Shown one piece after another: positions 1-64,000 of a DNA stretch of 64,000 nucleotides. This DNA comes from Gracilinanus agilis. Taxonomy: Eukaryota. The stretch spans positions 174,658,486 to 174,722,485 of the forward strand of contig NC_058135.1 of the NCBI RefSeq assembly GCF_016433145.1, in the 5' to 3' direction. The first letter of the stretch is position 1; the number at the start of each line of letters is the position of its first letter. The position numbers and the translations under genes are program-made. The notes beneath the pieces were generated by a model that was not told the origin of the DNA, searched no databases, and worked only from the letters and a program-made list of their open reading frames with translations.

Positions 1-155
1 AGCACACATCAGTGTCTTGCAGAGAAGAATCATCTCAATAGAGAATGCACACATGGCATCCATCCTGTTATCCAGAGCTTGTTTTCAGCTTCTTGGGATG
101 GCTGGTCATTTGTATGACCAACATGTGGAGCATCAGCTCTGCGGTGGTGCACAAG

Positions 156-158
<3 letters not shown>
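1..158 (-). mobile_element. Degraded RTE LINE fragment (RT C-terminal region)
   Basis: A minus frame gives ...SIEMILLCKTLMCA, resembling the RTE SIEAMLLKAQLRWAGH motif; interrupted by stops. Confidence 0.35.

Positions 159-206
<48 letters not shown>
159..206. repeat. (GT)24 microsatellite
   Basis: Perfect dinucleotide run read directly. Confidence 0.98.
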
Positions 207-208
<2 letters not shown>

Positions 209-1464
209 TTGAGGTGGCTTCTTTCTCCCCCACAAAATTCATTTCCAGTTAAGCTAATTAAGTAAGTGCTTGTTTACAAATGAGGCTCTTTGCCTTGCTT
301 TGATAAGTGACTTGGAGGTACTGTAGAAAAGAACAAGAAGCCTTCAGGAAATGTATCTGACAAACTCAGAGGATGCTGGTAGCAGATCAGCGGAGAGTAG
401 AGTGTTCAGAATCACCTCGAGGTTGTAAGTAATTCCTAATTGCACATTTTCATTGGGTTTGTGTCCTCTTTGTCTGCTGCACCTTTATTGGCCTCCCACT
501 CTTCTGAGTCGCTGTAGCCTTCCTGCTAGAATCACAAAGGCAATAATAATAAGCATGGAGTACTCTGAAATCTGGCTTGGGAGTGGTGAAATAAATACTT
601 GGCCCTAAAGAGGTGTCATGCTGTTAGATAGGAGGGTGACTGGGGCCAAGGTTTGGAACTCGTGATCCCTGAAGCTTCAAGGTTTTCATAAAGAACTAGA
701 ATCCATTAGAGAGCTTCTGTTTTCTCCTTCACGTGTCACTAATTTCTCCTCTGGAACAACTTAGTAAGCCATTCAAGTAGAAAAAGTCTTTGCTCTAGAT
801 CATATGATCCAGCAAGTCCATTCCGGCCAAATCTCAGAGTTCAAGGTAAAGCAATTTTTTTTAATATAATGAAAGGGAAGCTGGATCTGAAAAGTTAGAC
901 TTAGCACTGACAGGGCTCTCGGCCCAGAGTTTGGCTGATGTCTAGAAATAGTGCAAGGCGCAACTTGCCAGAAATGGCCCGTGTTCTTCCTTGTCTAACC
1001 TTATCTCAAATTAATTATTTTTGCTATATCATTTTTTCTTGGTTTAGTTTTTAGAAATTAATGTAGTGAAACTATGATGGCATGAAAAAGATTGCTTTAA
1101 TTTTGGTGTATCTGAAAAGAAATCTGTTTTTAATAGGGACTGAATTTTTATCCTGTTTTTGTCTTCCCCAAATTATACCTTGGATCAATTTGTTGGTCAC
1201 GAAATGCAATGTTACTGAAGTAGATTTTGTAACATAATGAAATCAATATTAACCTGAAATGGCCTGATTCAGTCCTAGCAAACACATTATTTTTACCCTG
1301 TACTGTCCTCCAGGTACCAGACATTTGCATCTTATTCTGCTTCATATAACCTAAAGTGGTCAGTTTCCCATGAAAAATATGTTTCCAAGGAAATGCAGGT
1401 TAGTCCAACTGAACACAACCAATTCAATTCAACAAGCATTTTAAAAGATTATTGATTCTTTTCA

Positions 1465-2095
1465 TTTTAATATGACCTTGATTTCTAAATATCTTTTCTC
1501 CCTCCCCTCCTCAGTAAACCATCTCATATAACAAAGAAGTCAAAAGACAAAGAAAAAATGTTTTTGCAAAACTGACCAACAAATTAACCAACTCTAATAT
1601 TACATGCAATTGTTTTACACCCACAATTTCCCTTTGCAAAGAAGGATAAAGATTCACATTTTTCTTTTCTTGGGTCAAAATTGGTCATTCTCATTATACA
1701 ACATATAGCTTTATCTTCTTTCCATTTACAACTTTAGAGTCATTGTCTATTACATTTTCTTAGTTCTTCTAATTTTACTCTGCATCAGTTTTTTGTGCTT
1801 CTTTGTGCTTCTCTGTATTCTTGATATTCATAATTTCTTATGGCATAATAACATCCCATTATATTCATAGCCCTCAGTTTATTGTAACCATTTCCCATCT
1901 GATGATCATTGACTTTGTTTCCAATTCTTTGGTAGCAAAAAAAAGGCTACTAAGAACATTTTGGTGTTTTTGAAATCTTTTTGTCTTTGATTTGTGCCGA
2001 GCAATGAAATCCGTGGGTCAAGGTGGGGAGTGGATATTTAGTCACAGCCTAATTTTGAGTTGTTTCCATAATGTTTGAACCACTCCACAATTCTT
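1465..2095 (-). mobile_element. L1 3' region fragment (marsupial L1)
   Basis: Typical antisense L1 3' motifs (ctcccctcc...ataacaaag, ttgtttccaattctttg, ccactccacaa). Confidence 0.7.
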
Positions 2096-2109
2096 CCAAC
2101 TGTATATTA

Positions 2110-3150
2110 ATCATTCAGCAATCATTTACTAGATACTTATAATGCATCAGGCTCCGTACTAAGTGATAGGAATATTATATAAAAGTGTAGCCTCTATCTT
2201 CAGGGTGCTCACATTCTAATGAGAGGAGAGAATAAGCAAAACTGTATGTACAAGATAAATACAGGGTTACTAAGAAAGTAATCTCAGGGGGAGGGCATTA
2301 TTGGGATTGGGGCAAGGGTGATTTGGTAAAGTCTTCTGCAAAAAGAGGGATTTAAGGGGTTTTGAAGTAAGCTAGGAGGGGAAGGTGAGAAGGGAGGACA
2401 TTTCTAGCTTGGGGGGATAGTGGAAAACCCCAGGGGTAAGGAATGGCAAGAAGGTCAATGCTGCTTAATCATAGAGTATGTGGAGAGAAGTCAGGTGTTG
2501 GGAGATGGAGGATCTTAGAAGGGGAACAACCAGGAGGCCATTGTTTTGGATTGCAGAATATGTGGAATGGAGCAACAGGTGAGAAGCCTGGAAAAGTAGG
2601 AAGGGGCCAGGGATTGAAAGGCTTAAAAAACTAAAAAGAGAATTTTGTAATACGATATTAGGGAATTGAATGGAGAGGTGACATGGTCAGATCTGTTCTT
2701 TCTCTTTGACAGCTGAGTGAAGAATGGATCCAAGTAGGGTGAGATTTTGATGACTGTTTCAGTAATTCAAGCATAAGAGGATGATAATCTGCATATCAAA
2801 GTCTGAAAAATGTGAATGGAGGGAAGGGGGGGCATATATGAGATTGATTGTGAAGGTAGAAATAACAAGGCTTGGTGAGAGATGGATATGTAGGATGGGA
2901 TGAACATGAGCAGGGAGTAGTCAGGGATGGTACCAAGCCTGGTGATCAGAAGGATGGTGGTACCGGGAACAGTAATAGGGAAGTTGGGCTGATGTGATTG
3001 TGATGGTGGTTCAATTTTTGGACATTTTGAATCTTAGATGACCAGTGGGCATCCGGTTCAAGATGTGTTTGGGATTGGAGTTCAGGAAAGAGATTAGGTT
3101 GGATATAAAGATCTGGGAATGATCTGTATTGAGATAATTGAGTCCATATT
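2110..3150 (-). mobile_element. L2 LINE fragment
   Basis: Starts with the antisense L2 tail (cattcagcaatcatttact...gtgctcacattcta), then purine-rich L2 body. Confidence 0.75.
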
Positions 3151-4626
3151 CAGTAAAGTGGCTGTCTTGCCTTTTCCCGTACAATACTATTTCTGTATTT
3201 TGTTACCTTTACCAATTTGCTGGGTTAGGAGTAAAACTTTAGAATTATTTGGATCTGTACATTTCCTTTATTATCAGTGATTTGAGAAGTCTTTTAATTA
3301 GCTGTTTATAATTTGCCATTTTTCTTTTTGAGAACAGTTTATTTGTGTCCTTCAGCTACTCTATTAGGGAATTGCTTTTAGTCTTATATGTAATTGTGCT
3401 CATCTTCTATAAATTTTAAATATCAGATCATTATCAGGGAAATTTGATGCAAAGATATTCTCCCCAAATGACAGCTTCCCCTCTTGCACTCCTTTTGCAA
3501 ATGTCAGAGCTCTTCGTTTTGAATACTTTTTAAAGATTCCAACCACAAATAAATCAAATAAGATTAAGGTTAGGGGTTGGTAGAATTCCTTTGGCATGAC
3601 TCAAGAGTCAGATTTAGAGCTGCAAGGGAGGTCATTTAGTCCAACATTTTCCTTTTATAGAAGAAGAAACTGAAAGATATAAAATTCAATACCCAACAGG
3701 TAATAAGTGGTCAATACCACATTCAAATCTAGGCCCTCTGTGCCCTGGTCATATTCCCCAGTTCCCTTCTATACTCATAGATACTTGTTTGTAATCTTCC
3801 CTGTAACTATCTCTAGATCTCATTCCCTCTGTGGGGAAAGGGACTATCTGGTCTTCTAGGTCTATATCTAGTCCACTCTCTTTATTTTAGACATAAGAAA
3901 ACTGACATCAGAGGAAGGAAGTGGCCATCTCTATTAAGTAACAAAGCTGTACTTTAGACCCAACCACTCTCAGCTCTTTCCACAGCATCGCTCAAGTGAA
4001 AAGACTGTCTGCTTCCAGAGAGCAGGAACTGGTCTTGGTGCTGCTGCTGCTGCTGCCGCCAGTGGTTTTCATGTTTTGTTTTTGCCGTTCTTTGATCCCT
4101 AGCACTTAGCATAGTGCCTGGCCCATAAGAAGCTTTTGATAAATAGGAGTTGGCTGACTAAAGGCTTTCAACTTTCAAAATCTTGGAAATTTATTCTAAG
4201 TAGGAAAAATTAACCTGCAGAAGGAAAACCCTATGATTCATGAAAGTTACTCTCTCTCAATGCCCTGCATTGGTTTGTTGTGTGTGTGTATGTGGTTTTT
4301 TTTGTCTGTAATAGACCATAGTTTTAAAATCTTATCTCATTTTAAAACCTTTTCTACTGTTAATCACACACTACTCAGTTCCTTCTCCTCTGAGGGGTGA
4401 AGATTGAATTATTAATCTATGTACTTGTGTGTTCCTATTAACTAATTGATTGCTGATTCCATAGTTTTATTAGTGATTGCATTCTCTAGCAGTATTTGTA
4501 ATGATCAGATCTTCTCTAGAGACCATATAATAAAGTGATCAGGAGTCCAAAATGAGTGGGAGTCAGGGTTCAAGCATTCTCGCTCTCTCTCTGATATAGA
4601 TTGGTACCATTTGGACTTGGTATGAT

Positions 4627-4767
4627 NNNNNNNNNNNNNNNNNNNNNNNNNNNNNNNNNNNNNNNNNNNNNNNNNNNNNNNNNNNNNNNNNNNNNNNNNN
4701 NNNNNNNNNNNNNNNNNNNNNNNNNNNNNNNNNNNNNNNNNNNNNNNNNNNNNNNNNNNNNNNNNNN
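4627..4767. other. Assembly gap (141 N)
   Basis: Run of N. Confidence 0.99.
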
Positions 4768-5007
4768 TAGGACTGTGATAAGAATTATTTCTGGAAAGAA
4801 CTTTGAGTTCACCAGATATAATTATAGAAATATTCATTTCATTTCTTTGCAAGAAATGATATTTCTTTGTTCCTATGGAACATTGAGATGGGGGAAGTAA
4901 TTTATAATTGATGAAATTCTTTTAAGCATTCTTTTCCAAGGCCATTATTGGCTCTTCTAGACAGAGAAGCAGATTGACCTCTCTCACTTGCCTGCCCACT
5001 TGCCACT

Positions 5008-5206
5008 GTGTGGTGGAATAGAGCACAGTATTTGGAGTCACAAAGACCTGGATTTGAATCCTATTTTAGCTCCTTACTAGCTTTTTAATCCTCAGCAAGT
5101 CACTAAAACCTCAGTTCAGTTTCCCATCTATAAAGTAGAGATAACAATAGAACTTACATTACAGTGTTATTGTGAAGATCAAATGAGATAGTACTATAAA
5201 TGTTAG
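5008..5206 (+). mobile_element. MIR-family CORE-SINE
   Basis: tRNA-like head (agacctggatttgaatc), CORE (caagtcact...ctcagtt...catctataaa), tail (gatcaaatgagata). Confidence 0.8.
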
Positions 5207-6840
5207 TAACCAGATTATTTTTATAGAAGCCACTTGGCCAACCCTAAATTGCTATGTAGACATTAGTTATCCTCATCATCATCATCATTATAAAATTAAA
5301 AGCCAAGAGAATGTGTAGACTCTCTACTTCCAGATGACACTTCTTGACTATAATGTAGAAGAAAAAACAATGCATTGAATTCAGAAGAGACCTTTAAAAA
5401 AAATTCTAAGCTCTGACCCTGCAAGATCTTAAGAAAGTCAAGGAACTGTAGATTTTGAGAAGGAACAAGACATCATTAGAGGGCATCTAGTCCAACCTTT
5501 TCATTTTGAAGATGATGAAACTGAGTCCCAGAGATTTTCAAGGACTTGCTAAATAGAAGTATGGATTTGAATTCAGGTCCTATGACTAATCCTTCAACTC
5601 TCTACTTACTGTGCTATCCTGCTTTCTTAAATCATTTAATTCCTCTTAACTTCATTTGCTTTCTTTGCAAAATGATGAAGAGGAGAACGATTCTATTGGC
5701 TGTCTACCATGCAAGGTAAAAAAGAACTTTGGAAATATTAAATCCCCCTCAAAATGATGTAGAGTTGTTACAGCCAAGGGGTGGCTTTGTGGTCTCCCTA
5801 TATGTAACCACCTACTTTTTACTCTAAAAATGGCTCAATCTGGAAAAGCCAAGTGTGGTACTCACTGAAGAGCTAACAGAAGCTGCTTTGGTCCTCTTGC
5901 TTTTAATTTCAGAGAGGAATAAGAGGCAGCCACGTTATTGATGCTTGGTGTGGTAGCATTGTGGCCTGAAAGGGATCTCTTCCCACAGTTTTATCAGAAT
6001 GTGTTTGTTTTGGTTTTTCCTTGTTAAGATGCTATCATGAAGTTGCTTCCATTTCCACCAACTGTATTGATCTCCTGTGTATGTTTAGTTTTTATCTATT
6101 CTGTGTAATGACTGCCACTGTTGGAGACCCAATCGATCCTGAGGAAATGCTAACTGGCTGCTGTGTTATTTTTGGCATAGGAAGAGGAAATTTCAAATGG
6201 CTATCAGCTGCCCTGTAAATAGAGGAGCAGCAGAAAACTAGCCAAAAGTCAGCCTGTTTTGGAGCAACAACCATGTGAATTGCTTGGAGTTCTTTGCATT
6301 ATTAAATCTTGGTTATCATTCACTTCCTTGAAGAAATATTTTTCAAGGAAACACTACATTGATGTATCACTTAAAATTTTTTTTGGTGCCTGAAACCCTA
6401 GATCTATTATATAATTTTTAAAGTAACATATTATGCTTCTTACTTTAAAAAGTCACTTTCTATTTAGCGTATCAAATGATCAAGATTAGCTTCTGGTTGG
6501 TCACAAGTTCCATCGGAAGTGACAATATTACAGGGAAGTTTAAAAAAAGCCATCACCAAAAAAAAAACCAAAAAACCCAAAACTGAGGTTGTGTTAAAAG
6601 AAGGATCGAGACCTAGTCGTGTAATCTTGTTATTCTACATTCTGACCTTAATTATAGCAATTAGGGTATAAAGGAGTAGAGCAGACTCTATCAGGTAGGT
6701 TGCAATCAATTCTAGGAGCCAATAGTAGTGCCTTATATTTATAGATGGCAATTGGGGGTTTTTACAGCATCTTCCAATTTCAGTCCAACTTTCTCATCTT
6801 GGTACTGCAGTCTGCCTTTAACATAATCCCTCCCCCAGCT

Positions 6841-7075
6841 AATAATAACAATAATAGAATTGCTAGAGTTTCTGTGCCACCTACTGTACTCTAGATACTA
6901 TACCAAACGCTTTACAGATATCGTTTCATTTGATCCTCACAAATCCTGGGAGATTGATGCTATTATCTAAGTTGAGACAAATGGGGATTAAGTGTTTGTC
7001 CAAAGTCACATAGCTTCCATAGTAAGTATCTGAGTCAAAATTTGAACTCGGGTCTTCTTGACCCACTGCACTGCT
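6841..7075 (-). mobile_element. MIR-family SINE
   Basis: Antisense MIR motifs: tttcatttgatcctcacaa, gtccaaagtcacatagc, tttgaactcgggtcttct. Confidence 0.75.
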
Positions 7076-7595
7076 GAAAGCTGCCCCAAGCTTTAGGACA
7101 CTTGTCACTATATAGTGATTTTGCCTATTGAAAGTCTTACAGTTACCTTTTTTCATTTGAACCTCTCCCAGCAATCTCAACGTAGAATCTGAATGATGAG
7201 GAAACTGAAGCTCAGAATTAATTTATACTTGGTCCCACAGCTAGTGAATTTTGGAGCCAGGACTTGACCAGAGTATTCTGACTCTGAATCCAATATTTGC
7301 TGTTAGCTTCATATATTCTCTCCAATTAACCAACAAGAAATGATCTGTTGTGATGTGAAGGGTAGTCATAAAAAAGGGACCCTCATACTCTGAAATCTTG
7401 CATTTCTCACCAGCTAGCACTAGGTAAGCATGAAGAGCAGCATTAGCCAAGATCAGCTGTAAAATCCGTATTGTTGATCAGTTATCATCAGTCACTTTTT
7501 CTGGGCAATCTGTCTTATTAATTACTCATATTGTTCTGTATTTACTTTAGTTCAGAACTATAAGACATAATTAATTACCTACAATAGTCCTCCAA

Positions 7596-8204
7596 TGTAC
7601 CGCATTCCCTGCCTCTCTTTTATAATCTCATTCCAGAAGGGCAGCGAGACTCTCCCACAATGACAGATAATGACAGGATAGACAGTGGGGAATAGGGGAC
7701 CTTCACGCCAGGGACTCTGGCATTCCAGATGAATCCCCAAGCCTACGTGTGCTCCTTATTGCCTATGGCATACACGGCAAACCCTGAAACACACCTTCAC
7801 CTAAATTTGGCCATGCCCATTTTTCTAGGGACTTGGGGAGAGGTGCAGATTTCTCTGGAATGGGAGATGACTAGTCTAGATGGCTAGACCCTACTAACTA
7901 GAGCAACCCTGATCCACAGATGGCTGGAAGCTGCTTCTCCTCGCCTGGGGCTGCCACTTCTCACCTGGATAGTGATGCCATTAGCTCCAGGGAGGCTACT
8001 CTGCTAGCTCCTGGGCTTATCCATCACCCCTAAGGTTACTGATTAGCCCCAGACAATTCCATCAGCTATTAGGTTATTATACCACTATAAACCTCTTCTA
8101 ATTCAAATAAAATTATTTTTTTTTATTTTCTGGATTTAATAGAATTTGAGTCTTTCATTCTTGGGGTGAGACCCTAGTCCAGACTTGGGTGTGTTTCTCC
8201 CACA
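7596..8204 (+). mobile_element. Putative solo LTR
   Basis: About 610-bp GC-richer block bounded by TGT...ACA, with TATAAA at 8086, AATAAA at 8106 and a U5-like gagtctttcattcttggggtgagaccc; no clean 4-6 bp TSD. Confidence 0.45.
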
Positions 8205-10090
8205 ATTGCCTACAACATACCAAACATGGTGCTAGACTACAAGGGTAAAGAATGAATACTCTCACGGAGCTTACTTACTAATGAAGGAGAAGTGTGTGTG
8301 CATGTATGTGATATCTGTTTATATGACATAAATACCTAGAGAATGGGTCTAAAATTAATCAGTACAGAATAGTTAAATGACAAGATACTTAGGATTAGCA
8401 CTAGAAGTGACCACCCTGAGGTCTACCTTTTGCTTTTTAAAAATTTTTTTAAGTTTATTTATTTAATAAATTAAATTAGAATATTTTCCCCATGCTTACA
8501 TGATTTTTTCTCTTTTTTTAAAGCTTATTTAATTAATTTATTAATTTTGAGTGCTGGAATATAGCCTTTCTCACCTCCACTTCATGGAGTCCCCCTCTTC
8601 CTTTAAACTCGGACGCTATCTTCTTTTGCAAAAAGCAAAAGGTAGCTTGATCACATGGGTCAATGGGGACATGATTGGGGATGTAGACTCTAATGGATCA
8701 CCCTAGTGAAAATATGAATAATACGGAACTGAATCTTGATCAGTGACACATATAAAACCCAGGAATTGCTCTTTGTTTATGGGAGAGAGTTGGGAGGAGG
8801 GGAGAGAAAGAACATGATTCATGGAACCATGGAAAAGCACCCCAAAATAAATAAATAAATAAGCTTTAAAAAAAGAGAAAAATGAAGTGGAGGCTAATAG
8901 AAGGACAGTGAGGTAGGAACTGGAGTGCCCTGAGAGCAATAAAGAAAAGTCCAGTTTGGTTAAATCCCAGAATGGAGCAGGAATGATAGGACAGTCATGG
9001 CCATTAAGGGGGAAGAGATAGACTATGCTACGGTCAGACAGGGCTTTTAAAAGCTAAACAGAGTTGCTTATATTGTATCCTGGATGTAACGGGGAGCCGA
9101 TGGAATTATTGAACAGGGGAGTCATGCGACCGGGTTAGCAATTGAGGGAAATTTCTTGGCACAGTGTGGGCAGTGATCTAGAGTGGTCAGAGGCTTGAGA
9201 AAGGAGACCAATGAGGAGCCGCTGGCTGTAATCTAGGGAGGAGGTGAGAGGGACTTCATCTGGGCGAGCTGAGAGATGGGGTCAGATGGGAGAGTTAGTG
9301 TTGGCTTTGGCATCTCCAGTGCTTGGCACAGTGCCTGCTATGTAGGTGCTTAAGGAATATTGATTGATTGATTGATTGATTGATTAAGTAGAATTGATAG
9401 AAATCTTTCAGCTCACTCGTTTTAAAGGCAAAGATTTCTCCCACTTCTACTGTAGGGATGGGATTTTTGGCTCTCTTTATTATTACACTACCCAATGGCT
9501 ATGTGGGGTAAAGGAGGATTGAGAGTCAAGAGTAATGCTGAGGTTATAATCCCAGGAGGCTGGAGGGAAGTGTGGTAGTGCCTTTGACAGAAATAGGGAA
9601 GCTTGAAGAAGAGGTTTTCTGGGAAAGATAATGAACTCAGCTTTGGACATGTTGACTTTGAATTTAAGGTGTCTTCAGGACATCTAGTTTAAAATGTCTA
9701 ATTGACGATGACTGATTCAGGACAAGACAGGCTTGATAAGGTTCCTGAGGGAGCAGCGTTGACAAAGAGAGGGGAGTAGAGATAGAGGTGGGAGTGGAGT
9801 TGGAGACTAAATGAGTCCAGTTGAACCCTTTGTGAAATGGCCATGCAGGCTAAGGAGTCACCCTTACAACCCTGGGGAGCTGGTTTCCCCAAAGGAAGGA
9901 CCAGAATGTTAAGGGGTCCAGCAGCTGTGTCATGAGGGATAATTGAGTAGCAAAACCTGGAGAACAATGTATAAGAACAGGAAGTATTATGGAATGATCA
10001 GCTGTTTCTCAGCAATATAGTGATTGAGGACAATTCTGAGGAATTTATGACAAAGAATGCTATCTCCACCAGAGAAAGATCTGTTGGAGT
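8205..10090 (-). mobile_element. L2 LINE fragment interrupted by L1 stubs and an L2/MIR tail with (TTGA)6 at 9360-9383
   Basis: Antisense L2 purine-rich motifs (ccagtttgg, ggagaccaatgaggag, gctttggacatgttgactttg). Confidence 0.7.
8645..8875 (+). mobile_element. L1 3' end with A-rich tail
   Basis: gattggggatgtagactcta...aagaacatgattcatg...aataaataaat; shares a 20-mer with the stub at 52107. Confidence 0.85.
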
Positions 10091-10514
10091 TGAAATACAG
10101 ATCAAAGCCTATAATTTTTTTATTTTATTTTATTTTTATTTTTATTTTTATTTTGAGTTTCTGGTTTCATATGATTATTCTCTTACAAAAATGAACAATG
10201 TGGAAATATGTTTTAAATGATAATACATGTATAACTCAGATTGAATTACTTGCCAGCTCTGGGAAGTGGGGAGGGAAAGGAAGGAAGAGACAATTTGGAT
10301 CACATAAATTTGGAAAACTTATGTGGAAATTTGTTATTACATGTAATTGGTTAAATAAAACATATTTACAAATAATAAAAATAAATGCTTCCATTTTGTT
10401 GTATTTGAGACCTTTTTCTTTATCAGTAACTCCCTTTGAACATATGCCTTACAGCAGAATTTCTGAGTCAAAGGTAACAAACATTTAGATCCTTTCTTAG
10501 ATACAATTGATTTT

Positions 10515-10685
10515 TTTTTATTTTTTTTTTTATTTTAAACCCTTAACTTCTGTGTATTGACTTATAGGTGGAAGAGTGGTAAGGGTAGGCAATGGGGGTC
10601 AAGTGACTTGCCCAGGGTCACACAGCTGGGAAGTGTCTGAGGCCAGATTTGAACCTAGGACCTACCGTCTCTAGGCCTGGCTCTC
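10515..10685 (-). mobile_element. 5'-truncated SINE1-type CORE-SINE with TSD
   Basis: TSD GATACAATTGATTTT at 10500-10514 and 10686-10700; poly-A tail; lacks about 26 nt of the head. Confidence 0.92.
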
Positions 10686-11188
10686 GATACAATTGATTTT
10701 TGAACTTAAATGTGAGACTTCATATTTATCCTTGTTGCATTTTATCTCATTCATTTTGACCATTTATTTTAGCCTCTTAATATACTTTTGTCTGATTCTG
10801 TCATCCAATTTACTAGTTATTTCCTTTCCTTATTTCTATTATTTGCCTTTAGAATAGGCATTGTTTTCCTAAAGTGTTAATTATAATCATTTATAAAAAG
10901 GTCAGTCTGGACAGGGTAAGAACTGGAATCTGTGACGGAGCACTAGAGGGACCCTTTCGGATTCCCCTGAGCCAGTCAACAGCTCTTCTACTGTTGTTCT
11001 TTAGTTATGAATCTACAAGTGCCTGTGGTTGTGCCACTTTTCCCCACCACATCCATAAGGCTGTCATGAAAGATTGTTCCCATTGGAAAATTGGGTTCTA
11101 TGTTACAATTGTATCCTTTCCTCAAGTCACAAGAGTCTTGAGTTTGGGTAATAAATGAAGTATAGAATTTCTTTTAAAGTGAAAATGC

Positions 11189-11202
11189 CTGCCACCTAGT
11201 GG
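11189..11202 (-). promoter_or_regulatory. Candidate CTCF site CCACTAGGTGGCAG
   Basis: Fits the core consensus CCACYAGRKGGCRS; not inside a repeat I recognise. Confidence 0.5.
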
Positions 11203-11959
11203 ATCTATCAGAAGACAATCAGCTGACTGGACAAGTTAGCAGCCCATAGGAAACAAAAGCACTGATTTTCTCTTGCTTAGGTATTTATAGCAAGTCATCT
11301 ACCTCACAGAAAATTTAGATAATGATATAATTAGCCTCTATTTCAGAGTTACTAATACCTTTACTGTACAGTTTTTAAATTCTTTCCCCCATAATGTTTT
11401 TTTCAAGATGCTCTGGAATTCTTTTTGAGAAATTTTTATTTGACTGTATTTATTTTTCTGGAACAGGATAAACAATACTTATTTTATATTAAGTCAAAAT
11501 GACCTTTAATTATTCAACTTTAATTAGATCATTTGGCAAAATTTATTATTTCTGACTTTTTCCCCTCCTCTTCCTCTCTTCTTTTCTTCCTCCCTCCCAC
11601 TGAATTTGAAGGGAGATGGAGGGCAAGGCCATCATCACAGACTTTTTAAAAAATGGCAGCAGTCCCCAAAGAAAGCCATTTGGAGAACACGTGGAACTCC
11701 AGACCATTGCTATTATTTCCTGATGGAACATTGCTGTCTGACCCTGGAGCATATCTCTCTTCCCTTCCAACTCTTTTTTTTTTTAAATCTTCGTACTGTG
11801 TCTCTTCTGATCCAGACAGTGTTTAGTGACTCTGGCTTATCATATGATGTTTCTGGCAGACATACCTTGCCCCCCGCCAGTAAAGCTTTGACCTATACCA
11901 TTGGGAATTATCAGACTGGCTAGATAGTAGTTTGTCTGAAAAAAGATACGGGTATTTTA

Positions 11960-12078
11960 TTTTATTTAATTAATGAATTTAGAATATTTTTCCATGGTTA
12001 CATGATTCATGTTCTTTCCCTCCTCTCCCTTCCTGCCCCCTCCCATAGCCAACACGCAATTCAACTAGGTTTTACAAG
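11960..12078 (-). mobile_element. L1 3' stub with TSD
   Basis: TSD aaagatacgggtatttta (11942-11959) / aaagatagaggtatttta (12079-12096), 16 of 18 identical. Confidence 0.85.
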
Positions 12079-12246
12079 AAAGATAGAGGTATTTTAGTGA
12101 ACTGGATATTCTATGTAAGTCAGCAATATGTATGGCAGTCAAAAAAATAAAAAAGCCAATGCCATTCTTTTGCTGTATTAAGGAAGCCTAGAAATAAGGA
12201 GATGATGGTCCTATTGCTCTTTGCCCTAGTCAGACAGTATTTAGAG

Positions 12247-12645
12247 CAAAGGTTCTTAACTTTTTCTATGTCGTGGACCCCTTCAGCAGTCAAGTGAAAC
12301 CTATAGATGTCTTCGGAGAATAAAAAATGTCTTTAAATGCTTAAAATCAAATATTCAGGAGTTAGCTAGATGGCTCAGTGGATAGAGAGCCAAGCCTAGA
12401 GATGGGAGGTCATGGGTTCAAACCCCAATTGCCTAACCTTTACCACTCTTCTGCCTTGGAACCAATACCTAGTATCAATTCTAAGACAGAAGGTAAGGTT
12501 TTATTTTTAAAAAATCAAATACTCAGGATTATAAGTAAAGCCACTTATGTTAAAATATTTATCAAGATATTTATTGATATCAAGAAATATCAAGATATTT
12601 CAAAGTGACAAAAATTTTTCAGGACTCTTAATAAGAACATATTCT
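12247..12645. mobile_element. Non-autonomous hAT/Charlie-type MITE, interrupted by a SINE
   Basis: Left end caaaggttcttaac; body gtggaccccttcagcagtcaagtgaaacctat; degenerate right end near taagaac; same family as 40021. Confidence 0.7.
12361..12510 (+). mobile_element. MAR1/SINE1-type SINE with internal deletion and TSD
   Basis: TSD aaaatcaaatattcagga (12343-12360) / aaaatcaaatactcagga (12511-12528); about 55 nt of CORE missing after ggttcaaa. Confidence 0.88.
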
Positions 12646-15533
12646 GATCCCAAATATGGCATTCAAGTCTGGACCTTCTAATTTTTAATGTAGGAATTAA
12701 AAACTCCTGCACTAGAGTCCAGGAGCAGAGCAGAGTAACCCAGAGGGAGAAGGGCAGGATCACTGGGCCCAAAAGCCATCCTACTTGAGATGACCTGCAG
12801 CACCTGACATCCTGCCTCTAACCTTATCCATTGTACACATTTGTCCTGGTGTCACTGAATAATGACAGACCCCAGCAGTAGACAGCCCATTCCTTTCTGC
12901 CTGTGCGATACAGCCTAAGGCTCGAAGAGCTGAAGCTGTTCACTGGAGTTGCTTCCATTTCTGGCACAAAAGCCCGTCTGCCTGTCCTTTGCATTGTGCA
13001 GTCATTTACTTTGTAGAATATAGATATGTGTATCCTTAAAAAAAATGTATGGATATATATATAAATATGTTAGGGAAATCATTATTTTAAAGAAACCTCA
13101 TGATGAAAACTTTTATAATGCAAACTAATCTTTCCCTACTTTATCCCTTTTATAACTGAGTTTTTGCAGATTGGTCCTTTTTTTTTAATTGGAGCACACC
13201 TGAATATAATTTTTCATGAACAAAACAGGATCTTGGTGTTTTTCCCCCTCCTTTATTTTTTGCCATTTTTCTATGACTGAATAACCAAAAAGAAAATGTA
13301 CTGAAATTCAAACACAGGTGGAATAAGAAATGTGAAAAGATTTATAATGTATCATGCAGCATTTCTGTATTGAAAGTCTTTGGTTTGATGCTATACTGTT
13401 TCATTAGTAATCAAAAGAAGTAATTATGTGATAGAGGCTGTTTTTCCCTATGCTTAAAACATTCCATGATATTAACTTACTGATGTTATTTTCTCCAAAT
13501 CCATAAAAGTACCATTTATTAAGCACTAAGGTTTTGGTGGCTTTCTATGGAAAATGGGAGCAAATATCTATCAGAAAATCCATCCATGGTTCCAATCAGC
13601 AGCTTCAGTTACAAATTTTCAATCAGTATAGATGGGAAAGATTTAAACAAACAAACAAAAAAACTCCTGGAGGAAGCTTGCTCAAGTTTGTGGCTAAGAT
13701 GTATTTCTGATTCCTCATTATTTGTCCCATGGTGATTTTTTTTTTAGCCTTTCAACATAAGGAATAATAAATGGAGAATGCTAGTTTGTACCATTGTCAG
13801 AAGTGCCAAATATTTTCTGAGTTTAAAGGAAGGAGGAAAAATTAATGACAAGACAGCAATGAAATTTCTTGGAAGGAGAGAGTAACAGAATAACTGGCCG
13901 TTCTCTGAGTATAGACATACATTTTTAGGGTGACAGTTTTCTCTCTTTCCTTTATTATGATTTTCATGCTTCCTGTGGTGTATAGAATTGAGTGTTAATA
14001 GCTACCTACTGTTGCACTCTGATCAAGCTCATTTCTCCTTGAAACCTCTTTTGCATTAGGTGACTCTATTCATGACCTTGATTGAGAAGCTTTTTCCCTG
14101 TATGCTAATCGAAGTGTGAGTTCCCAAACGTTAGCATCTTTTTAAGCAGGTCTGTAAGATTGTCATCCTGTTTAGCTGAGCACCTAAATGTAATGGGAGT
14201 CTACCTTTAAGTAGTAGAGTAGATAAAGCCACAAATGGCTTAATAAGGTAGACAAAGGAGAAAGATATAGTTTTAATGGTGGAAATTGAGTTGGTAAGTG
14301 AAAACGTACTGAGTAAATTGGGAGGAATTTTTCAAATAGGTATAGATCTTGTCATGTCAGGAAGAGACATCTTGCCATATACTGGGGAGTAAAAAGAAGG
14401 TTGTTTAATGTGTATGGAATGGAGCAGGCAGAGTGGGTCAATGAGAACTGAACCAGGAATGAAATTGAAAAGGACCAAAATTTAGGTCAATCTAGTTGTT
14501 TCCAATCTTAGCCCACACCATGGTTATATGTTATATTGAGGAGGTTGAGCAGAGAGACAGTTAATATAAAATAGAATATATTATATGACATAATATAACA
14601 TATAATATATAAATAATATTTTATATTATAATATCATATATAATAATATAAAAGAAAATTTTAAACTACTTATGGGCATTTGCCCAAATTCTCATCTTCT
14701 ATCATATTTTTAGTTCTTGTTTATGGCTTCTTTAAAAGTCTATAAATGCAAACTGAAAAGGGCTAAAATATAGGTGACCCTGTTTTAAGTAATTAGTGAA
14801 AGGCAGCAAGAGAATAAAATGCCAAATTCAGAGTCAGGACAACCCAGGTTCAAACCCCAATGAAGACATAGCCCAATTCTGGTATGCTTAGAGAGAGGGC
14901 ATTTTCAGGAGTTCTTGGCTAGATGAAATTACAGATAGGTGGCAAATCGGTATTTTAAAAAAATCCCTGCATCAACAAAAGTAATGCCAGCAAATAAATA
15001 CATGAATTTCTTATCTTTCTGTGCTGGCATCTGGATTTCAAGCACTTGTGATTTTAATTGCCATTGAAAAATACTTGTGAAGGGTCTCCTTTGTATATAT
15101 TTAGATTTGTAATTGGTTTTCCATCACTAGAAATGTTTAGGCAAAAGCTGTGTGAAACTTGGTGGGGGGAGGTGAGGGGGGAGAGTTGTAGCAAACCCCT
15201 TTCCCAGGTATGTGTTGAACATTGCCTTTGAAGTACCTTCCAAATTGAAAATTCTGTAATTCTATCACTTATAGACAGAAAGCAGCTGGACTTTGTGGGG
15301 TCTCTGTTCGTTGATGATAAAGGGCAGTAATGGTGCTTGCTGTTTTTGATTGGTCTTTCTTTCTTTGGGGGATTTGTAAACGATTACTATGGTGACCTTG
15401 ATTTAAACGTACTTCCCTTAACATTTCAAACTTGGATAATATGTTCTACATCCTGATTGAGTCTCCTTTCCTCTTCCTTTAAACATGCATGTGTTTTTTT
15501 TTTCCCACAAGATATTGTAAGGAAGATCATCAG

Positions 15534-15547
15534 GTTGTCATGACAAC
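15534..15547. promoter_or_regulatory. Candidate RFX X-box, perfect palindrome GTTGTCATGACAAC
   Basis: 14-bp palindrome, two transitions from the canonical GTTGCCATGGCAAC. Confidence 0.4.
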
Positions 15548-16472
15548 AAATGCACACTGTGAGGAAAACCTCTTTAAAATGACCAGCTTCTGGCCTCTTA
15601 TCATTGATGTGTAATGATACTGAAATTAAACAAGGCTGTCTAATTCTCAAATATTACCCCAAGTCTGTCTTTTCAGAACTGTCATTTCTGGATCACAAAC
15701 CATGCCTTTTGGAATGATGTACAAATTCACTGCTGGATACAAGATTGTGTACAGCTCAGGACTATAATACTGGGTGATTGTTAATTGGCAGGGGGAAGGG
15801 TAAACAGGGATATAAATCAATATGAACTCGTCAGCCTGGAATGCCTATGTGTAAATTCTCTCCATAGTTAAGATCAATTCAAAAAAGGGTTTGATTACAG
15901 TGTCTAGGACTGGGGATACTCAACAGAGAAATATTCAGGTTAAGGAAGAAATAATTCATATTGATGTTAGGTGGATTCTCTCCTATGCTTCTTTTTCGTT
16001 TCCTCCTAAAACTTTTATCTGAGTGAAGGAAGAATTGCTGCTTTATAAAATATGCAAAAATCCCTGTGTTTCAGAGACTTTTATTCTTCGTGCTCCTGCC
16101 AAGAAAAAAAAAATCCCAACCAGAAAAGTAAATAACCTTCTAGCAAGTATTATAATTTTAGTGGAAATAACTAGATCAGGGTTTTGTATAAGGAAATATT
16201 AGGCATAATGAGTTTTGAATTTTTCCCACTGGCAAATTCCTAATCAGCAGCTTTTCCTTTGTTTCTTTGTTATTATGAGTGGTCCAAAAACTAAATGTAA
16301 AAAAAAAAAAAAAAAAAAAAAGAGTGGGGAATAGTAGAAAGAAGATATGTGAAACCTTTCTTTTGTTTCCTGCACAATCATTTCCTGCTGAGAAACTAGT
16401 TTATCAGTTCTCTCTCTTTAGAGAAGGGCTACCCATCCTGGTCAAGGGGGTCAGAAGTCTCAAGTATTTTTT

Positions 16473-16592
16473 TTTATAAACCCTTAATTTCGGTGCATTG
16501 TCTCATAGGTGGAAGAGTGGTAAGGGTGGGCAATGGGGGTCAAGTGACCTGCCCAGGGTCACACAGCTGGGAAGTGGCTGAGGTTGGGTTCG
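16473..16592 (-). mobile_element. 5'-truncated SINE1-type SINE with TSD
   Basis: Perfect 16-bp TSD GTCTCAAGTATTTTTT at 16457-16472 and 16593-16608. Confidence 0.92.
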
Positions 16593-16899
16593 GTCTCAAG
16601 TATTTTTTGACAAGGACTCTAGTGAATATTTTCTGCCTAAATGGTTCGTACTTGATTCATTTACCTAGGTTTCTTTATTATTATTGTGAACGTGACAAAT
16701 GTCTACAAATGGGCATCATTCCCTTGAAAAACCATGGTAAAAAGAGGTTTGTACATGATGCCATCTTCTAATTTCATTTTATGAAATTGTTTTTTTTTAT
16801 TTTTATGAAATTATGAAATTATTATTAATCATTCTATGACTGGCTGAGTAGAATATTCTCATGTCTCTTGGCCAAGTAAAGACTGGGAGGTTTGGGGGG

Positions 16900-17170
16900 A
16901 TGTGAAAACTGTCTTCCAGCATCTGGAAGGTTGTCATGTGGAGAATGTATTTGATTTATTCCATTTGGGCCCCAGAGGACAGAAACTGTCATAATGGTGG
17001 AAATTGTAGAGAGGCCAATATGGAATCAATGTCAGGAAAATCTGACAGTGGTTTAGGCTCATGAATTGATAAGTCTCCCTTCCTTGGAGGCCTCCAAACA
17101 GAGGCTAAATGAATGACCACTTCTCAGTTGTGTTTCAGTGGAGATTCCTTTTGTGTAAGGGTTTGGAATA
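16900..17170 (+). mobile_element. L3/CR1 3' end
   Basis: ggttgtcatgtggag...ggccccagaggacaga...ttggaggcctccaaacagaggct...gaccactt. Confidence 0.75.
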
Positions 17171-17174
17171 GAGT

Positions 17175-17340
17175 CAGCCAGGTTGCTCAATGGACAGAGT
17201 ACATTGGGCTTGGCGTCCATGAGATCTGAGTTGAAATCTAGTCACAGGCATTTACTGACCGTGTAACTTGGATAAGTCACTTAACCTCTGTCTGCCTCAG
17301 TTTTCTCCTCTATAAGATGAAAATATCATAAAAATGCTTT
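17175..17340 (+). mobile_element. MIR-family SINE
   Basis: gtaacttggataagtcacttaacctctgtctgcctcagtttt CORE motif. Confidence 0.75.
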
Positions 17341-19799
17341 GTCCCTTCCGCCTGCTAGTCCATTGCAACTCTCATATTGTGTGATCTTATGCTAAGTGTT
17401 CTAAAGGACATTATATCTTTATCTCAGCCACAATACAGATTTTAGTAGAATGTTTTCCTTCACTGTGTTTCAAGGACAGCACCGTAAACTCTATAAAGAG
17501 TTATGGAACACAGTAGGACTATCCATCTATCAACCCTGTCCTCAAAGACCAGGACTGTCATTTCCAGCAATGGAACCATTACAACAAATTTTCACACAAA
17601 AAAAATCAGACAAGCAACAAATGGAAAGTCCTTTCTCCTGGGATTGTTTTAAATGGGTTTATTGATCATATTGATTGATGCTACAGTGGAATAAGGTAAG
17701 AATAGATATCACAATGTTAAAAAATTATAATGTGTTCCAGTCTTGGTTTAGGCCACTCTGTAGTGATTTCCAATTATTTCAAAGGATTTGGGGAGACTTC
17801 TCAAAATGCAATTTAGTTTAGTTTAAAAATAAAATCTACCAGTCAGTAGTTCTAAAACATAGTCTGGATATGAAGGTGTTCTTATATTAAAATTTCAGAA
17901 ATAGAATGTTATAACTCAAAAAGAAATGGGATTTCTCTAGTGAAGTACCCCAATGTTTGCTTCCAAACTATCATGTGATTTTACTTATTTTGATACTTGT
18001 CATTTATCTAAATTTGATTTCCAGTGTTCTAAGGAAAATTTAGCTTGAGGATCACCATTCATTATCTCTGGAAAGACTATTGTTAGAGACTTTAAATGTT
18101 CCCTCCTCTTTCTTCAAACCTTTTTGCGAATCTCAAATATTCCAGGGTTTATTTTTCAAGATTATTAGTATACTTTGTGCTTTTATGTTTAAGGAAGGAA
18201 TGTAGATTTTTAAAAACTACTTACTGTTTATGCTACATATCACATTTTTCTTTCCTGTCACCACTTTTGTTTATAAAATTTTTGGCATACCTAATTGTAC
18301 CTATTCCCCTATTTCTCATTTCTTGGAGGAACATCCCATTTTAGTTTCCATAGACACCTCCAAGTACTAATTTCCAATGTATGTTGTCTTCTATAAGCTG
18401 TTGGTTTTTCCCACTTAAAGACTGTCCTTGATTGAATGATCAAAGTGCAGATTTGCTATGGCATTTGGGATTTGACAGGGTCATGGCCTCGTTGGCTCAG
18501 AATCTACCATTTCTAAATAAAACATCAAAGTGAGAGAACAAACTTCCCCCCTTGAGATTAAACTTGAACTGTTCGTATTTGTTATCTTAAAATTCTTTTT
18601 TCCCCCCATTTGGATAAAATGACAGTGTGACTAAGTGGGTAGCCTTGCAGTCAGTAATTAAAGGTCCATGGCCTTGCTGTGTGATGGTGACAAAATTATG
18701 AAGCCTCTGAGGACCTCGAGCAACTTTCTTTATAGAGGAGTTCTTGGTAGAGCATGTTAGAACTGGGAGAATTCCACGGACTGATAAAATTACAGATATG
18801 CTATTGTCCCTTGCCTCTCCAAAAAAAGTCCCAAATATGAAAGCCATATATCCCAAAATTCTCAGGGCAGACTTGATTTTTTTAATGTGCTTTTTAGTGA
18901 GCCTTTGGAAAAAGGACTTTTTTGTTAAAGCATGTAGCCCAGTTATGCTTTGGAAATTATGTTGGCCATACCTATGGAGAATTCCAAATTAATATGCCAT
19001 TTAAACATCTTTTTAGCCTTTAAACCCTTCTTAGCCAAACTCTTCTTTTTTTCTTTTGTATACATCTTCACAGAGGGTTGTGATGAATGAAGTGTTATTT
19101 CATTCATCACAACACATCTGTGATCTACTGAGATGAATAAGTTCTCTTCCACAAAGCAGGGAACACAAATAATCCTTGATATCACCTGCCTCCTATTCTT
19201 GGGCCAAATTCTTCCTTTGGATATAACCCCAGTTCCCACTGCCATTCCATTATTTTTTATCTCTATCAAGTAAGACTTTGATGTGGTATCCTATTTAATT
19301 TCCTTCCAAAGAATTTCCCCAGCACCCACTTGTGAGGTCTAACCATCATTTATATGCTTTTAGTAGCATCTTTTAAAGTGGCTTTTAAAATTATTGTATT
19401 TCTTTAACTTAAAGAAATAATCAAGAACATTGTAGAGGAGAAGAATGATTAATATGGCAAAATTAAAGCCTACTTTACTCCCCCTAACAATAGGAAGAAC
19501 CACATCAGTCCATCATTTTCCAATGAAAAAATATTTTTAATGGAAAACCAACATATTTGTGAAGAATGAGTTGATGCAGCACATGGCAAAAATACATCTT
19601 ATGAAAGTGGAAACCCTAGATTTTGAAACACTAAAAGACATTTCACTTGTAAAATTCTTCTCAGACACTGCATCCAAGGCTTTAAAAGCATTTTTCTTCA
19701 AGACAATAATTTTATCATGTCAACGTGGTATCAGAAACATTTGTCACTTAATCAATAAATTGGTGTCTGACCTATCCCAGAAGCTTATCAAATTAACCT

Positions 19800-20210
19800 C
19801 TGCTTTCATCCCTTCATAATTTATTTGAGTGCTGAGGTACTTTGGAAATCCCAAAGAAAGAAAATGTGGAAGCCTGCCATTCTAGAGCTTATAGTCTACT
19901 ACAAATAGAGCCCACAATTCAACAGGTGACCATCCCATTTTTTAACTTGGCATTCAATGTCTTCTCAAACCTGATGTCATCTAACTTTTCCAGTCTTATT
20001 TCTTCTTATTCCTTTCCATGTATTGGACACTCCCGGCAACCTGAAACTATCATTTCTTTCTTGAACAAATCCTTAATTTTTTAACTTCAATATTTTTTTC
20101 TCACAACTGTGCTTGGAATGTCTCCCTTCCCTTATCATCACCTATGGAATTCGTAACCCTTCTTTAAAGCTCAACTCAAATATGGCCTCCTCCATGAAGC
20201 TGCAATGAAC
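19800..20210 (+). mobile_element. L2 fragment
   Basis: Pyrimidine-rich L2 3' motifs (ttggcattcaatgtc, gtgcttggaatgtc, aaagctcaactcaaat). Confidence 0.6.
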
Positions 20211-20529
20211 AGCTTAGTGTAGTAGATAGTGTATTGGACTTGGTCTAAGGGAGACTTGGTTTTGTCTGGCTCAGTTTCATCTAGTTCCACTCTCTAAATA
20301 GTATGTTCCTCATCTCTTTTGTGAAGACACTGAAGATCCCTTTTAATTTAAACCTACTCTCTCATAATCCTTCTATAAATTCCATCTTTTAAAGCCTTTA
20401 TTTTATTTATTACTTTTTATTTTTATTTTTGTTTATAATTTTAACTTAATTTAATAAATAATATATATTTTATGATTTTATTTATACTTTATTTTAAAGC
20501 CTTATATGGTGCATTTCAGGGTTTTCCCC

Positions 20530-22010
20530 CATTTTTCATTTTTTTTCTTTTTAATAGTATTTAAAATAATTTTTATTGATATCTTTTTAAGTTATCTAAA
20601 TTTCTACTTGAATCCTTACCTCTCCCCCTCCCAGAAAAATATCTCTTGTAACAAATAACTTCCCCCCCCCCAAATAAAAAGAAGAAATGAGTTTGAGACT
20701 ATGACCCCAAATTTATTAAATTATTTATGTCCTTTGACTCAGATACACCACTATTGGGCTTGTATTTCAAAGAAAAGAAAGAGGAAAAGGATCTATATTA
20801 TATAAAAATATTTAGAGCAACCTTTTCTGTATTAGTCAAAAGCTGGAAAATGAATGGTTATCCTAATGGGGAATGGCTAAACTAATTATGATATTAATTT
20901 AATGGGGCAATAAAAAGGGTGAAATAGATAGTTGTAGAAGAAACTAGGAAAACCTATATGAATCGATACAGAAAGAAGTGAGGAGAAATAAGAGAACAAT
21001 TTATACAATGAGGAAAAAAAACCACTGTGAAAGACTTTAGAACTCTGAACAGTGCCATGATAAATTGCAAGTTTGGAGGACTGAAGATGAAACATTCTGC
21101 TCACCTCCTATCACAGAAAGATGATGGACTTAAAAAACTTTACTTGTACAATTTCAGGCATGGCCAAAGTGATATTTCTATGCATGTTTATGATGAAAGT
21201 AGAATTTGGTTGTTTTTTTTAGGAGTAGCAATGGTAGAAGCAAATTATAAATGTATATAAAAATAAGTAAGAATTTACTTATTTAAAAATAAGTTTTTAA
21301 AGGGAAAAAACTTGTTAAGCAGAGTATTGCCTATCAATGTGTGGAATCATATAAAGATCTATTATTGAATGCAAACACAGAGATTAAAGAAAAAGGAAAG
21401 AGAAAAAAGTTAGCAAAATTCATCAATACACTGGAAAAAAATTTAAACATATACAATGTTCATACATTTATCCATCCTTCAAACAACCTGGAGAGGGAAG
21501 GATATCATATATCTTCTTTGAGAGTGATCTTGTTATTTATAATTTTATACCATTTGTTTTTCATAGTTTTTTGGTTCTTCCTATTTACCTTGTTGTCATT
21601 GTGAGTGTTCTTTTCTTGATTATACTTCACTTTGCATCATTTCCTAGTTATAGTTCTTGCTTTTTTATTTTCATCCTATTTGTCATTTTATTGCCCAGTG
21701 AAATGCCTTTACATTCTCCATGGTGCCACCCTTTGTTTAGCCATTCCCCAATTTATGACTATCCACTTTGTTTTCAGTAGTTACCACAAAATATTTTGGT
21801 ATATATCGAACCTTTATTTTTATCCATGTCCTCCTTGGGGCATATGCCTACCAGTGGAATCTTCATGTCAGAGTTTATGGACATGGTAGTCATTTTATCT
21901 CCATTGAGTAATCATACTCATCAACTCAACCAACAATCTACCAGTGCCCCTAGATTTCTCCCAGAACCCCCTTCAATTCAAGTATTCTCATCGTTGGTTA
22001 TCTTTGCCCA
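20530..22010. mobile_element. L1 cluster: antisense 3' pieces (about 20530-20690, 21390-22010) around a sense ORF2-end/3'UTR piece (about 20710-21290)
   Basis: Sense cctttgactcagatacaccactattggg...atggggaatggctaaac; antisense cttgttcagccattcccc-type motifs. Confidence 0.7.
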
Positions 22011-23039
22011 GTAAAGTATTTATTTATCATGTATAGTATGCATTATATGTATCTATATCTATACCTTCTCTTGCTACCAGGATGTAGGGTTCGTGAGGAC
22101 AGGTGTTGTGCATATTATCTAAAATTCACATTTCTACATATGATTTATCACTTCTTGATATGGGTGTATTATTTGGGGTTTGACTTTTAAAAGACTAATT
22201 TATTACAAAAATGAATAATATGGAAATAGGAATCAAGTGATAATATAAGTGAAACTGCTTGTCACCTCTGGGAGGGGGAGAGAGAAGAAGGGAGACAGAC
22301 AACAAAAATCATGTCACAATGGGAAAATTTTTTTAATTTAATTTTTAATTTTTAAAAAGATCAGAAAGAAAAAAAACTTAAAAATTCATATTTCTCCAGC
22401 AATTTGACATAGTACTATTTCCCAAATCCCTTTTGGCTTTAATTATGCATATTTTTGTCATGAACAAATACAAACATGTTTATTTTTGTGTATTTATTCA
22501 TATGTATATTCTATCTAGCTACCATCTAGCTATCTTTCTGTCTGTCTGTCTTTTTCTTAGCCATATGTGTAGCCTCTACATAGAATAAGGGAAAACAGTA
22601 AAATGGGGATGCTTTCTGGTTGAAACATCTGTTGATTTTCTATTCAAAATTCTTTTTTGAAGCCTTTGCTTTAGGAGTCAGATGCAAAGACCACCCTTTA
22701 AAATTTTCCTATTTTCTGCTTTTTGTGGCAAGGAATCCTTACAGATTCTAGGATGTGTTTGTTGTTCTGAAGCTTCCAAATGGAATGATCACTCCATGTA
22801 CTTTCTCTTTCCTAGAATTTCATTTGAAGCCATTTAACTCCCTAATATTGCCTGATGCCAAATCCTTTTTTAGGAATCTTAAAAATAAGGACAGTACTAT
22901 ATATGTAACCTGGGCAGATGGAGTCTCTAAATACCTCTCTCCCTGCTTTGCAAATAGCCCCGTCCTCATTAGAAAACTCTGAGCTTTGCATCTCTCATTC
23001 TCTCCCTGATAAACATTCTTGTTGCTTTCTCTGACTCAT

Positions 23040-23700
23040 AATAAGTCCCAGGTCATTCTTTAGATGTGCAGCCAGCCAAGTGTGTGCTTCTTCCTTCCCT
23101 TTTTTCCCATCTTTCTTTGTTGCAAGTATGGATAACAGCACATCTTCATATGGAATTATTTGCCCTTTTTTCCAGAGCTATACATACAAATTTGAGCAAA
23201 TGTCCTCCTGCCCTCTTCTCTTTTTTCCAGATTTCATTAATACTAGTGCTATTTTTATTACAGTTATAGTTGTCATATATAAAATTTTTCTTATTCAGCT
23301 TTCTTCCCTTGGCATCACTTTATATGCCTTTCTAGATTTCTTAGAAGTCTTCAGAGTTGTCATTTCTTATGGTAGAATAATATTCTATTATGTTGATATT
23401 GCACAGTTCATTCATCCAATTCCTAATTGTTAGGCACATGAGATATTCCAGTTTTTTGTTATCATGAATAAAGGTGCTATGAATATTTTGATACAGCAAA
23501 TATTTTGCTAACAGGAAAAATAGACCTTCAGATGGTGCCACAAAAGTGAAATCATTAGGTTAAACAATTTTTAACCAGCTGAAAATTATAATGTTTCTTT
23601 CCAAAGAAATTGTTCTAATTCCCAATTTTAATAATACTCTACTCTTTATTAACATGTTTATTTTTCATAGTTCCACCAACCTTTAATCTGATCATATTTA
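23040..23700 (-). mobile_element. L1 fragment
   Basis: Antisense L1 motifs (cacagttcattcatccaattcc, gctatgaatattttg, tttccaaagaaattg). Confidence 0.6.
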
Positions 23701-25065
23701 ACTAGCTTAATAGATTACCAGTCAAATTATCTTATCCAAAATTATGACCTTGGGGAGAGTTGGAATAACTTGTAAAATAGTGCCCATTTTGTGATCTTAG
23801 ATCTTGTGCCCAAAGCTCTAAGGGAAAATTATAGTCATGGCCCTGAAAAAATAATTGAAAGGTAAATTGGTTCCATGTAGTCCACTATGAAGTCTGGCCA
23901 CTCATGCCAATTGTATTTGCTCTTATTTAATTAGATAAAAATAAAAGAAAGGTTTGTGCTACGGTTATATTTTGCTTATTCCCCTCCTCCTGTATCTTTG
24001 TGAAGTAATAAAAAATCAGGGAGTAAGAATAGTAGGCTTACTAAGGATCTGTTGGCTGGACACATTTTGCTTTTTATAGTATGGCGCAGTTATACTCTAG
24101 TTCATTTCCATCTTAACTTGGACTTTGATAGAATTGTCGGCTGAGGATCGGGTACTGAGATACACGAAATTGAATGAAAATTTAATTTCTGAATTTGCTA
24201 ATCTTCTTGCCAAATCCAGCATGTAAATTACAGCACATGGTATTGAACAGAATTTATTGCTATAATATATCCAGTTAGCAATAGAGATCGACAGCTGGAG
24301 GAGAATGTTATAAAACCTTTAACACATTGCTTTATATAGACTTTATTATGAACCACGCTTGAAAAGTACAAAATTATTTGTTCAGAGACACTCCATCCTA
24401 AGGAAATATTCCATTCTTAATCCCTGCACTTATATCTTGGAAATTTTTGATAGTTTAAAAAAAAGCTAGTCATTATTGGAGTTAATTGATTCTATTAGCC
24501 CTAAAGATGACTAACTCTTGCTGTTGCCATTTTCATAGTATGTAAGATAATGACAGAGAAAATGTTCTGCCTAGATTGGATGCCAAAGGAGAGAACTGAG
24601 TTAAGATAAACAAAGTAGTTGGACTTGGTTAACCAAACCAACAAGCTTCTATATTCCATGAAGGGTCCAGAAGCAGCAGAATTTAGACCCCTGTTTTTGA
24701 TGAGTATTACTTTGTAATCTGAAGGTTTTCCTTGTTTCTGCCTCTTAATAACCCCCTCATGATCCTTTGTGTTAAAAATAGTTCCATTTCAACCTTGAGT
24801 ATCTGGCTTGGAGTTCAATGGTTGCTTCTTCTTTTGAGGTGGAACTCCCCCAAGTATGGACATCCTCAGAAAAGCAGCAGTCTTAGACTTGGCCAGGTAA
24901 TTAGAAATGAAGAAGAAAAAGATGGGCTTCTTTCTATGTGGAACCTTATAGAAGGTATAAATAATTTGATTAGACTTTTTTATTTTTATTTTATTTTTTT
25001 AGAGTTAAGATAGATACACACATGTGCCCAAACACTGATAATTCTTGATTTTAAAGTAATATCAA

Positions 25066-25152
25066 TTGCATGTCAATTCTGGGAGTGGGGAGGGAAGAAT
25101 GGAGGGAGACAACAAGAATCATGTAACCATGGATAAAAAAATTAAATAACAA
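25066..25152 (+). mobile_element. Very short L1 3' stub with TSD
   Basis: aagaatcatgtaaccatgg tail; TSD taaagtaatatcaa (25052-25065) / taaaataatatcaa (25154-25167). Confidence 0.8.
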
Positions 25153-25419
25153 TTAAAATAATATCAAAATGAAGACTTCCATCAGAGTTGTTGGGGATCA
25201 GCTTTTCCTATTACCTTGTGTTCTTTAGGAACATATCTCTCCTCAGATCAGCCCTGTGAAACAGGAGTCCAAATTGGAAGTGAAATCAAAATTACCTTTT
25301 ATTTTATTTCTTGTCCTTTGTCTCATACCCCTAAATATGATACCCAAGATACAAATATATCAGCATATTAATATTCTAAACAGTATAATGGATTCCAATC
25401 CAGAAAAATATATAAAATA

Positions 25420-25790
25420 ATATTTGATTTTTAAAGCCCCTTATAACCTGACCCGTTCCTACCTTTCCAGTCTTTTTACACCTTCCCCCCGCCCTCCTTT
25501 ATGTTACAGAGACTCCGCTCCTTTGGTGTTTTTGCACACAATGTTCCATCTCCTGACACCAGGCATTATCACTGGCTGTACTTCATGCCTGGAACTCTCT
25601 TCCTTCTCATCTTTGCCCCCTTGCTTCCCTGCCTTCCTTAAGTTCCCAGATAAAATCACTTCTCCTGGAAGCCTTTTCTGACCATCTTTTAATGAGAGTG
25701 CCCATCCTCTGAGACTGTTCTCTCTTTATCCAGTGAATTTTGTTTGTATGTAGTTGTTTTCATGTTATCTCCCTCATTAAAATGTGAACT
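25420..25790 (+). mobile_element. L2 3' fragment
   Basis: tttaaagccccttataacctg...catgcctggaactctc...ttctcctggaagcctt...aaatgtgaactcctt. Confidence 0.75.
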
Positions 25791-26909
25791 CCTTTAGCAC
25801 AGTGCATTCCCTAAGAAAACCAAAATGTGAACAGTTATTAGCAAAATACCCTTTGACTTTTGGCAGTTCGGTTCTTAGGGTGTGTTGTCCATTGCAAGTG
25901 ACCAGAGTTCTGTTGCCTTTCTGTGCTATTATGTACATCTTGGCAGTCTTTGGGTTGCTGATATGAATGGAATGATGAATGTTTGGCCTCTTCCATTACT
26001 TTATTCTCACATCATTCTCCCACTAGTCCTTGCTTCTCTCTGACAAGCCAGTGTTGAGATCTGGCTCTAGACCTCAAATCATTGGAGATGGAGCTGAGGC
26101 TGCTTCGTGGTACACCTGTTCAGAGGGCTAGAAGACTTCAGATCCACTTGTGGGGATTTGCACTAGATCTCCTTCCTTCTGCCTCTGTTGGCTTCTAGAA
26201 GAGATAACAGAATTTTAGCTGGTTTCCATCACACTAATCCTCTCAAGTTTGCTTTGTTTACCTTCTCAGGTATTGGCTTTCTTGGCTTTTTCTCTACCCT
26301 TTCCTGATCTTCTCCATACAGTTCAGAACTAGGAAGGAACTTGCTTTCTGAAAGTTTTTTGTATTTCTTTAACCTTGTTCTTTCTGGGTCTATTTTTTTA
26401 AGATGTCCATTGTACTTTCTGTGGGAGAACTGGGTTTCTCTATAACTTTACACATAATTATTTTAGTCAAAAACAATCGGAACATTAATGTAAAGAAGAA
26501 ATTTATGGTAGTTAAGAATAGAATAAAGCAAAGTTAGATTCTGGAGATAAGAATTGAGAACCAATGATGAGTTCACAATGTTTCACTTTCTTCATATTAG
26601 AAAGTTTTCAAAACTGTTTCCCTAATGCTCAATTTATCTTCCTTCTCAGAATCCTATTCAAAAAGCATTAATGTGATCAAGGTGGTCTTTGGTATATTTC
26701 ACTTGGAAAAGTCACTGGAACACTGATTCAAAGCACAGACCCTACTCATGAGAGATCACTAATTCATCTCTGGGTCTGAAATATAGTATGGATCTTTATT
26801 GTTCAGATTTCAATCAAAGAAAAGTAAGAATTCTCCGAAATGTGTTGATTGATTGATTCCACAAATATTTATTGAGTATTTCATGCACTGTGCAAAATGT
26901 TGTGAAGGC

Positions 26910-27195
26910 TGTTGTTCATCCTTCTTACTTGAAAAGGACCGATGACATCATTATGTTGGGGTCAGGACACTGCATCTGATTGTGGCTGATCAGACCAATA
27001 CAAAGCTCTGCCACGGGTCAGGCACAAAAAGTCCTCTGGAATCGTTGAGAAGGAGATGTCTCTAGATTTGCACATTTCTCATTTCCTTCATGCTTCTGCA
27101 GTTCTGCTTTGCTCCCGGAGCACAGTGCCTTCTTGAATGTGGGCATGCCATGCTGGGCAGGTCTGTGTCAGCATCTCCCATGCCTCACAAGGTAT
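26910..27195 (-). mobile_element. RTE LINE 3' fragment
   Basis: gttgttcatccttcttacttgaaaaggacc...tgacatca...gtggctgatcagaccaata, the antisense 3' end of marsupial RTE. Confidence 0.75.
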
Positions 27196-29885
27196 CGCTT
27201 ATGGAGGCTAGGAAGGTGACTAAGGATAGATTCCTCATCCTCTACAGTCTAGCTGATTATAATTATAAATTTCCTAAAAGAAAACACTTCCTACATTTTA
27301 AAATGTAGATATTTTGAAATTTGCCATATTTTTCTCAGACATTGCTTCTATTAAGAAACTTTTCAGCATGGCTGTGCCCTCCTTAAATTGAATTATATCC
27401 TTTCCTTAATGATTTAACTTTGAAGTCATATTGAAGACTTTTTTGGGTAGGCAGGACCTGTGATTTCTTTGGGATAGGGAACTCCATGTGAGGAAAGGTC
27501 CTCTATCAATGCAGATGTGCACTTGCTTTGTAATTTACAGTAGTAGAAAGTTGCCTAGAATAGTGAGGGGTATGTGACTTGCCCAGGATCACACAGCCAT
27601 TATGGACTGAACAAGAGGTTGGCTTTTCATATATTATGCTTTGTTGTCTTTATAGAAATTAAGCATTTTAAATATATGTAATAAACAGTTTTTTAAATCT
27701 TCTGTTGAAAGCATATCCCCATTCTTACCCCAATCTTTAAAATAAATATCACTTGTATTTCATGATCTTTACTAACCTATACAAAATAACTACTTTACTA
27801 ACTCATGCAAAAATTCATATTATACTATATCTTATAGCAGAGGGTAGAATATTGGACTTGGATTAGAATCCTACTTTTGACTTTTACTTGCTGTGTGACC
27901 TTGGGCAAATCACTCATTTACAAATTGGGGCCCCGTGCTATAATTTATATAAAACGCTTTGCAAACTTTAAAGCACCATATGATGTCTATCATCCTCTTC
28001 ATTATTATTAACAAAATTTACTACTTTCTAGGACATGTGTGTGTGCATGTATGTATGTGTCTGGGGGGAATGGGCAGGTTGAAGCTGCAATCATGGTGCA
28101 TGACTGACCCTAGGGAATGAATGAAATTAATTCTTGTTCTATATTTTCTAACTACCTTGTGGTTTTTGGTTTCCAAATTTTATATTGTTGCAGATACCTT
28201 TTTCCCCCTCAGGATCTTTTATTTCATTCTAATTTTGGTGAATGGTACTATGAACAACCATATGTAACTTTCTTCTCCCCCTTTCCAATAGTGGATCGTT
28301 TTATATTTGCATATCATTTAGTGAACATTGGGTAATGCAGAAATAGTCTCCAGACTATTGTAGAGAAATGTGTTGAATAATGCAGCACATTTAGTAGCTA
28401 CTTCAGCTTGTACTTCAGTCCTTTTCCATTTAATTGTTAACTGTTTTCACATAAAGTACCCAGAAACCATTTGAATGAAGCTATTTCCACAAATGAGTTT
28501 GTTCAAATGAGATAATATATATAAAACACTTTGTAACCATAAAATACTATATGAATGTGAACTCTTTTTACATAATACTTTGTTTATGTAAATATGTGTG
28601 ACCATTCCTTCCAACCAGTTTTGCTACATCCTGGAAATTACTCTTTTGATTAACTTATTTTGGCATCTCAAACCACCAGATAAATGAAACCCTTTTAAGG
28701 AAAACTCTTTTTTTGTTAATGAAATTTCATCAATGTTTTCGTCACATACATTTGCTGGAAGTCTCATTATAATGAGCCAAATGAAAAGATACTGAAATGG
28801 GGAAAAGGAGACAAAAAAAAGAATGTCCTTCAGTGATTTTAGTGTAACATTTGTTTGTGTGTTTTGGGGAAGGGGAGGAGAAAGAAGAAGGAAAAAAAAG
28901 GAGGGAGAGAGAAAGGAAATTGATTTGGGACTAATGTATTTAAAAGTATAAAATAGGCATAATTGTTGAGTAGTTTATGATCTAAATATGTCTAACATTT
29001 TGTCTGATAGAAACTTTGAAGATTTTTAATAGAAAGTTTAACTGTAAGTAAATTCATTTTAACAGCATTTAATAGAAATATTCCTTTTTAAAGAGGATGA
29101 AAACGTTTGAAGAAGCATCAACATTGAAAATGCCACTAGAATTTTGTCACAACTGTTCACACAGCCTAACACCAAGAAAGCCCTCATTGAGTAAAACGTT
29201 TTTCTTTTTATTGTCTAGATAACTGAAATATCAATAAGTTTTCACCAATAAATATCAAGTTTTTAAAAGCGTTTTTTAAATATGCTGCCCAGCATCTTAC
29301 AAAGTACTCTCTGATTCCCCCCTAAACACACAGTGATGATCACCTGAGGCAGTCCTGGTCACTCTTGGGCTGGATTTCCTTGTTGGTTTATTAGCTATAA
29401 GATCAAGGGGGAAAAGCTTTTATAAAATTTGAGTTACCTGCCTCCACCTCAGTTGAACTTCCCACAGATTTACAATAATTTTCTGGATTTCATGAACTAA
29501 AGCTAAGCCAACCTATGAAATTGATATGAAAAGTGACACTTTTGAGGATACCTTAGTAAAGTGTCTTGGCTGGAGGATGGAAGAAACAATATGAGGTAGT
29601 GGAAAGAATTTGTAGCTATTGCCTTTGCCACCTTACCTACCTCTGTGGTCTTGGGAAATACTTTTCCTCTTTGGGAATCTTCATCTATAAAATCAGAGCA
29701 TTGACCTAAATGAACTCATCCAGATCTAAATCCTAAAAAATAAATCATATATAAGGAAACTGTTCTTTGTTACAAGAGAAGACATTGTTGGGGAGCGGGG
29801 CAGAATTGGAGGAGCAAACAAGACTGTATTTCTAGTAATAAGACTGCTGTGAAAACAGGAAGAATCAATAACACTTTGAAAAATT

Positions 29886-30030
29886 ACACTTCCTAGCTGT
29901 GTGACCTTATGCTTCCTAACTCTGTGACTCTGGACAAGTCACTTAACCCCCATTGCCTAACCTTTACTGCTCTTCTGCCTTGGAAACAATATAGAGTATT
30001 GATTCTAAGATGGAAGGTAAGGATTTTTAA
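29886..30030 (+). mobile_element. 5'-truncated MAR1/SINE1-type SINE with a small internal tandem duplication
   Basis: cttcctagctgtgtgacc is followed by a second cttcctaactctgtgactc copy, then CORE and the gattctaagatggaaggtaag tail. Confidence 0.8.
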
Positions 30031-31249
30031 ACAGAAATTATAAGCAAAGAAGATATAGAAGCAAGGATACAATAAGAGGAAGAGGTCAGAGAAAAGGAGG
30101 AGAACCCAGCAGATCAGAAAAAGGAATTTTTGAAATTTATTTTAATAAATTTTAATTTTTTAATTTTAATAAGTTGGGCATCCGGTATTTGCTGTGTAAT
30201 ATAAGGTGCTTAGCCCTGTTTATGGTTCTTCCATTTTACCAAAGAAGAGGGCATTTCTTTTTTTACCCTCCAGAGAGCCATAGCAGTGTGTGGTCTGGAA
30301 GTCTGCTTTTCCCCGGACCCCATGGTTTGTCAGAAAGCACTTGTTAATTGGGGTACACTGCTGTGGAGGGCAGAGACCCTATCTTACAAATCCTGGTATT
30401 CCCCACAGCACCTACCACAGACAGAGTCTTATACATAGTCAGTGTTCAGTATACTTTTTATTTAGTCAATGAATGCATACACATTTGAAAGCCTATGGGG
30501 AAATCTGAGTTTGTGCCACAGCCATTGCTGCATCCAGAACTTCACACCATGCATCCCTTGGTCCCCTGTGGCCTCCACAGCTGGGTGGAAAATGACAGCT
30601 GCTTTTCAATGTTAATTGGATTTTTTGCTGACCCTTTGGGTGAATGCAATGGAGTTCATTGGCTATAATGGTACCCAGGGCCCCTCCCTCACCCTGTTGC
30701 ATATTTCAGCAGCTAGCCCCTTGAATGGCTACCCCAGGGCCATCCCAGTAGCACACCCCTGCCTGTGGGCTGATTAGAAAGGGCAGGACAAATGTTCTTT
30801 CTGTTCTGTGGGTCTTCATAGATGTGTTTCTGTTTTAAGGCCAAGTATTGCTTTTGGCTCAAGAATGCTGTAGCACAAGGGGGACTTTGTTATGCTCCCA
30901 GCAGTGCTATTTATACACTTTGACTTCCTAACCACTGTTTCCTGCTCCTTCTGAAAAGAGCCACCAAAACAAGGGAATGCTTCTGAGAGTATATGCATGA
31001 ATTTCAAAACTTTGGAGTTAACCTATAAAATTGTGCCAGTGTTTTCTCCATTACCTCTAAGGCCTCTGGTGATCCCTAGAGATTACTAGAGTATGTCTCC
31101 TAAATTTGCTTACTAACCTCAATCCATTTTCCAGGGGCTTTAGCTTTTAATCTTGACATTTAACACATCTTCCTAAAGGGAAAAGTCTGGAAAAGGCTTT
31201 AGACAAGAGATCATATTTATTTCTTATTATTTTCAGTTGCTTCACATTT

Positions 31250-33080
31250 CACTGAGAAAATTGAAACCATTTGCTTCTTCTCCCTTTCTTCTCATCTTCA
31301 GATGTCCCCCACCATTCTCTTGACCCCTTTCTCATGTGAAGAGATAGTTCTTCTAGCCAAGAAATATGCCTCTACACGGGGTTCCCCCCCACCCCTGTTG
31401 GCTTACTCTTTTTTTTTTTTTAACCCTTACCTTTTGTCTTAGAATCAATACTAAGTTTTGGTTCCAGGGCAGAAGAGGAGTTAATATTTATGTCTCACTC
31501 ATTCTCAAGAAATACCTTCCAACTTTTACTGCATCCATTCATCCCCAAGTAGTCTGACTTCCAACTTCATCATTCAGCTAAAGCTGCTCATTCCAATTGT
31601 CAGTGATCTCTTCTTTAAAAAATGTTTCTTTATTGTTGACATTCATTTTTTAAATTTTGAATTCCTGAATTTTCTCCCTCCCTCCAGTCCCTTCCCCCAC
31701 CTACTGAAAAGGCAAGCAATTTGACATCAATTAATTAATTATATTATAGTATTAATTATACCTATTGTTCTTGTTACCAAAAAAAGCAGAAAAAAATTTC
31801 CATCATGAGTTCTTTGTGATTGTCTTGAACCAATGACTTCTTAATTGTCAAATCTAATAGCCTTTTCTCAATTCTTATCCTTCTTGCTCAGCTCTCTGCA
31901 GCCTTTGACATTTTTAATCACCTTTCTCCTTGCTCTCTCCAGCTTCTCCTGCCAGTGTAACTATTCCTTCTTGGCCTTCTTTGTTCAGTCTGAATCGGTC
32001 ATGACTACAACATAGGTGTCCCCCAAGCTTCAGTCTTCAGTCCTCTTTTCTTCTCTCTCTGGACTCTTTGCTTGGTGATCTCATCAGCAGTTCCCACGGA
32101 TTCCAATATCTCTATATTGATGATTCCCCAATCTCTTCATCCAGCCTTCGCCTCTCTCTCCTTCAGTCTTACATCTCTAAGCCGCTATCTCATAGGTCTT
32201 AAACTCTCATCATTCCCCCCCACTCACACTCCCCACCTTGCTAACCTTCCTCTTTCATTTGAGAGCACCAACATCCCTCTCAGTCACTCAGCCCAGCAAT
32301 GTGGGCGCCATCTTCCTTTTTTCTCATCATGCTTCCCACCCATATAAAAATCTGTTGCCAAGTCCTATCCATTCTGCCTTCAAAGCATTTTTCATGCATG
32401 TTCTCTTCTATCTTCTGACACTGTCACCACCATCATGAAGGTCCTCATGACCCCATGAATGGACCACTGTAACAGCTTTCTGGCTCATTTCCCTACCTGA
32501 AGTCTCCCGGCTTTGGTCTGCCCTCGATGAGGCCATTAGACTAAGCTTTCTAAACCATCAGCCTGTCCACATTATCCCCCATTCAGTTGACTTCCCTCAC
32601 TCCTCATTATCTTCTGGATCAAGTGTAAAATCCTCTGTTTGGTTTTTAAAGCCTTTAAACTTGGCCATGGCTCACTCTCCATTCTGCTTACAGCTTACTC
32701 CACTCCTCCCCCCTCTAATCCATTGGCCTTGGCCTCTGCTGTTCCTTTCACACCAGACTCTATCTCCTGTGCCATGTTTATTCCCCATACCTGGAGTGCT
32801 CTCTTCTTAATCTGCCTTCTGGCTGCCTTCAGTTTGCAGGTAAAATTCCACCTTCCACAAGAAGCCTTTTTGGGGATCTCCTTTATCCTAAAGCCTCCCC
32901 TCTCAAATGGCCTCCCACTTATTATGTCTGTTATCTTGTCTGAACTTAATGGTTTGCGTCTTGTCTCTCCCCATTACATGGTGAACCCTTTGAGAACAGG
33001 GACTGTCATGGCTTGTCTTTTCATCTCTAGGGATGAGCAGAGTGCCCAAAACATAGAAGGCACTTAATAAATGCTGGCTG
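31250..33080 (+). mobile_element. L2 ORF2-end/3' fragment containing a SINE tail (about 31408-31483) and an L1 piece (about 31615-31830)
   Basis: tctctgcagcctttgaca, tggtgatctcatcagc, tccacaagaagccttt; terminal cacttaataaatgct. Confidence 0.75.
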
Positions 33081-33529
33081 GTTTTACTTTGCCTTAAAAT
33101 GAGGGTTTTAATGTGCTTTCACACTTATGGAGTACCTCTGGTCCATTCTGTCTTTGTTACCCTGGGCAAGTCATTTAACCTCTTAAGTTCTCTAAGCAAC
33201 TGTGTAAGAGTATTTGTTGTTGAGAAGAGGGTGATTGGCATGATTGGGAGTTTATTCACCTAATAGTTTCCTATACCAGTGAAATCACAGATCCATTCCC
33301 CATACTGTCTCCATCAATTCTGAGCATTACAATTTTGAAGGACTTTGCTCACAATACCCCGATGGGAGCATCTTATTATTCTCATTTTATAGATGAGGAA
33401 AACTGGAATCAAAGAGGTTTTAACTTAGCAAGGGTTGCAAAGCTGGCATGTGTCAGATTCCTGCTCATCTTCTGAAGAGGTTGTCTTTTCTACTGTGTCA
33501 GGCTGCCTTCCTAATAACAAGATTAATAA

Positions 33530-33867
33530 GGGCAGACACGTGTAAAACCCAGTGGAATTGTGCTTAGCTATGGGAGGGGTTTGGGAGGAGGGAAGGGAAA
33601 GAACATGAATCATGTAACCATAGATAAATGTTCTTAATAAAAAAAATTAAAATAAAGAATAATAAGGGTATCTGGGTAGCTCAGTGGATAGAAAACCCAC
33701 GCCTGGAGTTGGGAGGACCTGGGTTCAAATTTGGCCTCGGACATATCCTTAGCTCTGGGACCCTAACAACCAAGTAACCCCAATTGTGTATCCCTTGCTG
33801 TTCTTCTGCTTTAGAACCACTAACCGAATATTGATTCTAAGACAGAAGGTAAGGGTTTAAAAAAAAA
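33530..33867 (+). mobile_element. L1 3' stub (to about 33660) followed directly by a diverged full-length MAR1/SINE1-type SINE (33666-33867)
   Basis: gaacatgaatcatgtaaccat...aataaa, then ctgggtagctcagtggata...gattctaagacagaaggtaagggtttaaaaa. Confidence 0.8.
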
Positions 33868-36461
33868 GAAGGAACTATGTACACTTATAATGTAGTGTTT
33901 TAAGGTTTATAAAGCACTCTCTTCAACAACAACAACAACAAAATCCCTGGTGAATAGGTAATAAAATGATTGAATAAACATTTATTAAGCATTGAATGTA
34001 TACCAAGCCTGTGCTAAGCCCTGGAGATTCAAAAACAGACGGGTATTATAATCCCTATGTAGTTCATGATCAGTAAATATTTTTTTCTTGACTTTTGAAT
34101 GAGTGAAGCATGGAAACTTATTTTTAACTGATATAAGAAAAATTATTTTAATAGAAAATATGGATTTCCGTGCCTTCTTAAACAGAGTATACCAAACATA
34201 ATTCATTTTCCCCCCTCCCTTTACCCACCTTTTTGAATCCTTTGAAGTAACTGATGTAGCAAGATCCCAAAAAGGGTGGGTGGGAATAGGGCCAAGAAAG
34301 CAGATTAGCCTTGAATAGAGGAGGTGGGACTCTTCTTCCTCCAGTAAGTGACAAATGGAAAAGAGGGTAGATGAAGATGCAGTGATATTTTGAAGTGGTA
34401 AGGAGTCTCCAGACAGACATTTTGAAGAGGAAATGAGGGAAAATGAAAAAGTTTACACCAGATGGTTTCTATCTTCTCAGCGCAATAGGAGGTGAGGTCA
34501 TTTCAGAGCGGGAAAGCATGTCCTACATTATTCTACATTGATTTTTATATTTAGTATAATAAATGCTAGGGGTATATGTGTGCTTCTAGAAGCTGGCATA
34601 TAGTCCTTTTAAATACTGACACTAAAACTAAAGAGGATTGTTCCTGTATTTTAATGTGCTGGTAGTTTATTTAGTAATACATTCTTTTTTGTCTATTTAA
34701 TGTAGGTTTCTAACCTATTTTTCAGTGTCATCCTGTTTGGCCATCTATAATATGCTGAGATACAGAATAGGAGGATGAATTCTAATTCATATTGGTCTCT
34801 GGTTATTCCTCTTATCTGGAGATTTAAATTTCATTATGCATTTGGCTTTGTGGTGCTTTTCTACTCTGAAAGGGCTTGTTTTTCAATCTGCTATTCAAAC
34901 CATCCTATCCAGCTACCATTTAATTTGATTTAGGGCACTGTGGCCTTTTAGTCTTTTACTTAGAAATCCTTACGCTTCTTTCTTTGTCCATTACTTAACT
35001 TGCCAAAGCTTTTAACTTGACCAAGGAGCTTATGAATTATCAATGCTTATACCTAGAGACCTGCCGGACATATTGAAGCAAATTAGGTATGTAGTGAGAA
35101 AAAGATTCAGCCTGATGTGGGGCATGGCTTCTTTCCTTTCGAGCCTGAGGGGTGGGTGCCTTAAGCAGATGCCCTACTCTTTCCTCTTCACACCTGGGAA
35201 CATTAAAAGGAAATCCTTGGAGGCTTAACCTTGAAGTCTGGGAGGGAAATTCTTTTTGAACAGCACATCCATAAAGCCCTAGACCTAGAGATAAAGAACA
35301 GCTGGGAAATGCAGTTACTCTTCTGTTTGCCCAAGGACAGGATGGCTCAAACCAAGGCTGCTTATTTCCTTTTCTTCCTACCCCTCCCTTCCTCTTCCTT
35401 TCTACTCCCTCCCTTCACATCTGGAACTTTCCACTAAGAAAATTCATTCAGAATATTCGCCTACTTCTAATAATTTAACAATTTAGGTGAGAGAAGGAAA
35501 ATGCCTCGAGAGAATGCATCAATGAATATCCTATATCTTATATTAATAAAATCACAGATTGAGTTAAAAAACAGATTTTTTTTAAAGAAGGAAAACATCT
35601 GTATCCTCCTCCCCTCTTCAAAGTCTCCATCTTTTTCCTTCTTGTCTTTCTTTTTTATTAGAGGAAGAGATGACCCTCCTCTTATCTAAGGTGCGAAGAA
35701 CCCTATTTCTTTCAAACAAAACTTTTTGTTTTTACATGCCAAATTTTCTCCTATATCTCTCCCTCTTATCTCTCAGAGAACCATTATTTATAACAAAGTT
35801 GTTGTTTTTAAGAGAAAGAGGGAGAAGGGAGAAAAGAACAAAATCAATACTTTTTAAAAATGACAATATGTACAGTTAATTTGTACTCTTAATCCCTCTC
35901 CACTTCACTCACTCACCCTTTTTGTGGGATTCTGAGATGGTATTGCCATCTTTACTTAGTAGTTGTAGTGCCAGTATCCAGGAAGCGGCAACTGCTCCAT
36001 CCCTAAAATTTGGAAAGAAGAGAGAGTAAGGAATCAGGACTCAGTAGAGCAGAGCTCCATAAAAGGACTTGATCAGAGGCAGGCCAGTAAATAGTAGCTT
36101 TGATGTGTGGCTAAATATTATCTTGATTTCTGTGAGCTGATTTTTCCTGCTCTCATAAATCCCCAAAGGCTAAATTGCTTAGCTTTTGACTCTCCTAAGC
36201 AAGGAAAAACCTTTTCCAGACCTTGTTAATTAATGCTAGTATCTTTCCTATGAGAGTATCTTCCATCTCTTGATTGTACAAATTTATTTACCTATTATCG
36301 TTTGTTGTTGCCCTTAGAATGCCCTCTCTTGGGGGCAGGGACTATATATATTTTTTTATGTTTGTGTCACTACCATTTATCATAGTTCTTGGCTCATTAA
36401 AGGCACTTAATAAAATATTGTTGATTTGACGCAATATACTATTATTTTAAAAATCCTAATT

Positions 36462-36695
36462 GGTGTTGTTCTGTTTTGTCTGACTCTTTGTGAGCCCATT
36501 CAAGGTTTTCTTGGCAGAGAAACTGGAGGATCTTGCCATTTCCTTCTCCTGCTTATGTTACAGATGAGGAACCAAGACAAACAGGGTTAAGTGACTTGCC
36601 CAGGGTCATACAACTAGTTAAGGGTCTGAGAATGGATTTTAACTCATGAATATGAGTTTTCCTGAAGCATTTTTTTCAACTGTGCCACCTAGCAC
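36462..36695 (-). mobile_element. MAR1 SINE (CORE with RTE-like tail)
   Basis: gtctgactctttgtgagcccatt...ttcttggcagag...ttgccatttccttctcc...ggttaagtgacttgcccagggtca. Confidence 0.8.
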
Positions 36696-36929
36696 CTGTT
36701 GAAGCAACATTTAGTGAATGTTTAAAGACATTCTGGTTTAGCTTGTAGAATGAAAAACCCTTCTTTGGTTTGTAGATAATAAAACTGAAACGTGAATATA
36801 AAGGATCTAATAATAATAATAATAATAATAATTGATATTTGCAGGGGAGGAATGTCTTTATAAAGAAGTGCCTACTGCATGCCGGGGACTATGCTAACTA
36901 TAAATATTATCTCATTTATATAGGGCTTT

Positions 36930-37200
36930 AAAAAAGTCTTTTATTTATTTCATTATTTTCCAACTACATTTTTCAGAAAACATCCATTTAAAATTTTTTT
37001 TGAGTTCCAAATTTTCTCTTCTCTCCTATCCATCCTCTACCCATTGAGAAGATAAACAGTTTATCTCTTATACATGTGAAATCAAAAGAAAACGGAAGAA
37101 AAACAAAGCGTGCTTCACTCTGTACTCAACAGTTCATCAGTTCTCTCCCTGAAGGTGGATAGCATTTTTCATCAGGGGTCCTTTGGAACTGCCTGGGATA
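36930..37200 (-). mobile_element. L1 3' fragment
   Basis: tgagttccaaattttctc...ccattgagaag...ttcatcagttctctccctgaaggtggatagcat. Confidence 0.75.
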
Positions 37201-38554
37201 TTGTCTTATGTAAGGCTTTTGAAGCACATTACATACATTTTCATATTTGGGACTGCAAAAAAGCTCTATGAAGTAGATACTATGGATATTATTTTTAATT
37301 TTCAGATGAGGAAAGAGTTAACTATTTTAGGGTAGACCTGTTCTTAAAATAATACACTACAAACTTTAGTCCAGGTTAGTGAATCCACTTTGGCCTTTTC
37401 CCTAAGTTCCTAATGATTTCTTACTCTGGGCCGGAACATCCAGCTGTTATGCACACATGCTAATTCTCCAGCTGTTTTATACAACAGGAATAAATGGAAC
37501 AATATTGGAGACTTGAGAAACTTCAGAGGTTTTTGCAGATGATTGCATTCTGTTTTGTGCCCAGGTTGGGTAGCTGTATTAAACCTAAAAAGGAATAGGG
37601 TTCAAATTTCAGGGCGATAAGATTCTCTGACGCTTTTCCTGGAAAGTCTCCATTTTCCCTTCCCTCCCCCATTTGGAACACCAAGAAAACCCCAACTGAT
37701 CTAATAAACAAAAAAAACTAATGAACATAACCACATGTTTGTTTCAAGTTGTTTCTGCAAATTTTGGGTGACTTAAAATTATTTAATCTTGCTTAATTTC
37801 CTGAGGAAAAAAACTTCCATGATAATTCGAGACACATGGCAGTTTGGCTGTTGCCAAGTTTAAACTAGAAAACTGAACGCTGATGTCAAGTGATTGCATG
37901 AATACACATCTGTGCCCATAGTCTTGGGGAAGTTTAATCAACATCTTTGTTTGGTTCTTTTTTTTTTCTTTCTTGTTTTGCTGCTGTAATAGTTCCAGTG
38001 TTGCCTGCCCATATAATGTGATGACATTTGCACATGTAGATAAAGGAACATGAACACATTTTAATTTCTATCACATTTTCAAGTTGGCTGCAGGCTTTTG
38101 CTGCATGGTCTTGCACCTTGTACTTAAAGGAAAGTGATTCCCACAGTTAACTGTTCAGTCTTCTCAGTTTCACTGGCTATTGAAATTCTTCCACCTGCCT
38201 TCAGAGAAAGTTCCCCAATTCCACTTTGACCTTTCCCATTTAAGTATCTTTTTCTCCTCACTTATCAATTCAGCTAATATTTATGAGGTTACACACACAA
38301 GGATGCTACCTGGATGAAAGGAAAGGGATGTTGGGTAATACTAAAGGAATTTTGGGGAATGTAGTCCTGGAGTAAAGCATTCTAACTACACACCTTACCT
38401 ACCAAAGTGGCGACAGGTTCAGAGCTATGCTTTAAGAATATCCCTTTAAAGGCTGGGGAAATTGGACAGAAAAAGGGACGCCCATTCAGAAGCCACTGCA
38501 GAAGACGAAGCGAGACATGATAAAGGCTTGTACTAGGCTAGAGGGGAAGGGATG

Positions 38555-38815
38555 GGAACAAGCATTTACTGAGAGCCTGCTTTGTGTCAGGCGTTGTGCC
38601 AAGCACTTTACAAATATTATCTCATTTTATCTTCACAACAACCCTAAGAGGTCGGTGCCATTATCCCCATTTTTAAAGATGAAGAAACTGAGGCACATGG
38701 GATAAATGGCTTGCCCCAAGGGCACACAGCTGGTAGGTGGCTGAGGCAGGATTTGAATTCTAACATTCGGACCCGCAGACCTAGTGCTCTGTCTACCATT
38801 GCCACTGAGCAGAGT
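38555..38815 (-). mobile_element. Near full-length MIR
   Basis: tattatctcattttatcttcacaacaaccct...agatgaagaaactgaggcac...ggatttgaattc. Confidence 0.85.
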
Positions 38816-39137
38816 ACAGAGAAGGTGGTAAATATGAGAGCTATTTGTGAAGTAGAATCCATTGGCAATATTGCATTTGCAGCTTAAGAAAGAATAAAGA
38901 ATCAAAGGTGGCTAGAAGATTAGGAATAGAAGTGATTGGAAAGAGAGTAGTGCCCTCTGCATTGTTTGACATTTAACTTAGAATGCCTCTAAAAGACCAA
39001 GAACACAATATCAAAGAAAAAACCCTTCACCTTACATCTTGACATCACTATGTAAGAAATAAAATGGATATAAAAGGAAAAATTTTTAAATATTTGGGTA
39101 TTAAAAGATTTATTGGTAGCCATTAGAAAAATGAAGC

Positions 39138-39311
39138 CACGTGCCATGTTAAGAGTCCATTTAAAAGACCCATCATTACTGCCACCACCATGCTGTTTCA
39201 GCTGGAAAGAGAGAGTGAGCAAGCCCAGCCACTCATTTTTAAGCTCTGATCCACGTCATCACATAACTGCCTACATCATTTACGTAATCCAGGAATCATG
39301 GGAAATGTAGT
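39138..39311. promoter_or_regulatory. Candidate cis-regulatory cluster: E-box, UPRE/CRE, PAR-bZIP and ZNF143-type motifs
   Basis: CACGTG 39138, CCACGTCA 39251, TTACGTAA 39280, TGGGAAATGTAGT 39299-39311. Confidence 0.45.
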
Positions 39312-40020
39312 TTGAAAGACCCCTAAACTTCCACAGGAAGTTTAGATCAGAGACCTCAAAATTTCAGTGACACAATTACAAAGTATTAGTTCCAAGGCAA
39401 AAGGGCAGGACGGGCCAGGCAGTTGGTGTTCAGGGGTTCGCATGAGGTCGCCCCTCTAGAAAGTGTCTGAGGCCAGACTTGAACTGTCTATCCCAGACTT
39501 TCTATCCTCTGAGCCACCTCGCTACCCCTATGAACACAGTTTAAAAAAAAAAATTTGACAAGTATATCTGACTCGTTATCAGTGTGGGGTGAGCTGGAGT
39601 CTTTTACATAAAGCGATTCTGAATTTCAACATTTTGCTTTTTTGCAAAAACTTCAATTCACTTATGTTACTGAAGAGATTCAAATCAGCCCATGGGCAGT
39701 AACGTATGGGCAGCACCATTTTAAAATGAGGAAGAACAACTTTCAAATGAGACAACTGCCTCAAACCAGATGGAGGGGCTCCCGGCCATAGGGTCAGGCT
39801 TCAGGACAGAAGGGCCAAAAAGAAATTGCTCTCTAGCAGGAGTTTAAAAGATGAATGGGAAAGGCAAGACAAATACCAATAAAAGAGCTTTTGGAAAACC
39901 AAATAGAGATGTGGAAATAGAACCAGGATAATACATTCGTGTGCTGGAGGCAAAATTTGAAAAATCACCTCTTGTATTTGAATAGGATGTATGCCCCGGC
40001 TGTGTTACTGCCCACTAGAA

Positions 40021-40204
40021 CAGGGCTCCTTAACCTTTATTGAGTCATAGAATCCATTGGCAGCTTGGTGACATCAACTGACTCCTTGCCAGAATTGGCT
40101 TTTTAAATGCATAAAGTAAAATATGAAACATTTCAAAAGAAAGCAATTATATTGAAGTATACAAGTTGTTTTTAAATTCTTGGACCTTGGGCTAAAAATT
40201 CTTG
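40021..40204. mobile_element. hAT/Charlie-type MITE (degraded)
   Basis: cagggctccttaac left end, tttaaatgcataaagtaaaata core, degenerate right end gctaaaaattcttg; similar to 12247. Confidence 0.6.
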
Positions 40205-41403
40205 ACTAGGGACTTTGAGGCTTTTCTGAAGTTTATATAATTGGCTACATCACAAAATACATGTGCTGTGAAAAGTAGTTTTCTGGTACGAAATGGTACA
40301 TTTAGGATTGTAGGATTATAGATTGAGAGCTAGAGTCATCCGAAGGGGTCATCTTTACAAAGCCAGGACTTTCTTCCTCTATATTCTCAGTGCTTAGCAG
40401 AGTGCCCGACCCATAGTAGATGCTTAAACACTAGGTGACTAACCGATCTCTTTGGTGGTGATGGTGGTCGTTATTTTTCTGAGGAGGAAACAAGGTCACA
40501 AAAGTGGAATGTTATGCCTAAGGTAAGCCAGGTAGTGACGTGCAATGCTAGAATTCAAACCCAGCTCATCTGAATCCAAATCCAGCATCCTTTACCAAAA
40601 TGTAAGTGTTCCTCATTGTGGTCCTCTGCCTGTTTCTCCATAGGTGACTATGATTTGCCCCCATAAAGCCCTGGCTTTTAATCTGAACATTTGCAAACTA
40701 ATATATAGTAGAATGAAAAAAATGCATCACCAGCTGAATATCTTAGAATGGTTGTCAACACTCAAGAGATTTAATCAACCTAAAGGTTTAATGTGTTCAA
40801 TGTATCATTTGCATTGAAAATAAGTAAAGGCTTATAAATTGTTTACATTTCAACGGCTTCCCACAGAACTGTCATAGTTGTATTATAGCTTAATCACATC
40901 CAACAACAAGATTCTGATTTTAAACTCTAAATGATGAAAACCTCCCTTTTGGCTTTATGTCTTTATACTCAATGCCAAGTCGAAGTGAGTAAGTGAATGT
41001 GTGTTAAGACTTGTGCTTTGCAGTGTTCTTTAGTTAAAATTCTAACTAACGAGGTTCATATGGATTGATATGTTACCTGTACTTGGAAAACCTTGACTTT
41101 TTCATGGTTCCAATTGTATATAAAATGAAGAGGGCATAAGACAGATGTTTCTAGATCTTAAGTGTCATTTTATGGCTGTTCCCATCTTCTTTCTCCATGT
41201 TTGCCTTCTGTCTTCAGATATTTTCTCTGACTCAACTTATCTTCTGGGGATGACTTTTAAGTTCTTCCTGTTTGGGATATCTGGTCTATAGTTAACCAAA
41301 TGTACACCTGGTATATAGAATTATCACCGCCATTACTAAAACTAGAAGGACATAAAGTGTTTTTACTTTCTAATAAAACCTACTTTTTTCTTCTACTTCC
41401 TAG

Positions 41404-41612
41404 CAGACATATGGAGTGATCATTCATTTCAGACGGATCCAGATTTGCCACCTGGATGGAAAAAAATTTGTGACATTGCTGGGATCTATTACTGGCATAT
41501 ACCAACGGGAACCACCCAGTGGGAACGTCCTGTGTCCATCCCAGCAGATCTTCAGGGTTCTAGAAAAGGGTCCTTTAGTTCTGTAACTCCATCTCCCACC
41601 CCAGAGAATGAG
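41404..41612 (+). CDS. APBB2: APBB2 coding exon with the WW domain: (A)[69 protein letters not shown]
   Basis: Pyrimidine tract then TAG/CAG acceptor at 41401-41406; donor GAG|GTAAAT at 41613; 209 nt, phase 1 to phase 0; FE65-family WW signature LPPGW...[13 protein letters not shown]. Confidence 0.97.
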
Positions 41613-41822
41613 GTAAATTTTTTTAATAGTTTGTTTGGTTGACAATAACATGTCACACTTCTTTTAACCACTCACTCCTATTCAAACAGGTCAATGAGGT
41701 AAGCTTTAGTTACAGTATTTATTGGATTTAAAGTGTGAATAGTGTTTCATTTTGTGAGTAGAATTAATGTCCATTTCCCACAGTTTTTGTTCTTAATGAC
41801 TCTTAGTCTTTATGAACTAGGG

Positions 41823-41998
41823 CAGTGATGAGTAAACTATGCCCCCACCCAGGCCATAGTTTGTCCATCACTGCCTTAAGCAATTCCCTAATCACTGCGC
41901 TCCCACATCCAGATATAGTGATTAGGGAATTGCTTAAGGCAGTGATGGGCAAACTATGGCCTGGATCTGGCCCACAGGGAATAGTTTGCCCATCACTG
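41823..41998. mobile_element. Composite palindromic hAT MITE with four TIR copies
   Basis: Perfect 8-bp TSD AACTAGGG at 41815-41822 and 41999-42006; TIR CAGTGATGGGCAAACTAT at 41823 (+, 2 mismatches), 41856-41873 (-), 41940 (+), 41981-41998 (-). Confidence 0.9.
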
Positions 41999-42779
41999 AA
42001 CTAGGGTAATAGATACAATGAATAAAGTGAAGAATGTTATTCTATTCTGTAGATACAGGTTGTAGTCAGACTTTACATGCCAACTAAAGTTTCTTGGCTA
42101 GATATTTTATAAGTATTGTGACCCTTATTAACCTTTGGTTGCTAGAGGTAGTAGGTGGACTCAGTCAATGAGATAATACTTAAGATTCCTTAAGACCTAA
42201 TTTTTGACAAAATATTAAAAATCCTAAGGTTTTCAACATGATAGAAGTGAAAATATTTTGGCAGTTATGTTTAGTTACATAACCTTTTAGTGTTCAACTT
42301 CAGTTTGATCTTTAGTGAAATGGCGTGAAGAATTTTTTTTAAATTGAAGAATGATACATACATGAAAAATTACTGAAAAAAAAGCCCTGCTATGAGAGGC
42401 AGTACATGATAGTGAATAGAAAAATAGTTTTGGAATCAAGAAGACCTTGAGGGTAGGAATGTTTCATTCAAAAACATTCAAATGTTTCATGATTTCTCAG
42501 AACCTTGGACAGCACCTGGCACAGAGTAGGTATTTAGTAATTGTAATCACTACTACCACATTTTTTAGTTATTTGACTGACAGTCTTAAATCTTTTTTAC
42601 AACCATACAAGATTGCCATCCTTCAGAAGGTCTCCCAAAAAGGATATCTCCTGATTTTCCCTTGGCAACAAGGTTTATATTGTGATAACAATTGGATAGT
42701 GAACATTCTCTTTTTAATTTGTTTCATCTCTAAGTTGTATCATAGTATAGTTTGGAAATTCAATCTCTTGAGGGAAATA

Positions 42780-43005
42780 ATGATGGCGAGCATTTATATA
42801 GTACTTTAAGGTTCATAAAATGCTTTGAATATATTCTTATTTGATCCTCTTAACCTTGTGAACTAGACACTATTATTCTTGTTTTAAAGATGAGGAAACT
42901 CATGTGGTTGAGGTCTAGTGACTTGTTCAGAATCACAAAGCTGATAAATGTCTGAGGTTTGCTTTGAATTCATGTCTTCCTGACCCTATATCCAGCACAT
43001 AGCTA
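42780..43005 (-). mobile_element. MIR-family SINE
   Basis: gagcatttatatagtactttaaggtt...tatttgatcctc...agatgaggaaact...tttgaattcatgtcttcctgac. Confidence 0.75.
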
Positions 43006-44630
43006 CATAGGGAAAGTCAAGAGGGAAGCTAAATTCTAAAAACAAAGCGCACATTGGTAACACATCTTCCATTCAACATTTCCATGAGTTTTTGAAGCTC
43101 AGTGAAAAACAGGACAGAAGGATTCCTTGCCAATATGATAGCTCCATATTTCACATTCAGAAGTTTATTTTGGAAGTGTTGATGATTTTTCTACTGCACA
43201 GTCAAAAAGCATTTTGGGAAATTTATAAACTGGATACAAAATGTTTGCCACTGAAACCTGGCATACAATTTCTTCCCTAAGCCATTTATAGGGAAATGAT
43301 TCCCTAACTCTCTTGGACCCTGAATTTTAGAACCCAAGAAGAAAGAAAACTACACAAAATATTTTTAACCTTGCCTTTTTTTAGCCCTGACATTTAATTG
43401 TTGAATAGAAAATGATTCTTTGATTTATGAAGTAGAAGATTTTGAAGAGAAAGGCCATCCGCTTTATGTTACTTAGGAGGGCAGCTGTCTCCATTTTCCT
43501 CAATACCATAAGCACTACTTGGTATTGGGTTTCTGAATAATTATATTATTATAATGGTATTCCAGCAACCTGAAATTGTGCCTCAGTGAATTTCCAAAGT
43601 ACTCCTAGGAAGTGCTCTTATCTAAGCACTAGAAAAGTTTTTTTTTTATTTCCTCCATGAGACTTGGATGATACCTTTTGATAAAGCACATGAAACTCAA
43701 ATATGAATGAGACATCCTAAGGACTATTGTTTCATCCTTTTTAGAGGTTGAATGGCCCAGTGGAGAGTGGCAACTTACTTGGAATTTTTAGAATCTTAGA
43801 GCTGGTAGGTCCTAAGAAAACAGCTAATTCAACCTACCTCACTTTTCAGATGAGGAAACAGATCAGGAAAACTGCATATTCAGACTTTTATAGTTCATAA
43901 GTAGTAGCAAGCCTAGAATGCAGGGCTTCTGCCTCCCAATTCAGAGTTTATTCTTCTCTTCCTTACTGGCTGCCTCTCTTGTTGAGCATAAATGAAATGA
44001 ATTGAAATTGTTATACTGTTCACTGGTCCGCTTCTTAATTTTTCTCGGAATTATGTTTGTATGATCTACTCTTCTGTTCCTTGTTCACCCAACACAAGGT
44101 GAGGAAGTCAAAAGGGTGTCCAGGAGTCTGCGTATTAGCATGAGTGAAATGTCCCATAGATTTGTATGTAGGGTAAATATTTATAATGGCTGAGCCTGGC
44201 ATCCAAAGAATATTATTTTATGCCATCGAGACTATAGGGTCGTCTCAAGCCTTAGCCCTCGAAACAGAAGAAGGGAGACATTTAGAGTCATTCTCTACAT
44301 TTATCAAATTTGTTTACCAGATCAGTACAACAATCTTTTTTGTGTCATATTCTTGAATTATGTCAATAGAGAGAATATTTTGTTCATGGAAATCCCTTCC
44401 AAGACTTAAAAGAAAAAAAAATTTGATCTCAATAAAAGATTACTCAAGAGTTCCATTATAACACTGTCTATGGCAGCAGATGGGAATCCAGTATGTAGAC
44501 ACATTTTACCTTAGCCCTAATTCTTTAGTGATTAGCCGTATAGAAAGGTTCTACTGTATATGTGCATATATAAAGGTGTGGGGCCTTTATGTTCAAAGTA
44601 CTATTTTAAAAGTCATAAACTATATTATTA

Positions 44631-44876
44631 GGCAGCTAGATGGTATAATGATAGAGCACTGGACCTAGAAAAAAAAGACTTGAATTCAAATTCAGCCTCA
44701 CATAGATGAGTGGCCCTGGGCAAGTCACTTAACTTCTCTTTACCTCAGTTTCCTCATCTCTAAAATGAATTCATAATAGTACTACCTCCCCAGCGTTGTT
44801 ATGAGACTCAAATAAGATAATATTTGTAAAGCATTTAGCACAGTGCCTACCATATAAAAGAAGCTTAATAAATGAT
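44631..44876 (+). mobile_element. Near full-length MIR
   Basis: ggcagctagatgg...ctgggcaagtcacttaac...ctcagtttcctcatc...tttgtaaagcatttagcacagtgcct...ttaataaatg. Confidence 0.85.
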
Positions 44877-45805
44877 TTTTCTCTTCCCATCCCTCTTTTA
44901 GAGAAAGGGCTTTGAAATTATTTCTAATGATTCACATGTTCCAAGAAGACTTCTTCCACTCCAAAACACTCTTACATCTAAGAGCTCTGACTAGAATTTG
45001 TGAAAAGTCTGCCTCTGACACTATCTGCGTGACTTTGAACATGTACCTTGACCTCCCATTTTTTTTTATCTGTTCAAATTTTCTTTCTCCATTCTATCTT
45101 GCTCCCTCTTGCTTTTCATATTAGTCTTTGAAATTACCATTATTACAATTCATTTTTAACTCTTTGCAAAAACACATTACTTTCTAAATCCAATTAGTCT
45201 TTTCATATCTTTTTCCAACATTCAGCTTAAGCGATTGGAATAATTTTCATGTTTGAAAACCGATGCTATCTTTGACATCTTCATATTACTTTATTTAAAG
45301 AGTAGTTTTGATTTTGACATTTTTGGGGCCGTGGTCAACAAAGCTCAGAAGATGCTTAACAGTGATATTCAAACATTTTAGGTATTTCCTCTTTTTGAAA
45401 TGCCCTTTCCTCTATTCTTTCCCTTTTTTTAAGAAAGGTTAATTTCAGATAATAAATATAGTCAGCTGAATTCTTTGAGTGCTTTAAAGAGTTTTAAAGT
45501 TTCAAATATTTAAGCAAAATTAAATAACAAAAGTAAATGCTTGTCAAATGAAATGATACAAACTTGATATTAGATTTGTTTCCCATATAATCCTGAATTT
45601 ATGCTTATTTCAGATTAAGGAATGATGATTTTAGTGGTTTTAACTTTCAACGCCTTTTTAAAAATCATGTCTTTTCCCCTTATGACCATGAAAATTTGTA
45701 ATCATAGTAATTCTCAGTACTATAAAGAAAAAAATTCCCATTTCATTTTATTGAGTACTCAAGATGGTAGATTATTTTTCCTACAAATCTGGTCCTGGGA
45801 ATTTT

Positions 45806-45934
45806 TTTAAACCCTTACCTTTCATCATAGGCAATGGAGGTTAGGTGACTTGCCCAGGGCCACAGAGCTGTCTGAAGCCAGATTTGAACCTAGGACCTCT
45901 CCCTTTTAATCTACTGAGCCACCTATCTGATCCA
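45806..45934 (-). mobile_element. Internally deleted MAR1/SINE1-type SINE
   Basis: aaacccttacc...ggtgacttgcccaggg...gccagatttgaacctaggacc; degenerate TSD gtcctgggaatttt / gttctggggatttt. Confidence 0.75.
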
Positions 45935-46859
45935 GTTCTGGGGATTTTAAAGGGCACGAATTCATCAGTGTCCCCAAATTTTATTATTTCCTACTATTTC
46001 TGTTAAGACTTGAGGAAAACATCTGGGTATTTGTTCAGTTTTGTGGGAGGCAAAAACATTCGGTGTTTCTGCAATTTGGGAAGGAAGGAGCTGTTTGCAT
46101 TTAAGCAGCTGTTGTAACAGTTCTGATAAACCATTGCTTCTTGCTTTGTACTGTACTCTAAGGAAATAATTTCATAACCCAAATTTTTTTTGAAAACCTG
46201 AGAGATTTTTGTATTGCATGAGAACAGTGCTTTTTATCAGTTGAAGGAAGCTGCATTACATTATTTACAGCTATTTTTGTTGCACTGAGTTTCAGTGAGA
46301 AGTCTGTTTGTGCTCCTTACTAATCACCTTTTCCCCTTCATTTTGTCTTTTTTTCTTCTGTTAATGTGAAAATAAGTTGACTTTAGTGTTCTGTTTCCTT
46401 TTATTTGAGTGTTGCCAAATCTCCTGACAACGTATTTAGCAGGCTTATCATTTATGCCTACCCTCCTCTCCAAATAAAATTCCGTTTTATAAAGAGTAAG
46501 TTTGATGGAGGCTTAGACATGTTTAACATTCATACTCAGAAACATCGTGTTTGATTTTGAGATCACATTTAGAAAATATCCTCATTGTCTGTTTCTAATA
46601 CATGTGGACTTTTTTCCTTGTTTCAATCATTTGTTTTGGTAAGTAGTTGTAGAACCATTTTTCCCTCTGTTCCCCTCCTCCTCCCATTCTAGTTAAATTC
46701 CTCTCCAGATGCCATTCTAGAATTGACTAACTAGTTAAAAGTAGAGTTAATCTGTTCCCTAACTCATCCCGTGAATATCAATGCTAACAACGGTGTCTTG
46801 TGTTTTTTTTTTGTTCTTTTTTTATTTTTATTTTATCAATGTGCTTCTTCCTATGTGAA

Positions 46860-47038
46860 NNNNNNNNNNNNNNNNNNNNNNNNNNNNNNNNNNNNNNNNN
46901 NNNNNNNNNNNNNNNNNNNNNNNNNNNNNNNNNNNNNNNNNNNNNNNNNNNNNNNNNNNNNNNNNNNNNNNNNNNNNNNNNNNNNNNNNNNNNNNNNNNN
47001 NNNNNNNNNNNNNNNNNNNNNNNNNNNNNNNNNNNNNN
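46860..47038 (+). other. APBB2: Assembly gap predicted to contain the 63-nt APBB2 cassette exon (human KQPWSDFAVLNGGKINSDIWK, recalled)
   Basis: That peptide is not found between 41613 and 47356; a long U-rich tract and CTAAC branch-type motifs end at the gap edge. The exon itself is not visible. Confidence 0.55.
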
Positions 47039-47356
47039 CATTCATATTACAGAGAGAGAATGATTGGGGTTCTTGTTAGCAATGTCCAGCTCACAAACAT
47101 GTTGCCTTTGTCTGATTTTTTTCCTCTTTGATTAAATTCAGTCTGAATTCTTCAGAGTAAATGTGTTCTAAGAACAAGGTGCTTGCACTATCTATCTAAT
47201 AGTCCAACTACCCTCTGCATGCCTTTTCCTACCTTAGCTCAGCATATACTATATGCTTCTATGCAGGGATGATGTTTTCTCCATTTGACGTTAGAGGTAT
47301 CTGTAGTAGAAAGGGCACTTAATTCTATAATAATAAATTTCAGCTTTCCCCCCTAG

Positions 47357-47442
47357 GATTTGCATGCAGCCACAGTTAACCCAGACCCCAGTTTAAAAGA
47401 GTTTGAAGGAGCCACCTTACGCTATGCATCTTTGAAACTCAG
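47357..47442 (+). CDS. APBB2: APBB2 coding exon DLHAATVNPDPSLKEFEGATLRYASLKL(R)
   Basis: Acceptor ctttccccctag at 47356, donor AG|GTAGAG at 47443; 86 nt, phase 0 to 2; matches the APBB2 linker between WW and PTB1. Confidence 0.97.
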
Positions 47443-47539
47443 GTAGAGTATTGGAAATGTTGATTCGAACCACATTTTAGCTCCATCCAGAGCTATAGCT
47501 TTTGGTGGTAAACCCAGTGTGCTTTTGTTTTCTTTGTAG

Positions 47540-47600
47540 ACATGTCCCACAAGCTGATGATGATGATTCCTGTAGTATTAATAGTGACCCAGAAGCCAAG
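47540..47600 (+). CDS. APBB2: APBB2 coding exon (R)HVPQADDDDSCSINSDPEAK, just before the PTB1 core
   Basis: Acceptor ttttctttgtag at 47539 after a 97-nt intron, donor AAG|GTAAGT at 47601; 61 nt, phase 2 to 0; DDDDSCSINSDPEAK is characteristic of APBB2. Confidence 0.97.
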
Positions 47601-48057
47601 GTAAGTAGGAAAACCTACTTTCATCAAAATGTCTACAGTCAGGGTCTTGGTCCTTTTTCAAGTTGAATTTCTACTCCTGATGGTTTCTTTAAAAAAAACA
47701 AAACAAAACAAAAAACACAGAAAAATGAAGGCAAAAGAGACTGCTACGAGGAGACAGACAGACAGACAGACAGACAGATAGAATGGCTGCTGAATCAACC
47801 ATTCCCCAGTCGTTGCACCCAGGTGATAGCAACAATGTCAGGTAGATATGATGCTAGAAGAACTGGAGAGAAAAAGATGAATTGCATCCTCTCTGCCCTC
47901 AAGGAATAGTTACATGGTGCAAAGTAGTAACCGTAGCTGCTTCATCCTCCATTCTTCCCAGAATGTGACTGTTTCCTTTCAATATACCTTTCGTATGCTT
48001 GCCCTTCTTGATGTATATGCCCACATTGAGGATGGCAGCATCTCAATGAGCAGCACA

Positions 48058-49060
48058 GATTCACAGAATCATAAAATTGGAGACACCAAAGGCCAACCAG
48101 TCTGGGCTCTCCCAATGTAGGAATCCTTCTCTGACATACAGAGCTAATGGTTGTTCATGGTTCCCTGAGGGGGTCCTAGTCTAGTGGGGAAGGAATCTTT
48201 TACCTCTTCAGGCAGCCTCTTTCCACTTTCGAATTGCTCTGATCAGTGACCATAAATCTACCTCTTTGGGAAATGTCTATTGAGTACTACTGTGGTTTAT
48301 TATTGTTCAGTTGTTTCAGTCCTATCAGATTCTTCATGACCCCATTTTGAGGTTTTCTGGGCAAAGATGCTAGAGTGGTTTGCCTTTTCCTTCTCTAGCT
48401 CTTATTATAAGTGAACAAACTGAGGCAGACAGAGTTAAGGCATGTACTGAGGGTCACACAGCTAGTAAGTGTCTGAGTTTAGATTTGAATTTGAGAAGAT
48501 GAGTCTGACTCCAGCCCTGGCACTCTATCCACTGCATTGCCTAGCTACCCATTGATCACGAGTAGTCTTGGAACCAGCAAGAGGAAGTCCCTCTTTCTTG
48601 TGATAGACTCTCTAATTCTTAAATAACCATCACATCTTCACAAAGTCATCTTTTCTCCAGGCGAGCCTTCCTTGGTTTCTTCAATTGGTCCTTATGGTTG
48701 CGTCACCTGTCACCATTTTGGTGATGTAGCTTGTCAGTTTCCTTTGGATGCTTAGAACCAAGAGCGATATTCCAGATGGAGTCTTGTTAGCAGAGTGTTG
48801 CTGGGCTATCACTTCCCGTATTATGGTTCATCATGCTTCATAAATGCACCTCATGATTATATTTAGGTTTTGGGCCTCTCATGTCATGCTGTTGACTCCT
48901 AATGAGTTAGAGGATCCACTAAAACCCCCACATCTTATTCCAAAGAATTGTTCTTTAACCACCCACCACTCACCATTCAGTGCTTACAAGTGTTCAGCCC
49001 ACCACTTCAGTCCTTTGCATGATTTAAGAATTTTAAAATTATTACCCTAATATTCTTTTT
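48058..49060 (-). mobile_element. L3/CR1 fragment split by a MAR1 SINE (about 48298-48550, minus)
   Basis: cacagaatc...aggaatcc...ggcagcctctttccacttt before, and cagatggagtc...ctgttgactc...ccactaaaaccccca after the MAR1. Confidence 0.75.
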
Positions 49061-52000
49061 TTTAGCTTGACTAATTATCTTGCTCTCTTAATGGAGAAGG
49101 TAGGAAGAGCTTTCAGTTCTTAAATGGCAAATGTAAATCAGTAGAATAGCCCTTGAGTCAGAGTGGATCCTTTTTTCAGAGGATTAGATTTGATTATACT
49201 TGGCAATTTCTAAAATAGTTATCTTCTCTCTTCCCACTTCTTCTCTTCCCTTATTTTCTTCTTTCCTCCTTTCTAGAAGGATGGAAAGATGGATTAAGAG
49301 CTTACTATGTCCCAGGTAGTATTCAAATACTGTGTTCCTAACAATAACTCTGGATGATAGTTACTATTATTATCTTCATTTTAAAGTTGAAGAAATGGAG
49401 ACTGACTTGTCCAGAGTCACTCAATTAGTCATTGCTGAGGCTAGATTCGAATTTTGGTCTTTCTGACTCTAGTTCCAGAGCTCTTTCTCTCCTGTGCCAT
49501 TTAGCTATCTTTTAAGTTAAAGATAACTGGCTTAGATTTGGGATGGGAGGGCAGGCAATTCTAAGTTTCCTTCTTCTCCCTCAAATCCTACATGAGTATA
49601 GCATCTTCATGTCCAAAGAGCCTTAAAAGCAATGGGTTGAGTGGAGCGGACTCAAAGTGTCTTAGCATCCTGATTTATGTTCCCTTGATTCTTTATTGAA
49701 GTCAAAATTTAGTGTTCTTCATATTTCTGGGAGTCTCCTAAAGAAGAATATGATGAAAATCTCTCCTGATCCTGTTGACCACAATGACATTTCTAGCTCA
49801 GCGGAGGGAGGACAGCTACTCCAGAAGCAGGTGGCATTCCGAACAAGTCCTTGCACTCCTGCGAGCATGCTGAGTTTTAAAAGATAAAATTTATGGCAAG
49901 GAAGAGATGCATAAAACAGGAAGGCTGAGGGTGAATAATCTGTTTTGCTACCAGGTCTTTTACAAGGGCTTTCAGCAAGGGCTGCAGGTCCTTCCTCCTG
50001 CAGCACAGTCTGTCTGTACCACTACCTGCTGGGCCAGAGGCATCTGTTAAAAAGAAAAAGAAAAAAAAAGACAAAGGGGAAATGTCAGGAGTGATAAAGG
50101 AGAGTGACGGGAGGGATAGAGATAGAAGGGAAGACAGGAATAGGAGGAACAGCTGGCCTGTCTCCCTAAGCTCTGTACATTTGGGCTTTTTGTCCCCCAG
50201 GTTTTCTCCTATGTACCAATGACTATCTTTAGCCTTTTGTGAACTATTCAGTGTTGGCCAAACCTTCTTCTGAAGCAGTGGGAGAGAGCTCTGTGGTATA
50301 TATATGCTCTGTTGAAACCAGACTGAATTCAGGCAAAACAAGCCAGTTCTGCATGTCATTCCTTTTAAAATTTAGTTGCTAAAAATTTTTAAATGTAGTT
50401 TTTCCATGAAAATTTGAGGACTCCAATTCAAATCTTTTTTGTTATAAACTTAATAAGCACCAACACGACCTTGCAAATTTATGAAACGGGGAATAGAATC
50501 TTACATAAAATCATTCCTATTTAACATTTAGAGCCAAACCAATCAACAGCGAGCAAACAAGGAATGTGTTTGTAAAATGTGATTGATCTGTCCCTTTTCC
50601 AGGTGCCCCATAGATCTCCTTTGGCTTTGTTTTCTTTCTTTTTTTCTCTCGGATAGAATGTTGATTTTGATGTTTTTAATTTGCATTAATTCATACACTT
50701 TTTTTGGTAGTTCCTTGTGGTTTTTTTTTTATGTTTCTTTCCGAGGCATCATAACATTCTGCTTTATTAATATGCTATGCGGTGGGACCCTCCTACCCAC
50801 GGAAGATACAGTCCAAGTTCTACCAAGTGGATGGCTGAAACCATGGATATAAGCAAACACCTGCTGACTTCATATTTATGTGCTCTCTTTCTCTGCTTGG
50901 TGCTTCACAGCCTCTTAATACTCCCTCTTCCCCCCACAAAAAATCTAGAAAGTGAAAGCAGAAGAGACCACCATTGAGGGGAAGACCCCTGGCGAATCAG
51001 CCATTCCCCAATCTTTGCCTTTTGGTGTCAGTAATAGCTATGCTGAAAGCCTTCTGAAGGCATTATGCTAGGAGATGGAGAGAAAAAGATAAACAGTTGT
51101 CTCCTCTCTTCCCTCTAGTTGCCTCTAGGCTAATGAAGCTGATGTGGTAGATTGAAATTACAAAGAGATTAAGTACAGAAAACAAATATATAGGAGACAC
51201 GTAGTTATGATTTGGGGACAGGAGAATCACTTCTGGGTCAGATAATCAGGGATGACTTCCTGGGCTGGGTGGTCCCTGCTGTGGGCCCTGAAGGAAGAGA
51301 TCCTACCAGCCAAGGAGGCTTCCCTTATGCCAGCTGGTGGTATGGTGGATTGAGCACTGGGCCTGAAGTTAGGAAGATCTAAATTCAAATCCAGCCCCAG
51401 ACACTTAAGAGCTCTGTGGCGAGGCAAGTCACTTAAACTTGCCTGCCTCAGTTTCCTTAACTAAAAAATGGAGACAATGACACCACCATCCCAGGGAATC
51501 AAATAAGGTAGCACAAAGTAGATTCTGAATAAATGCTAATTGATTAGTTGACCAATAAATTAAAAACCAAGGAAGTGAGTAGATACTAAATCCTAAATTT
51601 TGACACCTAGGAGCCATTACTAAACTAGTATCATTTCATTGTTTTGTTTTTGTATCTGGGAGCAGCTAACCTGATGCCTTGCATGTCAGAATAGGGAACC
51701 TGTGATTTCACTGGAAAACAAAACTCCCCTTTTGATGCAAGGAAGTATCTTCTCTGCAGCTTAGATTCTCAGAGACTTGCCTAGAGCACTGAGAGATTAA
51801 GTGAGCCAGTTTGGGTCAGAAAATGGATTCAGACTTTGTCTTCGTGGGTCTATACCCACTATGTAACACTGCCTATCCAAATAGAGTGGATGATGTGAGG
51901 CCAGTAGTCCTTGATCATAGGAAATACTTAACAGATTTTAAATGAATTGAATTTCACTGAACATTTATTAACAGCTTTCTCTATGCAAGTTACAAAACTA

Positions 52001-52106
52001 GGTCCCAGAGATGAAGATTTTTTTAAATGCCTTGACTTTGAGGAATTGGCCATCAGTTAGATAGAAATGTGATGTGTACCAGAAGAGAAACATTTGCTTG
52101 ATTACT

Positions 52107-52325
52107 TGGTTTGACGGGGATGTGATTGGGGATGTAGACTCTAAACGATCACCCTAGTGCAACTATCAATAATATGGAAATAGGTCTTGGTCAATGGCAC
52201 ATGTAAAATCCGGTAGAATTGCTCATTGGCTACAGGAGGGGGGAGGAGGAAGGGAGGGAAAGAACATGAATCATGTAACCAAGGGAAAATATTCTAAATC
52301 AATTAATTTAATTAATTAAGAAAAA
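52107..52325 (+). mobile_element. L1 3' end
   Basis: gattggggatgtagactctaaacgatcaccctagtgcaa...gaacatgaatcatgtaacc...aattaag. Confidence 0.85.
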
Positions 52326-52359
52326 GAAATGCAATGTGTACACAAGTGCTTCTATTTAT

Positions 52360-52553
52360 TTTTTTCCTAATTTTTTTTAAACCCTTAACTTCTGTGTATT
52401 GGCTCATAGGTGGAAGAGCGGTAAGGGTGGGCAATGGGGGTCAAGTGACTTGCCCAGGGTCACACAGTTGGGACGTGTCTGAGGCCAGATTTGAACCAAG
52501 CACCTCCCATCTCTAGGCCTGGCTCTCAATCCACTGAGCTGCCCAGCTGCCCC
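52360..52553 (-). mobile_element. Full-length young SINE1-type SINE
   Basis: Perfect TSD CAAGTGCTTCTATTTAT at 52343-52359 and 52553-52569; intact head GGGGCAGCTGGG. Confidence 0.95.
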
Positions 52554-53271
52554 AAGTGCTTCTATTTATAAGGAAAATTGAGAAGAGAAATGGCAAAATG
52601 GTAAAAATTATTGGGGAATGTCAGAGAAGCTTTCAAGTAGGAGGAGGCACTCAAGTTAAACCTTGAAGGAAGATAAAGATTCTAAGAATAGAGATAAGCA
52701 AGAAATTCATTCCAGGCAGGGTCAAGAACCTGTACTGAAGAGACACAGGAGACCACGGAGTGCTTACTTAGAGTAATGGCTCATTTTCTAGTTTGGGACT
52801 TGGAATTTATGAAGGGAAACAATATGAAATAAAGATCTTAGAAGCACAGGTTTAGAGCTGAAAGGATTACAAGATCCTCTCATGAAAATTTCCCTTCCTG
52901 TAAATTGGGTGTAAGATGGAACCATAAAATGGTTGTTTTGATAGAACCAAGGTCAGAAAGGTCCCTTGGGTATTAGGTGAAAGTTAAGATTTGAACCTAA
53001 ATCCTCTGAATCCAAACCCAATGCTGTTTTCCTCTCAGCCTTTATACCAGGAGGTTTCCAAAATCACTCAGAAACTGTGGACAAAATGAAAAAGGTGGAT
53101 GAAAGGGGAAGAAGAGTCTGAGAGAAAGTTTGTTAGAATCAGATATTCATTTATGGTAGTGGGAGGAGCTGCAGATGGAGGGTAAAGCTAATTAGGGATC
53201 CGATTTTACAGGTCTCTGAACCCAGAGAATCAAGCAGACCTAGGGCACTAATAAGACCAGGAAAGCACGTG

Positions 53272-53460
53272 ACTCAAGTTGAGCTTTAGTATCAAACACT
53301 CACTAATTGTGTAACCCTGGGCAAGTCACTTCATTCTGTTTGCCTCCATTCCCTCTTCTGTAAAAAGATTTGGAGAAGAAAATGGCAAACCACACCAGTA
53401 TCTTTGCCAAGAAAAAAAAAAAAGAGTTGGACATGACTGAAATGACTCAGTAACAACAAC
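53272..53460 (+). mobile_element. MAR1 SINE
   Basis: ccctgggcaagtcact...ggagaagaaaatggcaaaccacaccagtatctttgccaag...ttggacatgactgaaatgact...aacaacaac. Confidence 0.8.
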
Positions 53461-53531
53461 AAAAGTAATCAGGCTTAAAAAGTAATAAAAAGTGAAAGTC
53501 TCAGGGCTAAGGCTAAAGTCTCCTCCTAAAC

Positions 53532-53721
53532 CAAAGGTGTGAAACTCAAATGGAAATGGAGCCACTGAGATATACATCATGATCCCTATAAATGGCATAG
53601 TGAACATTATCTGTGTTCTGTTTTTGTTTTTTCAATTTTGTTAACTACTTCCCAATTTCATTTTAATCTGCTTTCTGAGCCCCTGAAGGGAGTGTTCTCA
53701 GTGGCTTGTTGGACACTTCTG
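53532..53721. mobile_element. hAT-type MITE
   Basis: Degenerate TIRs caaaggtgtgaaac / gttggacacttctg; 8-bp TSD tcctaaac / tgctgaac (6 of 8). Confidence 0.7.
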
Positions 53722-55248
53722 TGCTGAACCAATTCCATGGAATTTCTGGGAATCTGGTCAAAATCAGCAAGGCTTAAGGCTCAGGATTACACCTTTCCCA
53801 TTAACGGTGCCCTCCATCCATATCCTTGTTGTCTTACATGCCCCGATTCTTGCCATAGTTCCCACCTGGTCTCCTCACCGTCTTTCCTTCTCCTTTTCAT
53901 GCAGCCCTGAGAACCGTAGCTAGATTAAGTTTTATAACACATGATTTTCATCACATTCTCCCACTGCTTCAGTGACTCACACGTGTTTCCCAAACTCCTT
54001 AGACTAGGCTTAGTCCCACTCTCTATGCTGTTAGTCAAATCAAGTCACCAAGCTTTTACTAAACATTTACGACGTGCCAGGCACTGGGCTCGACGTGTGC
54101 TGGCCATCCAGAGAAAGGAAAAACGAACAGTTCTCAAAGGAAACTCCAGCTCCACTCTAGGGTGATCTGGAAGGAAACCTCAGCTCTTGGCCAGGTTGTT
54201 CTCCTCCCTGTCCCATAAATACCTTCCCTGCAGTCTTTGTTCACACATTTCCTCTTTCTTGGAATGTCCACTTCAGTTTGCTGTGTAGTGTCTGATTGTG
54301 GATTTAGAAACTGAAGGGACCCACAACTCAAAAAGAAGTGGAGACCTCCACCCTGCACACGAGCATCCCCGTGGGCTCTATCTATTGACTTAGAAAAGCA
54401 CACGTTTATTTCTTTTTTATGAATGCACAGACACACTAAAATCAGCTAGGACCTATATCTGGTTTGGGCTGGATTGGGGAGAGTTGGGAGGCACACGTAG
54501 CCCACGTGGACTGATTCTCCATCCAGTCCAACTTCCTCATTTAAGAGAGGAGGAAACTGCAGCCCAAAGAGATTAAGGGATTTCTCAGCGGTCAAGCAGG
54601 TAGTAAGTGATGGGGTTAGGATTTAAACCCACATCTTCTGGGAATCTTGTCCCAGCACTTTTTTTGACAATGCCTCCTGTTCTTATCCCCATTGCCCAGC
54701 GACCTCGGCATTTCACTCGAATCTCTGACTTTTTTCTCTCTGTCCATTTACTTTGCTTCCTATACTTAATAGCCCAACCTAAATAGCAAAACAACTTTTT
54801 TTTTTTTTTTTTGCCTACCAAAACCCCCTTTTTTTTCTTTTTTCTTTCTTTTTTTGGCTTGAGTGACCCAAATAAATCTCTCTGTGTGGGCAGGGACTGT
54901 GTCATTTCCTAATTTAGTCCTATAGGGTGTGCTTTGTGCACAGGGATTAATCTTTTGCCACACCTAGCACAGCCTGTGATGGTGCTCAATCAGTTAGTGT
55001 TGTTAAAAATAAGTCTCTGTTAGGAAAATAACAAAATAAGAACTGTGAAAACCTATAGGCTTAAAAAATTAAGTATCTGTAACGCAGGGAGTTGTCTCTA
55101 AATTTTTTTTGTATTGTCCTTGGGCCTAGAAGAGCCACACATGTAGTAATTTCCTAATAAAGGTGTGTTGAATTGAATAAAATAGACTTGTTTAAGAAAT
55201 GGATTGATAGGTTTGAGGAAGTGACACATTTTTGGTAAAGGCTGTGGT

Positions 55249-55262
55249 CTGCCACCTTGTGG
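55249..55262 (-). promoter_or_regulatory. Candidate CTCF site CCACAAGGTGGCAG
   Basis: One deviation from CCACYAGRKGGCRS; same orientation as the 11189 site. Confidence 0.35.
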
Positions 55263-56072
55263 ACGATTTTGAAAATTACATTTGTTTTATTTTTATTTCA
55301 TTTTATTTTTAATTTATTTCATTTATATTTTCCTATATATATTTATGTTTGTTTAATTTATTTATATAGTTTTGTTTTTATTGATTGGGAATTCCTTTCA
55401 TTGATGCTGATTTATAACTCATGGATGCCTTAGAGTCTTGGGGAATTGCATGGGATGTAGGAATTAATTGGAATAATTTGATTATAGTCCCATATCTACT
55501 TTTTTCCAGGCAGAACTTGGACCCAGGCTTTTTTGTGTGTGTGTGACACCGAGGCTTGCCTTTTCTCCACCGCACCCCTCTATATCACTTTTTAAAATAT
55601 TGTAATAAATTGTTATTTTTAGATGTTTGGAGAGGGGCTGTCAGAGTTGTATTGAAAGAATGTTATAAAAAAATAAGCAAAGTAGATAAAGAAAGCCTCC
55701 CTTTGACTGAGGTTGGGAAGCTTTAACGTGTGATGTTGAGACTAAGAGTACTAGAATTGGAGTAAATTCATTTGGTTTTGAGTTCCTGGCTCCGACATTT
55801 ATAAGCTTTGTGATTTATAGAACTTATTTGAGCCTTAATTTTCTCTTCTAAAAAATGGGGACAATAAATTCTACCCAACTATCTTTGTAAGGTTGTTAGT
55901 GTCAGATGAGATGATGGATGTGAAAGGGTTTTATAAATTGTAAATTCCCAGAGGAATATTGGGTGTAGCTATTTGTAGTAGTACTAAACTGATGTCTTGT
56001 ACTAGGTACATCACCCTAAGGACATTCATGAAAATATTTCTTGGTGTGTCTTTAAGAATGAACAATAACACA

Positions 56073-56273
56073 GGGGGCAGCTGGGTAGCTCAGTGGATTG
56101 AGAGCCAGGCCTAGAGACGGGAGGTCCTGGGTTCAAATATGACCTCAGCCACTTCCTACCTGTGTGACCCTGGGCAAGTCACTTGACCCCCATTGCCTAC
56201 CCTTCTGCCTTGGAGCCAATACACAGTATTGACTCCAAGAGGGAAGGGAAGGGCTTTAAAAAAAAAACAAAAA
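56073..56273 (+). mobile_element. Full-length young SINE1/MAR1-type SINE
   Basis: Perfect 19-bp TSD AAGAATGAACAATAACACA at 56054-56072 and 56274-56292; A tail. Confidence 0.95.
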
Positions 56274-56399
56274 AAGAATGAACAATAACACATAATAATC
56301 CACTTTCTATAATAAATGTTGAAAAAGTCCTAGAAAGTATGTTTAGTATTTAGAAATCCCCTTAGTGAATGGTATTCAAATCACAAGATCTCTTTAGGT

Positions 56400-57010
56400 T
56401 TCTTTTTGCTGTGCTAAGTACTGAGGCTACCAAAAGAAGCAGAAGACAGTCCCTGCCCTCAGGGTGGTCACTGGGAAAACAAGCAAATAAATATAGACAA
56501 ACAGGCTATCTACAGAGAAGTAGGAAGACATTTAGGAGGGGGTGAGAGAGATTTCCTATAGAAGATGAGATTCTAATTGGGATGTGAATGAGCCAAGGAA
56601 GTCAGGAGACAGAGATGAAAAGGAAGCGAATTCCAGGGATGGGGGACAGCCAGAGAAGATGCCCAGAGCCAAGAGATGAGGTGTCTTGTTGGAGGAATTG
56701 CAAGGAGGTCGGGTCCTCTGGATCAAAGAGTACTTGCCTGAGAGTAAGGTCTAAGAAAACTGGAAAGGTAGGAGGTGGTTGGGTTATAAAGGGCTTTGAA
56801 TGCCAAACAGGGGATTTTGTATTTGGTCTGGAGGCTACAGGGCAACACTGGAGGGAAGTGGGGAAGGCACAGTCAGACCTTGTGCCTTAGAAAAATCACT
56901 TTAGTGGCTGAATGAAGGCTAGATAGAGTAGGGAGAGACTTGAGGGAGGTAGACTCCTCCTGTAGCAGGCTAGCCACTCTAGCCTAGTCCTTTGGTAATG
57001 AGAGCCTACA
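56400..57010 (-). mobile_element. L2 fragment
   Basis: agacagtccctgccctc...gggggacagccag...gggctttgaatgccaaacag...agtggctgaatga. Confidence 0.75.
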
Positions 57011-57504
57011 TAGAGTACCTACAGAAAATGGAAATAACTTTAAAGGACCTGAAGTCCCAATGCAAGTCACTCAAGCTCTCTAAAGTTCAGCTTTCTCATC
57101 TATAAGATGACGGGGCTGGAATCTCCATCCTCTAAGATTAAATCCACATCTAAAATCCACAAGTCTATTCTCCTATGACTAAAAATTGGTTCAACCCTCC
57201 ATTCAAAACAGAAGACTCACACTAAGAGTTGTCTGATCATTTTCATTCAAGACCTGTTATTGTGCCATTTGTCCGCAGATAGCCCTGAACCCTTCGAGGT
57301 CCCACTGTGTGGAGGCTCCTTTTCTCCACAGGTAGATGTAGGTTCCTTCAATCCGCATTGAAAGAGGGTCTTTCCCCGGCGTTTTCCAAAGCATGCGTGT
57401 AAATATTAACCAAAATGAATGTGGCTCTTTCTAGGAAAGGGCTGTTTGTGCATGTGAAATGAACCAAAGCAGCAAAGGACACTGATATCCTGGATTAAGT
57501 GAAG

Positions 57505-57576
57505 GGAAGGAAGGAAGGAAGGAAGGAAGGAAGGAAGGAAGGAAGGAAGGAAGGAAGGAAGGAAGGAAGGAAGGAA
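57505..57576. repeat. (GGAA)18 microsatellite followed by (GA)n
   Basis: Perfect tetranucleotide run read directly. Confidence 0.97.
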
Positions 57577-59110
57577 GGAGAGAGAGAGAAAAAAGAAGAA
57601 TTCTGTGAAAGAGAGATTTTGGGAAGAGAGACAAGAATGACAGGGAATGTTGTAAAACTACAGAGACAACTGAACAGGATCTCTCTTCACCTAACACTTA
57701 GAGAATTTTAAAAAATCAATTCTTGCATTTCAGATGTGATTTGAATATAGACTTCCAGGCTGCACCCAACTTTCTAAGAAGATATTTCTTTTATAAAATA
57801 AAATCTACTTGACTTAATGTCGAGTGTAATGTTATTGTTATAATAATGGATCATTTAAAAATAATAATTATCAAGAACATCCCTTATTAATCATTTATTT
57901 TAAAGAAAAAGGAAAAAATCCATTCCTTTGACCTCATTGGGAAGCAATGATTACTGTTAACCTCATTTAGTTAAGGGACTATGAAGCTAACAGAGCTCAA
58001 TTAATTTCCCAAAATTGACACTGCGAGCCTTGGCAGATAGAGGCTTATGACCCTAAATGCTTGGTTTTTAGGCTAGCATTTGCTCCAATGTACCAAGCAT
58101 CCTGCTTCCTGATTGACATAAAGCCCAGTGCAAAGCAGAGCTTTCAGATGCCAGCTTTGCCATTTAGCACTGATTACAGCTTTGACCTTTCCAAAGCTGT
58201 TGTTGCCCTTTCATTGGTAAGTCAGTGGAAATTGTGCTGGTTTTTGTCCCCTTTAGAAACTTCTGTTTCCAGCCCTCAATGAGTCAAAGACTGAAGTGAC
58301 TGGTTTTTGGAGAGTAGCTTTGTAAGGCAATGATGTGCGTGGCCTGTAGTAGGTGCTTAGTAAATCTTTATAAACTTACTGATCAACCAATGCCCTGGTA
58401 TCCCGTGTAAAAGCTGTATCCTGTGGTGGGCAAATGCCTTAGATGGTTAATTAGAGAAATTCAAAAATTCTCTCTTCCCCTAAAGAAATGCACCATAGGA
58501 AACAGTTGAGACAATGGGTTGGCAACCCGTGGCAACAGCAGTGGTGAAAGTCTGTGGCAGCAGGTGCATGAAAAGGACACAGTTTGATATTGGCAGCAGC
58601 AGTGGCTCAGGCTACTGGTAAGAGAGAGGCATCATCACTAGGGCACATCATGCGCCTCTACAATCTGAAAGCTGAGCAGACTCCAGGAACAGGCGGGAGC
58701 AGCAGTAGACCAAGTCTCTAACACTGGTATGGCCAGCTGGTGTCAGCTTGGACCGGGAACCTGTCACACTGGGCCCTGCTCCAAGCTGCAACCAGGCTTG
58801 ATGCCACTACTGCCACCACACACACAGACACACAGAGGCAGGCAGAGGGAAAAAAAGCCAGCAAAAAGTGTAGATAATATTCGGTAAGGTTGTTATTTAT
58901 TGCCAGAGCAGCCNNNNNNNNNNNNNNNNNNNNNNNNNNNNNNNNNNNNNNNNNNNNNNNNNNNNNNNNNNNNNNNNNNNNNNNNNNNNNNNNNNNNNNN
59001 NNNNNNNNNNNNNNNNNNNNNNNNNNNNNNNNNNNNNNNNNNNNNNNNNNNNNNNNNNNNNNNNNNNNNNNNNNNNNNNNNNNNNNNNNNNNNNNNNNNN
59101 NNNNNNNNNN

Positions 59111-59595
59111 CTACCTCTGTCTATCTATCTCTGTCTTTCTACCTACTTGTCTGCCTGTCTATCTTTCTGTCTATCTACCTATCTACCTACTTATCTGTCT
59201 GTCTGTCTACCTGTCTGTTTATCTACCTATCTGTCTGTCTGCCTGTCTGTCTGTCTACTGTCTCTCTCTCTCTNNNNNNNNNNNNNNNNNNNNNNNNNNN
59301 NNNNNNNNNNNNNNNNNNNNNNNNNNNNNNNNNNNNNNNNNNNNNNNNNNNNNNNNNNNNNNNNNNNNNNNNNNNNNNNNNNNNNNNNNNNNNNNNNNNN
59401 NNNNNNNNNNNNNNNNNNNNNNNNNNNNNNNNNNNCTATCTGCTTGTTTGTCTATCTATCTATCTGTCTATCTACCTACTTATCTGTCTGTCTGTGTGTG
59501 TCTACCTGTCTGTTTATCTATCTACCTATCTGTCTGTCTTTCTATCTGTCTATCTATTTATCTCTCCATCCATCTATATCTCTATCCCTCTGTCT
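59111..59595. repeat. Compound (TCTA/TCTG/CCTA)n microsatellite; gaps at 58914-59110 and 59274-59435
   Basis: Read directly; source of the spurious YLSVCL-type ORFs. Confidence 0.95.
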
Positions 59596-59605
59596 ATTTT
59601 AATGA

Positions 59606-59801
59606 AAACCCTTATCTTCTGTCTTAGAATTGTCACCAAGTAATCAGTTCTTTGGCAGAAGAAAGGTAAGGGCTAGGCAGTGAGGGTTAGGTGATTTGCC
59701 CCTAAGGTCACAGAGCTAGGAAGTGTCTGAGGCCATATTCAGACCTAGCACCACTCCTCTCCAGACCTGGCTCTCAGTCCCCTGAGCCACCGAGCTGCCC
59801 C
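59606..59801 (-). mobile_element. Older full-length MAR1/SINE1-type SINE
   Basis: aaacccttatcttctgtcttagaat...aagtgtctgaggcc...ctgagccaccgagctgcccc. Confidence 0.85.
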
Positions 59802-60019
59802 AACAAGTATTTATAAAGTGATTCTCATGGGCCAGCAATTGTGAATTCAAAAGCAAAAATGAAACCGCCCCTGCCTTCAGGGGACTTCCATTGCGCTGGA
59901 TTGTTGGTATCTATGGCCCTGATAGAGGGAGGTACTTTGTGATTTTGAATTCATTTAACCATCCTATATTGAGTGCTCTGTGTGTATAACAGAAAAATGA
60001 ATGTAGCGTCGAGGTGTCA

Positions 60020-60240
60020 TAATGTATAGTGCTAGACTTGGAGTTGGGAAGAACTGAGTTCAAATTTTTTCTTAGATACTTTATTAGTTGGGGACTCTGG
60101 GGAAGGCTCTTTGTCCCAGTTTCCCCATCTGTAAAAGAGCAAAATTACCTGCTCCCCAAGGTTGTTGTGAGGATCCAGTGAGATACTTGTAATGTGCTTT
60201 GTAAGTCCAAAAGCACAATATGCATGCCAGATATTACAAA
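60020..60240 (+). mobile_element. MIR-family SINE
   Basis: gctagacttggagttgggaagaactgagttcaaat...cccagtttccccatctgtaaaa...gttgttgtgaggatc. Confidence 0.75.
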
Positions 60241-62274
60241 TGAACCCAGTTACGTGAGGGATTCCTGATCCTTGAAAAGCTTGCAAGCTAGTAGGCGAGG
60301 TTCTATTTGTAAAACAATAATAGGAAAATATAGTCATGTAGGGCAAAGTCAAATAAAACTCAGTGAGAGATGAAAAGAGAAACATATTGTTGCCTCTTTG
60401 AGAGGTCTCAGGAAAGCTTCCCCTGAGAAGGTGGCTCCTGAGCTGGACCTCAGAGTAAGATTTCAGAGAGTCTAGATCAGAAATTGGGGGACACTCAAGG
60501 CACAGGTGACTCGGCAGTGGGGAAATGGAGGAATGTTGAGTTCAAGGAATGGTAAGTGGGCCAACTTCAGAGGAGCCTAGAGTATTAAATTAGTGTGAAA
60601 CAAGACAGGAAAGGTAGGTCTAGCCAGGTCATAGGGATCCTTAAATGTCTGGCTGATGAGTCTGGAATTTATATGGTAGGCAACGAAGAAGTAGTCAGAA
60701 CGTTAACTTTTTAATTGATCACAAAAAACCCAGCTGAGGGGAATGATTTACTAAAAGATGATTTATGCTAAAAATGATGACTTGGCAAGAGGAAGAAGAG
60801 GAAGGAAGGCAAGGAAGAGTTGAATCATTCCCTTATTATTATTCATCTTGTATATGGGGCTTATATATATATTTCTTGTCCCAGTGGAGGAAGTGAAAAG
60901 AATTGAAATAATTCTTTTGCATAAATTTCATTAAGATATTTGGCTTGATTTTTATTTTTGTGCTGTTTTTTTAATACTCAGCTAGAAGGAACTTTTAGTA
61001 TTTGGGCACTAGAATTATGGGAAATGGTGCACTTATGGAATTTATATAGAATTATGGGAAATGGTGCACTTATTTTTCACCTTACCGTACATCATCTACT
61101 ATAGGAAGAAGTGCCATATATAAAGTGCCATTATAAAGATTAACTCTCTGAATCATCTCTTGAGCTAGTTATATCAAGGTGGCCATGATTTCTCAAAAGA
61201 TATTTCTGAGTACTGTGTCTCTATGTTCCCTTTTATTTACACTAGATTATTTCTGTTGCTACACATTATCATGCAATTTAAAAATAAGTAAGCTTGAAAT
61301 AATAGAATTATAGGTTGTCCAAGTTGAAGAGGAATTTCAAGATCGTTTCTTCCAACTGTCTCATTTGACTTATGAGAGCACGTGAGCCTGGAGAAAATGA
61401 AATAATTTGCCCAACGTCACATAGCCACATGACAGTGGCTAGCAGTGCCTTCCAGCTCTGTGCTCTTTCTGTTATGACATCATATTCTCAAACTAGAACT
61501 GTCCTGTGTATTTTCCTAGATTCACATTCCAAATATGCCTCTGTGTTTGTTGCTTCCTTGCTTAAATACTCTTGAACCAAATATTTTGCAATAATTTGCT
61601 GCCCAAACATACATAAATCACAAATTTAGTGGTCATAACTATTGGTATCATCTGTGACCTAAATATTGCCTCGCCATTTGGAATAATAAATGCCTAGGAA
61701 AGTAGCCCCTGAAGTAGGACTAGGTCTGGACAGAGTTTTGTTCAGCCTGAAAAATGAAGTGATTAATAAGTATTTATTGATGAGGTGGTTTCTTTCTCTG
61801 CCTTCCTTCTTCAGAATGAAGCTAATCATTAGATTGATTTTGGCTGGCTTTTGAATAACTATGTAGAAATGTTGAATTGCATGTATTATGAGGTAGTAGT
61901 CAGCACCAGGATTTCTCAGAGGACCTATCCAGGACTCTGAAGAAGATAGGAAACATTCATATTCACAAGATCATTAAATTTGGAGGTTAACAAAATCTTA
62001 AGAGATCATGTAGTCCAACCACTCCATTTTATAGAAGTTAAGGGACTTTCCCCTAGTTATACTGGTAATAAAAAATAAAGCTAGTATCTGAACCCAGGTT
62101 TTCAAACCCTGAATGTCTTGACTGCACAGAGTATAGCTTGCACCTTCCCTACTCTTGACTCCTTAGACTGTGAGGTTTTCATAAGTGGTTTTATATCAGC
62201 ACATTATTATTGGCCTGATGCAGTTTTTTACCATCTTAGAGACTGTGGTAGAGAGGAGAGAGACTCTTTTTTTC

Positions 62275-63265
62275 AAAAATTTTTCCCCAATTACATGTAA
62301 AAAATGTTAATATTTTCTTTTTAAGTTTTTGAGCTCCAAATTTTCTCCCTTCCTCTTCTCACACCCCATTGAGAAGGCAAGCAGTTTGATAGGTTTTACA
62401 AAACATTTATCCACATTATCCATGTTGGAAAAAGAAATGGAACCACTCTCCCGAAAAAAGAAATAAAGTACACTTTGATCTGCATTCAGTTCTCCATCAG
62501 TTCTTTCTCTGAAGGTGGATGGCATTATTTTTCATCACGAGTCTTTTGAAATTATCTTAGATGATTGTATTGCTTAGGATAGCTAAGTCATTCACAGTTG
62601 ATCATTGTAAAATATTGCTATTACTATGTGCGATGTTCTCCTAGATTTTGCTCACTTTACTTTGTATTAATTCATTTAAGTCTTTCCAGGTTTTTCTGAA
62701 AGCCTCCTGCTCCCCATTTCTCATAGCACAATAGTATTTCATCACAATCATACACCACAACTTGTTCAGCCATTCCCCATTTGATGGGTATCTTCTCAAT
62801 TTCCAATTCCTTACCACCACAAAAAAACACTACTATAAATATTTTTATACATGTAAGTCCTTTTCCTTTTATAAAAAAAAAAATCTTTTTGGGAGACAGA
62901 CCTAGTGGTATTATTACTCAGTCAAAGGGCATGCATAGTTTTGTTTTGTTTTTTAAACCCTTACCTTCTGTCTTGGAATCAATACTGTGTATTGGCTCCA
63001 AGGCAAAAGAGTGGTAAGGGCTAGGCAATAGGGGTCAAGTGACTTGCTCAGGGTCACACAGCTGGGAAGTGTCTGAGGCCAGATTTGAACCTAGGACCTC
63101 CCATCTCTAGCCCTGGCTCTCAATCCACTGAGCCACCCAGCTGCCCCACATGCATAGTTTTAAAAGCCCTTTGGGCATAGTTCCAAATTGTTCTCCAAAA
63201 TAGTTGAATCAGGTCACAACTCCACCAGCCTAGTTTTCCCACATTCCATCCAACAATTGTCATTT
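62275..63265 (-). mobile_element. L1 3' fragment interrupted by a SINE
   Basis: ccccaattacatgtaaaa...cattgagaaggcaagca...cttgttcagccattcccc...gcccttggg-like...gttccaaattgttctcc. Confidence 0.85.
62943..63147 (-). mobile_element. Full-length young SINE1/MAR1-type SINE nested in L1
   Basis: Perfect 13-bp TSD CATGCATAGTTTT at 62930-62942 and 63149-63161. Confidence 0.95.
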
Positions 63266-64000
63266 TGAGACTTGGTAGATTCAAAGGGCTCGGAAGAAGT
63301 TAAAAACCACCCCAAACTTTTCCTCAGTCACACAGTCTGTGTACTAGTTCTTAGAGAAAACATGGGTGGAAAAGTTGATTCGGCCCATGGTTTGGGTGGC
63401 TTTTTCTAAGGCATCAGGAGAGGTAGTACAGCTGTGCCCTCCTGTTCTTTCCAAAATGGAATTTTAAGTTATTTTCATTTGAGTAATGTGAGGTAGCCCA
63501 GCTGGTATCTCCACGGGTGCCACAAATTTGCATAAATGAATAAGCAGCTCTTCAAAACTACAGTCACTGGTACAGGAAATATGTTCACTAATTCCCCTAA
63601 TAATTTAGCACATGACAGCTTGGACCTACTGATTTGTAGAGCTTGGAGTTTATAGGTATTCCCTTGCCTCCCTTAAATGCGGAGTTGTTCCAGACAAGGA
63701 TTCACTCTGACTTATAAACAGAGGAGAAAAGCCGGATAATCTCTTCCCATCATTCTTTCTAAAGATGAAATTTGGATATTGCAGCCAAATTCACATGTTT
63801 GTTTAGCAAGGGGAGAGTGAGAGGTGTGATGTTTATTCCCTTCCATTTATTAATGAGTAGTTTTGTTATTTCTTTCGTTTGCCTAATAATGTACTTCTAA
63901 TCCTTTGCTTAAAAACCATCCCTGCAGCCTGTCAGCTTCTAAGAACCTGAGAGGTTAAAGGAATCTCAAGAGATTTTTTAAGAAGCTATTAGAGTGAATT

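What the first reader, a model, noticed from the sequence alone, without database searches (positions are those of the whole stretch)
41815..42006. Composite four-TIR hAT element apparently mobilised as one unit
Seen: two micro-MITEs (41823-41873, 51 bp; 41940-41998, 59 bp), each little more than a pair of CAGTGATGGGCAAACTAT TIRs, joined by a 66-nt palindromic spacer. Only the outer ends carry a direct 8-bp TSD (AACTAGGG); the inner ends abut inverted copies of one 8-mer (CCTTAAGC / GCTTAAGG). Established: hAT transposases make 8-bp TSDs and cut via hairpins on flanking DNA, whose repair can leave inverted duplications. Inference: a fold-back or alternative-transposition product that captured flanking DNA and then jumped as a composite, a small eukaryotic analogue of a composite transposon. 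I cannot tell whether it is already catalogued among opossum hAT/OposCharlie families.
Basis: partly seen in the sequence, partly recalled or inferred. Interest (0 to 1): 0.75.

Follow-up and report, generated by a model that had tools for sequence, protein, structure and literature searches.

The report
Four-ended fold-back hAT MITE copy
This 176-base palindrome is one ordinary copy of a very abundant, lineage-specific mini jumping gene (a hAT MITE) whose whole family carries four transposon ends instead of two; it landed here as a single piece, since a related species has the clean empty site.

Summary
An 8-bp duplication (AACTAGGG) brackets a 176-bp near-palindrome made of two micro-units (51 and 59 bp), each ending in CAGTGATGGGCAAACTAT-type repeats, joined by a 66-bp spacer.

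It inserted as one unit. A contig from a relative (about 6% diverged in the flanks) crosses the site and lacks exactly the element plus one copy of the duplication.

It is not a one-off composite. In contigs of the window's own species, 4,709 contigs match the element. The spacer arm is about as abundant as the units, roughly 10^4 arm-equivalents against single-copy depth. Hundreds of contigs end at the same outer tip and continue into unrelated flanks whose plurality letters read TCTAGA, the Charlie-type hAT target. Two relatives hold almost none of it.

The spacer centre is homologous to a unit centre, so at least part of the spacer is element-derived, not captured host DNA.

Each unit is about 41 nt of a Charlie-type 5' end plus an 18-nt repeat, and the two units are mirror images. 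I infer that the founder arose by fold-back (inverted) duplication.

This scan flagged the same layout at least four times elsewhere in this genome. Dfam and Repbase could not be queried, so whether the family is catalogued is untested. This copy is ordinary and the interest is low to moderate.

The parts
41815..41822 (.). Left copy of the 8-bp target-site duplication, AACTAGGG
   Evidence: The relative's contig has only one copy (joint 41810>41997).
41823..41873 (+). Micro-unit 1 (51 bp). The outer repeat is 41823-41840 (2 mismatches) and the inner repeat is 41856-41873 (1 mismatch). The Charlie-type 5' end faces outward. It is shortened by 8 nt compared with unit 2.
41874..41939 (.). Spacer: 23-nt arms (41874-41896 and 41917-41939) around a 20-nt loop. 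It is family sequence and differs from the family majority at 41897, 41898, 41901 and 41915.
   Evidence: depth 284,255 on the right arm against 27.2 for single copy; centre homologous to a unit centre.
41940..41998 (-). Micro-unit 2 (59 bp). The inner repeat is 41940-41957 and the outer repeat is 41981-41998, both perfect. Read on the minus strand, it is about 41 nt of a Charlie-type 5' end followed by an 18-nt repeat.
   Evidence: 25 of 36 identities to the OC1_Das 5' end; no majority difference from the family.
41999..42006 (.). Right copy of the 8-bp target-site duplication, AACTAGGG
41849..41964 (.). Core hairpin: 48-nt arms, 98% complementary, with a 20-nt loop. It spans the inner repeats and the spacer.
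   Evidence: I1; DNA -72.9 and RNA -129.4 kcal/mol for the whole element.

Best explanation
The stretch is one copy of a high-copy, lineage-specific, non-autonomous hAT (Charlie-type) MITE family. The family layout is a fold-back: unit, spacer, mirror-image unit.

Shown:
- A hAT transposase supplied in trans cut at the two outermost tips and pasted the whole 176 bp into an intron, 210 nt after a WW-domain exon of an APBB/FE65-family gene.
- The insertion duplicated 8 bp of a CTAG-centred target.
- It happened after the split from a relative that is about 6% diverged.

Inferred:
- Each 59-bp unit is an extreme deletion or snap-back derivative: about 41 nt of a 5' end plus an 18-nt terminal repeat.
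- The family founder arose when one unit plus about 33 nt next to it was copied back on itself as an inverted duplication, for example by template switching during gap repair or replication.
- That event gave two outward-facing 5'-type ends and two inward-facing repeats.
- The inner repeats may then act as extra transposase-binding sites, as subterminal repeats do.

The copy is now a decayed relic, but it would form a long hairpin in the host pre-mRNA.
For: - Structure and significance.
- Empty site: in run X4, an 1,817-nt contig covers 41640-41810 and then 41997-42440 with one letter between. That leaves a single ATGAACTAGGG and no footprint. The flanks show 37 substitutions in 577 aligned nt (tables 5, 5c and 8).
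- Abundance: in run X14 (0.96 of words, own-locus contig with 0 differences), 4,709 contigs lie on the element.
- Depth: summed depth is 284,255 on the spacer right arm and 399,134-442,130 on unit 2, against 27.2 in the flanks (table 2).
- Outer tip: 402 contigs end at 41998 and continue into unrelated sequence whose plurality letters begin GTCTAGAG (table 7).
- Other copies: contigs cover 41849-41998, and back-joints 4197x>41856 show further copies with a full unit followed by the spacer (tables 5c and 8).
- Relatives: only 9 contigs in X4 and 6 in X1 lie on the stretch.
- End sequence: the unit matches the OC1_Das 5' end at 25 of 36 positions, with 0 of 20,000 shuffles as good.
- TIR: 15 of 16 positions match the published hAT-HT1_AC TIR. 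Its MITE has the TSD consensus NTCTAGAN (PMC3014272 Table 1).
- Spacer: its centre matches a unit centre, score 27 against 11.9 +/- 2.0 for shuffles, 0 of 2,000 as good.
- Scan notes: the same layout was noted on other pieces of this genome, and one follow-up reached the same reading.
- Mechanism precedent: hAT transposase BED domains bind subterminal repeats beyond the TIR (PMC10368747).
Against: - No other full-length copy could be read base by base, because the tool returns only contig coordinates. That other copies hold all four repeats under their own TSDs is pieced together from overlapping contigs and unchecked scan notes.
- Summed contig depth is only a rough proxy for copy number.
- The founder mechanism is inferred from anatomy alone.
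- All differences from the family majority lie in the left arm and loop (0 of 82 nt in the right arm). This may mean subfamily structure that I could not resolve.
- The TSD matches only the central CTAG of NTCTAGAN.
- No autonomous partner was found.
Confidence: 0.68

Rival explanations
1. Macrotransposon founder. Two micro-MITEs inserted independently 66 bp apart in host DNA. The transposase then used the two outermost ends (alternative transposition), so the pair plus the captured host spacer became a new mobile family.
For: - Ac/Ds macrotransposons of this logic are documented in maize (PMC3260210 and PMC9910405).
- Only the outer ends carry the TSD.
- A 15-mer of the spacer arm is identical to an L1 ORF2-like fragment at 3363-3377, E = 0.003. 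The arms could therefore be host-derived.
Against: - The palindrome is continuous through the inner repeats and spacer, 47 of 48 positions.
- The units are mirror images in their non-palindromic centres.
- The inner flanks show no TSDs of their own.
- A host spacer that happens to be palindromic and centred exactly between two independent insertions is improbable.
- The spacer centre is homologous to a unit centre.
Confidence: 0.12
2. No special founder event. This is an ordinary internal-deletion MITE of an autonomous hAT whose subterminal regions already contain inverted copies of the terminal repeat, so the four 'ends' are inherited transposase-binding repeats.
For: - hAT ends commonly hold subterminal repeats needed for transposition (PMC10368747).
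- Near-fully palindromic hAT MITEs are published: hAT-N1_AC is 135 bp with 57-bp TIRs (PMC3014272).
- A longer family in this genome shares the terminal about 34 nt (loose ends before 41961 and 41965).
Against: - The inner repeats are complete 18-nt copies that include the CAG tip.
- The related longer family diverges right after about 34 nt and does not carry the spacer.
- The two ends of the related autonomous OC1_Das share only about 16 nt. That is unlike an 80-nt mirror.
Confidence: 0.15
3. Local event. A simple micro-MITE inserted here and was later duplicated in place, so the layout is private to this locus. Alternatively, the structure is an assembly artefact.
For: Only one copy is present in the 64-kb window.
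Against: - Thousands of contigs from the same species carry the spacer and the junctions.
- Independent contigs of X14 reproduce the right junction with 0 differences.
- The relative lacks exactly the element plus one TSD.
- The same layout was noted on other chromosomal pieces.
Confidence: 0.02

Closest known systems
Charlie-type hAT elements spread by horizontal transfer in tetrapods: hAT-HT1 (Anolis hAT-HT1_AC and its MITE hAT-HT1N1_AC) and OC1/OposCharlie1 (OC1_Das and the 192-bp OC1_Das_NA)
   Same: - 8-bp TSD and YARNG tip.
- The TIR matches hAT-HT1_AC at 15 of 16 positions.
- The first 36 nt match OC1_Das at 25 of 36 in the same register, including GGGCCAGAT.
- The target consensus is NTCTAGAN, against the plurality flank GTCTAGAG here.
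- Like those families, this one is a burst of thousands of short non-autonomous copies confined to one lineage.
   Different: - The sequence is a different family from OC1.
- Any link to a hAT-HT1-like transposase is untested.
- Those MITEs are simple internal-deletion derivatives with two ends, not mirror-image doubles with four.
Near-fully palindromic hAT MITEs, for example hAT-N1_AC of Anolis (135 bp with 57-bp TIRs; PMC3014272 Table 1)
   Same: A short, high-copy hAT MITE that is almost entirely one long inverted repeat and forms a hairpin.
   Different: Here each long arm itself contains a complete small hairpin unit with its own pair of terminal repeats. The palindrome is therefore nested.
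Maize Ac/Ds macrotransposons, double Ds and reversed-ends transposition
   Same: - Several hAT ends lie close together.
- The outermost pair is used, so everything between moves as one piece with one 8-bp TSD (PMC3260210 and PMC9910405).
- The inner pair sits in reversed orientation, as in the substrates of chromosome-breaking alternative transposition.
   Different: - The maize cases are kilobase-scale, individually arisen and rare.
- This is a 176-196-bp unit amplified to thousands of copies, and it most likely formed by inverted duplication, not by two separate insertions.
- No rearrangement linked to it was examined.

Membership tests
hAT superfamily (non-autonomous member) | 8-bp target-site duplication | tested here: met
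   AACTAGGG lies on both sides. The relative has a single copy at the empty site.
hAT superfamily (non-autonomous member) | Short terminal inverted repeats with a YARNG tip | tested here: met
   The tip reads CAGTG at all four repeats. The YARNG motif is as stated in PMC3014272.
hAT superfamily (non-autonomous member) | Mobilised by a hAT (DDE, BED-finger) transposase that shares its ends | not testable with these tools
   There is no autonomous copy in the window, and the genome cannot be searched. The only evidence is end similarity to OC1_Das (25 of 36) and hAT-HT1_AC (15 of 16).
Charlie-type hAT (MER1 / OposCharlie-like group) | Target preference NTCTAGAN | tested here: met
   The plurality flank after the outer tip in 402 contigs begins GTCTAGAG, though overall agreement is only 0.42. 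This copy's own TSD keeps only the central CTAG.
MITE | Short, non-coding, high copy number, homogeneous, with TIRs and TSD | tested here: met
   The element is 176 bp with no ORF. 4,709 matching contigs were found, of which 565 are at least 99% alike, 1,140 are 95-99%, 1,822 are 90-95% and 1,182 are under 90%. Depth is about 10^4 times single copy.
Composite transposon or macrotransposon (two independent elements plus captured DNA) | The two flanking elements arose as separate insertions, and the DNA between them is unrelated host sequence | tested here: inconclusive
   Against: the palindrome is continuous, the units are mirror images, and the spacer centre is element-like. For: a 15-mer is shared with an L1 fragment. 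The founder locus was not available.
A catalogued repeat consensus (Dfam or Repbase) | An existing consensus with the same layout | not testable with these tools
   No repeat library is available. A full-text search for the TIR string returned 0 papers, and Gentles et al. 2007 is not held.

The most novel reading that the evidence does not exclude
The four-ended layout is not a passive curiosity but the reason this family succeeded. Doubling complete end sequences on each arm would recruit more transposase.

A second consequence follows. Thousands of reversed inner end pairs only 66 bp apart would have been substrates for reversed-ends transposition, as with maize double Ds. They could then have driven breakage and rearrangement in this marsupial lineage while the transposase was active.

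This would be the first vertebrate family founded by a fold-back or macrotransposon-like event and amplified genome-wide.
Probability: 0.12. Interest if true: 0.6.

Novelty: new member of a known kind. Interest (0 to 1): 0.3.

Why it matters
For this locus, very little. It is a decayed relic in an intron.

For the family there are three points of interest.
- It shows how a mini-transposon can be built by repeated folding-back of a transposon end and still spread to thousands of sites in one lineage.
- It places thousands of long perfect hairpins in genes. Here the hairpin is 210 nt after a splice donor and folds as RNA at -129 kcal/mol. Such hairpins are raw material for small RNAs or RNA editing.
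- Its inward-facing end pairs resemble the substrates of chromosome-breaking alternative transposition in maize.

The burst is absent from two related species, so it could also serve as a clade marker.

Tried and rejected
**Searches that found nothing**
- Exact-pattern scans for the unit/spacer junction found nothing in metagenome contigs or viral contigs.
- A scan for a solo unit found nothing in metagenome contigs.
- Scans for the TIR found nothing in bacterial and archaeal genome contigs or viral contigs.
- No other copy could therefore be fetched as sequence.
- A literature search for the TIR string returned 0 papers.
- The opossum TE paper (Gentles 2007) is not held.

**Matches judged not meaningful**
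- Rfam gave only sub-threshold matches typical of any long hairpin. The best was MIR9471 at 54 bits against a gathering score of 150. This is not a known RNA family.
- 'Composite MITE' and 'four TIRs' in the literature turned out to mean other things.
- The findings look-up by sequence was blank.

**Readings considered and rejected**
- Two independent nested insertions: neither unit has its own TSD.
- In-place duplication private to this locus: contradicted by the family data.
- Precise excision in the relative: there is no footprint and the family is nearly absent there.
- SPIN as parent: the published SPIN TIR, CAGYGGTTCTCAACCT, differs.

- The N runs were left untouched.
- The WW exon was sent only to the local Pfam and PDB sequence scans.

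Full report
**1. Observation**

- The duplication AACTAGGG lies at 41815-41822 and again at 41999-42006.
- Between the two copies are a 51-bp unit (41823-41873), a 66-bp spacer (41874-41939) and a 59-bp unit (41940-41998).
- The 18-mer CAGTGATGGGCAAACTAT occurs four times, in alternating orientation, with 2, 1, 0 and 0 mismatches. It occurs nowhere else in the window. Chance expectation is 0.12, and 0 of 100 shuffles reached four matches.
- The spacer arm occurs only here, once on each strand.
- The inner flanks are CCTTAAGC and GCTTAAGG.

Two refinements apply.
- The spacer has 23-nt perfect arms around a 20-nt loop, so it is not a full palindrome.
- The palindrome does not stop at the spacer edges. 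It runs 48 nt on each side at 98% (41849-41896 and 41917-41964) and, with an 8-nt indel and a few mismatches, out to the tips.

The whole stretch folds as single-stranded DNA at -72.9 kcal/mol (z = -13.1). As RNA it folds at -129.4 kcal/mol (z = -15.5).

**2. Did it insert as one piece?**

Yes. Contigs of four public runs were laid on 41640-42440 at 80% likeness or more.

Run X4 is from organism B, a relative. Its flanks differ from the window by 37 substitutions in 577 aligned nt, plus small indels. One 1,817-nt contig from X4 covers 41640-41810 and then continues at 41997-42440, with a single letter A in between.

Read against the window, this is ...GTCTT-ATGAACTAGGGTAAT.... That is a single copy of AACTAGGG, with neither the element nor a footprint. 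What is missing is exactly the element plus one copy of the duplication.

A palindrome-induced assembly collapse would not remove precisely that. hAT excision normally leaves a footprint. The family is also almost absent from that species (see section 3). Insertion in the window's lineage after the split is therefore the simple reading.

**3. Is it a one-off?**

No. Run X14 holds 0.96 of the sampled words, and its contig over 41975-42440 is identical to the window. It is therefore the same species, and possibly the source sample.

| Measure in X14 | Value |
|---|---|
| Contigs lying on the stretch, essentially all on the element | 4,709 |
| Of these, at least 99% alike | 565 |
| 95-99% alike | 1,140 |
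| 90-95% alike | 1,822 |
| Under 90% alike | 1,182 |
| Summed word depth, 41910-41936 (spacer right arm) | 284,255 |
| Summed word depth, unit 2 (two bins) | 399,134 and 442,130 |
| Word depth, unique flank | 27.2 |

The depths correspond to roughly 10^4 arm-equivalents. The tool warns that this is not a true copy number, so I take only the order of magnitude, thousands.

Depth is lower on the left arm. This is expected, because palindromic matches are placed once, on the better-preserved right arm.

The spacer is nearly as abundant as the units, so it is family sequence and not DNA unique to this locus.

Further evidence from the same call:
- 402 contigs end their match exactly at 41998 and continue into mutually unrelated, A/T-rich sequence.
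- A further 213 contigs run 5-7 nt further before diverging.
- No comparable cluster of loose ends is listed at 41940. Solo 59-bp units therefore do not seem to be the common form.
- Contigs covering 41849/41850-41998 show other copies with inner repeat, spacer and full unit.
- Back-joints run from 41970-41973 to 41856 with 3-8 letters between. They show other copies with a full unit followed by the spacer.

Relatives X4 (organism B) and X1 (organism A) have similar-sized contig sets (about 3 Gb). They gave only 9 and 6 laid contigs. The few that lie on the element itself are 34-40-nt weak matches to a repeat plus the junction. The burst is therefore lineage-specific.

**4. What kind of transposon is it?**
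- It has an 8-bp TSD and CAGTG tips, which fit the YARNG motif.
- The plurality letters just outside the tip in the 402 contigs begin GTCTAGAG. This fits the NTCTAGAN target consensus published for Charlie-type hAT MITEs (PMC3014272 Table 1). This copy's own TSD keeps only the central CTAG.
- The 16-nt tip matches the published hAT-HT1_AC TIR (CAGTGATGGSSAACCT) at 15 of 16 positions.
- Read on the minus strand, the first 36 nt of unit 2 match the 5' end of OC1_Das-Auto at 25 of 36 positions without gaps. The shared block GGGCCAGAT sits at the same offset. None of 20,000 shuffles did as well.
- The published SPIN TIR is different.

Each 59-bp unit is therefore about 41 nt of a Charlie-type 5' end joined to an 18-nt terminal repeat. 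Unit 1 has that 5'-type end on the left and unit 2 has it on the right, so the units are mirror images with the 5'-type ends outward.

A second, longer family in this genome shares only the terminal about 34 nt and then diverges. This shows as loose ends before 41961 and 41965 with the consensus ...GGATAGAACATTTCAGGGGGCCAC. It may be the roughly 192-bp hAT MITE noted elsewhere in this scan. I did not test that.

**5. The spacer**

I corrected the four positions where this copy departs from the family majority.

| Position | This copy | Family majority | Share of depth |
|---|---|---|---|
| 41897 | G | A | 97% |
| 41898 | C | T | 62% |
| 41901 | T | C | 96% |
| 41915 | A | G | 94% |

After this correction, the spacer centre reads ACTATGCCCCCACATCCAG. 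That matches the centre of unit 1 with a score of 27, against 11.9 +/- 2.0 for shuffles, and 0 of 2,000 shuffles did as well. At least the middle of the spacer is therefore transposon-derived.

The 20-nt arms have no such match. Their only lead is a 15-mer (ATTAGGGAATTGCTT) identical to 3363-3377, inside an L1 ORF2-like fragment, with E = 0.003. No second L1 copy in the window covers that segment, so the lead could not be tested.

**6. Mechanism**

Shown: cut-and-paste of the whole unit at the outer tips, by a transposase that must have been supplied in trans.

Inferred, on how the founder arose:
- The mirror symmetry runs through the units and spacer alike.
- Neither unit has its own TSD.
- The palindromes are nested: 18-nt arms inside 80-nt arms.

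These features fit repeated snap-back, or inverted duplication, of a transposon end plus adjacent sequence. This could happen by template switching during gap repair or replication. They fit less well with two independent micro-MITE insertions flanking a host spacer that happened to be palindromic.

The macrotransposon idea has good precedent in maize (PMC3260210 and PMC9910405). I keep it as a rival at about 0.12.

A third possibility, at about 0.15, is that the layout was inherited from the subterminal repeats of the autonomous parent. hAT transposases do bind subterminal repeats through BED domains (PMC10368747). The same fact suggests why inner repeat copies might help mobilisation.

**7. 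Age and state**
- The right arm (82 nt) shows no majority difference from the family.
- The left arm and loop carry about six private substitutions and an 8-nt deletion, roughly 3-5% overall.
- That is similar to the per-lineage divergence from organism B.
- The copy is old and there is no sign of current mobility.

**8. Context**

The element lies on the sense strand of an intron, 210 nt after the donor of a 209-nt exon (41404-41612). The exon encodes a WW domain (PF00397, E = 2.7e-9). Its best solved relatives are the WW domains of APBB1 and APBB3. No RNA data were examined.

**9. Known or new?**
- This scan noted the same layout at least four times on other pieces of this genome. One follow-up reached the same conclusion. 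Those notes are unchecked by me.
- A family of this size in a sequenced mammal is very likely already present as a consensus in repeat libraries. I could not query Dfam or Repbase, and I found no paper describing the layout.
- I therefore class this copy as a new member of a known kind (palindromic hAT MITE). The four-ended architecture is a modest, possibly undescribed, variation.

**10. Limits**
- Only the one read-laying run returns coordinates, not sequences. No second full copy was inspected base by base.
- The organism's name is coded.
- The founder event is inference.

Noticed in passing
window 41404-41612 (+): A 209-nt exon with AG acceptor and GT donor encodes a WW domain (PF00397, E = 2.7e-9). 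It is closest to the APBB1 and APBB3 (FE65 family) WW domains. The MITE hairpin sits 210 nt into the downstream intron.
   Followed up: partly
window 41604-41616, 41690-41702, 42164-42176: The donor-site string AATGAGGTAA recurs 86 nt downstream of the real donor as GTCAATGAGGTAAGC. It recurs again, one base different, at 42164. The first looks like a strong decoy 5' splice site between the exon and the hairpin.
   Followed up: no
window 3280-3520 (+), especially 3363-3377: An L1 ORF2 C-terminal-like fragment (frame translation ...FEKSFN.LFIICHFSF...ILNIRSLSGKFDAKIF...) contains a 15-mer identical to the MITE spacer arm (E = 0.003). It is a possible source of the spacer arms, or a chance match.
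   Followed up: partly
window 41961-41998 (family level, from contigs of run X14): A second, longer repeat family shares only the terminal about 34 nt of the unit. It continues inward as ...GGATAGAACATTTCAGGGGGCCAC (270 contigs). It may be the roughly 192-bp hAT MITE with a CTCF-like motif noted elsewhere in this scan.
   Followed up: no
window 41710 and 41734: The relative (organism B) lacks 9 and 19 nt here compared with the window. These are small indels in the intron just upstream of the insertion site.
   Followed up: no
window 41846-41883 and 41927-41966: Organisms A and B each hold a few low-depth contigs with 34-40-nt, 82-88% matches to an inner repeat plus the first bases of the spacer. 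They may be relics of an older relative of the family, or chance extensions.
   Followed up: no

What the first reader, a model, noticed from the sequence alone, without database searches (positions are those of the whole stretch)
41849..41964. 48-bp near-perfect RNA hairpin about 240 nt downstream of the WW exon donor
Seen: 41849-41896 pairs with 41917-41964 at 47 of 48 positions, the exception being a U-G wobble (41864/41949), closing a 20-nt loop. A competing three-hairpin fold is possible through TIR1-TIR2 and TIR3-TIR4. Established: MITE hairpins are a known source of miRNAs and endo-siRNAs, long intronic duplexes are ADAR substrates, and such palindromes can extrude DNA cruciforms. Inference: a marsupial-specific intronic small-RNA or editing element co-transcribed with APBB2; if the family is multicopy, its small RNAs would have built-in targets.
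Basis: partly seen in the sequence, partly recalled or inferred. Interest (0 to 1): 0.7.

Follow-up and report, generated by a model that had tools for sequence, protein, structure and literature searches.

The report
Hairpin from a fold-back hAT transposon
The near-perfect 48-bp hairpin is real, but it is the built-in palindrome of one young copy of a very abundant opossum "jumping gene" fragment (a four-ended hAT MITE) sitting in an APBB-family intron, and nothing yet shows that it makes small RNAs or is edited.

Summary
Observation confirmed. Arms 41849-41896 and 41917-41964 pair at 47 of 48 positions, with one G:U. The RNA fold of 41815-42006 is -129.4 kcal/mol, z = -15.5.

The hairpin is the core of a 176-bp hAT-type MITE at 41823-41998. 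The element has CAGTG...CACTG ends, four copies of a 22-nt terminal repeat and an 8-bp target-site duplication, AACTAGGG.

Read data show three things:
- The family is very abundant in the source organism: 4,529 contigs, roughly 10^3-10^4 copy equivalents.
- Paralogous copies share the same layout.
- Two related organisms, about 5.5% diverged, have a clean empty site with a single AACTAGGG. The insertion is therefore lineage-specific and came in as one unit.

One arm mismatch is what neutral decay of a young copy predicts, so selection need not be invoked.

Small-RNA production and A-to-I editing could not be tested. No RNA run on record holds the stretch, and no raw reads were available. The geometry is wrong for a canonical pri-miRNA.

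The scan had already noted this stretch (s1-196729) and the same family on other DNA (s1-153824, s1-173160).

Side lead: the family's terminal about 65 nt recur in hAT MITEs of a CpG-rich, non-vertebrate-type animal genome found in JGI gut metagenomes. This is a candidate cross-phylum transfer.

Verdict: an ordinary transposon copy, of low interest.

The parts
41406..41612 (+). 3' part of the upstream coding exon (WW domain); donor GT at 41613-41614
   Evidence: Frame translation; Pfam WW PF00397 E = 2.7e-9; best PDB matches are APBB1 and APBB3 WW domains
41815..41822 (.). Left copy of the 8-bp target-site duplication AACTAGGG
   Evidence: Sequence; contigs of organisms B and C carry a single copy and no element (joint 41810->41997)
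41823..41998 (.). 176-bp non-autonomous hAT-type element (four-ended fold-back MITE), ends CAGTG...CACTG
   Evidence: Right boundary is exactly 41998: loose ends of 371+ contigs behind it have no consensus. Empty orthologous site in X4 and X13
41823..41873 (.). Left mini-element (TIR1 41823-41844 +, TIR2 41852-41873 -), 51 bp, with an 8-nt deletion relative to the right one
   Evidence: Family contigs hardly lay on 41824-41846 (depth 210 against about 400,000 on the right)
41874..41896 (.). Inner palindrome, left arm (23 nt, 23/23 complementary to 41917-41939)
41897..41916 (.). 20-nt non-palindromic centre, the hairpin loop. Differs from the family majority at 41897, 41901 and 41915
   Evidence: table 3
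41917..41939 (.). Inner palindrome, right arm
41940..41998 (.). Right mini-element (TIR3 41940-41961 +, TIR4 41977-41998 -), 59 bp. Its reverse complement matches the 5' end of metagenome hAT MITEs at 34/41
41849..41964 (+). The reported hairpin: 48-nt arms 41849-41896 / 41917-41964 (TIR2 plus inner arm pairing with inner arm plus TIR3)
41999..42006 (.). Right copy of the target-site duplication AACTAGGG
   Evidence: an X1 contig covers 41975-42300 with 0 differences (record 8)

Best explanation
The hairpin is the structural by-product of a transposon, not a dedicated RNA element. A 176-bp non-autonomous hAT element of a 'four-ended fold-back' family is made of two inverted mini-elements of about 59 bp flanking a 66-bp palindromic centre. 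It was cut and pasted as one unit, through its outermost ends, into this intron by a transposase supplied in trans, duplicating the 8-bp target AACTAGGG. This happened after the lineage split from two related organisms that still have the empty site. Because the whole element is a near-palindrome, TIR2 plus the inner arm is the reverse complement of the inner arm plus TIR3, which gives the 48-bp duplex. The copy is young, so the arms have picked up only one substitution. In the pre-mRNA the element should fold into a long duplex: local hairpins first, then the thermodynamically favoured long hairpin. It most likely leaves with the intron. Some promiscuous ADAR editing or trace Dicer products are possible, but there is no sign that this matters to the gene. 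Shown: anatomy, target-site duplication, empty site, abundance, shared family layout, energetics. Inferred: trans-mobilisation, the fold-back origin of the family, and the fate of the RNA.
For: CAGTG...CACTG ends, four copies of a 22-nt TIR and an 8-bp direct repeat exactly at the boundaries. X4 (organism B) and X13 (organism C) each have a contig covering both flanks (27/454 and 16/298 differences) that skips 41811-41996 and keeps a single AACTAGGG. X1 has 4,529 contigs laid on the element. Summed word depth reaches 434,000 against 27.2 on the single-copy flank, and about 73,000 over the loop. Loose ends behind 41998 have no consensus (agreement 0.38-0.45). Contig records 1-7 align without gaps from 41849/41857 to 41969-41998 at about 85-90%, so paralogues share the TIR2-arm-loop-arm-TIR3-TIR4 layout. 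Both strands and DNA fold alike, as expected for a DNA palindrome. With at most about 2.75% lineage divergence, about 2.6 arm substitutions are expected in 96 nt, and 1 is seen. The TIR occurs nowhere else in the 64-kb window. Related hAT MITEs in metagenome contigs have the same 15-nt TIR and 8-bp duplications with a central TA, as here. Earlier scan notes describe 184- and 199-bp copies of the same four-ended family elsewhere in this genome.
Against: No autonomous partner or transposase was found, so hAT membership rests on termini and target-site duplication only. The family name in Repbase or Dfam could not be checked. X1 may be the sample the assembly came from, and its left junction is not covered (depth 0 at 41640-41800; the tool says such a hole proves nothing). 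The depth ratio is only a rough proxy for copy number. RNA-level neutrality is inferred, not measured: no RNA reads could be laid.
Confidence: 0.86

Rival explanations
1. The hairpin is a precursor of a miRNA or of endo-siRNAs. Drosha and/or Dicer cut the intronic duplex, and the small RNAs target the thousands of other family copies in transcripts.
For: The duplex is long and nearly perfect. The family is multicopy, so targets exist. There is precedent: MADE1 MITE hairpins gave the miR-548 family, and many plant miRNAs derive from MITEs (review PMC4091103). Half of the marsupial-specific miRNAs of Devor et al. 2009 overlap transposons, as summarised in the same review.
Against: No Rfam miRNA family reaches its gathering score: MIR9471 scores 54 against 150, and the others are at most 27.5 bits. 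These are generic hairpin matches. A 49-bp perfect stem continuing to about 85 bp has no single-stranded basal junction about 35 bp from the loop (established Microprocessor geometry; my inference). The TE-derived opossum miRNAs listed in that review came from L1/L2 and one Mariner, not from hAT. The copy is absent in two related organisms, so there is no conservation. Efficient long-hairpin dicing in mammals is known mainly from rodent oocytes (my own knowledge). No RNA run holds the stretch.
Confidence: 0.07
2. It is a functional ADAR target or RNA-structure element. Hyper-editing or the rigid duplex 236 nt after the donor would modulate splicing or retention of the WW exon's downstream intron.
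For: Self-folding palindromic MITEs can be heavily edited. [quoted passage not shown] The predicted duplex exceeds the length ADARs need.
Against: In the same study opossum brain gave the weakest hyper-editing signal of the vertebrates tabulated: 613 reads and 2,168 sites, against 54,519 reads in frog. That argues against massive editing of an abundant hairpin family, though only 65% of reads mapped. There is no conservation of the insertion. There was no way to compare RNA and DNA here. Base-pairing-triggered 'SOS splicing' of DNA transposons acts on exonic and UTR copies but not on intronic ones (PMC12779559, Extended Data Fig. 2 legend).
Confidence: 0.05
3. It is an assembly artefact: a chimeric or fold-back read product rather than genomic sequence.
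For: Palindromes can be created by library artefacts. The left junction is not covered by laid contigs in X1.
Against: An X1 contig runs from inside TIR4 through the duplication into 300 nt of unique flank without a difference (record 8). Thousands of independent contigs show the same layout. A perfect 8-bp target-site duplication and a matching empty site in two other organisms are not what an artefact produces.
Confidence: 0.01

Closest known systems
[quoted passage not shown]
   Same: A short non-autonomous DNA transposon whose inverted repeats fold into a near-perfect hairpin when transcribed. It is multicopy, so any small RNA has built-in targets (PMC4091103).
   Different: A different superfamily (Tc1/mariner, TA duplication, against hAT with an 8-bp duplication). 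MADE1 is a simple two-ended 80-bp palindrome, whereas this element has four ends and an extra inner palindrome. miR-548 has small-RNA evidence; this element has none.
Palindromic ~200-bp Harbinger MITE of Xenopus tropicalis, the most hyper-edited repeat family in frog
   Same: A MITE that is itself a palindrome, forms a tight intramolecular dsRNA without a partner copy, and is of similar size (PMC5625713).
   Different: PIF/Harbinger rather than hAT. Editing is shown there and untested here. Opossum shows very little hyper-editing overall in the same study.
Horizontally transferred hAT families of the opossum (SPIN, OposCharlie1, hAT1, ExtraTerrestrial; Gilbert et al. 2010 as cited in PMC11614815)
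   Same: hAT elements and their MITEs, abundant in the opossum and shared at high identity with an insect. Here the family's terminal about 65 nt recur in a CpG-rich animal genome in gut metagenomes.
   Different: The other host here is unidentified and is not known to be Rhodnius.
Maize double-Ds (one Ds inserted in inverted orientation in another), the classic four-ended hAT composite (my own knowledge)
   Same: A hAT-superfamily composite with four transposase-recognisable ends in inverted arrangement.
   Different: Double-Ds is a nested insertion of two 2-kb elements and causes chromosome breakage. Here two mini-elements of about 59 bp flank a palindromic spacer, and the whole behaves as an amplifying MITE family.

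Membership tests
hAT-superfamily non-autonomous element (MITE) | 8-bp target-site duplication flanking the element | tested here: met
   AACTAGGG at 41815-41822 and 41999-42006; a single copy at the empty site in X4 and X13
hAT-superfamily non-autonomous element (MITE) | Short terminal inverted repeats starting CAG/TAG, with the outer ends complementary | tested here: met
   TIR1 41823-41844 and TIR4 41977-41998 both start with CAGTGATG and are complementary over 19 of 22 positions (each row compared directly); the 15-nt core equals the TIR of the metagenome hAT MITEs
hAT-superfamily non-autonomous element (MITE) | Small, non-coding, many dispersed copies with unrelated flanks | tested here: met
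   176 bp. 4,529 contigs in X1; loose ends beyond 41998 have no consensus
hAT-superfamily non-autonomous element (MITE) | Termini shared with an autonomous element that encodes a hAT transposase | not tested
   No transposase ORF in the window near the element or in the 120 metagenome loci.
Canonical pri-miRNA | Stem of about 35 bp between a single-stranded basal junction and an apical loop | tested here: not met
   49-bp perfect stem that continues through small bulges to about 85 bp
Canonical pri-miRNA | Match to a curated miRNA family | tested here: not met
   Best Rfam hit is 54.1 bits against a gathering score of 150; the others are at most 27.5 bits
Canonical pri-miRNA | Mature 21-23-nt reads with Drosha/Dicer end signatures | not testable with these tools
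   No RNA run on record holds the stretch and only contigs were served.
ADAR hyper-editing substrate | Long, nearly perfect intramolecular dsRNA in a transcribed region | tested here: met
   Predicted fold; intronic on the sense strand of a WW-domain gene. Transcription itself was not shown
ADAR hyper-editing substrate | Clustered A-to-G RNA-DNA differences | not testable with these tools
   No raw RNA reads. X4 and X13 lack the element
SOS-splicing substrate (AKAP17A/CAAP1/RTCB) | DNA transposon with pairing inverted repeats located in an exon or UTR | tested here: not met
   The element is intronic. [quoted passage not shown]

The most novel reading that the evidence does not exclude
The thousands of fold-back copies of this family, many presumably intronic, form a lineage-specific pool of near-perfect hairpin RNAs of at least 48 bp. 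These would be diced into small RNAs, or hyper-edited, and would act on the other copies embedded in opossum transcripts. The family would have arrived recently by horizontal transfer involving an insect-type host. This copy would then be one working unit of a marsupial endo-siRNA or editing network rather than inert DNA.
Probability: 0.08. Interest if true: 0.6.

Novelty: new member of a known kind. Interest (0 to 1): 0.22.

Why it matters
The main value is as a caution. In this genome, near-perfect long intronic hairpins are expected by the thousand, because an abundant hAT MITE family is itself a palindrome. Such hairpins should be checked against the repeat family before being put forward as miRNA, siRNA or ADAR elements.

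Two family-level questions become testable:
- Does a mammal carrying 10^3-10^4 self-folding MITE hairpins process or edit them, given that opossum brain shows very little hyper-editing?
- Did this family enter the opossum lineage by horizontal transfer? Its termini recur in a non-vertebrate-type genome, and it seems to be missing from two related organisms.

For the host gene itself there is no sign of any consequence.

Tried and rejected
- **Rfam, all families, E up to 1, on 41000-43000.** Only sub-threshold generic hairpin hits, rejected as family membership.
- **Other copies in the window.** None, so the family could not be studied from the window alone.
- **Literature.**
  - The TIR words occur in no held paper.
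  - Gentles 2007 and Devor 2009 are not held.
  - No paper names this family.
  - The JGI contig ids occur in no paper.
- **Viral-contig scan for the TIR.** No hits.
- **Identifying the host of the metagenome contigs.**
  - Pfam on the ten longest ORFs found only decayed RT, APE and mariner fragments.
  - The protein atlas says only 'Eukaryota'.
  - The search for homologous proteins with an RT fragment returned 2,496 unnamed JGI and ENA proteins.
  - My recollection that these JGI ids are higher-termite gut samples remains unverified.
- **SOS splicing as a mechanism.** Rejected because the element is intronic.
- **Three-hairpin fold as the dominant structure.** Rejected on energy: -99.4 against -129.4 kcal/mol. 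It may still be a co-transcriptional intermediate.
- **Selection on the stem, argued from 3-4 loop differences against 1 arm difference from the family majority.** Rejected for now. About 30 copy-equivalents share the loop letters, so these are probably markers of a minor subfamily.

Full report
**1.
- The repeat finder reports an inverted repeat with arms 41849-41896 and 41917-41964: 48 nt, 98% complementary, 20 nt apart.
- The single non-Watson-Crick position is T41864 opposite G41949.
- RNAfold of 41815-42006 gives one long hairpin of -129.4 kcal/mol. Dinucleotide shuffles give -54.7 +/- 4.8 (z = -15.5; none of 200 as stable).
- The reverse strand as RNA (-124.5) and the + strand as DNA (-72.9) fold the same way. 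The symmetry therefore belongs to the DNA and not to one transcript.
- It is the longest close inverted repeat in the window.
- The hairpin begins 236 nt after the donor GT at 41613.
- The exon ending at 41612 encodes a WW domain (Pfam E = 2.7e-9). Its closest solved relatives are the APBB1 and APBB3 WW domains. The gene assignment to the APBB family is sound, but 'APBB2' was not checked further.

**2. Anatomy.**
- The hairpin is the inner part of a larger unit. An 8-bp direct repeat, AACTAGGG, lies at 41815-41822 and 41999-42006.
- This repeat brackets a 176-bp element (41823-41998) that starts with CAGTG and ends with CACTG.
- A 22-nt terminal repeat occurs four times: 41823-41844 (+), 41852-41873 (-), 41940-41961 (+) and 41977-41998 (-). 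It occurs nowhere else in the 64 kb.
- Between the second and third copy lies a 66-bp centre. It consists of two perfectly complementary 23-nt arms (41874-41896 and 41917-41939) around a 20-nt non-palindromic core.
- The element is therefore two inverted mini-elements flanking a palindromic spacer: left 51 bp, right 59 bp.
- The left mini-element carries an 8-nt deletion relative to the right one.
- The reported 48-bp duplex is simply TIR2 plus the inner arm pairing with the inner arm plus TIR3.

**3. It is a transposon insertion, inserted as one unit, and it is young.**
- I laid Logan contigs of four runs on 41640-42300, intron only, with the exon left out by choice.
- Organisms B (run X4) and C (run X13) each have one contig that covers both flanks. 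Differences are 16/298 and 27/454, about 5.5%.
- Each contig jumps from 41810 to 41997 with one letter between. After allowing for a 1-nt difference in a T run, this is an empty site carrying a single AACTAGGG and no footprint.
- This confirms the 8-bp target-site duplication. It shows that all 176 bp arrived together, and it places the insertion after the split from B and C.
- With at most about 2.75% divergence on this lineage, about 2.6 substitutions are expected in the 96 arm nucleotides. One is seen. Near-perfect pairing therefore needs no selection.

**4. The family is very abundant and shares the layout.**
- Run X1 (organism A) holds 94% of the sampled words. Its single-copy flank depth is 27.2.
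- In X1, 4,529 contigs lay on the element at 85% identity or more.
- Summed word depth reaches about 434,000 over 41962-41984 and about 73,000 over the loop. The tool warns that this is not a copy number. As an order of magnitude it means 10^3-10^4 copy equivalents.
- Loose ends behind 41998 have no consensus (agreement 0.38-0.45), which fixes the right boundary.
- Listed contig pieces (records 1-7) align without gaps from 41849/41857 to 41969-41998 at about 85-90%. Paralogues therefore have the same TIR2-arm-loop-arm-TIR3-spacer-TIR4 order and spacing.
- This agrees with earlier notes of this scan on other DNA of the same genome (s1-153824, 184 bp; s1-173160, 199 bp) and with the sibling note on this stretch (s1-196729).
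- A 59 + 66 + 59 = 184 bp consensus would make the present copy a 184-bp member with an 8-bp deletion.
- This copy differs from the family majority at 41897, 41901 and 41915, all in the loop. About 30 copy-equivalents share those letters, so they probably mark a minor subfamily rather than private change.

**5. Energetics and RNA fate.**
- The three local hairpins (TIR1:TIR2, inner arms, TIR3:TIR4) sum to -99.4 kcal/mol on the full sequence. The long hairpin is -129.4.
- Folding growing 5' prefixes shows that TIR1:TIR2 forms first and is displaced once TIR3 is available.
- The stem is 49 bp perfect and continues through bulges to about 85 bp. It offers no single-stranded basal junction about 35 bp below the loop, so it is not a canonical Microprocessor substrate (inference from established pri-miRNA geometry).
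- Rfam gives only sub-threshold generic hairpin matches.

**6. What could not be tested.**
- No listed holder is on record as RNA, all served runs are contigs, and the two read tools are capped at one call each. Small RNAs, editing and splicing effects therefore remain untested.
- The literature supplies both precedent and caution:
  - MITE hairpins gave rise to miR-548 (PMC4091103).
  - A palindromic Harbinger MITE is the most hyper-edited repeat in frog (PMC5625713).
  - The same survey found the weakest vertebrate hyper-editing signal in opossum brain: 613 reads and 2,168 sites. That speaks weakly against heavy editing of an abundant hairpin family.
  - 'SOS splicing', which recognises paired transposon ends, removes exonic and 3'-UTR copies but not intronic ones (PMC12779559).

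**7. Where the family comes from (side lead).**
- The exact 22-nt TIR pattern, with its CpG restored as Y/R, hits at least 120 JGI metagenome contigs from about a dozen samples. There were no hits in viral contigs.
- Those contigs carry textbook hAT MITEs of about 215, 305 and 420 bp, with a 15-nt TIR and 8-bp duplications that have a central TA. Examples are L086, L101, L104 and L098.
- They sit in non-coding eukaryotic DNA with decayed non-LTR and mariner fragments.
- CpG observed/expected is 0.79 in those loci against 0.15 in the window. The host is therefore not a vertebrate-type genome.
- The reverse complement of 41958-41998 matches their 5' end at 34 of 41 positions. Three of the seven mismatches are of the CpG-to-TpG/CpA type, and three more lie together at TIR positions 18-20.
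- The loose-end consensus of 162 X1 contigs at 41965, reverse-complemented, is identical over 26 nt to the next subterminal block of one metagenome subfamily (for example L004:6541-6658:+).
- Organism A therefore also holds longer relatives with the same first roughly 65 nt.
- This pattern suggests a hAT lineage shared across phyla. It resembles the SPIN, OC1, hAT1 and ET families shared by opossum and Rhodnius (Gilbert 2010, as cited in PMC11614815).
- I could not tell whether it is one of those four. I also could not identify the host. From memory only, these JGI ids are higher-termite gut metagenomes.
- Consistent with a recent arrival, no contig of X4 or X13 lies on the element, whereas the tiny run X2 of organism A yields 60. 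This is weak evidence.

**8. Verdict.**
- The feature is real. It is explained as an ordinary, young copy of an abundant palindromic hAT MITE.
- The small-RNA or editing reading is not excluded, but it has no support.
- Interest is low for this locus. The family-level questions (RNA fate of thousands of hairpins, possible horizontal origin) are the only parts worth following.

Noticed in passing
L001-L120 (e.g. L004:6541-6658, L014:624-838, L086, L101, L104): The opossum family's 22-nt TIR and its first about 65 nt recur in hAT MITEs (about 215, 305 and 420 bp; 15-nt TIR; 8-bp duplications with central TA). These are abundant in a CpG-rich (o/e 0.79), non-vertebrate-type animal genome found in about a dozen JGI metagenome samples. 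This is a candidate cross-phylum horizontal transfer. The host is unidentified (termite-gut samples from memory only).
   Followed up: partly
window 41824-41984, runs X4 and X13 against X2: Runs of the two related organisms B and C show no contig on the element, although they cover the single-copy flanks. A tiny run of organism A shows 60 contigs. The family may be absent or rare in B and C, which would mean a recent burst or invasion. The evidence is weak (contigs only, run types unknown).
   Followed up: no
window 41681-41704: 77 nt into the intron, GTCAATGAG (41690-41698) is preceded by a pyrimidine-rich tract ending in CAG and followed by GTAAGC. It repeats the exon end AATGAG|GTAA (repeat finder D2 and D4). 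It could be a 9-nt in-frame micro-exon or a decoy donor. No RNA evidence was available.
   Followed up: no
window 41897, 41901, 41915: This copy differs from 94-97% of family depth at three loop positions, but its right arm does not differ from the family majority at any position. About 30 copy-equivalents share the loop letters, which suggests a minor subfamily rather than faster change in the loop.
   Followed up: partly
window 8505-8882: A second inverted repeat: 34-nt A/T-rich arms, 94% complementary, 310 nt apart. It may be another non-autonomous DNA transposon.
   Followed up: no
window 41640-41800, run X1: X1 holds 94% of the sampled words, yet no X1 contig was laid on the left flank. 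The likely cause is the tool's filter against human-like records, since the contig probably runs into the conserved WW exon. The left junction therefore lacks independent read support.
   Followed up: no
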